From Raja brachyura (taxonomy: Eukaryota): 64,000 bases of DNA. The DNA is taken from positions 62,001 through 126,000 of the forward strand of contig OY740795.1 in the NCBI GenBank assembly GCA_963514005.1. The letters run 5' to 3'. Below the pieces are notes generated by a model that was not told the DNA's origin, did not search any database, and saw nothing but the letters and a program-made list of their open reading frames with translations. This document shows positions 1-64,000 of this stretch, piece by piece (position 1 is the first letter of the stretch; every line of letters starts with the position of its first letter). The position numbers and the translations under genes were made by a program.

Positions 1-769
1 ATCACCATGGTTCTTCACCGCGTACTACGCGAATGCGACTGGGTACATTCCCCCAAGCAACCTATTGCATTTTGGGTCGGCAAACGCATGCGTGGAAAGG
101 GCCACGGACTCACACAATGCAGAACGTCTTTGCGAACAGTAACGTGGAAGAGGAGAACGTCAACGCAAAGGAAGGCGACTCTGAAGACGTACCTCCATAA
201 TCCATGACGCTCAATAATTCCTAATGGAATTAAATGGACAATTATCTGGTTTAATCTCCGGTTTAGTCTAGTGTAATTTCATGCTGGGTGACCTCACTTC
301 CGCGACAATCCCGAGCAATCCTCAATGTAGCTAAGCGGAAAAGAATTGCAACCTTTGCTGTTGCCCAGACCTTATTAGCTACCAGAAAACACTCTGTAAT
401 AGATTTTGTAATTAATGTTCCCTCCTTTCTTGAGGCCTCTGATACGCAACACATTGTTTCTCTCTCCAGCAATATTAACTGCACTTTCAAGTACTCCCAA
501 CATTTTATATTCTGTTTTAGCTTAGCAGCTTCCGAGCAGTTTATTTGCACGCGCAGCATGTCCGCTCTGACTTACTGACGTTCTTATTTGTCTTCCTGCT
601 CGTTAGTTTCCGGGTTCTTCTTTAACAGGCACTGATTCATTGGCGGTGAAAATATAGTGTGTCCTAGTTCCATTCCGCGAGCCACGTGTGCAGAGGATGA
701 ACGTTTCAAACCTTAATGAAATATGCGCTATTACCCGATTAGCATCAAGCGATGGAGAGACAGACCGAA

Positions 770-1230
770 GCTGCCGGGCCTGACATATGAGGAAAGAATG
801 GGTCGACTGGGCTTGTATTCACTGGAATTTATAAGTACGAGAAAGGATCATACAAAAAATTATAAAATTCCTCCGAGATTGGACATCCTAGATAAGTTAA
901 AAAATGGTCCCCATGTACGGGAAGTCCACAACCAGGGGTCACAGTTTAAGAATAAGGGTTAGGCCATTTAGGACTGAGATGAAGAAATACAATTCACCCA
1001 TAGAGTTGTGAATCTGTGGAATTCTCTGCCACAGAAGGCAGTGGAGGCCAATTCACTGAGTGTTTTCACGAGAGAGTTAAATTTAGCTCTTAGGGCTAAC
1101 GGAATCAAGGAATACGGAGGGGGGATCAGAAATGGCGTATTAATTTTCAATGATCACATTGAATAGCGGTACTGGCTTGAAGGGCCGAATGGCCGAATCC
1201 TGCATCTATTTTCTATATTTTTCTGTTTCT
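770..1230 (+). mobile_element. CR1 LINE 3' fragment
   Basis: Translates to the CR1 ORF2 C-terminus ([19 protein letters not shown]), followed by the 3'UTR (gaagggccgaatggcc...ttttctat) shared with other CR1 copies in the window. Confidence 0.85.
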
Positions 1231-1450
1231 TTGACATCTAAGCATAAAAAATACTAGCAGCAGCATCGAACAACTCAACGGGTCGGGTAGCATCTGTGGA
1301 GGGTATGGACAATAGATATATAGAACTCTTCGTCGGCCTCTGTTTCCCTCAGTATTTAAATGTATGCATTTCATGCCAGGCTCTCGATGCTTTGGTATTA
1401 TCGGCGGTGGACAGTGTACTAACTATCAATTATCTTCTTCCCTCCTGCAA

Positions 1451-2250
1451 CTAACCTGGTTACAATTGCGGTTATCTCTAAAGGAAGGCGCAGCCTTGCG
1501 AAAGGTGTCACACTGTATTTGGTCTTAGTGCCGGTGGCGAATTTGTTTGGTCATTAACACCGCTGTGATATGAAGGCGGCTTCGGACGATTTATTTGCCA
1601 TTGTGTCTTGTCTACCACTCCATCCTGCAGTCTAGTTTTTAACCTGATGCTGGCTTTCCAAAGATACTTATGCATGGTTAACAGTTGAAATCACCTTAGA
1701 TCAGTTCATTGTCATTTGCTGCCAGAAGCTGAATAGTAGATATTGCACATAGAAGACGTCACCCATCGTTATAGGAAAAGTTTGAAAAATATTCCCTGGT
1801 ACTTTGAATACGAGCCCATGTAGCTCATTGATAACATGCCTTGGTTCTGCGGCTTGAAAGAAGCCAATGACACTCTAATTGCACGGAGAGTGGATGAATG
1901 GTCACACTGGATGTTGAACCCATGCGTTCCCTTGGTGATGCTTCTGATCCTAAACAGAACGACCTCTAGATAGAAAACTGGACAAAATCCGTTATTTTAC
2001 TCATGACGATCTCAGGAAGTTTCATCCTGCGGCGGTTGACGTTCGTTGTAAATTTTATTTTCGTGCAATTACCCACAATATTTAACCGAACGGCACCAAT
2101 GCCAACGACCCAAGGTTTATCCTCCAAATAAGCGGATGAATGCTGGAGATTCTAAGCTCCTGCTCTAACACGTGGTTCAATGTGGCGACGCAGACTAAGT
2201 TCGGAGAGCTCTAAAATCCGCTTTTAATTTAATCGGTAAATCGTTCCGAT
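1451..2250 (+). pseudogene. GPCR pseudogene (exon 2), paralogue of the GPR139/142-like gene at 12963-16659
   Basis: Colinear fragments NLVTIAVISKGRRSLAKGVTLYLV, AWLTVEITLDQFIVICCQKLNSRYCT*KT and ATQTKF match the intact paralogue (NVVTVAILSQGKCGLSSCVSRYLV, VWLTVAFTFDRFVAIADQKLKTTYCTQKS, VTQTKF). It has stops and frameshifts, and the acceptor reads ctgcaa instead of ctgcag. Confidence 0.85.
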
Positions 2251-2584
2251 CGCAGACACAATTTATGGTTCTATTATATTCCAACAGTTATTGGGATGAA
2301 CGAATATATTAGCATGCATTGCCACTGCATACATGCCGACTCAAATGAATGGTTGTCCTTGCTGATAGAATTTTAACTCTATATGGGAAACCAATTATCT
2401 TATTAAATGCCATACGAAATTGTTATTTCTGGGTACATTATCGTATTTTTATTTTCAAGGAATCTAAATGCCCCTAACCAGCATTGCTGTTGGACGATAA
2501 TTGGTCCAGGCAGGCATAATTTATTGATTTCTGAAGGGATTTAAGAGGCCATGTAATAGTTGTTTGCCTCAGCTTGTCAATGAC

Positions 2585-2960
2585 GCAAGTAAGGAACTGC
2601 AGATGCTGGAGAAACAGGAAGTGCTGGAGTTATTCAGCACCTCAGGCAGCATCACATGGTGAGGGCACATTACAGGTCGGAACATTTGTACCGACTGATT
2701 ATAATGGAGGGGAATATAGAGAAGAGAGGGGGACGAGCAAATCCCGGCAAGTGATAGGTGGATGCAGGTGAGGAGGAATTTGATTGGCCGACGAGTGGAC
2801 AGAAACTAGAGCCAAAAATTAGACGGTAGGGTGTAAGATAAGACAAGAGGAGTGACATTTGAAACCAGAGGAGGGGATATAGGTAGAAGGGGATGAGGGG
2901 AGGGGGGAAGAGGGCGGAATATTGCGCGAAATTGATACGTACCATGTTCGAACACAGGGA
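2585..2960 (-). mobile_element. Degenerate Penelope-like (PLE) terminal-repeat-derived element
   Basis: The aaggaactgcagatgctgg...gtgctggagt...cagcacctcaggcagcatc head matches the PLE terminal repeat at 52238-52717. Confidence 0.55.
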
Positions 2961-3230
2961 AGAGAGGGACAGAGGTGTGTGTGGGGGGAGGAGGGGGGGG
3001 GGAGATTACCGAAAATTGGATACCTCAAAGCGCGAACGCTGAATGCACTGAATATTTCAGTGCTATCGACCTCGTAACATTTCAGTGCAATAAGGGACCC
3101 ATTCGACACCGACGGGTTGGATATACGGACGCTGAGAGACAGATTATTTGCGGCAACGATCCGGTCATTCCACGGACGCCCTCAACCCTAATCGTACCCC
3201 AGCATGAAACACGTCGACCGCCTGTCCAAT

Positions 3231-3770
3231 TATAACCATATAACCATATAACAATTACAACACGGAAACAGGCCTTCTCGGCCCTTCCAGTCCGTGCCGA
3301 CCATTTATTTTTCCCTAGTCCCATCTACCTGCACTCAGACCATACCCCTCAATTCCCTTCCCGTCCATAAACCTATCCACTTTACTTTTAAATTTTACAA
3401 TCGATCCTGCCTCCACCACTTCTGCTGGAAGATCATTCCACACAGCCACCACTCTCTGAGTAAAGAACTTCCCCCTCATGTTACCCCTGAACTTCTGTCC
3501 ATTAATTCTCATGTCATGCCCTCTTGTTTGAATCTTCCCTACCCTCAATGAGAAAAGCTTATCCACGTCAACTCTGTCTATCCCTTTCATCATTTTAAAG
3601 ACCTCAATGAAGTCCCCCCTTAACCTTCTGCGCTCCAAACAATAAAGACCTAACTTGTTCAAGCTTTCTCTGTAACTTAGTTGCTGGAACCCAGGCAACA
3701 TTCTAGTAAACCTCCTCTGCACTCTCTCTATTTTGTTGACATCCTTCCTATAATTAGGCGACCAAAATTA
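3231..3770 (-). mobile_element. CR1 LINE 3' fragment, (ttatatgg)n-tailed subfamily
   Basis: ORF 3315-3722 (QRRFTRMLPG...FFTQRVVAVWN). Tail and sequence are close to the copy at 42843-44292. Confidence 0.9.
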
Positions 3771-4932
3771 CTATTTTTCGAATCATGTTTTGCTCTGCTG
3801 TCTTGTTTTTCACGATCATTTCAATTTCACGGTCTTGTATATCATGTGTGTAAAATGTATGTATAATTTAAGCTTGATGTGTTGTCAGCGTCTACGTGGT
3901 TGTGCCGCTGCATGCAAGCAAGTATTTCATTGTAACTGTACCCTACGGTAATTTTGCGTTTAACAATAAACTCAACTTGACTTGGATCCCAGACGCAAAC
4001 CCCACGCTGGGAGTTACAGTGAGAACTCAATAGAGGGCGCTTTTATCCAGGAACCCCTCAAAGAACGGAAGTGCTCTTGGGAAAGGAGCGGAAGTAGCTG
4101 GTAAGTCGTTCGAGCTCGGTACGTCGATCATAAAAGCACGCCTTAATTCTACGCCGTCACGCCCCCCGGTGTACACGTAAAATTCAACTCTCACCTCGCT
4201 CTGAAAGCTCTGAACTCAATTTAGAACAATTTGGAACCATTTTCTTGCCGTTTTCTGCGCATGGAATTACTGAGTCACATCATACCCAAACTATTGCCAT
4301 TTTGCATTACATCTGCGAAAGACAAACCTTTTCAAGTGTTTCCTAGCAGAGGAACACACTGCCCGATTCCACCGTTTAAACTGTTTCGTGTTTTTTGCCT
4401 GCCTGCCTAAGGTACGCGTTCCTGCTGCGCCGCTTATAAAACAAATCTATGGAACATTCTTCCTTGGAACAACCTTTCATCCGAGCAATTAGTCTAAAGG
4501 GAATTAAAATTCTGCCTGCCAGCTCAGAATAATAAAAGACCACCTTCACGTATAGACACAATGCCATGTTCGATAATAACGCTTGCGCTTCTAGTGTTAA
4601 AGTATTTTTCGCTATGATTACCACGCGCACCTGTAAACGAAATAGTAGGCGCTTACGCAATCCTTGGAGGCCTATGCCCTCCTTGCTCATTCGTTTGTTA
4701 TTTTCTCAAATATACACAGTGAGACATGGAATGAACAGACGTTGATTCAGCCATCCAATCATTTCACAATATTCATTCTCATTGGTCCCCGTTGACGGTG
4801 GTTAATACCCAGCCAATCCCTGTCCGAACACACCCTTCCTCGGTTTTGAGTTCATTCCGCAACGCAAGAAAGCAAGGGTAACATTTCCAAGAAGTAGCCT
4901 ATGATTTGTATTCTGACTGTAAAGCAGATATC

Positions 4933-5389
4933 ATGTGTTCCTCTTGTTCCTCTTGTTCCTTTCTGCTGATAATGATTGCGCTCCCTGGTGAGTCTCTGCT
5001 TGAATTGTCAACGTAAAATGAAATAGAAGTTCGCTTTGCTCATTTCACTTCATTTCCAATTCTCTGCGTTTCATTACAGGGACTGCTGGCGAAGATTCCG
5101 TGTCACAGCATCCATCTGAATTGACGGCGCAGGAAGGGCAAACAATAACGCTCAGCTGCAATTACTCCTCAACCTACACATCAGGTTTCACTCTCTTCTG
5201 GTACTTCCAACGACCGGGGGAAGCTCTTCGATATTTACTGAAAAGATTCAACAGGGACGGGCAAGATCTGTCTCCAGATTTCCCGCCCAGGTTCTCTGCT
5301 GATTTGGACCTGGATAGGAAAACCATTCCTCTGGCAATCTCCGGAGTGGTTTACTCCGACGCCGCGGTGTACCACTGTGCCCTGAGCCC
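4933..5389 (+). CDS. TCR alpha/delta V segment, apparently functional (leader 4933-4987, V exon 5080-5389)
   Basis: Leader MCSSCSSCSFLLIMIALP-g|gtgagt with a phase-1 intron to ttacag. The V exon GTAGEDSVSQ...TLSCNY...FWYFQRPG...SDAAVYHCALSP has the canonical Cys-Trp-Cys, is open, and is followed by a 23-RSS. Confidence 0.93.
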
Positions 5390-5428
5390 CACGGTGTGTA
5401 TGGTGCTTTGTTCGCCCTTACAAATACT
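5390..5428 (+). promoter_or_regulatory. 23-RSS (cacggtg-23-acaaatact)
   Basis: Heptamer 5390-5396, 23-nt spacer, nonamer 5420-5428. Confidence 0.9.
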
Positions 5429-5550
5429 AAGAACTCCGCCCCCATTTCACTGAATTGGATTGCACATCTATATTGCGATAGGATGCAACGTGAACCAAAA
5501 TCTGAGCACTATAGATCAATTGTGTACTTTTCATTTTAAATAATGTCTTC

Positions 5551-5636
5551 GTTTAGTTTGCTTTAGATTAGTTTAGTTTAGTTTAGTTCAGTTTAGTTCA
5601 GTTTAGTTTAGTGTATTGTAGTTTAGTTTAGTTAAG
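5551..5636. repeat. (tttag/ttcag)n microsatellite
   Basis: Pentamer tandem array; it is the reverse complement of the (ctaaa)n SINE tail. Confidence 0.9.
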
Positions 5637-7173
5637 TTACTGTATGGACATAGGCACGTCGGCCCACCGAGTCCCAGGTTAGAATCTGATCTCGGGTGCT
5701 GTCTATGAGGAGTGTGCACGCTCTCCCAGCGACCGTATGGGTTTCCTGCAGCTGCTCCGGTGACTTCGCACACTGTAGGTCTGTAGATGAATTGGCTGTT
5801 GCAAATTGCCCAGACTATGTACAAATTGGATTCGAAAGTGGGATAACATAGAGCTAGTATGAACGGGAGATACATGGTCAACGTGGACTCGGTGAGCCGA
5901 AGGGCCTGTTTCCATGCTGTATCTTTCAGTGGATGAATTCAATCGGCCCGCAGCCTGAAATCGATAACACTCTTCATAGTGCTCCTGCATTCTTTGTTTT
6001 AGCATCAATTTCTGATTTGACTTAGGTATTCCAGTATTAATATTTTTTGCATTTCCATGCTAATTATCTCCCGGTTTCATCTTAGATACTAAATTTATCA
6101 GAAGCTATACCATGGGTTTCATCTCCGTCCTTTTTGAAAGTACCGTTCATGATGAGCTGCGCCTTCATTCGAACGTCACGAATCAGATACACGGGGTAAG
6201 CAAAGGACGAGGGACTTGATTGGGCAAATCGAAGAAGAAATGATCTTGGAACTGATAATACGAATCGGAAAACAAACTGGTTCGATTCTGATACGTTCAT
6301 TCTTGTTCATTCTGCGGTGAGCCAATCAGCAATGAGACAGGATACAATTCGGCATTTCCTGATTGAATAGAGTCTCATTGTCAGCCATTGTATTCGAAAA
6401 CGCCACCTGTAAACACACCTGTTGTTCCGCCCATTTGCGCTCATTTAACTATTGAGTTTCCTTTACCCAGACGGTGATGCCGGCATTGACAACGTTTTAC
6501 TCACTGCCTTTGTTCGAGTTTAAAGACTATAAACCTCAAATTTATGATATAGTGTTATGGACATATAGCGATAGAGCGTGGGCCCAGGCCATTCGGCACA
6601 ACTACCCACATGTGCTAACATGTCCCAGCTACATTAGACCCACCTGCCCGTGTTAGGCCCATATCCCCTCAAGCCAGGTACCTATGCAACTATTCATTAA
6701 ACGTTGGGATAGTCCCTGCCTGCCCTACCTCCTCTGGCAGCTTGTTGCACTTCCCCACCCCACACACACTTCGTGTCAAAGGATTACCCCTCAGATTCTT
6801 ATTAAAACCTTTCCCCTTCTTAAACTTACGCCCGTTTCATGTACTCGGGGCAAGAGGCTGTGCAGCTCCCCTCGTGGCTTTATACACCTCTATAAAATTA
6901 TTAATGAACATTTTAAACACAGAACATTTGACAGTATAATCGGGAACTGCCCCTCCCCCCCCCCAAACACACATACAGACATACATACAATTCGGCGCCA
7001 CACATGATTTCAAGTCAAGTTAAATTATTCTCACGATAAAATAATTCCCAATGTCTCCGTTATGCTTTTTTCTGTGTTCGGATAGCCGAATGATGTGATG
7101 GATATCGTGGACATTTGCTTGTAAAACTGCACAGAACAAAATATATGGACGCCGGGTGTAATACTGGCGCTTT

Positions 7174-7187
7174 CCAGTAGATGGCAG
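7174..7187 (+). promoter_or_regulatory. Candidate CTCF site
   Basis: ccagtagatggcag matches the core CCASYAGRKGGCRS, with an upstream tgtaatac motif at 7157-7164. Confidence 0.55.
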
Positions 7188-7311
7188 TAGTGCACTCGTC
7201 TGGAAAAAAACGGGCCTTCCCTGTTTTATATTGGTCCTCATAGGCCAACATGGCGAATAATAACGAATTGAAAATCAATATTTATGCACAGAAATGCCTT
7301 TACTTCCGAAT

Positions 7312-7394
7312 ACCAGGATGGCCGAGTGGGTAAGACGGTGGACTAAAGATCCAATGAACGAGTGTTCACGTGAGTTCGAACCCCACTCCTGGTA
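7312..7394 (+). tRNA. tRNA-Leu(TAA)-derived gene with an AAA anticodon, probable pseudogene
   Basis: 83 nt with acceptor stem accagga/tcctggt, A box tggccgagtgg, B box gagttcgaac and a long variable arm (gaac-gagt-gttc). The anticodon loop reads ct-aaa-ga at 7345-7347. There are mismatches in the D and T stems. Confidence 0.85.
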
Positions 7395-8529
7395 ACCGTC
7401 ATTTAGGCACTTGGACATGCAAATAACGATATAGATAATGTCTAGGCGGATAATTTTCGTTTATCTTAGAATCGTATTGGAAACAAATATGGGGATAGTT
7501 CCTGTACTATTCTGCGTTCCCTATTTATTTTCATCTTCCTTTCACTGCCAAGTGAAATCGATGCTTGTCGCAAAACCGATGGGCAATGGAAGATAGCCTT
7601 GTCTTAATAACAAGTATCATCGATGACACTGACAAGGATAGGTTTTCCCGATTCATTGTGAAGAGAATTCACCTAACCATAACGCGAGCCTTGATGCCCA
7701 AGAAAAGAAAATTGCAGACATAACCCAGATGCTTGAATTTAGCGCTTTGAATTCACGATGAATCTCATCGTGTCTGGCGAACTAAATATATGATGTTCTA
7801 TCTGATGTATGTCCGTAGAGAGTCTAGAGTAATTTGCTGAATTATGTTTCGGATCATTGAGGAATTTTCTGAATGATGAGTATTAGCCATTCCCATTAAT
7901 TGTGCCCAGAGACCCACCGTTGAAAAATCCAGATAAAGGCATCAGCTACCCCAGTTGAATCCTCAATCGAAAGTGCGTCCGGCAATAAAATGAACTGATG
8001 CTCAGCTGTAAGTGTTACTGTTCCCGTCCACCGATCCCACTGCACCAACAGAGACAACAGGTAGTAACGCAGAGAGTGTCATGATGATCGCAAGCAGATT
8101 CCTGTGGGAGGGCGCCAGATATACCTTCAAATGGTGAGATCCACCCTTTCATCTCTCGTCGTAGTCACTTCTTCGTCACCATGTTTGCTTCATCTACACA
8201 ATCTACAGTCCGAATGGATGCTATGCGATTCTTGTGTTTCTGCTTTTTGACAGCGCTTCTACCAAGTAAGTGTGAATCAAACATAATTTAGTCTCTCTGG
8301 CTGCTGGATCTTTTTGACGTTTAATGATTCAATGGTATCTTATTGTCACACCTACTCGGGTACCATGGAAATACTTAAATCAACCAATCAATCAATCAAT
8401 CAGTTTTACTCATCACATACACCTGTAAGTGCAGTGAAATAAATATGCCAGCAGCGGTACAATCAAATTCAGTCGACATCTGAACAATCATACAATTCAT
8501 TCGACATCTGAGCAATGATCCTTATATAC

Positions 8530-9150
8530 GAAAGGGCAGTTTTGGGCTCGACATCTAAGGAAGGATGTGCTGGCGTTGGGGAGGATCTAAAGGCGGTTTA
8601 ACAGTATTATCCCACGAATAATTCGTGCTGTTCCACCAAATTTTTTGTCTACCTTCGATTTTTCCAGCATCTGCAGTTCTTTCTGAAACAACTCTACCGA
8701 AGAATAATTGGGTTAACATGTGAAGAGCGTTTGAAGGAACTGGTCTTATACTCGCTGGAGTTTAGAAGAATGAGGGGGAACGTCTTTAAAACTGACAGAA
8801 TACTGGAAGGCCTGGATAGAGTGAATGTACAGAAGATATTTCCACGGGTGGGGGAGTCGAGGATCAGAGACCATAGCCTCAGAATAAAAGAGTGTACCTT
8901 TGAAAGGGAGGTTAGAAGGAATTTATTGTATTAGACGCTGGTGTGTTTGTGGCATTCATTACCACATGCGTCTATGGGGACCAAGTCAAATGACATTTTT
9001 AAGGCGGAGAATGACAAATTTGTGATTAGCACGTTTGTCAGGGGTTACGGTGAGAGGGCAGGATAATGGATTCAGGTGGGGAAGATAGATCAACCATGCT
9101 TGAATGGAGATGTCGACCTGATCGGCCGCATGACCTAATTCTGCTCCTAG
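8530..9150 (+). mobile_element. Degenerate CR1 3' fragment in the V intron
   Basis: LYSLEFRRMRG...ESRIRDHSLRIK followed by a CR1-type 3'UTR. Confidence 0.75.
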
Positions 9151-9409
9151 AACTTATGAGCTATTATGCACATGTAAGAATAGGCAGTACATAGGACTTG
9201 CCATGTTTCCGGCGACATCTTGCATCCTCCATGTTCACAGTTGTTATAAGTGTTATTCCTTAACACTTTTAACATAAAGGCCAGTTGGCGTGGCGGCGAC
9301 ACTGGCATTGTGTTTCAGGTTTCGGCCTGGCCAGACGATTCTGTGGATCTGCTCGGCTGTTGCTCTTGCTCTGCAGGCCGCATACTCTCAGCGCGCATGA
9401 CGATTTGTG

Positions 9410-9707
9410 TTTAGTTTAGATTAATTTAGATTAGATATACAACGTGTATATAGGCACTAAGGCCCACCTAGTCTGCGCCAACCAGCGACCGCCTATACTA
9501 CTTCCATTCAACAGGCTAGGGACAACTTGGAGAAGCCAAGCAAACTCCAAACCCGCACGCCTATGGGATGTGCGACGAAACCGGAGCACCAGGAGAAACC
9601 CCACGCAGTCACAGTGGGTGCAAACCCCACGCAGGCGTCGCCCGTTGTCATGATCGAAACTGGATCTGCGGCGCAGTCGACAACAGCTCTACCGCTGCGC
9701 CACTGTG
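9410..9707 (-). mobile_element. tRNA-derived SINE (V-SINE/HE1-like)
   Basis: The reverse complement starts ggcacagtggcgcagcggtagagctg, contains tgcgtggggtttctcctggtgctccggtttc, and ends in a (ctaaa)n tail. Confidence 0.75.
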
Positions 9708-10279
9708 CCGCATTTGTTGCATCTCCTGACCCAATTGAGCCCCAGCTTGCTGCGGCTCCTACAGTGCCCGAATCCACTGAAAACTTGAGATGATCAATTC
9801 GACCCGCGAACGGGCGTTGCGCGCATCACACGGGCCCCGGTCAGCGTGCAGAGATCAGGGAGCCTCCTGCGGCCGAGTGTCCGCCAGAGGACCTCAGCGG
9901 TATGGCTTTTTGCCTCCGCGCTCCCCATGTGTTCAATATTATCTAGTTTTCAGTTTATTTCTTGTTCTGCAGAACGAGGTGATGGAGATTCTGTCACACA
10001 AATCCCACCAGCGAGCTTGAAGACAGAAGGGGAACAGGTCACTCTAAGCTGCACATATGATACTGCATTGAACTATTATGAATTGTACTGGTACCAGCAA
10101 AACTCGGCCAAACAGCTTCAGTTTATCCTGGCGAAATATTCAAACGGTGGTGAGGACAGCGCTGATTTCGCTAAAACGAGGTTCTCGGCGGATCTCCTGA
10201 CAGGGGCTAAAGTCACCAAGTTAACTATCTCTGGGCTGCAACTATCCGACTCCGCCGTTTAGTTCTGTGCTCCAAGTAA

Positions 10280-10318
10280 CACAGTGGCTGTGCCCAGTTC
10301 AATCGTTAAACAAAAACG
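10280..10318 (+). promoter_or_regulatory. 23-RSS (cacagtg-23-acaaaaacg)
   Basis: Near-consensus heptamer and nonamer with an exact 23-nt spacer. Confidence 0.93.
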
Positions 10319-10808
10319 TCACCATTGCGTAAAGCTCCGATTTCGAGCGACAAAGAAGGCTTGGATACAGATTGCGGTTTACCACAATCAACTGAAACTC
10401 CCTCATCATCCCCCACGCTGTCACATCGCTGCAAATTGACTTTTCTGAATGTCGTCACTGGAATCGTCGACCATGGATCTCACGTGGTTTCTGCTCACTG
10501 CTTCTCGGCGATTGCACACCGATTAATATTTCTCCTCCGCTTTATTGCGGAAAAAGGCATGGAGAATAGGGAACACGTGAACGGAGATGTCTTGTGGACG
10601 TTCTATATTACAGTCAAGTGGGTGCTGAACGTAGTGAACGTATAGAAGGCAGATACATCTCACGCGTAGTCAGTTCTATAGATGCGTCCTGATCATCGAG
10701 TTACTCCAACATTTTGTCTCTATACTTGTTATAAACCACCATCTGTAGTTCATTTTTATTACAAATTTAAATTGTTTTCTCTTTCTCTCACTCCCTCTCT
10801 CCCCGTCT

Positions 10809-11080
10809 NNNNNNNNNNNNNNNNNNNNNNNNNNNNNNNNNNNNNNNNNNNNNNNNNNNNNNNNNNNNNNNNNNNNNNNNNNNNNNNNNNNNNNNNNNNN
10901 NNNNNNNNNNNNNNNNNNNNNNNNNNNNNNNNNNNNNNNNNNNNNNNNNNNNNNNNNNNNNNNNNNNNNNNNNNNNNNNNNNNNNNNNNNNNNNNNNNNN
11001 NNNNNNNNNNNNNNNNNNNNNNNNNNNNNNNNNNNNNNNNNNNNNNNNNNNNNNNNNNNNNNNNNNNNNNNNNNNNNNNN
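10809..11080. other. Assembly gap (N run)
   Basis: Run of N flanked by CT-rich simple sequence. Confidence 1.
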
Positions 11081-11929
11081 ACACGCTCATTCTCTCCCAC
11101 TCTCCCCTCTCTCCCTCTCTCCGTCGCTTCGTCAGGCTTCAATTTTATAAGATGCCTGTAACCTCGTCATTCTGGTTTTGCGTTAGATCGATATATTTGA
11201 CTTCCCAGTGCCAATGGCAAATCTTGTAGAGAGTTATCAAATTATGTGGATCTTAAGGAGGTGAACAGTCGCAGGCATTTTTTGAAAAGGTAGGGGAATC
11301 TAAAACCCGAGGTCATAGATAAACAATGAAAACAGAAATGTTTAAAGGAGTCCTAAAGGACAAGCTTTTAGCCTCATAAGATGTTGGCGGTATGGAGCAT
11401 GCTGCCAGGAGGTATATCACAACGTTTAACACACATTTAGACAGGTATATCGGCAGGAAAGATAAAATAGGAATGTGGGTCCAAAGAAGGAAGTTGAATG
11501 TGCATAGATAGGTCTTTCGATCAGCATGAAGAATTATAGCCAAATGACTTGCTTCGTGCTGTATGACTATACAAAACTACAATATTACACTGCCTTAACA
11601 GTTTTGATGTTAACGTGTTTTATATGCCTGGAGGTTAAATCGGCACATAACCCACTATCAGAATATCCAATGATCCATGAACGTTTGTCACAGGTTTTCC
11701 GTTTCTTGTCCTTGTGTCCAGAAATGCATCAAGTTTCAGAGCAAATGTGTAACTGTGAACATTTCTATCTCTCGGCTGTTGAGTACTTGCAGTCTATGTG
11801 ATGACGGTTTGAAATCAGGTTCTGAGTGTCTACACTCAAATTGCTAACCAGTACAAACTAAAATGCCGCTCAACTGGGTAGATGACGGAATGCCCCGGGC
11901 TACAAGTGTCTGTACAGCTTTACAGATAT

Positions 11930-12480
11930 GGTGCATTCATGCATTCATGCAAAGCGGGTTGGTCCGCTTTGCAAAACTTCCGTCCAGACAATTGCACAGG
12001 CTGGATGTTTACCAGTGTCGCCAAGTGAAGGGGGTCGAGTGAGGCCCAACGTAAATTGTAGGAACAGCTCCTCATATTTCGTTCGGGCAGCTGATACCTC
12101 AGCGGTATAAATATTGCCATGTAATTTCAAGTGCCCTTGCTTTCTCTCCCTCCATCCCTCCCCCATCCCAGTTCTCCGACCATGGATAGATCATTAATCA
12201 GGAGGACAGTCTCACTGTCCTCCTGATTAAATTTCATCTTTGTATGCTTCATTGTCACATTCCGCGAGCGAACAATCATCAACTCTACATTTCCTTCATC
12301 CTCGTCCCCCTTTGATAACTCGTTTTCACGCCTTTCCCATCTATATCTCTGGACTCACTCTCCTGATTCACAGTGAATGGTCTCGACCCGAAACGTCACC
12401 CATTCCCACTATCCAGAGATGCTGCCTGTCCCGCAAAGTTACTTCAGGCTTTGTGTCTATCTTCGTGAAAATCTGCACTG
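11930..12480 (+). mobile_element. Degenerate Penelope-like element 3' end (GIY-YIG tail plus terminal repeat)
   Basis: ggaacagctcctcatatttcgttcgggcag and tctcgacccgaaacgtcacccattccc...agagatgctgcctg match the element at 53595-54039. Confidence 0.65.
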
Positions 12481-12962
12481 GTTTCCTGATGAACCAGTGT
12501 GTGTTATTTGGACCAACGGACTGGTTAAAATGAACAAAAACGTACATCTGCTGGAAATCTGAAATGGAAAAAAAAGTTAATTAATTGAGGTATTAATCAG
12601 CCTGCCACAACGAGTTACTCCAGCATTTTGTGTCTACCTTCAATAATTGATCTGTAAGGCACACGCTGAGATCACATTCGACTGACCCTAACTTTCTGGG
12701 TCGAGTACGATATACACCTAGCAAATAGCATTGTTTTAGGGAGCAGAAATGACGAGCTCTAGCTGTCCCATAAATGGTAATTAAATTGTTTTGAAAATAA
12801 CCCACGCGGAAGTAATGGGTTAATTCGTTTAATTTAAAACGCTGGAGCTAGTTCATATTACCATTCATTTCTCCGGAGGGGGACATCGCCTACATAAAAG
12901 GAACGCTTATTCAGATTACAAAGGATCAGTCAGAGCCGGAGGAACGACTGAGTTCAACGAAA

Positions 12963-13032
12963 ATGCACGCTCCGCCAAAAGGTCTGCTTTATACAATCTA
13001 CTATATAATCCTCGCAGCTGTCGGCGTCCCTG
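12963..13032 (+). CDS. Exon 1 of class A GPCR (GPR139/GPR142-like)
   Basis: MHAPPKGLLYTIYYIILAAVGVP-g|gtaag is the first half of TM1. The phase-1 donor joins in frame to the acceptor at 15760. A TATA-like cataaaag lies about 65 nt upstream. Confidence 0.85.
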
Positions 13033-13119
13033 GTAAGATTTACTACCAGATTCATTTGAAGCTGGAAACAGTGAATATTTACGAGGATGGTGCTAGAACA
13101 AGAGGGTCTGACGTAACGG

Positions 13120-13530
13120 GAGAGGTTAAGCAGGCTGCGACTTTATTCCTTGGAGCACAGGAGGATGATGGGTGATCTTATATAGGTGTATAAAGTCCTG
13201 AAAGGAATAGATAGGCACATAATCTCCCAGAGTAGGCGAATCATGGACCAGAGAACATATGTTTAAGGTGAAGGGGAAAATATTTAATAGGAATTTGAGG
13301 GGTAACATTGTCATGCAGCGGGTGGTGGGTGTGTGGAACAAGCTCTCAGAGGAGATAGTTGAGACTGGGACTATCCCATCGTTTATGGAGCAGTTGGACA
13401 TGTATACGAATAGGACAGATATGGAGGGACATGGACCAAACGCGGGCAGATGGGACTCGTGCAGCTGCGACATTTCTGCCGGTGTGTGCAAGTTGGGCCG
13501 AAGGTCTTGTTTCCACGCTGTATCAATCTA
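13120..13530 (+). mobile_element. Old CR1 3' fragment in the GPCR intron
   Basis: FKVKGKIFNRNLRGN...QRVVGVWNKL. Confidence 0.75.
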
Positions 13531-15087
13531 TGGTTATTATTGCCAGCATGTCGCTGTTAACGTAATAACATCGGAATTATGGTTGAAAGCCCTCTACCCC
13601 AGTTTACACTGTACTCATGCCCACACCTCAGGAACTACCGCATTGCCGCCTTCTGGATTTTCTTTGTAATATGACTGTGAGAAACGGTCATATACAATAT
13701 TTCGCATTTCTGTAGTTACCACTGCTTTATCGGTGAAACATTCCGGAACCCGCACGGGTTCACGCTGCCATCCCTAGCACGGATTAAGTCGCATTTTCTG
13801 TATTCCAGATACTGGTTTTGATTTTTTTTTGTTTCGTATTTTCCTTTGGAAACCGGCCGATAATCTTTCCGCCTTGGGTCTTTGCAGCGACCCCCTAACA
13901 ATCCATTCTGGTGTCGTTAAACACTTGGCAGTTATTTTGGGCGCACGATAGCCCCTGAAACGTGGCTTTTCCCATAACTGGAATATCGAAGCAAATTTCG
14001 ATCACTCTGCCTTGTCAACCCTTTAAAACGATCAGCAACATGTTATCCATAATTTCTCCCTGCTCAGGAGAAGCCTAAAGACAGTTCAGTGGGACACGGT
14101 TTCACTCCATCATCCTGTGCGGCACAGAACAAAGTTACTCGGAAAAACAAAGTCCTAAACCATGAACTGTCATTTCAAAGAAAGGTTAAAGGGAGGTAAA
14201 TTATTCCTTTGGCTTTGAATAATTAACATTCAGAAAGCTTTCAAAAGTTGCATAATTCAATATTATACTTGTCATTTGCAGTTTGCTAACATTAATCTTC
14301 CACACTTTCATTTGAATATTTTACACTTTTCGGATAGGAGGCTCACATTTGCATAATGCCATGCCAGCGAATTTCATCAATTATTTACCATGATTAGTTT
14401 ACGTTTATTTCTATTCCACCTCGCCTCTCTCTGCGGTCTCACTGTCTGTCTGCCCGCCTGTCTGTCTTTCTCTATGCCTCTATGTTCATATGTGTGTCTA
14501 TCTGCCTCTCTGCCTGTCTGCCAATCAAAATGCCATCTATTTTTTCTGTCTGCCTCTCTCGGTCTATCTGTCTTTGCATTTCACATGAATGAAGTATTTG
14601 ATGCATTTTAGGTTATTTGTATTTTGCTGGAATATACGGGGTTTTTTCTTGGACTCGGAATCCGGAAACAAATTTAAAAAATAAGGAGTTTTTTTTCCTT
14701 CACTCTTTCCTCAGTCTGACAAAGATGTGAAAAAGACGCAAATATAATTGGAATGTTTTCTAATTTGTATCATCGCGGTAATTTCACCCACTTCACAAAA
14801 TTACGGCAGCATGCGAACTAATTTATTAATCAGCAGTGAACTCATTAATACTCTGCCAACGATAGTGTCGTGTCAGCTAAGGAACATGACTGACATTACG
14901 CGAATAGTCCCTGAACATCCCAAATTAGGGAAGAATCCATATGGCCCCTATGAGAGAAAGTGTTGCTCCTTACCCGCTCCGAAACGCATGGGTAATGTTG
15001 AGAAATGACTGCTTCTTCAATTCTGGCAAAATCAGGGCGATCAGTTAATGCCAGTGTTACCAAGGATTTGGTACATCATTTGACAGG

Positions 15088-15390
15088 TGGCACTGCGGCG
15101 TAACGATGGAGCTACTGCCTTCCAGCGCCAGAAACCCGAGTTCGATACTGACTTGTCTGGATGGAGTTTGTACGATCTCCCCGTGATCTGTGTAGGTTTT
15201 ATCCTAGGTCTTCGGTTACCACCCATATTCCAAATAGGCACAGGTTTGTATGTTAATTGACTTGGTATACAATGTAAATTGTCCATTGTGTGTGTGGTAG
15301 ATGTGTTAATATGCGGGGATCATTGGTCGGTCCATACTCGGTGGAGTGTCGGGCCTGTTTCCGCGCTGCATCTCTAAAACCGAAATACAA
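15088..15390 (+). mobile_element. tRNA-derived SINE (V-SINE/HE1-like)
   Basis: Same head, core (ggagtttgtacg.tctccccgtga) and tail (gggcctgtttccgcgctg.atctctaaa) as the other copies. Confidence 0.75.
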
Positions 15391-15760
15391 CCAAATACAA
15401 GAGCACATTCGATAATTAATACAGCGCCAGAGACCCGGGTTCGGTTCTGACTATGGGCGTTGTCTGTACGGACTTGGTACGTTCTCCATATTTTAAGGTG
15501 GAGTAGGTACCGGTAGGCGCCGTTGAAACTCGACTATGTGGTGGATGCGGACAACAATGTTGTGATTTGATGGTATTTGTTGGAAAATTGCAGTTTGGAT
15601 TTGTGTACTATTACATAAAATATAAATAGATATTAAAAGGTCCTGGTTAAGTAAACGAAAATATGGAGCAGATTAAAAGGGTCCGAATGACCATCTCACC
15701 CCTACTACATATTTTACGGTTCTTTCTTTGAAATTGTATTCCGCATGTGTTTTCTTGCAG

Positions 15761-16659
15761 CAAATGTGGTGACGGTGGCAATCCTTTCACAGGGAAAGTG
15801 CGGTCTCTCCAGCTGTGTCAGTCGTTACCTGGTGTCCATGGCGGTGACGGATCTGCTGGTCATTATCACCGCGGTGATACTCAGCCGGATCAGCGTCACT
15901 TACGCAGCGGGCAGTTTCCTGTCCATTACCCCGGCGTGCAGCCTGAGCAGTGTCCTAATTTATGCGGCCAGGGACAGTTCAGTATGGTTGACGGTCGCTT
16001 TCACTTTCGACCGATTTGTCGCCATTGCCGACCAGAAACTTAAAACAACTTACTGCACACAGAAGTCAGCCGCCGTGGTCATTGGCCTGGTCTGTGGTCT
16101 GAGCTGTTTAAAGAACATCCCATTTTATTTTATCTACAAGCCATCCTACGTAATTAATGGCGTCCCCTGGTACTGTAACGTGAAGTCAACCTTTTACAAT
16201 TTTCCAATGTGGAAGGCCTTTGACTGGATCGATTGCATTCTCACCCCTTGGCTCCCTTTCGTCTTAATCCTGCTGCTCAACGCTCTGACAGTAAGGCACA
16301 TTCTGTTCGCCAGCAGAGCCCGCAGGAGGCTTCGGGCGGGCGGACCGGTAGACAACCGGAGCGACCCGGAAAATGAGAGCCGCAAGAAGTCGATCATCTT
16401 ACTCTTTGCCATCTCCGGCAGTTTCATCCTCCTGTGGATGACGTACGTTGCAAACTTCCTCTACGTTGAAATCACCAAAGACACCTATTCCGCTGGATTT
16501 AACTTCAGAGACCCCAAGTTTGTGTTCAGGGAAGTGGGCAACATGTTGCAGCTCCTGAGTTCCTGCTCCAACACCTGCATTTATGCCGTGACCCAGACCA
16601 AATTTAGACAACAGATTAAGAATCTGGTCAAAATTCCTCTCCGTCTGTGTTTCCAATGA
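15761..16659 (+). CDS. Exon 2 of class A GPCR (GPR139/GPR142-like orphan receptor), 322 aa spliced product
   Basis: Acceptor ttttcttgcag. Seven hydrophobic helices, MAVTD in TM2, Cys at the top of TM3 and in ECL2 (WYC), DRF, and NTCIY as the NPxxY variant. Open to TGA at 16657-16659. Confidence 0.9.
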
Positions 16660-17092
16660 TATTAACAAAAACACTGCTGTACAGATTAGCTGCACGGCTT
16701 CAGAGAATTGTAACTGAACACCGAGGCCCCACATGCTCGTCTTAATTCCTTTATCCATGGCTTGTAACTAACTTCCTTCAAATGCCGATTCAACTCCACG
16801 CTGAATGATCCGATAGCGCTGCTTGCACGTCTCATACTGCTCCCTTTCTGGAGCGTTTCCGCGCTCAGAATAGAACATTCAGTCATTACTACACCCGTGC
16901 GAAACACAAATAAATTATTCAATCAATCTAAAGAATGTCTTGACACATTGCCTCCCCGTGTCCTCAAGAGATGCTGCGTTATCCACTGGGTTATTTCACC
17001 ATGTTATATTCTTCACAAGATTCCGGCATTTGCAGTTCCGTGTTCCCCATTCTACAATAAAGCTGCCTAAGTTTACTTCGCCGGTTTTCACG

Positions 17093-17369
17093 NNNNNNNN
17101 NNNNNNNNNNNNNNNNNNNNNNNNNNNNNNNNNNNNNNNNNNNNNNNNNNNNNNNNNNNNNNNNNNNNNNNNNNNNNNNNNNNNNNNNNNNNNNNNNNNN
17201 NNNNNNNNNNNNNNNNNNNNNNNNNNNNNNNNNNNNNNNNNNNNNNNNNNNNNNNNNNNNNNNNNNNNNNNNNNNNNNNNNNNNNNNNNNNNNNNNNNNN
17301 NNNNNNNNNNNNNNNNNNNNNNNNNNNNNNNNNNNNNNNNNNNNNNNNNNNNNNNNNNNNNNNNNNNNN
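17093..17369. other. Assembly gap (N run)
   Basis: Run of N adjacent to (tctg)n. Confidence 1.
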
Positions 17370-17589
17370 GCATTTCTGTCTGTCTGCCTGTCTGTCTGCC
17401 TGTCTATCTGTATGTTCATTTGTCGGTCCGCCTATGTGTCTGTTAATCTGTATCAGCATGTCTGTAAATCCATCTATGGTTGATCTTTATGCATCCTTTG
17501 TGATTTTTTTATTGTTAATGCCGCCATGTGTTGATGGCCCGTCGTTATTACTCGTGACCCTCCGTTCGCCACATACTGTATACGGACAA

Positions 17590-18095
17590 AGAGCAATGTA
17601 TATACGGAATTGACACAAAAACACTGGAGTAACTCAGCGAGACAGACAACATCTCTGGAGAGAAAGAATGGGTGAGGTTTCGGGTCGCAACCCTTCTCCA
17701 GACTGGTTCGGGATAAGGGAAATGAGAGATATAAAGGGCGATGTGGAGAGATAAAGAACAATGAATGAATGATATATGCAAAAGAGTAACAATGATAAAC
17801 GAAACAGGCTCTTTGTAGGATGAAAATGAGAAGCCAGTGCGAATTGGGAGGGAGAGGGATAGGGAGAACAGGAATGCCGGGCTACCTGAAGTGCGAGTAA
17901 TCACTACTCACACCACTGGGCTGTAAGCTGCACACGCGAAATATAAGATGCTGTTCCTCCGATTTGGGTTTATCCTTACTCTGACAATGGAGGGGATTGA
18001 CGACAGAAAGGTCTGTGCAGGAATGGGAAGGAGTATTAAAGTGTCCTGCAACCGGGAGATCAGGTTGGTTCACGCGGGCTGAGCGGAGGTGTTGT
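17590..18095 (-). mobile_element. Penelope-like element 3' end
   Basis: ORF 17882-18073 (QPDLPVAGHFNTPSHS...EEQHLIFRVCSLQPSG) is a GIY-YIG C-terminus, followed by a terminal repeat like 52238-52717. Confidence 0.8.
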
Positions 18096-19801
18096 AAGTT
18101 TACCTATTCTGCAATGAACTATTCTGCTAACTATTCGGCTGGGATTTGATACACCACAAAAAAAACTAAGCTGCGTCACAACTGGTCTTGTAGCTGATTT
18201 CTAGCAAACCGGCAACACAGATGGATTTTACGTCAATCCAACCGTCTGTGCAAAATTATATACTGTTTGGAAGCACATGCTATTCGATTGCGTGATTTTA
18301 TTTGCAGTACATTTATTTTTAATGCTGTGTGGGTCATTATAGCTAGACAACATAAATCATTTGTAGAGCGTCCAATCACTCCAGCCTTCCTTCAAGGAGA
18401 CAGGACCCGGGTTCCAGAATAAACCATTCTGTCTCTTGCGCCACAGGCTTACCCACATCATACCAAATACCACATAAGCACTTCGTAAATTAATATTTAC
18501 CTCAGATTTTCCATACCCACTCAGATACCGCCACCTCCACCCCGCCTCTGCAGCTCACGTTGCACTCCAAATTATGAAACTGGAAAATAATTACAAACTA
18601 GTAATCGAGTCACAGAATCATACAGTTACGCAGCGTGGAAACATGCCATTCGGCTAAACTTGCTCGGTCGGTCAACATGTCGCATCCATGTCGGTCTCAC
18701 CTGCCTGCGTTCCTCCCATGTCCCTCTAAACCTGTCCTATCCATGTACCTGTCTAATTGTTTCTCAAATGAGATAGTCCTGCTTCAACTACCTCCAGCAT
18801 TTCGTTCTATACACCCGTCATGTATTGTGTGAAAGGTTACCCCTCAGATTCCTATTCATTTTTCCCCATTCACCTTATACCTTAGTCCTCTGGTTCTCGA
18901 TTTCCCTACTCTGTGCAAGAGATGTTGTGCGTCTACTCTCATTGTTGTATACACCTCTATAAAAGAACCCCGATGGAAGTTTATAACATCACAAGAGACA
19001 TACATATTTTTGCCAAGTTTGAAATGTCAAAGACTACAGACCATCAAGTTTAGAGGCACAATGCTTAAAGGGGATGTGCGGGGCAGGTAATTCAGCAGGG
19101 GTGTTGTAGGTGCATAAACGCGCTGCCGGGGCTGAACTTGGAGGCGGATGTAGCAGTGGCATTTAATAGGGGCCTTAGATTGGCTGGGACGGAGGTGGAA
19201 TGTACCATGCCCTGGCATACGCGGTTGGTATATCCTGGTTCAGGTTCAGCAAATACAATACGGATCTAAAGGCCTGTTTCTGTTCTGTACTTGTCTATGT
19301 TTTAACCGATACCACTACAACATCCAATCATAGATACAGACAACGCGAGGGAACCGTTGCTTCAGTTGCTCACCACAAGAGCTGAACTATTAAATTCTGG
19401 TTTTCATTTTGTTTAGATTCAACTGACATCCTGCGGTATGTTTCCTTATGCATTGTAATTAATTCATCAAATGTTCAGTTGGGTGCGCGTGTGCGGAAAG
19501 TGAGTATCGAGGCTGACTTGTGCATATAAATAACGTTAGGAGGAATTGTATGTGTCCTCTGTCGAAGCTATTCGACGGTACGTAAAGAGAGAAGGATTTC
19601 TGAGTACTGCTATCAATCTGGTGCACCGAGTTGTGAAAGCGGGTGATGCTTTCAAACAACTGAATACACCCACCCGTATGAGTTGGTGAAGAGTCAATTA
19701 TAATGAGCTAACAGGTGCTTTAATAAATACCTCAATGAAACATGCTGTTCAGCCTCGCACAGACTCCCAGAGTTATCAAAAGTATGATTGTTGGTGTATA
19801 G

Positions 19802-20932
19802 TAGAAACACAGAAACATAGACACTAGGTGCAGGAGGACGCCAGTTGGCCCTTCGAAGCAGCACCGCCATTCATTATGATTATGGCTGATCGCCGCGTAG
19901 CCATAGCCCGTGCCTGACTTCTCCCCATATCCCTTGACTCCACTAGCCCATATAGCTTTATCTAACTCTATCTTAAATCCATCCAGTGACCTGGCCTCCA
20001 CGGCCCTCTGTTGCAGGGAATTCTATAAATTCACAACTCTCTGGGTGAAAAAGTTTTTTCTCACCTCAGTCTTAAATGACCTCCCCTTTATTCATAGACT
20101 TTGGCCCCTGGTTATGGACTCGCCCCTCATTGGGAACATTTTTCCTGCATCTAGCTTGTCCAGTCATTTTATAGTGTTATATGTTTCTAAAAACGCCCCT
20201 CGTCCTTCTAAACTCCAGTGAATACAAACCTAGTCGTTTCAATCTTTCGTCATATGACAGTCCCGCCATCCCAGGGATCAATCACGTGAACCTACGCTGC
20301 ACAGCCTCAATAACAAGGATGTCCTTCCTCAAAATAGGAGACCAAAACTGTACACAATACTCCAGATGTGGTCTCACCAGAGCCTCATACAACTGCAGAA
20401 GAACCTCTTTACTCTATACTGAAATTGTCTTGTTATGAAGGCCAACATTCCGTAAGCTTTCTTCACTGCCTGCTGTACGCCCAGGTATCGCTGCACCTCT
20501 CCTTACCTAACATAACCCCATTGAGATAATAATCTGCCCCCTTGTGTTTGCCGCCAAAGTGGATAACCTCACATTTATCTATATTATACTGCATTTGCCA
20601 CGCATCTGCCCACTCGCTCAACCTGTCCAGGCCCCCGTGCAACCTCCTAACATCCTCTTCACAGTTCTCACTGCCACCCACCTTTGTGTCATCGGCAAAC
20701 TTGCTAGTGTTGCTCCTAATGCCCGCTTCCAAATCATTAATATATAAAGTAAACAGTTGCGGCCCCAACACCGAGCCTTGCGGCACTCCACTCGCCACTG
20801 CCTGCCATTCTGAAAAGGCCCCGTTCACTCCTATTCTTTGCTTCCGGTCTGCCAACCAATTTCCTATCCATGTCAACACCCTACCCCAAATACCATGTGC
20901 TCTAATTTTAGCCACCACTCTCCCGTGCGGGT
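19802..20932 (-). mobile_element. CR1 LINE, 5'-truncated (RT C-terminal half)
   Basis: ORF 20463-21008 contains [10 protein letters not shown]...FADDTK, and the element has a (tagaaaca)n tail. Confidence 0.9.
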
Positions 20933-21900
20933 CCGGGCTTAGTAGAAAAGCGGCAAAGCAGAAAGCAACACGGGCGGTTTGGATAGAGCAACGCCCAATC
21001 AAGTACAATGTTGAAGTCTATATTAGTAATGCTGAGGATTATAATACAATTGTTGGATAGGTAGTGAGAAAAAACATCATATTTGACAGGCAGGTCCCCT
21101 TTGGTACAAGCAGTTGGGGAATTCCCTCTGATTCTATCGGGGAACACCGCCCCTGCTCCCCGTTATCGAATAACTAACATCGTCAAGCGCCAACGCCAGA
21201 TTCATTGGGCACCTGAAACAAACCCTTCGGCCAATAATGTCTGCACCGAACATCGCTGTGCGTCCCCCCCCCCCCCCTCCCACAAATTCCTTCCATATCC
21301 ACCTGACAATAGTACTTGGCCTATCGGACCATAAATAACAGTACATTCAAGGCACCCATCATTCATTGTTTTAAGAGGTAGCCTCGCTGACTTCTTCAAA
21401 CTCTGCCCCTCTCACCTTAAGAGTATGCCCGCTCCACTTTCTAAATTCCGCCCTGGGGAAAAGGCTTCCGACTCCCTCCACTATCCATGTCTCTCATAAT
21501 CTTGTATATTTTATATAGTTATACCACGTTTGGTCCCCGTAATGAAAAAAAATGGAATCGGCTCCATCCCAATCACGGTTCTGGCTACAAATGCAGCTCA
21601 CGATGACCGTGTGGATTTCCTCCGGATGTTCTGGTTTCATCCCTCGTGCTAAAGACGCGCATATCTATAGGCAAATTAGCTGATTAGTTAATTGCACCAA
21701 GTGTGTATGTTGAATAATCTTAGGGGGTGTGGTCGATGGGAATATGGGGAAAATACAATGGGATTAACCTGGGAATTATTATAACTGGGTGGTTTATGGC
21801 CAGGTCGGGCTCGATGGGCCGACGAGCCGTATTTTCTATGACTGTGTAACTCTACGCCTTCTTTCATTGGTATTCCATGTGCTTACAAAAGAGAAACTGA

Positions 21901-21939
21901 TGTTTTTGTACGGCGTCGCCTTTGCTGTGTACGACTGTG
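21901..21939 (-). promoter_or_regulatory. 23-RSS (cacagtc-23-acaaaaaca) of the supporting V-delta
   Basis: Heptamer 21939-21933, 23-nt spacer, nonamer 21909-21901. Confidence 0.85.
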
Positions 21940-22251
21940 TGGAGCGAGGCTGGAGTGCACAGTGATATACAGCAGTGTCGCTGATTTGTGCTTTGGGGAT
22001 CACGAGCAAAACCATTTTCTCAGACAGTTCGTGCAAAGCACCAATCTGGTCCCCGGGATCCTCTTCTTCGTCTCCCGCACCTGATGTGAGTATGCTAAGC
22101 AGATACGTCTGTGCTTGCCCTGGTGAGTGTCGGTACCAGAATACATTATGGTGACATTAACCTGAATATACACACGTTAAGGTAACACGGCGTCCGGCAT
22201 CGGCGAACTACACGTGCGGGTTCTGATGTAGGCTGAATTTCCATTCCAGAT
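21940..22251 (-). pseudogene. Leaderless NAR-TCR 'supporting' TCR delta V, pseudogene
   Basis: After the ctgcag acceptor: DLEWKFSLHQNPHV*FADAGRRVTLTCVYSG*CHHNVFWYRHSPGQA...ISDTAVYHCALQPRS. It has an extra CDR1 Cys (22156-22154) and stops at 22210 and 22159. No leader is seen, and the phase matches the upstream J donor. Confidence 0.85.
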
Positions 22252-23171
22252 CTGCAGAATGAGAGTGCAAGGAAATCATTGTCTTGTACAGAGGAGGCAT
22301 TTCTCAGTCATTTCACTTAAAGACCTTCGAAGAAAAACGTCTCTTGGGATTATTTCCGTTTCAACAAACAGGAACAACAGTGCTGGCTCGAAGTGCCGAA
22401 TGGCCTACTCCTGCACATATCTGTCTTTGTTTTTAGTGTTAAACGCATATTTGCGAGCCTGCTTTGCCTCCCCAACGAGAGAGAATATAAATCAACTGTA
22501 CGATTTACCGACGGGAATGACAGGCCTATTATTGGAGCAGCGCGGCATCCAGTTCTCAACCATTGTCCACTTGGACATTAGGAGCTTAAAACCGGAGTCC
22601 CACATACAGTTTGATCACAGGTGATGTTGGAAGTTCAACCTGACTTGGAAGCCACACAGTTCTTCTACAATTTAAGGACAACGGGCAATTTGGTCTGTGG
22701 GGAAGATATGGGCCGAAGCGCCTGTTGCCGTGAACTACGACTCTGATTCTATTACAGCATTGCATGTTACTTTTACATTTTAGGTAGTTTTAGTTAACTT
22801 CCAATTTGCAGTCATTATCTTTGTAACAAACCTGAAATGTCGCGGAACAGTCTTCTTCTTCTTCATTTCCCAATTCTGAAGAAGGTATGATGACGAGAAA
22901 CGCTGACTGTTTCCTCTTTCCACAGATTGAGGACTCACAGTCCCCTCACCCAGCTCCACTCTCTGCCTCTGTTCCCTAATAGCCCAGCGCTATTTCCTCT
23001 TAATATTGGCTAACATTACATCAACTTTGCAAAGCAGTCGATTTTCCGTTACACTTGTTTTAACATCAACCTACATTAACAACCTTGCTCTCGTTCAACC
23101 GCTAACCAACGCTCATTCAACGAACCGGAAGAGCTACCAGCATAGTCAAGAGCGAGTCTCACCCAGGTCAC

Positions 23172-23942
23172 TCCATTATCTCAAAGGAGTTAGGTTAGGT
23201 AAGTGTAAGATACAGCGAGACCCGGGTGTTCTTGTATACCGGTCACTTAAAATTGACGTGCAGGTACAGCAGGCAGTGAAGAAAGCTAATGGAATGTTGG
23301 CCTTCATAACACCAGGATTTCAGTATAGGAGCAGTGAGGTTCTTCTGCGGTTATGTAGGGCACTAGTGAGACTGCGTCTGGAGTATTGCGTACAGTTTTA
23401 TTCTCCTAATTTTAGGAAAAACTTCCTTGTGATTGCGGCAGTGCAGCGTCGGTTCACGAGATTGATACCTGGGATTGCGGGACTGTCATATGAGGAAAGA
23501 TTGAAAAGAATATGCTTGCATTCACTGGAGTTTGGAAGGATGAGCGGGATTCTTATAGAACCATATACAATTATAAATGTACTGGGTAAGCTAGATGCAG
23601 GGAAAATGTACCCAATGTTGGGCGAGCCCGGAACCAGGCGCCACAGTCTTGGAATAAAGGGGAGGCCATTTAAGACTGAGGTGAGAAGAAACTTTTTCAC
23701 CCAGAGAGTTGTGAATTTGTGGAATTCCCTGCCACAGAGGGCAATAGAGGCCAAATCACTGGATGTATTTAAGAGAGCGTTAAATAGAGCTCTAGGGGCT
23801 AGTGGAATCAATGGATATGGGGGGCAGGCGGGCACGGGTTATTGATTGGGGACGATCAGCCATGATCGCAATAAATGGCGGTGTTGGCTTGAAGGGCGGC
23901 ATGGTCTCCTTCTGCACCTATTTTCTACGTCTCTATGTTTCT
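23172..23942 (+). mobile_element. CR1 LINE 3' fragment in the J-to-supporting-V intron
   Basis: The C-terminal part of ORF 23006-23845 is the CR1 ORF2 tail (LEYCVQF...FFTQRVVNLWN). Confidence 0.9.
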
Positions 23943-24229
23943 CCCCTTTTCCCATCAGAAAAGAGGCACAGTCGTGTGCAAACGCATCCCTCCAGATTCA
24001 ACTACAGTTTCTTCCAAGCTGAACCATCTGGGAAGGCAACTGCACCATTTGAGGCATCTGAAACCAGCATAACAACAACAAGATAATGGTCGTTAGCTAC
24101 TATTCACCAAATTGAAGACAATTGGGCAATCGTCACTGTTACATTACTGGAATGTGTCTGGAAATAAATGTTATGCTCTGTATCGTGTATAAGTATACTG
24201 AGCAAATAACCATCAATTTATGCAAACGT

Positions 24230-24610
24230 GCAGGAAAGAGCTGCAGATGCTGGTTTATACCTAAGATCGACACAACATGCTGGTGAAATTCAGTGGCCAG
24301 GCACCATATTCAGCGAGAAGGAATATATGACGATTCTGGTCGAAAACTTTCTTCATGCTGAAAGATAGGGAAGACCAGAACAAAACGGGCCGGCAACAGA
24401 CGACCTCAGGAAGAATAGAATATATATTGGCCCATTGTTGGCTGAGAGTGTGCTGACGACATTGATACAATGATACGAATAGTGGAACTAGTAGAATGAC
24501 TAGGGCGGGGGAGGGACAATGAGAGGGCGGGGGAAGGAATGCAGGAGTTACTCGAAAGTAGAAAAAAAAATCAACGTTCTTACCGCTGGGTTGTAAGCTG
24601 CCCAAGCGAT
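24230..24610 (-). mobile_element. Degenerate PLE terminal-repeat element
   Basis: gagctgcagatgctgg...gggttgtaagctgcccaagcg is similar to 17590-18095. Confidence 0.55.
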
Positions 24611-24918
24611 TTTTCGAGTGCAGAGTTACAACTTTTTATCGTAGACCTTCATAAATATTTGAACAATTAGTGGTCCAATTGAAACAAATAAATATGCAAT
24701 TCTTGCAAATTGCCAACCTCTAGAATGCCTCGTCATTCCGCGATATTTGCGTATTTTACAGTATCGCGATTACGTTAATTTTCGAACAGAGAAACTAAGC
24801 TTGGAAGGCAAATCTCCTGACAGCGGTTTCCATTGCGGACTTTGTCAAACTTACCAAAACTAATGGTTTCTGTGAACGTGTGATGAATTGCGAAAGGGCG
24901 ATGTTGGGGTGGACTTAC

Positions 24919-24984
24919 CAGATGTCACAGTCACCACCGTCCCGGTTCCATCCACATACTCAGATTTCTCTCCCCAGGCAGACA
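24919..24984 (-). other. NAR-TCR J segment
   Basis: SAWGEKSEYVDGTGTVVTVTS-g|gtaagt, with a NAR-like xGxGT motif instead of FGxG. It is open and preceded by a 12-RSS. Confidence 0.88.
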
Positions 24985-25012
24985 CACACTGCTTGCAATC
25001 AGCACAATATCC
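24985..25012 (-). promoter_or_regulatory. 12-RSS of J (ggatattgt-12-cagtgtg)
   Basis: Heptamer 24985-24991, 12-nt spacer, nonamer 25004-25012. Confidence 0.85.
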
Positions 25013-25324
25013 TTGCAGCTCGGCCGACAATGGTTGAACGGTGTAGACCAGGAATCCCGGTTCCAGTCTTTGGAGCAACGTCCTGTCTCGTGTCGGAAGA
25101 AGGGAAATTACATGTTTAGTTCCTGTTAAACAGCTGTTATTTGCAATCCCCTTCGATGACGAATCCCGCGCAAAGCAATCCTCCTTGGCAAACGCAACAT
25201 GTGTACTGCAACGTCCTTTCGCCTTTTAGGCAAAAAAACAATTAGAGGTATAAACGCGAGTCGTGGACCTTGGAGGTGGATTAATTTCCAAGTCAAGTCC
25301 ATTAATTTCCTGTCAAGCAGTGGG

Positions 25325-25364
25325 AGTTTTTGTGAAGGGAAAGTGGCAGATTCGCAACAGTGTG
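25325..25364 (-). promoter_or_regulatory. Two-turn RSS of the NAR-like V (cacactg-24-acaaaaact)
   Basis: Heptamer 25364-25358 and nonamer 25333-25325; the spacer counts 24 nt. Confidence 0.8.
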
Positions 25365-25894
25365 TGCTCCAGTCCCTGCACTGGGCCTTGCAGTAATAGT
25401 TGGCGCTGTCTTCAATTCTCAAAAGCAGAATGTTGAGAGTAAAAGGGTTTTCTGTCGCACTAGTGGCCGCGACAAATCGCCCACCGGGTAACACCAACTC
25501 CCAGTTTGTGTCCGATTCGGCTTTCCTGAAGACAAGCCACCGCTCCCATTTTTACCCCACGGCAGCGTCATCAGTGAAGCGACAGGTGATATTAACAGAC
25601 TGGCATTCCATCCGACTTATCGCGGGCGGCCTTTGTAACACTTGCTGACTGAACGTACCTGAAATTAAACAGAGAGACGGGTTGGTTCATTGCGTCGTCA
25701 GAGGAAGGCGTAGAGCGATGCTTAAACCCTGAAACCGCTGCTTATTGGGAAGAGTTTCGGGTGCAATGATAACAAATGTAAAGGGCGCCAGTGTGTTTTA
25801 ACTAAAACTCACCAGACCGGGAGACACACAGAGACAAAGCAAAAAGGATACCCTTCGCTCGGTTGCCCAGAACCGATTGTTGATTTTTCAACAT
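25365..25894 (-). pseudogene. IgNAR-like V of NAR-TCR (leader 25894-25813, V exon 25658-25365), in-frame stop
   Basis: Leader MLKNQQSVLGNRAKGILFALSLCVSRS-g|gtgagt. The V reads QQVLQRPPAISRMECQSVNITC...VG*K...GGRFV...EDSANYYCKAQC. The short FR2/CDR2, GGRF and YYCKA are NAR hallmarks. It has an extra FR1 Cys and a TAA at 25554-25552. Confidence 0.87.
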
Positions 25895-26429
25895 GTTTGG
25901 CAACTTTTGCTGCAGATAAAACCAGGATTCTCTGGTCTGAGGCAACTAAGGACATGGCGTTAATTAACATTGTTTGGTGTTGAGTCGATAACTTGTGGAT
26001 GTGTACCCGTGTGTTGCGCGACTAAGCTTGTGTGTTTAATTCGGAGTAATTCCCTTTCGTTTCCGCTGCGTTGTATGCCGTTTGCTCACGTTGGAGTCCC
26101 GCCTCCGCAACTCTCAAGCGCAGTGGTGAGTGGGGGATTCGAGATGTGGCCTTGCCCACGGACACTGACACTCCCACTTCCCTGCAGGGGGAGTGAGTGA
26201 AGATTGTGGCATTGCCACCGTGGGGTGACACTTCCTGAAGCTTGATGACTGCTCCTCTCTTTAAGACATGGACACGACGGTGTCAAAATCCCGCTAACAT
26301 ATCTCGTCGTGGTAGCATTGCATCCCGATTGATACTGATCTTGGAGCTAATCGGGACTTTAGTCCAGTCAGAATATATCTGACAGTGATCCATAATTATT
26401 TAAAACATTTTCATTATGTGGCTTGTAAA

Positions 26430-26712
26430 ATTATAGCCATAGCCTCAGATTAAAGGGACGTGTCTTTAGAAAGGAGATGAGGAGGAATTTATTTCTTCGC
26501 AGGGTGATGAATCTATGGAATAATTAATTCTCACAAATGTATGTGGATGCGGTCAATAGATATTTCTGACGTGGAGATAGACAGATTCTAGATTAGTACG
26601 GGTGTGAGGGGTTATGGGGAGAAAGCAAGAGCATGTGGTGAAGAGGACAAGATAGATCAGCCATGATTGAATCGGTGTATTGGCCTACTTCTGCTCTTGT
26701 AACTTATGAACT
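26430..26712 (+). mobile_element. Old CR1 3' fragment
   Basis: gccatagcctcagattaaaggg...gggttatggggagaaagca plus 3'UTR. Confidence 0.65.
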
Positions 26713-28603
26713 TGGAAGCACCGTTTATCGAGGCATCGGGCTTAATATGATATTTTGGGATATGGTATGGGTATTTGTTTAACATGATATGCAGGACATA
26801 TCGTGTTATGACCTGCTGTGTGTTGCAGAGTGAAGCCAGCGGCGAAAAACTCGTTGTACGTAGCAGATTATTAAATTAACTGATAATTGTCCAGTGCTAC
26901 TGGCCGGCGCAGCTTCATTAGAAAACAAACAACCTGTGTTCATTCCTGGCCTCCATTGTCAACAACATGGACCTTGCAATTCGTGTGGGACCGCGTGCAT
27001 TTCTTTCGGAGACTCCGATGTCCACCCACGTCAAGGAGCCGTGTAGCAGATAGTCGATTGGCCAATGTAAGTTGCTCCACGTGTGCGGGTGAGTGGCAGA
27101 AACTGAGGGTGTGTGTGTGGAATACGCGAAGGCATGCAATTGATGGAAATTTACTGAGACGGAAATAGACCGGTGAGCATGAGAGGTTGATGATCAAAGG
27201 GGGCTGTAAGGAACACACGGACCACTTTTGTGTTGTCTGACTCAATTGCTCAATTGCTTCAATCTCCACAGCACAAGGTAAATGTAATATGTGCGGCATC
27301 ATAAGGCAACCAGAAAATGAACAACGCATTGCGAAATTGTCAACCGTGTTCTCTTCCCTGGTATAAGTAAGGTTTCATATTATTTACACGGAATTGGATC
27401 AATTCATGATTGCTTTCAAGAATGGACTGGAAGGCTGTTCTGGTAGAACGGATTAGATATACGGAATAAACGCTTAGCACGATGCAAATTTCTACATAAG
27501 AAAGCGAAAGAAACAAGATGAAAATTATCTTTAGTTCAAATAAAGACACATTGCTGCATAAAATTTCATCATTAAAGTGGATATGTTTCTGGAAAATCTT
27601 GGCGTCACTTAAAATGTTCGAATGTTATTGGTCTGCCTGAACTCAGCAGCGAAAATAAGTGATCGGCAGAATAACCTGGCATTTTATTGTTATAGATGGA
27701 ATGGGTCGTCATCGCAGTGTACACAGGCGTGTATCCCAGTTAGTTGGTCAATCGGGTAACTACACTGCAACCTTATTTGCCAAATACTCCGACTAATCAC
27801 TGATCCACAGAGTCGAACTTGGGGGCACTGCTACTATTGGACGTACGGTATATGTTATCTGAATACAGTAATCAGTGAGGCAGAGCTTGGGGTGAACCAC
27901 GTCAGGTTGAATATCGGTAACAGGAATGTTCTCAGAGAATGATAAAGATAGGCATCAAGTCGCCAAAGATTTCCACACTGGCGCGCGCTCTTCAAAATAA
28001 CAGTGACACGAATTTCTCAAATAATTCAATGAATTATCTTGCAACATACATAAAACTTATTTCACTGATAATAATATTAAAACAATAGAACTTTGTCACG
28101 GGGATGAAAGCAGATAAGAGCCAAGGCACGAGAAGGGGCGATATGTGGGCACAGAGGAGATGTTAAGAGAAAGGCATGGAACCCGAGATTGAGATGAAAA
28201 GTTGAACGCCAAGACGCTCCTCTACTTGAACGGAATGTCACACTTCATATTGCTGCAAATTGTTTCAATGGTTGTTCATCTCCAGTTTGAATGATGAGAT
28301 CCACACCTCGCTTCATCAAACATTTACCAGATCACAGTTTATTGAAGGAGGAGAAGGCCAGTTATTTTTGAATGTTTTTTTTAGCGCGTGGAAACCTTTG
28401 GTAACTTGGTGCATATCTTTATTATTCCCCGCGAAAAAGCGTTGTGTTCATATACCACCATTCACTGTGCGCTCCGAGACCGCAAAGCATTCGCGTGAAT
28501 TATTTATCCTGCCCACCATTCAAACCCAACCAAATTACATTCCGGGCGGCCACAGGAGCGCAGCAGTAGAGTTGCTGCCTTACATAACATGCAGCTGAGA
28601 ACA

Positions 28604-28870
28604 TAAATGATCGGCAGAATAACCTGGTATTTTATTGTTATAGATGGAATGGATCGTCATCGCAGTGCACACAAACGTGTATCCCAGTTAGTTGGCCAAT
28701 CGCGTAACTACACGGCAAGCTTATTTGCCAAATAATCCGACTAATCACAAATCTAGAGAGTCGAACTTGGGGCCACTGATACTGTTAGACGTACGGTATG
28801 TTTTACCTGAATACAGTAATCGGTGAGTCAGAGCTTGAGGTGAACCGCGTCGGATTGAATAACGGTAACA
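28604..28870 (+). repeat. Local ~270 bp direct duplication of 27653-27920
   Basis: tgatcggcagaataacctgg...gaat..cggtaaca is repeated. Confidence 0.85.
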
Positions 28871-29410
28871 TCCTGCTAAACTCCAGTGAATAGAAGCCTG
28901 GTCTTTTCAATCTTTCCTCATATGACAGTCCTGCCCTCCCATGGATCAAGCTCGTGAACCTACGCTGCACTGCCTCAATCACAAGGAATCCTTCCTCAAA
29001 TTAGGAGACCAAAACTGTACACAATACTCCAGATGTGTTCTTACCAGAGCCCTATAGAACTGCAGAAGAGACCCTCTACTCCTATACTTAAATCCTCTTG
29101 TTATGAAGGCCAAAATTCAATTAGCTTTCTTCGCTGCCTGCTGTACCTGCACGCCAACTTTCAGTGACCGGTGTACAAGGACACCCAGATGTCACTGAAT
29201 ATCACCCTTATCTAACCTAACCCCATTGATGTAATAATCTGCCCCCGTGTTTCTGCCACCAAAGTGCATAACCTCACATTTATCTATATAAATAATTCAC
29301 CTGACACGCATCTGCCCACTCACTCAAACTGTCCAGGTCACCCTGCAACGTCCTAACATCCTCTTGATGCCACCCAGCTTTGTGTCATCCGCAAAATTGC
29401 TAGTGTTGTT
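28871..29410 (-). mobile_element. CR1 RT fragment
   Basis: Reverse complement of part of the adjacent copy at 29420-30458. Confidence 0.85.
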
Positions 29411-29419
29411 TTATGAATG

Positions 29420-30458
29420 TTGTAATGGCAGGCGGTGGCGAGTGGAGTGTCGCAAGGCTCGGTGCTGGGGCCGCAACTGTTTCTCATGTATATTAATGAT
29501 TTGGAAGAGGGAATTAGGAGCAACACTAGCACATTTGCGGATGACACAAAGCTGGGTGCCAGTGTGAACTGTGAGGAGGATGTTAGGACGTTGCAAGGGG
29601 ATCTGGACAAGTTGAGTGAGTGGGCAAATGCGTGGCATATGCAGTATTATATAGATAGTGAGGTTATCCACTTTGGCGGCAAAACAAGGGGGCAGATTAT
29701 TATCTCAATGGGGTTAAGTTAGGTAAGGGGGAGGTACAGCGAGACCAGGGTGTCATTGTACACCAGTCACTGAAAGTTGGCGTGCAGGTTCAGCAGGCAG
29801 TGAAGAAAGCTAATGCAATGTTGGCCTTCATAACAAGAGGATTTCACTTCAGGAGTGAAGAGGTTTTTCTGCAGTTGTATATGGCTCTGGTGAGACCACA
29901 TTGGAGTATTGGGTACAGTTGTGGTGTCCTAATTTGAGGAAGGACATCCTTGTGATTGAGGCAGTGCAGCGTAGGTTCACGAGATTGATCCCTGGGATGG
30001 CGGGACTGTCATACGAGGAAAGATTGAAAAGGCTAGGCTTGTATTCACTGGAGTTTAGACGGATGAGGGGAGATCTTACAGAAACATATAACATTATAAC
30101 AGGACTAGGCAAGCTAGATGCAGGAAAAATGTTCCCAATGTTGGATGTGTCCAGAACCAGGGGCCACAGTCTTAGAATAAAGGGGTGGTCATTTAAGATT
30201 GAGCTGAGAAAAAACTTTTTTACCCAGAGAGTTGTGATTTTATGGAATTCCCCGCCACAGAGGGCAGTGGAGGCCAAATCACTGGATGGATTTAAGAGAG
30301 AGTTGGATAGAGCTCTTGGGGCTAGTGGAGCCAAGGGATATGGGGAGAAGGCAGGCACGGGTTATTGATAGCGGATGATCAGCTATGATCACAACGAATG
30401 GCGGTGTTGGCTCGAAGGACCGAATGGCCTCCTCCTGAAACTATTTTCTATGCTTCTA
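29420..30458 (+). mobile_element. CR1 LINE, 5'-truncated
   Basis: ORFs 29435-29722 (SGVSQGSVLGP, FADDTK) and 29901-30368, followed by the 3'UTR. Confidence 0.9.
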
Positions 30459-31641
30459 TGTGCCTTTGTCCTGGCTGTGGGGAGTCTGCAGGTTATCCAT
30501 GCGATGGCTTATCTTACCTTCGGTTTCCCCCCATATCTCGGATGTCGTGCGAGATTGTAGGTCAATTGGCCGCTGTAAAATTGCCTTCATGCGTAGAGAG
30601 TAGATGCGAAAATAGGAATTATTGTGAACTGGTGTGTGATGGCCGATGTGCACTCTGATGACTCAACGGCCTGTTTTCATGTTGCATCTTAACGCCAATC
30701 AATTAATGGCGTCGGGGATTCAAGAATTAATTTATTATAGAGACATAAAGTCATACAGTATGGACACAGGTACTTCGGTCTAACTTTCCCACGCCGACCA
30801 ACATTCCCCATCTGAAGACGTCTGAGGAAGGGTCTCGACCCGAAACGTCACCCATTCCTTCTCTCCAGAAATGTTGCCTGACCCGCAGAGTTTCTCCAGC
30901 ATTTAGTACACCCGCCTGCTTGCGTTTTGCGCATATCCCTCTAACCCTGTCCAATCCATGCCCCTGTTTAACTGATTCGTCAACGTTGCTATAGTCCCTG
31001 CTTTATCTGCTTCCTCCGGCAGCTCCTTCCATCCACCGCCACCGTATGTGTCGAAATAATTACACACCCATCCCCCACCACCTCCACCCACCACCTTATA
31101 CCCATGTCCACGGGTTCTTGCTTCCCCTATTCTTAGTAAGATATTCTGCGACTAACCGATATATTACGATCTATTTGGACGAACAGGAGAACGTGCAAAC
31201 TACACACCGACAGTTGACTAACACCGCTTAGCAGACTGCTCTAAAATTGGTTATTAATGGCGTTGTGATCATCGTAATCGGCGGGAAATGATCACAACTC
31301 ATGGGAGAGTTTGAGTAAAGAATTTCGGAATCCGAATGGAACAAGGAACATTCCAAATACGCCGCCTTCTGAAAAGCTGGGAAACTGAGAGACTTTTATT
31401 TCGAAGCTGTTGGAACGAGAGGTGGATGCGGAGCGGAGCATAGAAACGAACAGGAGCCAGTAACGGAAGGAAGGGATTCAAGGGTGACAGCTCTCAGCGA
31501 ATAGGAAGCAAGCCACCGGCGCACCTGCGCAAATCGCACCAAAAACTACTTGGGAAACAATTCTCAGAGTGACAGGAAACCGCGAACAGGACCCTGTGTG
31601 AGACTTGCATTGGATTCAAGCGCGAGCTACGAGGTGCCTGG

Positions 31642-32139
31642 TGTTTCCATGCGGGTGTATACTGATTGCCATCACTGTGCGGCTCAAAGTGCAGTAATAA
31701 TCTGCAGAGTCGCTCAGCTCCAGATCTGAGATGGTCAAACTGATGAATTTACTCCCGGTTCGGAGTTCGACAGAGAAACGACTGTCAGCAAACCGCGCTT
31801 TCCATTCATCCCCATCGCTGTCTTTCCGTAAAGTGTACTCAGGCTCTGAGCCAGGTATCTGTCGATACCAGTATATCCTGTAGGCACCCGGGGTTTTGTA
31901 TGTGCATTCCAACGTCACTGCTTCTCCTTATGTCTTCACTGCTAATGGCGGCGATTGAGTGACAGAATATGTGATCTGTAAAAATAGATCCAAACGGAAA
32001 AAAAAATTATCAGACCTGCGAGATTTAAAGTCTGAGATTCATACCCTGTTTCACAAGTAAAAGAGAAAATAAATGTATGTGTGTCACTATAACTTATCGT
32101 AAATGTTCCCCGCACAATCCAGATAATGAGGAACCACAT
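31642..32139 (-). pseudogene. TCR alpha/delta V pseudogene (leader 32139-32094, V exon 31975-31680, degenerate RSS)
   Basis: Leader MWFLIIWIVRGTFTI. The V reads TLECTYK...YWYRQIPG...SDSADYYCTLSR. It has an 8-nt deletion after the acceptor relative to its duplicate and a TAA at 31930-31928. The RSS is cacagtg-22-atggaaaca. Confidence 0.9.
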
Positions 32140-32419
32140 GGCGTCTGTCGGCTGAGTTGTTGATGTGCCGTCGGCAATCAGAACGCTCCTCGTTGTTGCC
32201 CCGTGTCTCCGTTGGCTCTCCAATAGCGGTGAGCGGGGTGGGGCCTATCTGTTGATGGAACAGCTGCGCTGGAGTCACTGACCTTATCACTGAAGCAATA
32301 ATATCAAAATAGCGTTATCCAAGGAGCTCGGTGTTATATGAAGAGCAAACGTAACGACACGTATATACCTGAAAGTCATTGTGCATAGAACGGCTCCTAA
32401 ATTATGTCTGTGCGTTTCA

Positions 32420-32585
32420 TTAAGTTTAGTTAGTTTAGCTTACTTTAGTTTAGTTCAGTTTATTCAGATTCATTTCCTTTAGTTGAGTTCAATTCCGTTC
32501 AATTCCGTTCAGTTCAGTTTAGTTAAGTTTAGTTTAGTTTGGTTTAGTTTAGTTTAGCTTAGTTTAGCTTGGTTTAGATCAGTTT
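32420..32585. repeat. (tttag/ttcag)n microsatellite
   Basis: Pentamer array, duplicated at 51418-51580. Confidence 0.9.
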
Positions 32586-34611
32586 ATGATTGCCACGGAT
32601 AATGAGAAATAGTAAAATAAACCGTTCTGTTTGAGTGCTGAGGAGTCAAAGAAAAGACTGTACATGTCTGCGTGTGTGCACTTAGGGACTGGGAGATAGA
32701 GTGAAAGAACGCTGTGCATATAAATGCCCCATATGAACCAGCGCGGCTATACTCATTGGATGGGAACAATGGGGAGATACCGTCCCTTGTAATCCTCCAA
32801 ACTCGCCACAGTTCCAATGAATATCTTCCAAACCTCCGTGAAGGACTGCATGTCCCCCGACTGGATGCCGTGCACCCCCACCTCTGCACGTAATGAGTAA
32901 TCACACGTGTTCAATACACATTTTCCCAGTTTATCTTCGTAACGACACGGTCTATATTTGTCTCTATTCCGTTGCTATATTGTTGTACCTGACACAGTAA
33001 ACCGTTGTTCATAACATCATTCCTGCATTCCGCCTTTTCCATACTTTCCTGCTGGTTATTCGGGTTCTCTCCAGTGTTATTCTTCTTTCGACCAAATATC
33101 CTGTAGCGGAACTATTTAGATCTTTACTTTCGACGGTGAAACTGACGGATGTTCAAATATTGAGCTGAACTGAAAGTACCGGAGAAGCTCAGTACATCAG
33201 GATTCAACCGTAGAGGAAAATAGACAGGCGATGCTTAGGGTCAGTAGCCCACAATCAGACCAAGAAGGGTCACGTCTCGAAACGTCGCCCTATCCATTCC
33301 TTTCCTGGATGCTTCCCGACCTGCTGAGCACTCGGGCGCTATGTGTTTTACTGTCGGTGGTTCTGTCTATGCGAATATTTATACAAGAATATCGACATAG
33401 TTAACTTTGAATTACGTGAGGAAATCAAAGCGGTACAAATAATAATGTACCTGTTGCCCGTTGTATCACGGTCGCCACTGCCAACTACCAGTCTCCCGAA
33501 GCACGAATGCGGCCAACAAAGTTAGTTCAATCCCAACCGGTTACTGCGCTGGGCCTACACCGCCTTGCTGTGTCTATCGCCCTACCAACTGCTCTTCTCA
33601 GATCTAATCCGAATTTTACAACTGAAGCCGCCATCACTGCTAATATTTGCACTACAGTTCAGGAATAGACTACATAAATGATCATGTAGAGATGTATACG
33701 ATCGCTAGGGAAATATACAGCGGGTATTCACACAGTATTTTACCCAGAGTAGGTTTATTTCGAATCAAGGGCCTGAGGACAAGATGTTTAAGGTGAGACG
33801 GACAGATTTAATAGGAACTTCATGATAAGCTTTTTCACTCTATGGGTGGAGGGTGTATGGAACAAGCTGTCAGAGGAGGATGTTGAGGCCGTCCCTATCT
33901 CAACTTCGAAAATACATTTCGATTAGGTACATGGAGAGGAAAGGTTTAGAGGGATATGGGCCAAACGCAGGCAAATAGGGCTGGAGTAGATGGGGCATTT
34001 TGTTCAATGTGGGAGGGATTCAGCGGATGGGCCTATTTCCATGCTCTATACTCCCACGACCCTATAACATGGTAAATCGATTGCACAGAAGATGATGTAC
34101 GACATATAGTTCCCAATGCAACAGCACCTCTCAAATCAATTACATCTGCCACCAAAACATGATGAGCAGCGTGTGCATGGGGCCAAGGACAGCGAAAAGT
34201 GGCTCCCACTCTCTCTTTCTCTCTCACACACACATTCACACACACACAAACACAGACCAATATGTCCCATCTAATCACACCAGCCTGCGCTTGGCCCATA
34301 TTCCACCATGTCTATCCTTTCCATGTGCCTGTCTAAAGCGTTGCGCTGGTACCCTCCTCCACTACCTACCCCGGCAGCGCGATCCAGACACCCACCACCG
34401 TTTGTGTAAAAAGGTTACCCCTCTGGTTCAATTAAATCCTCACCACACACACAATCCCCTTAAACCTGAATCCTCTGGTTCTCTATTCCCCTATACTGGG
34501 CAAGTGACTCTGGTGGTTTACCCGACCCATTCCTCTCATTTGTAAACACTTCATTCCCATGCACATCATGGAATAAAGTCCTAGCCAACTGATCCTCACC
34601 ATGTAGCTCAG

Positions 34612-34935
34612 TGGCACGGCGGCACGGCGGCACGGCGGCGTAGCAATATTGCTACTTTCTTACTGCACCAGAGACCCGGGTATCCTGACTACGGGTGCTT
34701 GTCTGTTCACAGTTTGTACGCTCTCCCCGTGACTTGCGTGGGTTTTTCCGAGATAATGGTTTTCCGCCCACAATCCAAAGACGTACATATTTGTAAGTTA
34801 ATTGGCTTATTATAAAATGTAAATTTGTCCCATGTGTGTGTAGGGTGTTGTTGATGTGAGGGGATCACTGGTAGGTGCGGACTCGGTGGGCCGAAGGGCC
34901 AGATTCCGCGCTGTATCTCTGAACTACACTAAACA
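34612..34935 (+). mobile_element. tRNA-derived SINE (V-SINE/HE1-like)
   Basis: Head (ggcacggc)n, core and tail as in other copies; duplicated at 56046-56360. Confidence 0.75.
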
Positions 34936-35502
34936 AAACGTAGTCCCTTTGGTGCTGTCAACACCGCCGCAAGTCTTCTCTGCATCCTTTCCTGCTTGAC
35001 AACATCTTTCATACTACACATGCCCAAAACGGAACGCAATACTCTTAAGGTGGCCTCGCATCCTACCTTGCATCTATCTCGCATATAATACGTTCCTTGC
35101 CGTATTAAATTGGGAATGGGGATAATTTCTAACTCGTGGATAAATGTAAACAGAACGTACATTTCGCCAGACAATCAACGTAACCTATAATTCCTTCATT
35201 TATCCCGCTCCTCACAGTTCCTTTATATTACGATACCTTAGAGTTCCTCATAAGGCCGAGCCAAATTTCCCCTTTTACATCGATAAGAACCTTTCCATCC
35301 CCACCCAGTCACTGCAAACCTAACCTGAAAGAACGCTGAGCGAGTCCCAACTCGGGAGGAAACTGGGGTAGGCGGAAGTCAGTCGCTTCCCGCCCACCGT
35401 TACCACTGCGCCACTAGCACCAGCAGTAGAGTCGAGAACATCAGAAAGCCGCACAGCACCAGGTCGAGGAGGGACATTCACAAAGGGGTTTTCACTGGGA
35501 TA

Positions 35503-36432
35503 ATGCGCCCATTTGCCATTTGGATTGTGTGGGGAGCATGCCTGATAGGTAAAATCGCAGCAGTTAATCCGGCTACTCACGCCGACGGAACGTCGACCAT
35601 CATTGTGAATGCGAACCGGTCTAATATTTATCTATATGTAAATGCAAAGCCGGGTGCAACTTAATGGCCATCCACATGTCATGGAGAAAATGAATTGTTA
35701 TAGGTAATGTTTGGGGTCGAGACCCTCCTTCAGGTCACCTATTCTTGTTGTCAAGAGAGGCTGGCTGACCCGCAGAGTTACTCCAGCTTTTCATGTCTAA
35801 CCGGTTGAAGTCAACATCGACAGTTCCGTCTTACCTATAAGCCGCGGCAATGTTCGGTTCACCTCGATAAGGAAGCGAACTATACGATGTATGTCTACCC
35901 CAGTGTAGACAGTGGCCTTTGTCTCTGGAACTGATTCGCTACAATAATATGTACTTTGTTCTGCATTTTCTACCTTTGCTTTATCGATCTATTGAACGTG
36001 CGTTTGATTTGATTGCATTTAAGTACATTATCAGTTGATCTGTTTAGGTAGCATGTAATACAAAGGTCTTCTGTATTTTTGGTGCACGCATAACAAACCT
36101 AAATCTAATCCTTTTTTTTCAGATCCCAATCATGGAGATACCGTCACACAATCGCTGCCGTCAGCACAGAAGGTAGAAGGAGAGTGGATGTCTTTCAGCT
36201 GCACCTATGATACCACAGCAACGAGCTACGACTTATTTTGGTACCGGCACCATCAGGACTCAAGGCCCGAGTTCATACTGAGGACATATTCAAGTGGAAG
36301 AACTGAGGAGAAAGCCGACTTTGCAGGCGATCGCTTCTTTACCCAGCTCCAGACCGATAGAAAATTATTCAGTTTAACCCTATCGGGGCTGAAGCTGAGC
36401 GACTCTGCAGTTTATTACTGCGCCTTTCGCCG
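35503..36432 (+). CDS. TCR alpha/delta V segment, apparently functional (leader 35503-35548, V exon 36123-36432)
   Basis: Leader MRPFAIWIVWGACLI-g|gtaaaa and acceptor ttttcag. The open V reads DPNHGDTVTQSLP...FSCTYD...LFWYRH...SDSAVYYCAFR. Confidence 0.93.
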
Positions 36433-36471
36433 CACAGTGATGGAACCAAATGAAACCTTCCTACAAAAACA
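36433..36471 (+). promoter_or_regulatory. 23-RSS (cacagtg-23-acaaaaaca)
   Basis: Consensus heptamer, 23-nt spacer and near-consensus nonamer. Confidence 0.95.
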
Positions 36472-37029
36472 TCAGCTTCTGCTTTGCCTGCTGCAGCTAG
36501 ATACGTCTGCACTGCGTTTGCAGGTTGTGGTTTCCCACCACCTGAGAATTCATCCCAATTCACTCAGTTTCTCTTGAGGGCGGTTTGCGGTGACATCGGC
36601 GCAACTGAAACCCACCAACTCCCTTTCTGTGCTCCGTGCTGAGGGCGGCATCTGTGTGAACAGAATCGCCATGTCTGGTGTCCGGAAAACACATGGGTTA
36701 GGTTTACATTTATAATGGTCAAAGATGCAGTTTTAAACTATGCTTCCCATGCTGGCCAGATCAGATAACGATCCATAAATACAACCCATTCAAACCGAAG
36801 TGCAATAGATAGAGCAAAGGGAAAGATACAGAGTGCAGAATAACGTTGGAATAAAGAGTGCAGATGTGCACTGGCCTGTACTGCTCATTGTGGGGTTACA
36901 TCTTGTAGTACCCTACCGCAGATAGACACAACACGCTGGAGTAACAACGGGACAAGCAACATATCCGGAGAGAAGATGGGTGACGTTTGGGTTCGAGACT
37001 GAAAGTCAGGGGAGAGTGAGACTAAATAT

Positions 37030-38993
37030 ATAGAAACATAGAAACATAGAAAATAGGCGCAGGATACCCCCAACATTGGAAACATTTTTCCTGCATCTAG
37101 CTTGTCCAGTCCTTTAATAATTTTATATATTTATTTAAGATCCCTCCTCATCCATCTAAACTCTAGTGAATACAGGCCTAGTCTTTTCAATCTTTCCTCA
37201 GATGGCAGTCCCGCCATCCCAGGCATCAATCTCGTGAACCTACGCTGCACTGCCTCAATCACAAGGATGTCCTACCTCAAATTATGAGACCAAAATTGTG
37301 CACAATACTCCAGATGTGTTCTCACCGGAGCCCTATACAACCGCAGAAGAACATCTTTACTCCTGTACTGAAATCCTCTTGTTGTGAAGGCCAACGTTCC
37401 ATTAGCTTTCTTCACTACGTGCTGTACCTGCACGCCAACTTTCAGTGACCGATGTAAAAGGACACCCAGGTCTCTCTGTACCTCCTCCTTATCTAACCTA
37501 ACCCAATTGAGATAATAATCTGCCCCCTTGTACTTGCCGCCAAAGTGGATAAACTCACATTTATGTATAATATACTGCATCTGCCCACTCACGCAACCTG
37601 TCCAGATCCCCCTACAACCTCCTAACATCCTCTTCACGGTGCGCACTGCCACCCAGCTTTGTGTCATCCGCAAACTTGCTAATGTTGCTCTTAATTCCCT
37701 CTTTCAACTCATTAATATATATGGTAAACGCCGAGCATTGCGGCACTCCACTGGCCGCTGCCTGCCATTCCGAAAATGACCCTTTCACTCCTACCCTTTG
37801 CTTCCGGTCTGCCAACCAATTTTCTATCCATGTCAGCACCCTACCCCCAATACCATGTGCTCTAATGTTCGACACCAGTCTCCCGTGTTCGACCTTATCA
37901 AAGGCTTTCTGAAAGTCTAGATACAATACATCAACTGGCACCCCTTCATCCATTTTACTTGTCACATCCTCAAAAAATCCCAGAAGATTAGTCAAGCATG
38001 ATTATCCTTTCATAAATCCACGTTGACTTGGACTAATCATTTATTGCTCTCCAAATGCCCCATTATTACCTCTTTAATAATTGACTGCAGCATCTTTGCC
38101 ACCACCGAAGTCAGGCTAACTGGTCTGTAATTCCCCGTTTTCTCTCTCTCGCTCCTTTCTTGAAAAGTGGGATAAAATTAGCTGTCCTCCAATCCCCAGA
38201 AACTGATCCTGAATCGTTTGAACATTGGAAAATTATCACCAATGCGTCCACTATTTCTAGAGCCACCTCCATGAGGACCCTGGGATGCAGAACATCAGGC
38301 CCAAGGGATTTATGATCCTTCAGTCCCATTAGCCTACCCAATACTATTTCTCGCCTAATGAACATTTCTTTCGGTTCCTCTACCCCCTTAGATCCGCTGT
38401 CCTCCAGTACATCTGGGAGATTGTTTGTGTCCTCCTTAGTGAAGACAGATCCGAAGTACCTATTCAACTCTTCTGCCATGTCCTTGCTGCCCATAATAAT
38501 TTCACTAGTGTCTACCTTCAAGGGACCCACATATGACTTTGCTACTCTTTTCCCCTTAACATATCTGAAGAAGCTTTTACTGTCCATCTTTATATTCCTG
38601 GCCAGCTTCCCGCGTACTTAATCTTTTCAGCCCGTATTGCCTGTTTTGTTTTCTTCTGTTGTCCTATGAAAGTTTCACAATCCTCTGGCTCCCGGCTACT
38701 CTTTGCTGTGTTATACATCTTTTCTTTTAGTTTTTTTCTATCCCTAACTTATCATGTCCGCCAGGGTTGCCTCCTACTGCCCTTGGAATATTTCTTCATT
38801 TTTGGAATGAAATGGTCCTCCGTCTTCTGGATTTTGCCCATAAATTCCTGCTATTGCTGTTCCACCGCCATTCCTGCTCGGATCCCTTTCCAGTCTACTT
38901 TGGCCAGCTTCGCTCTCGTGCCTTCACAGTACCCTTTATTCAAGTACATCACGGCCACGTTTGATTTAACGTTCTACTTCTCAAATTGCAGAT
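37030..38993 (-). mobile_element. Older CR1 LINE (RT region), continuing at 41824-42225
   Basis: Frameshifted ORF2 pieces at 38111-38587, 37612-37995 and 37272-37673, interrupted by a younger CR1. Confidence 0.88.
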
Positions 38994-41815
38994 AGAAACA
39001 TAGAAACATAGAAAATAGGTGCAGGAGTAGGCCATTCGGCCCTTCGAGCCTGCACCGCCATTCAATGTGATCATGGTTGATCATCCAACTCAGTATCCCG
39101 TACCTGCCTTCTCTCCATGCCCCCTGATCCCTTTAGCCACAAGTGCCACATCTAACGCCCTCTTAAATATAGCCAATAAACTGGCCTCAACTACCTTCTG
39201 TGGCAGAGAATTCCAGAGACTCACCACTCTCTGTGTAAAGAATGTTTTCCTCGTTTCGGTCCTAAAGGAATTCCCCCTTATCCTTAGACTGTGACCCCTT
39301 GTTCTGGACTCCCCCAACATCGGGAACAATCTTCCAGCATCTAGCTTGTCCAACCCCTTAAGAATTTTGTAAGTTTCTATAAGATCCCCCCTCAATCTTC
39401 TAAATTCCAGCGAGTACAAGCCGAGTCTATCCAATCTTTCCTCATATGAAAGTCCTGACATCCCAGGAATCAGTCTGGTGAATCTTCTCTGTACCCCCTC
39501 TATGGCAAGGATGTCTTTCCTCAGATTTGGAGACCAAAACTGTACGCAATACTCCAGGTGTGGTCTCACCAAAACCCTGTACAACTGCAGTAGAACCTCC
39601 CTGCTCCTATACTCAAATCCCTTCGCTATGAATGCTAACATACCATTTGCTGTCTTCACTGCCTGCTGCACCTGCATGCCTACTTTCAATGACTGGTGTA
39701 CCATGACACCCAGGTCTCGTTGCATCTCCCCCTTTCCTAATCTGCCACCATTCAGATAATAGTCTACCCTCATGTTTTTGCCACCAAAGTGGATAACCTC
39801 ACATTTATCCACATTATACTGCATCTGCCATGCATCTGCCCATTCACTCAGCCTATCCAAATCACCCTGCAGTCTCCAAGCATCCTCCTCACACCTAATT
39901 ATACCCCCCAGCTTGGTATCATCTGCAAATTTGGAGATGTTGCATTGAATTCCCTCGTCCAAATCATTAATATATATTGTAAATAGCTGGGGTCCCAGCA
40001 CTGAGCCTTGCGGCACCCCACTAGTCACTGCCTGCCATTCTGAAAAGGACCCGTTTACTCCTACCCTTTGCCTCCTGTCTGCTAGCCAGTTCTCTATCTA
40101 CATCAATACTGAACCCCCAATACCGTGTGCTTTAAGTTTGTATGCTAATCTCTTATGCGGGACCTTGTCGAAAGCCTTCTGAAAGTCTAGATATAACACA
40201 TCCACTGGTTCTCCCTTATCCACTCTACTAGTTACATCCTCAAAAAATTCTATCAGATTTGTCAGACATGATTTACCTATCGTAAATCCATGCTGACTTT
40301 GTCCAATGATTTCACCACTTTCCAAATGCGCTGCTATCCCATCTTTAATAACTGACTCTAGCAGTTTCCCCACTACCGATGTTAGACTAACTGGTCTGTA
40401 ATTCCCCGCTTTCTCTCTCCCTCCTTTTTTAAAAAGTGCGGTTACATTAGCTACCCTCCAATCCTCAGGAACTACTCCAGAATCTAAGGAATTTTGAAAA
40501 ATTATCACTAATGCATCCACTATTTCTGTGGCTACCTCCTTGAGTACTCTGGGATGCAGACTATCTGGCCCTGGGGATTTATCGGCCTTCAATCCATTCA
40601 ATTTACCCAACACCACCTCCCGGCTAACCTGGATTTCACTCAGTTCCTCCATCTTATTTGACCCCCGTTCCACCGCTATTTCCGGCAGATTATTTATGTC
40701 TTCCTTAGTGAAGAGAGAACCAAAGTAGTTATTCAATTGGTCTGCCATGTCCTTGTTCCCCATGATCAATTCACCTGTTTCTGACTGCAAGGGACCAACA
40801 TTTGTTTTAACTAGTCTCTTTCTCTTCACATATCTATAAAAACTTTTGCAGTCAGTTTTTATGTTCCCTGCCAGTTTCCTTTCATAATCTATTTTCCCTT
40901 TCCTAATTAAGCCCTTTGTCCTCCTCTGCTGCATTCTGAATTTCTCCCAGTCCTCCGGTAGGCTGCTTTTTCTGGCCAATTTGTATGCCTTATCTTTTGT
41001 TTTTGTACTATCCCTGATTTCCCTTGTTATCCATGGATGCACCACCTTCCCCGATTTATTCTTTTGCCAAACTGGTATGAACAACTTTTGTACTTCATCC
41101 TTGCAGTCTTTAAATACCTTCCATTGCACATCCACTGTCAACCCTTTAAGAATCACCTGCCAGTCAATCTTGGCCAATTCACATCTCATACCTTCAAAGT
41201 TACCTTTGTTCAAGTTCAGAACCCTTGTTTCTGACTTAATTTTGTCACTCTCCATCCTAATGAAGAACTCAACCATATTATGGTCACTCTTTCCCAAGGG
41301 GCCACGCACAACAAGACTACTAACTAACCCTTCCTCATTACTCAATACCCAGTCTAGAATAGCCTGCTCTCTCGTTGGTTCCTCCACATGTTGGTTGAGA
41401 AAACTATCCCGCATACATTCCAGGAAATCCTCTTCCTCAGCACCCCTGCCAATTTGATTCACCCAATCTACATGCAGAGTGAAGTCACCCATTATAACCG
41501 TGTTACCCTTGTTGCACGCATTTCTAATTTCCTGTTTGATGCCATCCCCAACTCCAATACTACTGTTAGGTGGCCTGTACACAGCTCCCACTAGCGTTTT
41601 CTGTCCCTTAGAGTTTCGCAGCTCTACCCATATCGATTCCACATCCTCCACGCTAATGTCCTTCCTTTCTATTGCATTAATCTCCTCTCTCACCAGCAAC
41701 GCTACCCCACCTCCTTTTCCTTTTCGACTATCCCTCCTGAATATTGAATATCCCTGGATGTTCAGCTCCCAGCCTTGGTCACCCTGGAGCCATGTCTCCG
41801 TGATCCCAACTATAG
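38994..41815 (-). mobile_element. Young CR1 LINE with a near-intact 5'-truncated ORF2 (partial endonuclease + RT)
   Basis: In-frame ORFs of 533 aa and 312 aa separated by one TAG at 40100-40098. Motifs [20 protein letters not shown] and FADD, with a (tagaaaca)n tail. Confidence 0.95.
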
Positions 41816-41823
41816 CATAGTCA

Positions 41824-42225
41824 TTAAATGAAAACTAATCACATTATGATCACTAGCTCCAAGCGGTTCCTTTACCCCGAGTTCTCTTGTCATATCTGAT
41901 TCATTCGACAAAACTAAATCCAGAATTGCCTTCTCTCTGGTCGGTTCAACAAACTCTCTTTCTTGGGGTCCTGAACCAATCTGATTTTCCCAGTCTACCT
42001 GCATATTGATTTCCCCCATCACCACACTGGCATTACCTTTGTTACATGCCAGTGTTAACTCCTGCTGCAACTTACACCCTACATACGGGCTACTATTTGG
42101 GGGTCTGTAAAGAACACCAATTGGTGTCTTCTTGCCTTTGCAATTCCCCAACTCAATCCACAGTGACTCTACCTCATTTGTCCCTATGTCTTCCCTGCAA
42201 GGGACTGAATTCCATCCCTCACCAG
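41824..42225 (-). mobile_element. 5' part (endonuclease) of the older CR1 split by the 38994-41815 insertion
   Basis: ORF 41810-42151 contains GVLYRPPNS...SDHNVI. Confidence 0.8.
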
Positions 42226-42842
42226 CAGATATGGAAGGGTAATGTGCGAAAACGATAGGTCAATGTAGACGGTTATCATGGAAATGTCGAATATCATTGA
42301 TAGCTGGACGGAAGATAACAACGTTGCATTAAAACAGAAACATTATTGCGATTATGAATAATACCGAGATTGAAAATGTATCGCTTACTGGCGACGAAGA
42401 TGAACATAATCATTTTCATCTGCGTATTCCCTGCATTGGCGATATTAGGCTCGATTGGGGGATGCAATGTTGCTAATTGCAGCTGAGCGCAGTACATCGA
42501 GTGCTTTATTGCCAACGTCATCGCAGCCGAGATGAGAAGAGAGCGATTCACAAGAAGAGAGCGATTCCACACTTGCTCATGGATAGCACCGCGGAAGCCT
42601 GGCGCGGTTCCTATTTCCGAGTTGGTGTCAACCATGCAACTACACCGGCCCCCGAATCCATTCGTGGACGGCAAAAGGAAAGTGCTCGATAAGAGGAAAC
42701 GATGACGACGTGAGTCTGTGTAAACTACAGCACATCACGTGATCCTGCGTGCCTCCTCTATGTGTTTGCAAAAACTCATATTGATACTTCCTACTTGCAC
42801 CAGGAAGCCATATCTACCGCCCCGTTGTGCAGTTTGCCAGGA

Positions 42843-44292
42843 TACCATATAACCATATAACCATATAACAATTACAGCACGGAAACAGGCCATCTCGGCC
42901 CTTCAAGTCCATGCCGAACAACTTTTTTCCCTTAGTCCCACCTGCCTGCACTCATACCATAACCCTCCATACCCTTCTCATCCATATGCCTATCCAATTT
43001 ATTTTTAAATGATACCAACGAACCTGCCGCCACCACTTCCACTGGAAGCTCATTCCACACCGCTACCACTCGCTGAGTAAAGAAGTTCCCCCTCATGTTA
43101 CCCCTAAACCTCTGTCCCTTAATTCTAAAGTCATGTCCTCTTGTTTGAATCTTCCCTATTCTCATAGGGAAAAGCTTGTCCACATCAACTCTCTATCTCT
43201 CATCATTTTAAAGACCTCTATCAAGTCCCCCCTTAACCTTCTGCGCTCCAGAGAATAAAGACCTAACTTATTCAACCTATCTCTGTAACTTAGCTGTTGA
43301 AACCCAGGCAACATTCTAGTAAATCTCCTCTGTACCCTCTCTATTTTGTTGACATCCTTCCTATAATTGGGCGACCAAAATTGTACACCATACTCCAGAT
43401 TTGGTCTCACCAATGCCTTGTACAATTTTAACATTACATCCCAGCTTCTATACTCAATGCTCTGATTTATAAAGGCTAGCATACCAAAAGCTTTCTTTAC
43501 CACCCTATCTATATGAGATTCCACCTTCAAGGAACTATGCACGGTTATTCCCAGATCCCTCTGTTCAACTGTATTCTTCAATTCCCTACCGTTTACCATG
43601 TACGTCCTATTTTGATTTGTCCTGCCAAGGTGTAGCACCTCACATTTATCAGCATTAAACTCCATCTGCCATCTTTCAGCCCATTTTTCCAACTGGCCTA
43701 AATCACTCTGTAGACTTTGGAGATCCTCTTCATTATCCACAACACCCCCTATCTTGGTATCATCTGCATACTTACTAATCCAATTTACCACCCTTTCATC
43801 CAGATCATTGATGTACATGACAAACAACAAAGGACCCAACACAGATCCCTGAGGCACCCCACTAGTTACCTGCCTCCAACCCGACAAACAGTCATCCACC
43901 ATTACCCTCTGGCTTCTCCCATTCAGCCACTGTTGAATCCATCTTGCTATTCCTGCATTTATACCCAACAGTTGAACCTTTTTAACTAACCTTCCATGAA
44001 GAACCTTGTCAAAGGCCTTACTGAAGTCCATATAGACAACATCCACTGCTTTACCCTCGTCAATTTCCCAAGTAACCTCTTCAAAAAATTCAAGAAGATT
44101 AGTCAAACATGACCTTCCAGGCATAAATCCATGTTGATTGTTCCTAATTAGACCCTCTTTATCCAGATACTTATATATATGATCTCTAAGTATCTTTTCC
44201 ATTAATTTGCCCACCACTGAAGTCAAAATAACCGGTCTATAATTGCTAGGTTTACTTTTAGAACCCTTTTTAAACAATGGAACAACATGCGC
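42843..44292 (-). mobile_element. CR1 LINE, 5'-truncated, (ttatatgg)n-tailed subfamily
   Basis: ORF 43162-44394 has NYRPV, QHGF, DFSKAFD and YADD. It is absent at the paralogous site near 58278. Confidence 0.93.
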
Positions 44293-45513
44293 AACTGGGC
44301 CCAACAGAGTTCCAGTGGACGCAGCTCCAGCAAATGGTTTTATTTTTTTGCTGCAGATTACATCACCCCTTATCTGCTGAGTCGGTGTAACCACCGGGTT
44401 ACAGAGCCAAGACGATTAGGAAAAAGGAGGCGCAACGTGGTTCCAGTCAATTTGAAGCCGGGGCAGACATTAGTGGCGAAGTTAACAATATTAGTCCGTA
44501 CTGCCTGGTCCCAAGAGGCAGTCCACAAAACGGAGTCCGCGCAGCGGTAGTGCGAATGGGGACATTTGCGAGAATGTGTTTTGAACAAAGGATGTTACAT
44601 GTGGCCAACGAAGAAACAGGCAACGTACCAATCTCTGCTGTTATCTCCACCAATCTCTCCCTCAGCATTCCATCCACTAATTCTTTAATCCTCACATGGG
44701 GATTCACCGTTCGTGTACACCTCGTCTCACGCATTCCATTTACTTATACAATGTCTGGCAGACGGCGCTCAGATCCTGCAACACATAATGTTATTTTTGC
44801 TGCACATTCCAGCATCTCTAGTCATTTGTGACTTGCCTCTAATGCAATAAAATGTTTTCATTTGCAAATATAATATCTGCTGCATCATAAGGAAACTAGA
44901 AAATGAATAAGGCATTGCGAAATTGTCAACCGTGTTCTCTTCCGTGGCATCAATAAGGTTTGGCCTGATTTACATGGAATTAGACTAATTTCCGATTGCT
45001 TTCAAGAATGGACTGGAAGGCTGTTCTGGTAGAAAGGGAAAAATATACGGAATAAACACTTGGCCCAATCCTAATTCCTACATAAGGAAGCGAAACTAGC
45101 AAGATGCAAATTATCTTTATTTCAAATAAAGACACGTTGCTACATAAAATGTTCTTCGCTACATTGGATAGCTTTCTGGAAAATTACGGCGTATCTTCAA
45201 ATGATCGAATATTATTCATCTGCGAAAATAAGTGATCGGCAGAATAACCTGGTATTTTATTGTTATAGTGTGAATGGATCGTCAATCACAGCGTACACAG
45301 GCGTGTCCCGGTTAGTTAGTCAATCGGGTAACTACACGGCAATCTTATTTGCTAAATACTCCGACTAATCACAGATCTACAGAGTGGAACTTGGGGGATC
45401 TGCTACTGTTGGACGTACGATATATTTTATCTGAATACAGTAATCAGTGAGGCAGAGCTTGGGGTGAACCACGTCAGGTTGAATAACGGTAACAATAATG
45501 TTCTAAGAGAATG

Positions 45514-46806
45514 TTAAATTGCTGGAGCATATCATTGACAGTAATCTGTTTCGTCACGTGAGCAAACATAATATTCTTGTCCACAACCAACATGCATTTA
45601 GGAGGCATAGATCATGCGAGTCTCAGCTTATCCTGTCAACAAATGACCTGGCCAAGCACCTTGACAGTAACGTTACCATGGATTTAGTTGTACTGGACAT
45701 TTCTAAAGCATTTGATGTTATCGCACACCAGAGACTGCTTCGGAAGCTTGACTTCTATGGCATTCGTTCCAACACGAAACGATCGATATCCAGTTTCCCG
45801 ACAAAACGTCTACAGCGCGTGTGTGTGAACGGAAAGAGCTCCAATTGGCACCCAGTGTTGAGTGGTGCAGCCCAGGGCACAGTACGTGGCCCACACCTAT
45901 TTTTGCTTTACATCGATGACAACCATGAAAAAGTCGCAAGTACGACCAGATTATCCACTGATGATTGTTTGCTGTACCGTCCAATTAAGTCAGCTGATGG
46001 TGAAGATGCTCTCCAAAAGGATCTCGATACTATGGTCGCGTGGTCACAACAATGGGGGATGCAGTTCAACCCTTCCAAATTTGACACCATGCGTGTCACC
46101 AGAAAGAGGAATCCAGGCGTCACATCTTACAACATACTTGGTGTCACCCTTGAAGAATCCAAACAAACCAAGTATCTTGGCATCAAATTGCAGAATGATC
46201 TACGTTGGAATGGTCAGACTCATCATGTAACAGTGAAAGCAACAGGTGTCCTAAACTTCCGGGGGCGCAAATTCCATCATTGTTCAGCTTCTGTCAAGGA
46301 GAAGCAGTATTTCACCCACGTTAGACCTCATCTGTTCTAGCAGTTGCAGCTTGGGACCCAGACACAGATACAAATATTTCATCCATCGAACGTGTCCAAA
46401 GACAGGCCGCTCGATTTGTTACTAACACTTACGAGAGAGAAGCGAGTGTCACCAAACTTCTGAATTCTCCGGGGTGGTACCCTCTCAAAGTGAGACGTGA
46501 AGCTCACCGTTTGACCAGTTTTTACAAAATGTTAAATGGTCCCAAACCAATTCGGAGCAAACGACGGCATTCGATCCAATTTGTTGTCCCATCCACAAAG
46601 ACAGATGCTTACAGCAATTCATTCTTTCCACGCACTATTAAAGCATGGAATAATCTCCACAAACCCACGGTTGCCCAGCCAGATGCAACTAAATTTAAAG
46701 TGGCACTTTCTTCCCAATAACGCTCTCTGGCTAAACCGCTCCCTTCACCACCTCCAGTTTAAATTCCAGTTGGAATATTTTGGAGGACCAAGTAACCAAG
46801 AAACCA
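45514..46806 (+). mobile_element. Divergent CR1/L2-group non-LTR retrotransposon, 5'-truncated
   Basis: RT ORF 45519-46340 (NQHAFR..RSCESQL, LDISKAFD), C-terminal SFFPRTIKAWN, (aaccaag)n tail, and agaatg repeated at both flanks. The empty site is at about 27935. Confidence 0.88.
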
Positions 46807-47148
46807 AGAATGATAAAGATAGGCATCAAGTCGCCAAAGATTTCCACACCGGCGCGCGCTCTGCAAAACAACAGCGACAATAATTTCTCAATTAAATGAA
46901 TGAAGTATCTTACAAAATATATAAAAATAATGCCACTGATGACAATATTTTAACAATCGAGCTTTGTCAGGGTCTGAATTGAGATGAGAGCAAAGGCACG
47001 AGTAACGGCGATATGTGGTCAAGGGCTTGGTAAAATGGCACAGATGAGACGTTTAGAGAAAGGCATGAAATCCGAGATTGAGATGAAGATTTGAACGCCA
47101 AGACGCTCCTCTATTGAGATGAGAGCAAAGGCACGAGTACGGGCGATA

Positions 47149-48545
47149 GTCTAACATCAGTAGTGGGGAAACTGCTAGAGTCGGTTATTAAAGATGGGAT
47201 AGCAGCGCATTTGGAAAGTGGTGAAATCATTGGATAAAGTCAGCATGGATTTACGAAAGGTAAATCATGTCTGACAAATCTGATAGATTTTTTCGAAGAT
47301 GTAACTAGTAGAGTGGATAAGGGAGAACCAGTGGATGTGTTACATCTTGACTTTCAGAAGGCTTTCGACAAGGTCCCGCATAAGAGATTAGCATACAAAC
47401 TTAAAGCACACGGTATTGGGGGTTCAGTATTGATGTGGATAGAGAACTGGCTAGCAGACAGGAGGCAAAGGGTAGGAGTAAACGGGTCCTTTTCAGAATG
47501 GCAGGCAGTGACTAGTAGCGTGCCGCAAGGCTCAGTGCTGGGACCCCAGCTATTTACAATATATATTAATGATTTGGACGAGGGAATTCAATGCAACATC
47601 TCCAAATTTGCAGATGATACCAAGCTGGGGGGTATAGTTAGGTGTGAGGAGGATGCTTGGAGGCTGCAGGGTGATTTGGATAGGCTGAGTGAATGGGCAG
47701 ATGCATGGCAGATGCAGTAAAATGTGGATAAATGTGAGTTTATCCACTTTGGTGGCAAAAACACGAGGGTAGACTATTATCTGAATGATGGCAGATTAGG
47801 AAAGGGGGAATTGCAACGAGACCTGGGTGTCATGGTACACCAGTCATTGAAAGTAGGCATGCAGGTGCAGCAGGCTGTGACGAAAGCAAATGGTATGTTA
47901 GCATTCATAGCGAAAGGATTTGAGTATAGGAGCAGGGAGGTTCTACTGCAGTTGTACAGGGTTTTGGTGAGGCCACACCTGGAGTATTGCGTACACTTTT
48001 GGTCTCCAAATCTGAGGAAAGACATCCTTGCCATAGAGGGGGTACAGAGAAGATTCACCAGACTGATTCCTGGGATGTCAGGACTTTCATATGAGGAAAG
48101 ATTGGATAGACTCGGCTTGTACTCGCTGGAATTTAGAAGATTGAGGGGGGATCTTATAGAAACTTACAAAATTCTTAAGGGGTTGGACAAGCTAGATGCT
48201 GGAAGATCGTTCCCGATGTTGGGGGAGTCCAGAACAAGGGGTCACATCTAAGGATCAGGGGGAATTCCTTTAGGACCGAAACGAGGAAAACATTCTTTAC
48301 ACAGAGAGTGGTGAGTCTCTGGAATTCTCTGCCACAGAAGGTAGTTGAGGCCAGTTCATTTGCTATATTTAAGAGGGCGTTAGATGTGGCACTTGTGGAT
48401 AAAGAGATCAGGGGGTATGGAGAGAAGGCAGGTACGGGATACTGAGTTGGATGATCAGCCATGATCACATTGAATGGCGGTGCAGGCTCGAAGGGCCGAA
48501 TGGCCTACTCCTGCACCTATTTTCTATGTTTCTATGTTTCTATGT
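47149..48545 (+). mobile_element. CR1 LINE, same young subfamily as 38994-41815
   Basis: ORFs 47313-47720 and 47724-48251 are nearly identical in protein to the 39-40 kb copy, with a (tatgtttc)n tail. Confidence 0.95.
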
Positions 48546-48969
48546 GGTCAAGGGTTTTGTAAAATGGCACAGAGGAGACGTTTAGAGAAAGGCATGGATT
48601 CCGAGATTGAGATGAAGATTTGAACGCCAAGACGCTCCTCTACTTTAACAATGATATGTCACACTTCATATTGCTGCAAATTGTTCTGTTGGCTGTTCAT
48701 TTCCTGTTTCAATGATGAGATCCACTCCTCGCTTCATCAAACATTTACCAGATCACTATTCATTCATGGAGGAGAAGGCTATTTTGTTATTTTTAAGTGT
48801 TTTTTTAGCGTGTTGAAATCTTTTTGACTTTGTGCCTATCTTTATTATTCACAGCGAAAATGCGTTGTGTTCGTATACCAACATTCACGATGTGCGCCCA
48901 AACCGCAAGGCATTCGCCTGAATTATTTAGCCTGCCCACTAATCCAACCCAACCAAATTAAGTTCCGAG

Positions 48970-49265
48970 CGGCCACGGTACCGCATCAGTAGAGTTGCTT
49001 CCTTACAGCACTTGCAGCGCCGGAGACACGGGATCGATCCCGTCTAAGGAGTTGGCTGTACGGAGTTTGTAGGTTCTCGCCGTGACCTCCTGGGGTTTCT
49101 CCGAGATATGTGGTGTACAGTTACGTAGGTTAATTGGCTTGGTGTAAGTGTAAATTGTCCCGTGTGTGTGGGGGATAATGTTAATGTGTGGGGGTCGCTG
49201 GTCGGTGCGGACTCGGTGGGCCGAGGGACCTGTTTCTGCGTTGTGTCTCTAAAATAAACTAAATT
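48970..49265 (+). mobile_element. tRNA-derived SINE (V-SINE/HE1-like)
   Basis: Head, core and tail as in other copies; the paralogue at about 28545 is truncated. Confidence 0.75.
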
Positions 49266-50617
49266 AAATTTATTTTTCGATTTAAATAAATTGTATTCCA
49301 AACATTGATGCCCCATTTCTCTATTACGCCTCACCCCTCTACCATGGCACAGTGGTGAAACGTTCCGTATTTTTTTCAGCTGATGTGCTGGATTTGTGGA
49401 GTCTGCAGGTTATCCACTTATTTTCCCCCCGGTTTCCCCCCATGTATCGAATGTCGTGCGAGATTGTAGGTCAATTGTCAGCTGTAAATTTGCCTTCATG
49501 CGTCGGGAGCACATGCGGAAGTAAGAACTAGTTTGAACGGGTGAGTGATGGTCGACGTGCACTCTGTTGACCGAAGGGCCTGTTTTCATGTTGCATCTTA
49601 ACACCAATCAATTAATGGTGTCAGGGATTGAAGAATAAATTAATTATAGTCATAAAGTCATACAACATAGAAACAGGTCCTTCGGCCGAACTTGGCCACG
49701 GCGACCCACATGGCCCATTTGAAGACGTCCGAAGAAGCGTCTCGACCCGAAACGTCACCCATTAACTCCAGAAATGTTGCATGGCCCGCTGAGTAACTCC
49801 TGCATTTAGTACACCCCCTTGCCTGCATGTTACCCATATCCCTCTAAACCTGTCCAATCCGTTCCCTTGCCTGAATGTTTCTTCAAGGTTGTGATAGTCC
49901 CTTCCTTAACTTCCTCCTCCGCCAGCTCGTTCCATACACCGCCACCTATGTGTCTAACAAGTTACCCCTCAGGTTCCTATTAACCACTCCGCCCACCTCC
50001 ACCTTATACCCGTGTCCTCAAGTTCTTGCTTCCACTATTCCGAGTAAGATATTCTGCAACTAACCGATATATTACGATCTATTTGGACGAACGGGAGAAC
50101 ATGCCAAGTACAGACAGACAACGGCGAGGTCAGGTTCACACCCGTGTCTCTGGCGCTGTCGGAGCAGTGGACTAACCCGGTTTAGCAGCCTGGATTAAAA
50201 TAGCTTCTTAATGACTTTGTGATCATCGTAATCGGCGGGAAATGATCGCAACTCATGGGAGACTTCGATCAAAGAATTTCGGAAACCGAATAGAACAAGG
50301 AACATTCCGAATACGCCGCATTCTGAAAAGCTGGGAAACAGAGAGATTTTCATTTCGAAGCTGTTGTAACGGGAGGGAGAGACAGGGTGCGTTGAATAGA
50401 AAAGAACAGGAGCCAGCAACGGAAGGAAGGGATTCAGGGGTGACAGCTCTCAGCGAATACGAAGCAAGTCACCGGCGCACCTGCGTAAATCGTACCAAAA
50501 ACGGCTTTGGAAACAATTCTCAGAATGACCGGAAACCGCGAACAGGAACCAGTGTGAGGCTTGCATTGGCTTGCATTGGCTTGCATTGGGTTCCAGCACG
50601 AGCCACAAGGCGTCTGT

Positions 50618-51125
50618 TCTTTCTGTATGGGTGTATACTCATTCCCATCAGTGTGCGGCTCAAAGCGCAGTAATAAACTGCAAAGTCGCTCAGCTCCAGA
50701 TCTGAGATGGTCAAACTGATAAATTTAGTTTATATTTAGTGCGGATTTCGACAGAGAAACGACTTTTAGCAAACTCCGCTTTCCATTCATCGCCATTGCT
50801 GTCTTTCCGTAAAGTGTACTCGGGCTCTGAGCCGGGCATCTGTCGATACCAAAATATACTGTTGGCACCCGGGGATTTGTATGTGCATTCCAACGTCACT
50901 GATTCTCCTTCTGACTTCACTGCTATCGGCGGCGACTGAGTACAGAATCTGCACGGCCGTGATCTGTAGAAATAGATCCAAACGGAAAAAAACGATCAGA
51001 CCTGCGAGATTTGAAGTCTGAAATTCATACCCTGTTTCACAAGTAAAAGAGAAAATAAATGCATGCGTGTCACTATTACTTATCAAAAATGTTCCCCGCG
51101 CCATCCAGATAATGAGGAACCACAT
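50618..51125 (-). pseudogene. TCR alpha/delta V pseudogene (leader 51125-51080, V exon 50963-50656), duplicate of 31642-32139
   Basis: Leader MWFLIIWMARGTFLI. There is a 1-nt deletion in FR1 and a frameshifting insertion in FR3 (ORFs 50711-50920 and 50520-50714). The RSS is cacactg-22-acagaaaga. Confidence 0.9.
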
Positions 51126-51417
51126 GGTGTCAATCAGCTGAGTTGTTGATGTGCCGGCGGCAAACAAAGCGCTCCCTCGTTGTTGCCCCGTGTCTCCGTT
51201 GGCTCTCCAATGGCGGTCAGCGGGGTGGGGCCTATCTGTTGACGGAACAGATGCGCTGGAGTCACTGACCTTATAAGGGAAAATCTGAAGCAATAAAAGC
51301 AAAATAGTGGTACCCAAGGAGCTCGGTGATGATATATCATGAGCAAACGTAACGACAAGTATGTACCTGAAAGTCATTGTGCATTGACAGCTCCTAAATT
51401 ATGTCTGTGAGCTTCAT

Positions 51418-51580
51418 TAAGTTAAGTTTAGTTTAGCTTAGTTTAGTTCAGTTCAGTTTATTCAGTTTAGTTTAGTTTCATTTCGTTTAGTTTAGTTCAA
51501 TTCAGTTCGGTTAAGTTAAGTTTAGTTTAGTTTAGTTTAGTTTAGTTTGTTTAGTTTAGTTCAGTTTAGCTTGGTTTAGA
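51418..51580. repeat. (tttag/ttcag)n microsatellite
   Basis: Pentamer array. Confidence 0.9.
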
Positions 51581-52232
51581 TTACTTTATTTTTGTCACGT
51601 ATAATGAGAAACTGTGAAAGAAAAGTTTTGTTTGCGTGCTGAACAGTCAAAGAAAAGACTGCACATGTCTTCGTGTGTGCACTTAGGGACTGGGGGATAG
51701 AGTGAAAGAAAGCTGGACATTGAATGCCCCATATGGAGCAGCGCGGCTATACTCCTTGGATGCGGACAATGGGGAGATACAATTATTTGGAATACTTCAA
51801 ACTCGCCACAGTTCCAATTAATATCTTCCAAACCTCCGCGAAGGACTGCATGTCACCTATGCCGCGCACCGATGTATTGAATGCCGCGCACCCTCAACTC
51901 TGAACGTAATGTGCATTCACACGTGTTCAATACATCAATTCCCCTTTGATCTTCATAACTACAGGTCTATATTTGTCTCTGCTTGTCCCGTTGCTCTATT
52001 GTTGTGCCTGGCACAAAAAACCTTCTTCATAACATCATTCCCCAATTCCGCCCTTGTCCATACTTTCCTTCTGGCTATTCGAGTTCTCTCCAGACCTTAT
52101 TTCGACGGTGAAAGTGACGGATGTTGAAATATTGAGCAGCATTGAAAGTAGCGGTGAAGCTCAGTAGATCAGGCTTCATCGCTGGAGGAAAATAGACAGG
52201 CGATGTTTGGGGTCAATTGCTAATTACTATTG

Positions 52233-54039
52233 TGTTAAGTAAGGAACTGCAGATGCTGGAGAATCGAGGGTTACACAAAAAGCTGGAGAAACTCAGCGGG
52301 TGCAGCAGCATCTAAGGCGCGAAGGAGATAGGCGACGTTTCGGGTCGATACCCTTCTTCAGACTGGTCAGGGATCAGGGAAACGAGAGATATAGACAGTG
52401 ATGTGGAGAGATAAAGAACAATTAATGAAAGATATGCAAAAAAGTATTGATGATAAAGGAAACAGGCCATTGTAAGCTGCTTGTTGTGTGGAAATGAGAA
52501 GCTAGTGCGACTGGGGTGGGGGGGGGGGGAGATGGAGAAGGAATGTCAGGGCCCGAGGGCTGAGGGAGAGGTGGGGAGGGGGAGGGGGCAGTCTTGGTTA
52601 ACAGAATTGAGAAAATTCAATGTTTAAGCCCAGAGGATGCAGACTCCCCAAGCGGAATATGAGGTGCTGTTCCTCCAACTTGCGGTGTTGCTCACTCTGG
52701 CCGTGGAGGAGGCCCAGGACCGAGAGGTCGGATATGGAATGGGAGGGGGAGTTGAAATGCTGAGCAACCGGGAGGTCGGGTTGGTTATTGTGGACCGAGC
52801 GGAGTGACCTCAGTGACTATTCCACTGGGTCTTCCCCATCCACCTCCTACCATGTAACCCCTGCTCTTTCCCACCCACACCACAGCCCCCATACCCCCAC
52901 ACCCCCTGACCACCCTCCACCCCCCCACCACACAACGCTCCGTCCTCAGTCCACTCACCTGCCTTCCTCCAGCCACAACCCCCATCACTGCCGCGTGTTC
53001 ACCATCCACCCGGACCTCCCCCTCTCCGACACCGAAAGGTCGGTCCTCAGCAGAGGTCTTACCTTTGTCCCCCTCCGTCCCCACCTCAATGAGTTCCGCG
53101 CCCACCACGACTTGGAGCTCTTCTACCGTCGCCTCCGCCTCACAGCATTCTTCCACGGGAATAAGTCCTCGCCCCCCACTGATGATCCCTTTTCCTGTCT
53201 CCCATGTACCCCATCCTCGTGGACCCCCCCTCGTGGCCCTCCAGCTTTACAACTTTTATACAGAACTGCCGTCGGGACATCAACCGCCTCGACTTCTCCA
53301 CTCCCCTGTCTCACTCCAATCTCTCCCCCTCCGAACGTACTGCCATCGACTCACTCCGCAACAACCCAGACTGGGTTATCAAACCCGCCGACAAGGGAGG
53401 TGCCGTGGTAGTCTGGCGCGTCGATCTCTACAAAGCGGAGGCCACGCGCCAACTCTCGGACACCTCCTCCTACTTACCCCTGGATCATAACCCCACTGAC
53501 GAGCACCAGGCCACCATCTCGAGCACCATAACCGACGTCATCAACTCCGGCTCCCTACCCACCCGAGCCTCCAACCTCATCGAGTGTTGCTCACTCTGGG
53601 CCTCCTCCACGGCCAGAGTGAGCAACACCGCAAGTTGGAGGAACAGCACCTCATATTCCGCTTGGGGAGTCTGCATCCTCTGGGCTTAAACATTGAATTT
53701 TCTCAATTCTGTTAACCTAGACTGCCCCCTCCCCCTCCCCACCTCTCCCTCAGCCCTCGGGCCCTGACATTCCTTCTCCATCTCCCCCACCCCAGTCGCA
53801 CTAGCTTTTCATGTTCACACCACAAGCAGCTTACATTGGCCTGTTTCCTTTATCATCGATACTTTTTTGCATATCTTTCATTCATTGTTCTTTATCTCTC
53901 CACATCACTGTCTATATCTCTCGTTTCCCTGATCCCTGACCAGTCTGAAGAAGGGTCTCGACCGGAAACGTCGCCTATCTCCTTCGCTCCTTAGATGCTG
54001 CTGCACCCGCTGAGTTTCTCCAGCTGTTTGTGTAACCCT
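52233..54039 (+). mobile_element. Penelope-like element derivative with ~450 bp inverted terminal repeats
   Basis: PLE ORF pieces LSRGLTFVP...FYRRLRL and SNLSPSER...VIKPADKGGAVVVW. Inverted repeats at 52268-52717 and 53595-54039, flanked by gctaattactattg and gccaattactattg. Confidence 0.88.
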
Positions 54040-54113
54040 GCCAATTACTATTGCTAATTACAATTACTAATTAGCCGGTTGCCCGTTGTATCCCGGTCGT
54101 CACTGCCAACTAC

Positions 54114-54944
54114 GTGTCTCCTCAAGAGCTCATTGTCGACTTCAGGAAGCACAGCACCGATTTAGCCCCCTTATACATCAACGGCGAGTGTGTGGAGAGG
54201 GTCCACACCTTCCGGTTTCTCGGCGTCCTCATCTCCGCTGACATCTCCTGGACAGACAACACCACAGCGGTCATCAAGAAGGCTCAGCAGCGGCTGCACT
54301 TCCTGAGGGTCCTCAGGAAGCACAACCTGGACTCCAACCTGCTGCTGACCTTCTACCGCTCGTCCATTGAGAGCCTGTTGACATACTGCATTACAGCATG
54401 GTACGGCAGCTGCACCATGGCAGACAGGGAGAGGCTTCAGAGGGTAGTTAGGGCAGCACAGAAGATCATCGGCTGCCCTCTCCCCTCTCTGATGGACATT
54501 TACACCTCCCGCTGCCTCAGCAGGGCGAAGAACATTATCAAGGACAGCTCCCATCCTGCATTTGGCCTCTTCAACCTGCTACCCTCAGGGAGGCGCTATA
54601 GGTGCATCAGCACAAGGACAAATAGACTCAAGAACAGTTTATTCCCAAAATCCATCATCTCCCTGAACTCACACATGCATTGACATCACAGCCTAACCCC
54701 GGACTTTCATCTATCCACCTACTGTAATTTGTACTGTAACTGTAACCTATACTGGATATAGGAATCCTATTGTCCATTCTATTTGTCCATTGCCTTTTTA
54801 TAGATATGTATATAGCGCTGCAGAAACTGTGCACCTTACCCCCCCCCCCTTTTTGTCTTGTTTTGCACTGAGTAGGAACAGTTTTTAATCTCACTGTCCA
54901 TGTGTATAGTGACATAAAAGGCATTCAGATTCTGATTCTGATTC
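54114..54944 (+). mobile_element. Rex1/Babar-type LINE 3' fragment
   Basis: Open 189-aa ORF (ELIVDFRK...FRFLGV...KKAQQRLHFLR...LLPSGRRYR) with an (attctg)n tail. The empty site is at about 33490. Confidence 0.88.
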
Positions 54945-56045
54945 CTGAAGCACGAATGCGGCCAGCAAAGTTGATTCAATTCCAACTGGTTATTGGGCTG
55001 GGCCGGCATCGCCGTGCTGCGTCTATCGCCTTACCAACTGCTCTCCTCAGATATATTTCAACTTTTACAAATGAATCCGCCATTCCTGCTAATATTTGCA
55101 CTACAGTCCAGCAATACACTACATAAATGATCATATAGACGTGTATACGATCACGAGGGGAATAGGCAGCGTGTATTCACAGAGTAGGGTTCTTTCGAAT
55201 CAAGGGCTTGAGGACAAAAGTATGAGGTGAGACGGGGACATTTAATAGGAACTTGAGGATAAGCTTTTTCACTCAATAGGTGGAGGGTATACGGAACGAG
55301 CTGCCAGAGGAGGTTGTTGTGGCAGTCACTATCTCACCTTTTAAACAACATTTTGATTAGGTACATGGAGAGGAAAGGTTCAGAGGGATGTGTGCCAAAC
55401 GCGGGGAGATCGGACTGGTGTAGATGGGCCATTTCGATGTGGGCGGATTGAGAGGAAGGGCCTATTTCCATGCTCTCTACTCCCACGATTCTATAACACG
55501 GTAAATCTACTGCACAGAAGATTATGTACGGCATATAGTTCCCAATGCAACAACACCTCTCAAATCAATTATCTCTGTCACCAAAACATATTACGCAGCG
55601 TGTGCATGGGCCCCAAGGACAGCGAACAGTGGCTCCCACTCGCTCTTTCTCTCTCACACACACATTCACACACACACAAACACCGACCAATATGTCCCAT
55701 CTACACTAATCACACCAGCCTGCGCTTGGCCCATATTCCTCCATGTCTATCCTTTCCATGTACCTGTCTAAAGCGTTGCGCTAGTACCTTTCTCCACTAC
55801 CTACCCCGGCAGCTCGATCCAGACACCCACCACCGTTTGCGTAAAAAGGTTTCCCCTCTGGTTCCTATTAAATCCCCACCACACACACACCTTAAACCTG
55901 TATCCTCTGGTTCTCTATTCCCCTATACTGGGCAAGTGACTTTGTGTGTTTACCCGATCTAGATATCTTATTTGTAACCCCTTCATCCCCATGCGCATCA
56001 TGGAATAAAGTCCGAGCCAACTTATCCTCGCCATATATGCTCAGA

Positions 56046-56360
56046 GGCACGGCGGCACGGTGGCGTGCGGTAGAGCTACATCCTTACTGCGCCAGAGACC
56101 CGGGTATCCTGAATACTGGTGCTTGTATGTACACAGTTTGTACGCTCACCCCGTGACTTGCGTGGATTTTCTCCGAGATCTTGGGTTTCCGCCCACACTC
56201 AAAAGACGTAATGTTAGTAAGTTAATTGGCTTGTTATAAAATGTAAAATTTTCCCTCATGTGTGTAGGGTATTGTTGATGATAGCGGATCACTGGTAGGT
56301 GCGGACTCGGTGGGCCGAAGGGCCCGATTCCGCGCAGTATCTCTGAACTGCACTAAATAA
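56046..56360 (+). mobile_element. tRNA-derived SINE (V-SINE/HE1-like)
   Basis: Duplicate of 34612-34935. Confidence 0.75.
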
Positions 56361-56896
56361 AACGTTGGTGCTGGCAACATCGTCTCAAGTCTTTCCTGAT
56401 TGACAATATTTTTCATATAACACGTGCCCAAAACGGAACGCAATACTTTAAAGGTGGCCGCGCATCCTAACTTGCACCAATCTCGCATCGAATCCGTTCC
56501 TTGCGGTTCGATGGGGATAATTTCTCACTCGGAGATAAATTTAAACAGAAAGAACATTTCGCCAGGCAATAAACGTAACCTATCAATCCATAATTGACCC
56601 GTTCATCACAGTTCCTTTGCATTATGGTTACTTAGAGTTCCTCATAAGGCCGAGCCGAGTTTCCCCTGTTACATCGATGAGTAACTTTCCATTCCCACCC
56701 AGTGACTACATGCCTAACCTGAATGAACGCTGACCGAATCCCAACTGGGGAGGAAGTTGAGGTTGGTGGAAGTCAGTCACTTCCCGCCCACCGTTACTAC
56801 TGCGCCACCAGCACCAGCAGGAGAGGCGAGAACATTCGAAAGCCGCACAGCACAAGGTCGACGATGGACATTCACAAAGGGTTTTTCACTGGGAAA

Positions 56897-57610
56897 CTGC
56901 GCGTATTTGCCATTTGGATTGTGTGGGGAGCATGCCTGAGAGGTAACGTCGCAGCAGTTAATCCGGCTAATTACACCGACGGAACGTCGACCATCATTGT
57001 GAATGCGAACCGGTCTAATCTTTCTCTATATGTAAATAGAAAGCCGGGTACAACCTAAGCGCCATCAATATGCCATGGAGAAAATGAGTTGGTATAGGTA
57101 ATATTTTGGTTCGAGACCCATCTTCAGGTCACCTATTCTTTTTGTCAAAGAGAGGCTGGCTGACCCGCTGAGTTACTCCAGCTTTTAGTGTCAAACTTCG
57201 GTTTCAGTCAGCATCTGCAGTTCCTTCCTACCTATAAGCCGCGACAATGTTCGATTCACCTCGATATGCAAGGGAACTATGCGATGCATGTCTACCCCAG
57301 TGTGGACTTCGGCCTTTGTCTCGGGAACTGATTCTCCACAATAATATGAACTTTATTCTGGACTTTCGATTTTCCCTGTATCTATCTATTCAACGTGCGT
57401 TTGGTTTGATTGTATTTAAGTATATTATCAGTTGATCTGTTTGGGTAGCATGTAATACTAAGGCCTTCCGTATTTTTTGTCCACGCATAACAAACCTAAA
57501 TCTAATCCTCTTTTTCAGTTCCCAATCATGGAGATACCGTCACACAATCGCTGCCGTCAGCACAGAAGTTAGAAGGAGAGTCGATGACTTTCAGCTGCAC
57601 CTATGATACC
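56897..57610 (+). pseudogene. Truncated TCR V pseudogene, duplicate of 35503-36432
   Basis: The leader start is CTG instead of ATG (56897). The V exon from 57519 stops after FSCTYDT; about 309 bp spanning CDR1 to the RSS are deleted at 57610/57611. Confidence 0.9.
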
Positions 57611-58969
57611 GTTGTGGTTTTCCGCCGCCTGAGAATTCTTCCGAACTCACTCAGTTTCTCTCGGGGGCGGCTTGCGGTGTCATCGGCGCAGCTGAAACCC
57701 ACCAACTCCCTTTCTATGTTGAGGGCCGCATCTGTGTGCACAGAATCGCCGTGTCTGGTGTCCGGAAAACACATGGATTGGCTTTACATTTATTATGGTT
57801 AGAGATACAGTAATAAACTATGCTTTGCATACTAGCCAGCAGATCAGATAACGATCCATAATTACAACCCACTCAAAGGGAAATATGCGGAGGTGTGCTC
57901 CCTACTTGGCGATATTCTGCTCGATTGGGGAATGCAATGTTGCTCATTGCGGCTGAGCGCAGTACATCGAGTGCTTTATTGTCAACGTCATCGCAGCCGT
58001 GGACAAGAAAAGAGCAATTCCACACTTGCTCATTGATAGCATCGCGGAAGCCTGGCGCGGTTCCCAATTTCTGAGTTGGTGTCAACCATGCAACAACACC
58101 GGCCCCCGAAACTATCCGTGGTAGTCAAAAGAAAAGGGCTCGATGAGCGGAAACGATGACGAAGTGAGTCTGTGTAACCCACAACACATCAAGTGATCCT
58201 GCGTGCCACCTATTTGAGTTTTCAAAAACTCAAATTGACACTTCTTTCTTGCACCCCTCTTTACTCGGTTTGCCGGGAGACTGGTGCCAACATGGTTCAA
58301 GTGGACGCAGCTCCAGCAAATGGTTTTATTTTTTGCTGCCGATTACATCACCCCTCATCTGTTGAGTCGGTATAATCACCGGGTGATTCAGCGGCAAGAC
58401 GATTAGGAAATAGGAGGGGCAAAGTGGTTCCAGTCAATTGGAGGCCAGGGCGGACGTTAGTGGCGAAGGTAATAATGTTAGCCAGTCCTGCCTGGTTCCA
58501 AGACGCAGTCCACAAGCCGTAGTCCGCGCATGGGAGTCCGAATGGGGATATTTGCGAGAATGTGTTTGGAACAAAGGATGCTCCATATGGACAACGAAGA
58601 AACAGGCTTCGTACCAATACCTGCTTTTCTATCCACCCGTCTCTCCCTCTTTAATCTTCTGGTGGGGATTCACCGTTCGTGTACTACATTTTGTCTCGCG
58701 CATTCCATTTTCTTGTACAATGTCTGGCAGGCGGCGCTTAGTTCCTCCAACACATAATTTTATGTTTGCCGCAGATTCCATGTCTAGTCATTTGTGACTT
58801 GTCTCTAATGGACTACAAAGTTTTCACTACAAAACTGCGTATGGTGCAAATACATAGAATTATTTCCCGCACTTTCGAGCAAAAAGGAGAAGCTACGCTC
58901 TGGAAATTTTGTCCTCCTGCAATGCGTCTATGCAGCGAATAAGGATGAGGTGTAGATTCAAATTGACAT

Positions 58970-59070
58970 CCTTCAGGTGGCAGCTCAACCAACCGCTCGT
59001 CACCCGCGACGGCGGTTTCTTGCTCCTCCAAGGTCAGCTTGCAGTTACTGAATATCCCACAGGAGGGCGC
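58970..59070 (+). promoter_or_regulatory. Pair of candidate CTCF sites
   Basis: ccttcaggtggcag (58970-58983) and ccacaggagggcgc (59057-59070), each preceded by a tg(c/t)ag-type upstream motif. Confidence 0.45.
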
Positions 59071-60197
59071 TCAACCTTAGACAAGTGGGATATGAAATAG
59101 CGGAGTCAAGTCAACTGCAGATGTTGAAACAAATAACTGCAGATACTTATTTGCAAACTAAACTACGCAAAGTGCAGGAGTAACTGAGGGATTCAGATAT
59201 ATCTCTGGCGAACGTGGATAGGCAACGTTTACGGTCGGACGCCTCTTCAGAAGGATCGTGGTGGAGGACTTGGAAGAGAGCTGGGGTGGTACAATGTCTG
59301 TCAAGCGACTGGTGGATTCTGGGTCGGTTTGATTGCCAGTTGGTTGGACAAAGAGGAGAGATGTAAAGATAAAAACTGTGAGATAATAGGATAAGGACAG
59401 AACAGGCTCGTAAATGAATTGTTCGCCACGTCCACCTGCTCGGCGTTTATCCTCCTCGTTGGGTTTCCCTCATAGTTCAGACAAAACATGTGAACTGAAA
59501 AGCGAACGTGGTATCGACGTTTCTTGAATTGCGGAAATCGGTTGGATTTTTACCCAACACCAAATGCGGGATAGAATAATTTAATAAAATCAATTATATT
59601 AATCTAACAGTGAAAGGGTTTATTGGGGGGAAACATGAGAAACTATTAATGCCTGCAGTAACTGATGATCAGATAATGTGCGAGTATAAGATGTGTGGAG
59701 CGATTAGGAAGGGTGTGCTTATTATTGTCTATTTTTGTTGGTTATTGTCCATTTATTTCTCCGTTTTTACGTAAGGTTTTACTGAAGGTTCTTTGTTGGT
59801 TTTATGGGTTTGACACGGTACAATGTTTATATATATGGTGCTAGTGCAAGAGAGACTTTCATTTTTCCATTTCGGGACATGTGACAAAAAAGGAATGCGG
59901 AAAACCCCATCTTGGGACCACATGCCGTGGAGATGGAGGAATTCAGAGGAGACGATATAATATCTGTAAGAGGCAGAGTGGGAAGAGATATATACTCTGG
60001 GAGTCCGTGGGTTTGTATATAACAGTTACAACAGTTTGCACGGGCAGCAAAGAAACATGGTTGATCATATTTTGGCCTGGAATAAAGGGGTTGAAGGGTA
60101 ACTTCACAGAAGATTGTAACGTTGCGAGAAGCATCGCGTGAGGCGGCAGGGAGTATCCCTGTCGGTATAGTGTCGGTATAATCAAAAACATGATTAG

Positions 60198-61610
60198 AAG
60201 TGTAAAAGCATTCTGCCCCCCGAGTCAATACTTTGTAGAACCGCCTTTCGCTGCAATTACAGCTGCAAGTCTTTTGGGGTATGTCTCTGCCAGCTGTGCA
60301 CATCTAGATACTAACATTTTTGGCCATTCTTCTTTGCAAAATAGCTCAAGCTCAGTCAGATTGGATGGAGAGCGTCTGGCAACAGCAATTTTCAAGTCTT
60401 GCCAGAGATTCTCAATTGGATTTAGGCCAGGACTTTGACAGGGCCATCATAACCCATGAATATGCTTTGATCTAAACCATTCCATTGTAGCTCTGGCTGC
60501 ATGTTTAGGGTCGTTAGCCTGCTGGAAGGTGAACCTCCGCCCCAGTCTCAAGTCTTTTGCAGACTGTAACAGGTTTTCTTCCAAGATTGCCCTGTATTTG
60601 GTCCATCCATCTTCCCATCAACTCTAACCAGCTACGCTGCCGAAGAAAAGCATCCCCACGGCATAATGCTGCCACCACAATGTTTCGCAGTGGGGATGGT
60701 GTGTTCAGGGTGATGTGCAGTGTTAGATTTCCGCCACACATAGCGTTTTGCATTTAGGCCACAAATTTCCATTTTGGTCTCATCAGACCAGAGCACCTTC
60801 CTCCACATGTTTGCTGTGTCCCCCACATGGCTTGTGGCAAACAGCAAGCGGGACTTCTTATGGCTTTGTTTCAACAATGGCTTTCTTCTTGCTACTCGTC
60901 CATAAGGGCCCGATTTGTGGAGTGCACGACAAATAGTTGTCCTGTGGACAGATTCTCCCACCTGAGCTGTGGATCTCTGCAGCTCCTCCAGAGTTACCAT
61001 GGATCTCTTGGCTGCTTTTCTGACCAATGCTCTCCTTGCCCGGCCTGTCAGTTTAGGTGGACAGCCATGTCTTGGTAGGTTTGCAGTGGTGCCACACTCT
61101 TTCCATTTTCGGATCATCGATTGAACAGTGCTCCGTGAGATGTTCAAAGATTGGGATATTTTTTTATAACCTAACCCTGCTTTAAACTTCTCCACAACTT
61201 TATCCCTGACCTGTCTGGTGTGTTCCTTGGGCTTTATGATGCTGTTTATTCACTAATGTTCTCTAACAGACCGTTGAGGCCTTCACAGAAGTATTGATAC
61301 TGAGATTAGATTACACACACGTGGACTATTTATTAATCAGGTGACTTCTGAAGGCAATTGGTTGCACTGGATTTTATTTAGGGGTATCAGAGTAAAGGGG
61401 GCTGAATACTTTTGCACGCCACACTTTTCAGTTTTTTTATTTGTAAAAAAATTTGAAAACCATGTATCATTTTCCTTCCACCTCACAATTATGCGCCACT
61501 TTGTGTTGGTCTATCACATAAAATCCCAATAAAATACATTTACTTTTGCGATTATAACGTGACTAAATGTGGAAAAGCTCAAAGGGTATCAAAACTTTTA
61601 CAAGTCACTG
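60198..61610 (-). mobile_element. Tc1-like DNA transposon, defective
   Basis: ORF 60632-61195 has an HTH region (GYKKIS...SRSTV), GRVARRKP and WSDETK, and the C-terminal STKY* is near 60226. The start is mutated to ATA. The right end is ...cactg with an internal direct repeat at about 61395, and the left TIR is truncated. Confidence 0.92.
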
Positions 61611-61724
61611 TGTATTTTGTTGCAGAGAGAGTCCTTGATATTCGGAAGAAGCCTGCAGAAGAGGGAGTGGAACCAGATAAAATCACAATCTTCACAAAGG
61701 AGGTTACATAACGAACTCTGCACG

Positions 61725-62030
61725 GGGCGTGCGCTGGTGCAGCGGTGGATTTGGAGCCTGATAGTGCTTGCAACGCCGGGTTCAAATCCAAACACAGGTG
61801 GTGTTTGTACGGGGTTTGTCCGTTCTCCCCGTGACCTCGGTGGGTTTTCTCAGAGATCATCTGTTTCCTCGCATATTCGAACGGCGTACAGGTATCTAGG
61901 TGAATTGGCTTGGTAAATGTAAAAAATGCCCTAGTGTGTGTAGTATAGTGTTAATATGCGGGATCGCTGGTCGGCGTGGACCCGTTGGGCCGCAGAGCCT
62001 GTTTCCGCGCTGAATCTCTAAACTAAATTC
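61725..62030 (+). mobile_element. tRNA-derived SINE (V-SINE/HE1-like)
   Basis: Core gtttgtccgttctccccgtgacc and tail gcctgtttccgcgctg.atctctaaactaaa. Confidence 0.7.
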
Positions 62031-62704
62031 AAAGGGAATCGCTGCAAGGCGAACCGGGCGAACGTGATTGGTGCAGAAGGTAAAAATATCGACATGGACG
62101 TCGTGGATTGAATAGACCTATTTTGTGTTGTATGAACATGTTTTACTATGTCGTGGTTGATTTAACCATGCTTTTTCAGACGCCTGTGTCATAAATAGTG
62201 TAAAATTTGTTCCCTGTATTGTTACGACGTTGTCGATGTCTCCAAACTACACGATTATAACGAAGATCGTGCAACGCACCTATTTCGGACATAACCCTTT
62301 TTCTGAGATTCGATGACTCTCGAAGAGTTCCTCAGACATCATGATTCAACGGGCATTCGGTAAACTCGCTCATGTCTATTTAGATCGAGTACTCGTTGCT
62401 CCGTAATGCCTGTCAGGTCTATCCCTTCCCTGTACAAGGATAAGGATGTTTTCTTCCCCACCGGGATCTCTGCAAGCGGAACCACTTCCCTGGAAGGACG
62501 CAGACGTGTCGTGTCTTGGGAAGTTGACGAGGACGGGGTATGGAGGGCGGAGCGATTCGGCACAGGGGTTCCCATTCGTTGTCCGTCACTGCCCGCTCAC
62601 CCTCGTCACAGCCTCATCAGCGCAAGCAGGAGAGACGATCAAACCCGAAAGCCCCACAGCACCCGATCGAGCAGGTTATTTATCAAACCATCCTTCATTA
62701 GAAA

Positions 62705-62750
62705 ATGCGATACTTCGCCATCTGGATTGTGTGTGGAGCATGTCTGACAG
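62705..62750 (+). CDS. TCR V leader exon; V exon not in window
   Basis: MRYFAIWIVCGACLT-g|gtaaaa is homologous to the leader at 35503-35548 and has the same upstream gaaagcc(g/c)cacagcac motif. Confidence 0.8.
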
Positions 62751-62865
62751 GTAAAACAATAGCAACAGTTGAGATGTGAAAGGGAATGCATTTGGAGTGG
62801 CGACTGGAACCAGACTAAGTTGCCCGTATAAAAATATATATTGGGTAATGTGCGTTACACCACCA

Positions 62866-64000
62866 TAGAAAACATAGAAAATAGGTGCAGGAGGAGGCCA
62901 TTAAGCTCTTCAAGCCAGTTCCATGATTCATTGTGATCATGCCTGATCATCCACAATCTGCCATCCGTGCCTGCCTTCTCTCCATATCCCTTGATCCCGC
63001 TAGCCCTCACAACTATATCTAACGGTTATATTCATCCAGTGAATTGGCCGCTGCTGCGTTCTGTGGCAGAGAATTCCACAAATTCACAACTCTCTCGGTG
63101 AAAATGTTGTTTCTCATCTAATTTCTCATCTCAGCCATGATCACATTGAATGGCGGTGCAGCTCGAAGGGCCGAATGGCCTAATCCTGCACCTATTTTTC
63201 CATGTTTCTATCTTTCTATTTGTAAATGGCCTCCCTATATTTTTAGACTCAGGCCCATGGTTCTGGACTCCCGCAACATTGGGAGCATGTTTCCTGCATC
63301 TGGCTTGTCCAGTCGTTTCATAATGTTATATGTTTCTATAAGATCCCTCTCGTCCTTCTAAATTCCACTGAATACAAGCCCAATCTTTCCAATCTTCCCT
63401 ACACTGCCGCCATCCCGGGGATTAACCTCGTGAACCTACGCTGCACTGCCTCAATAGCAATGATCTCCTTCCTCAAATTAGGAGACCAAAACTGCGCACA
63501 ATTCTCTGGATGTGGTCTCACCAGGGCCCTGTAGAACTTTACTCCTATACTCTCATTATGAAAGCCGACATGCCATTAGCTATATTCTCCGGCTGCTGAA
63601 CCTGCATGTTTACTTTCAGTGACTGGTGTACAAGGCCACCCAGGTCTCGTTGCACTTCCCTTTCTTCCTAATCTGATACCATTGCGATTATAATCTGCCT
63701 CATTGTTCTTGGCGCCAAAGTGGAGAACCTCACATTTATCTACATTATTCTGCATATGACATGCACCTGCCCACTCACTGAACCTGTCCGAGCCACACTG
63801 CAACCTCCTCGCATCCTCTTCGCAGTTCACTCTGCCGCCCAGTTTTGCGCCATCTGCAAATTTGCTCGTGTTACTTTTCATTCCATCGTCTAAATCATTA
63901 ATATATATTATTAAAAATCGCGGCTCTGGCACCGAGCCTTGCGGCACTCCTCTGACCACTGCCTGCCATTCAGACAGGGGCATGTTTATTCCTGCTCTTT
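62866..64000 (-). mobile_element. CR1 LINE fragment(s) in the V intron, running off the window
   Basis: ORF 63576-63983 contains GVPQGS...FADG, with a (tagaaaaca) tail at 62866. Confidence 0.85.

Follow-up and report, generated by a model that had tools for sequence, protein, structure and literature searches.

Olfactory receptor (OR) genes are linked to the MHC of mammals. They are also interspersed with the TRAV1 genes of the TCR alpha/delta locus, as trypsinogen genes are with TRBV genes (PMC2275272); the association of mammalian TCR alpha/delta with OR genes, brought up in a sequence-only reading that preceded this study, is on record in that source. In both mammalian loci an unrelated multigene family lies among V genes and is lost if an upstream V joins (PMC2275272). 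The locus of Raja brachyura that we describe here shares this arrangement, but its receptors belong to another family than the mammalian ORs and, with at least 21 copies, extend over the entire V region instead of sitting at its 5' end.

GPR139 and GPR142, orphan receptors that sense aromatic amino acids, resemble the family reported here in their class A fold, a phase-1 intron before the TM1 Asn, the missing proline of the NPxxY motif, and similar TM3 and TM7 signatures. The family differs from them in sequence (22% identity), in forming its own clade, in lacking the TM6 proline, in a pocket that is replaced or variable, and in its hundreds of copies as against one. A common origin of GPR139/142 and peptide receptors of protostomes has been reported (PMC8514136). 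Rinne et al. gave the name GPR210 to orphans of coelacanth, gar and fishes that they placed next to GPR139/142; the available part of their survey includes no shark and reports no expansion (PMC6504862).

With the OR, TAAR, V1R and V2R families, the new family has in common a compact coding region, clustering, birth and death of copies, and a variable pocket, but it is not homologous to them at the family level. Reports credit cartilaginous fishes with large olfactory organs but only about 20-62 OR genes, and a mean of 43.8 OR, TAAR, V1R and V2R genes taken together (PMC10869828), to be set beside at least 334 motif matches of the receptor family in the present genome. Shark chemoreceptor surveys, as far as their accessible parts go, deal with known families (PMC10116579, PMC10869828).

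We analysed a window of 64,000 nucleotides, which corresponds to positions 62001-126000 of contig C15 (C15:62001-126000) and lies close to the start of this 59.8-Mb contig. Its features are as follows.

1453..2208, plus strand: decayed paralogue of the receptor family with stops and frameshifts, missed by the earlier reading
5100..5430, plus strand: open TCR V exon with a 23-RSS at 5390; the receptor lies in the DNA that would be lost on its joining to the J region downstream
9993..10320, plus strand: TCR V pseudogene with an in-frame stop before the last Cys and a 23-RSS at 10280
12963..13032, plus strand: receptor exon 1 (70 nt), comprising the ATG, a short N-terminus and most of TM1, with a GT phase-1 donor; a similar exon 1 lies upstream of neighbouring paralogues
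13033..15760, plus strand: phase-1 intron in TM1 (GT..AG), with repeat fragments
15761..16659, plus strand: receptor exon 2 (899 nt), from the end of TM1 to the stop, with an AG acceptor, backed by Pfam and the predicted fold
21900..22231, minus strand: supporting V of a NAR-TCR-type cassette, with two stops
24915..25015, minus strand: NAR-TCR-type J segment with a 12-RSS
25325..25664, minus strand: VNAR-like V with an RSS and VNAR matches, its frame broken by one stop
31679..31963, minus strand: TCR V pseudogene
36143..36472, plus strand: open TCR V exon with a 23-RSS at 36433
50655..50941, minus strand: TCR V pseudogene with a frameshift

The minus-strand V-J-V cassette we take to be of the NAR-TCR type from its VNAR matches and from the known cassette layout. 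Fragments that are presumably LINEs of the CR1/L2 type fill much of the window, some with long endonuclease and reverse-transcriptase frames (39093-41834, 43165-44415 on the minus strand, and others).

The single receptor gene is ordinary; the family to which it belongs is the finding. We consider it somewhat probable that the members of this family act as sensors for diverse ligands and that its arrays are duplicated together with neighbouring sequence, the window copy being a passenger of the TCR locus and its loss on rearrangement a by-product.

Exons 1 and 2 form one frame of 322 amino acids whose sole stop is terminal. Exon 2 matches the Pfam profile 7tm_1 (E 3e-20, 73.1 bits against a cut-off of 30.5), and this is the receptor's only Pfam match at E<=0.001; the olfactory receptor profile 7tm_4 is absent at that threshold. 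The predicted fold of exon 2 is a class A bundle (pLDDT 86), and the gene shows the class A features of a seven-helix fold, D2.50, a DRY-like motif, the TM3-ECL2 cysteines and Y7.53. Frame, splice sites, profile and fold all agree with the intact two-exon receptor of the rhodopsin class that the sequence-only reading had called. Its finer description proved accurate as well: the extracellular N-terminus is nearly absent, with the first hydrophobic stretch beginning at residue 9-15, a GT..AG intron of phase 1 interrupts TM1, and DRF, the segment FILLWMT without a TM6 proline, and NTxxY (here NTCIY) are all present. So are the flanking V pseudogene and, on the minus strand, the VNAR-like V, J and supporting V between which it had placed the gene. 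Two contig runs from related organisms, of unrecorded kind and resolving neither splicing nor a bridge from V gene to receptor, cover both exons. The gene is real, encodes a class A GPCR, and is under purifying selection (dN/dS 0.14-0.21 against 6 paralogues).

The V genes span about 9 kb to 1.03 Mb of C15, in a TCR alpha/delta locus of 1.2 Mb. At least 21 motif matches of the receptor family lie inside this locus, interleaved with V genes, as the earlier reading had proposed. Runs of N flank the receptor on both sides, and a misjoin at these gaps had been named as one way in which the proposal could fail. That the juxtaposition of V genes and receptors is such an assembly error is extremely improbable: the N runs are possibly masks and not gaps, and the same alternation is found again in stretches devoid of N (C15:1-60 kb and 340-450 kb) as well as in an inverted duplicate, in which C15:1-100 kb is repeated at 302-392 kb with its main blocks 88-98% identical.

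The geometry of the locus also permits the somatic deletion of the receptor that had been envisaged for T cells rearranging an upstream V. Of 56 J-like segments in the 200 kb examined between 1.00 and 1.23 Mb, to the right of the receptor, 55 are on the plus strand, so that joining of plus-strand V genes would delete the intervening DNA; the joining direction is that indicated by the J segments, TCR constant exons not having been located. Open plus-strand V exons with a 23-RSS, judged without their leaders, number four on the 5' side of the receptor (at 9.6, 20.0, 50.5 and 67.1 kb of C15), among about 74 V pieces in the 444 kb examined of the first 450 kb. Deletion is therefore possible yet would affect few alleles, and the loss of the receptor on V(D)J rearrangement would likely be incidental.

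An exact TM3 motif gave 334 matches in the genome and 0 for its reversed control, a lower bound because several matches of the protein search lack the motif. In that search, which scored 132 of 2661 candidates, the paralogues were all 56-67% identical. Among 61 copies sampled genome-wide, exon 2 is open in 51 and broken or partial in 10. Databases hold 2498 proteins of the family; among the best 120, all named ones come from sharks and rays, and the family is also present in chimaera. The window protein itself is 94% identical to a protein of Amblyraja and 79% to one of Mobula. These counts bear out the earlier suspicion of a lineage-expanded family. By comparison, 99 OR candidates yielded one match at E<=1e-20, on an unplaced contig, and 52 class C receptor candidates yielded 34 matches.

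Since database entries call these proteins 'probable GPR139', the gene might be GPR139 or GPR142 itself. The top PDB match of a full-length Mobula relative is GPR139, and the intron agrees with that of GPR139 in position and phase: the acceptor position, of a phase-1 intron before N1.50, is common to all 50 alignable paralogues and to the GPR139 gene on C21. The latter, however, is the only gene in the genome with the motif taken from the human GPR139 chain, and is the true, single-copy GPR139; the window receptor is 22% identical to it. In a 19-row tree, midpoint-rooted and without a GPR142 row, the cartilaginous family has support of 88/93; a salamander gene joins next (100/98), followed by a coelacanth, a teleost and one unnamed UniRef protein (99/98), the coelacanth protein being 33% identical. 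A quick tree of 41 rows agrees in shape, and a single clade of GPR139 and the family is rejected (p-AU 1.4e-5, on trees without GPR142). We thus regard identity with GPR139 or GPR142 as very unlikely. The resemblance first noted holds as relatedness; the phylogeny places the family outside the GPR139 clade, where it appears as a related yet separate lineage. GPR210A/B are likewise orphans filed beside GPR139/142 (PMC6504862), and from the taxa and the placement, not from sequence, we infer that the coelacanth, teleost and UniRef proteins forming the sister group are GPR210. Against our preferred reading, galanin receptors equal or outrank GPR139 in both fold and sequence searches; with the exon 2 model they score best (TM-score 0.73-0.76, against 0.71 for GPR139).

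One line of evidence for a sensor repertoire is the contrast between the two faces of the receptor. All 51 paralogues keep DRF, both disulfide cysteines, N7.49 and Y7.53, and variation among them is highest in ECL2 and ECL3. The pocket through which GPR139 recognizes the amino acids Trp and Phe includes E3.32, F3.33, H5.43, W6.48, R6.51 and N7.39 (PMC7318219). At these positions the window gene has I, Y, W, W, Y and N, and does not reproduce that pocket. Entropy at 3.32, 3.33, 6.51 and 7.39 reaches 2.6-2.9 bits, where the helices average 1.26, while 5.43 and 6.48 are mostly Trp across paralogues (W6.48 in 41 of 51). Invariant signalling motifs with a hypervariable pocket are a pattern of multi-ligand sensor families, and the many intact, clustered copies with a diversified pocket are what a chemoreceptor repertoire would present. 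The invariant G-protein side may accordingly be one signalling interface serving many ligand specificities. An excess of amino-acid change was not seen in any region (highest dN/dS 0.36), which counts against this reading.

The copies might instead be mostly functionless hitchhikers, multiplied by the duplication-prone regions in which they lie. The 10 broken or partial copies of the 61 sampled, the decayed copy within the window, and the higher dN/dS of the six youngest pairs (0.28-0.46) point in this direction, as does the duplicate at C15:302-392 kb, which carries V genes and receptors together but has lost the segment holding the window gene. Older pairs, however, have a dN/dS of 0.14-0.22, the signalling motifs are invariant, orthologue-like proteins exist in skate and devil ray, and the family reaches chimaera. 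Because of this purifying selection, the idea is already largely refuted, and we consider it improbable.

We mapped all 269 motif matches on contigs C1 to C50, leaving aside the 65 on C51 and later contigs. Of the 269, 66 are found no more than 250 kb from an Ig or TCR locus, in less than 1% of the genome, and about 60% are at neither Ig/TCR loci nor the MHC. In addition to the 21 matches inside the TCR locus, 34 occur next to IgH clusters within 6.4 Mb. Contigs C42 to C50 carry 100 of the mapped matches, with Ig exons seen there on C47 only. In a test that preserves distance to the contig end and includes the 34 of 39 clusters for which lengths were known, 6 of the 34 come within that 250-kb distance of Ig/TCR loci, the expectation being 1.55 (p 0.004), on an incomplete Ig list for which 150 of 362 C1-exon candidates and 150 of 199 and 150 of 281 V candidates were scored. 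After blocks that look co-duplicated were dropped (C3, C22 and the second block on C15), 3 of 31 remain against 1.13 expected (p 0.09). The enrichment near Ig/TCR loci is thus significant in the full set and not in the reduced one, and most paralogues are not near V genes. The C3 and C22 arrays adjoin an IgM-like exon and TCR-V-like pseudogenes, and the C3 copy groups with one TCR-locus subfamily; both arrays are likely transposed pieces of the C15 locus. At C22:44.4-45.0 Mb receptors alternate with the TCR-V-like pseudogenes, and the array at C3:128.5-128.9 Mb includes the IgM-like exon. None of the 31 placed class C receptor matches comes closer than 1 Mb to an immune locus on the list, a weak control, this family not being duplication-prone here.

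On C25, 43 motif matches fall in the interval from an MHC class II alpha exon (12.57 Mb) to beta-2-microglobulin (24.16 Mb); some have class I alpha-3 exons at a distance of about 57 kb. These exons are near-identical and are found at 18.15-22.90 Mb. C1 exons on contigs C25, C12 and C18 are not counted as Ig, C25 being the MHC. In their table of the sawfish MHC chromosome, Verissimo et al. list 13 genes named 'probable GPR139': two adjoin C4, and ten follow one another among the class Ib genes close to B2M. We equate these with the receptor family by name only, and the available main text does not mention them (PMC10751288).

Such linkage raises the possibility, which we hold to be doubtful, of an immune-cell sensor repertoire for microbial peptides or metabolites, comparable to formyl-peptide and Mas-related receptors. 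Its location at TCR and MHC loci would be kept for co-regulation, and V(D)J deletion would alter the receptors that a T cell retains. The 21 matches in the TCR locus, the 34 near IgH clusters, the 43 in the MHC, the like-named sawfish genes beside C4 and class Ib genes (PMC10751288), the cluster enrichment in the full set and the deletional geometry of the V genes are all in its favour. It is weakened by the loss of significance without the co-duplicated blocks, by TCR-linked and MHC-linked copies belonging to different subfamilies, and by the majority of mapped copies lying elsewhere; moreover, J-proximal copies would vanish from most rearranged alleles. We lean towards external or gut chemical sensing over a role in T cells. 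For a catshark library from brain and olfactory epithelium, the accessible part of a study names no GPCR among the 50 most abundant and specific genes (PMC11979771), which argues mildly against a dominant nasal role.

In the ligand-diverse repertoire that we prefer, each copy would bind a different amino-acid-like or peptide ligand in its transmembrane pocket. Gq/11 signalling is reported for GPR139, and the family would signal via a G protein, perhaps the same. Its arrays may be long-standing residents of the TCR locus and the MHC that expanded and contracted by segmental duplication along with their neighbours. As a side effect, V(D)J joining would delete the gene in a minority of the alleles that have rearranged. 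The arrays at TCR alpha/delta and the MHC are two of the largest, and the MHC linkage appears in sawfish too; this exceeds what pure passengers would predict.

TCR loci with embedded non-V genes are nothing new, and database annotation already shows the family under the name 'probable GPR139'. Our literature search found no published description of it, a result to which subscription papers and supplements could hold an exception; it goes unmentioned in the available parts of PMC10620051, PMC11886862, PMC10116579, the main text of PMC10751288 and the supplements of PMC13188829. The lone embedded gene and its somatic deletion are of little importance by themselves. Several hundred receptors with diversified pockets are a candidate for the missing sensory repertoire of cartilaginous fishes, or for an immune sensor repertoire. 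The arrays at TCR alpha/delta and the MHC bear on the repeated settling of unrelated receptor families at both loci, and are relevant to reconstructing the ancestral immune complex. More boldly, and only tentatively, the family could be an unrecognised major vertebrate chemoreceptor family: it would be the main repertoire of sharks, rays and chimaeras, several times the size of OR, TAAR, V1R and V2R combined, and would occupy the positions at TCR alpha/delta and the MHC that ORs hold in mammals.

Several other arrangements of V, J and constant exons were encountered. NAR-TCR-type V and J are also present in the C15 inverted duplication, where intact and broken states differ between both copies. 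An IgH V-D-J already joined in one frame lies within the TCR alpha/delta V region at C15:546 kb, near IgM-like constant exons at C15:554-559 kb. On the minus strand at C15:1,010,594 and 1,012,979, a lone J with a 12-RSS is found 2.4 kb downstream of a minus-strand V, the two forming a small inverted V-J unit just ahead of the main J region. Two open TCR-V-like exons with a 23-RSS sit in a large receptor array at C15:4.447-4.451 Mb, 3.2 Mb past the J region. The unplaced contigs C668, C1160 and C1094 carry dense TCR V arrays and may be unplaced parts of the locus or alternative haplotypes. Finally, at C8:88.2-89.2 Mb there is an array of V-set exons that share about 26-35% identity with IgH V; one of these exons lies in an open frame of 1904 codons.
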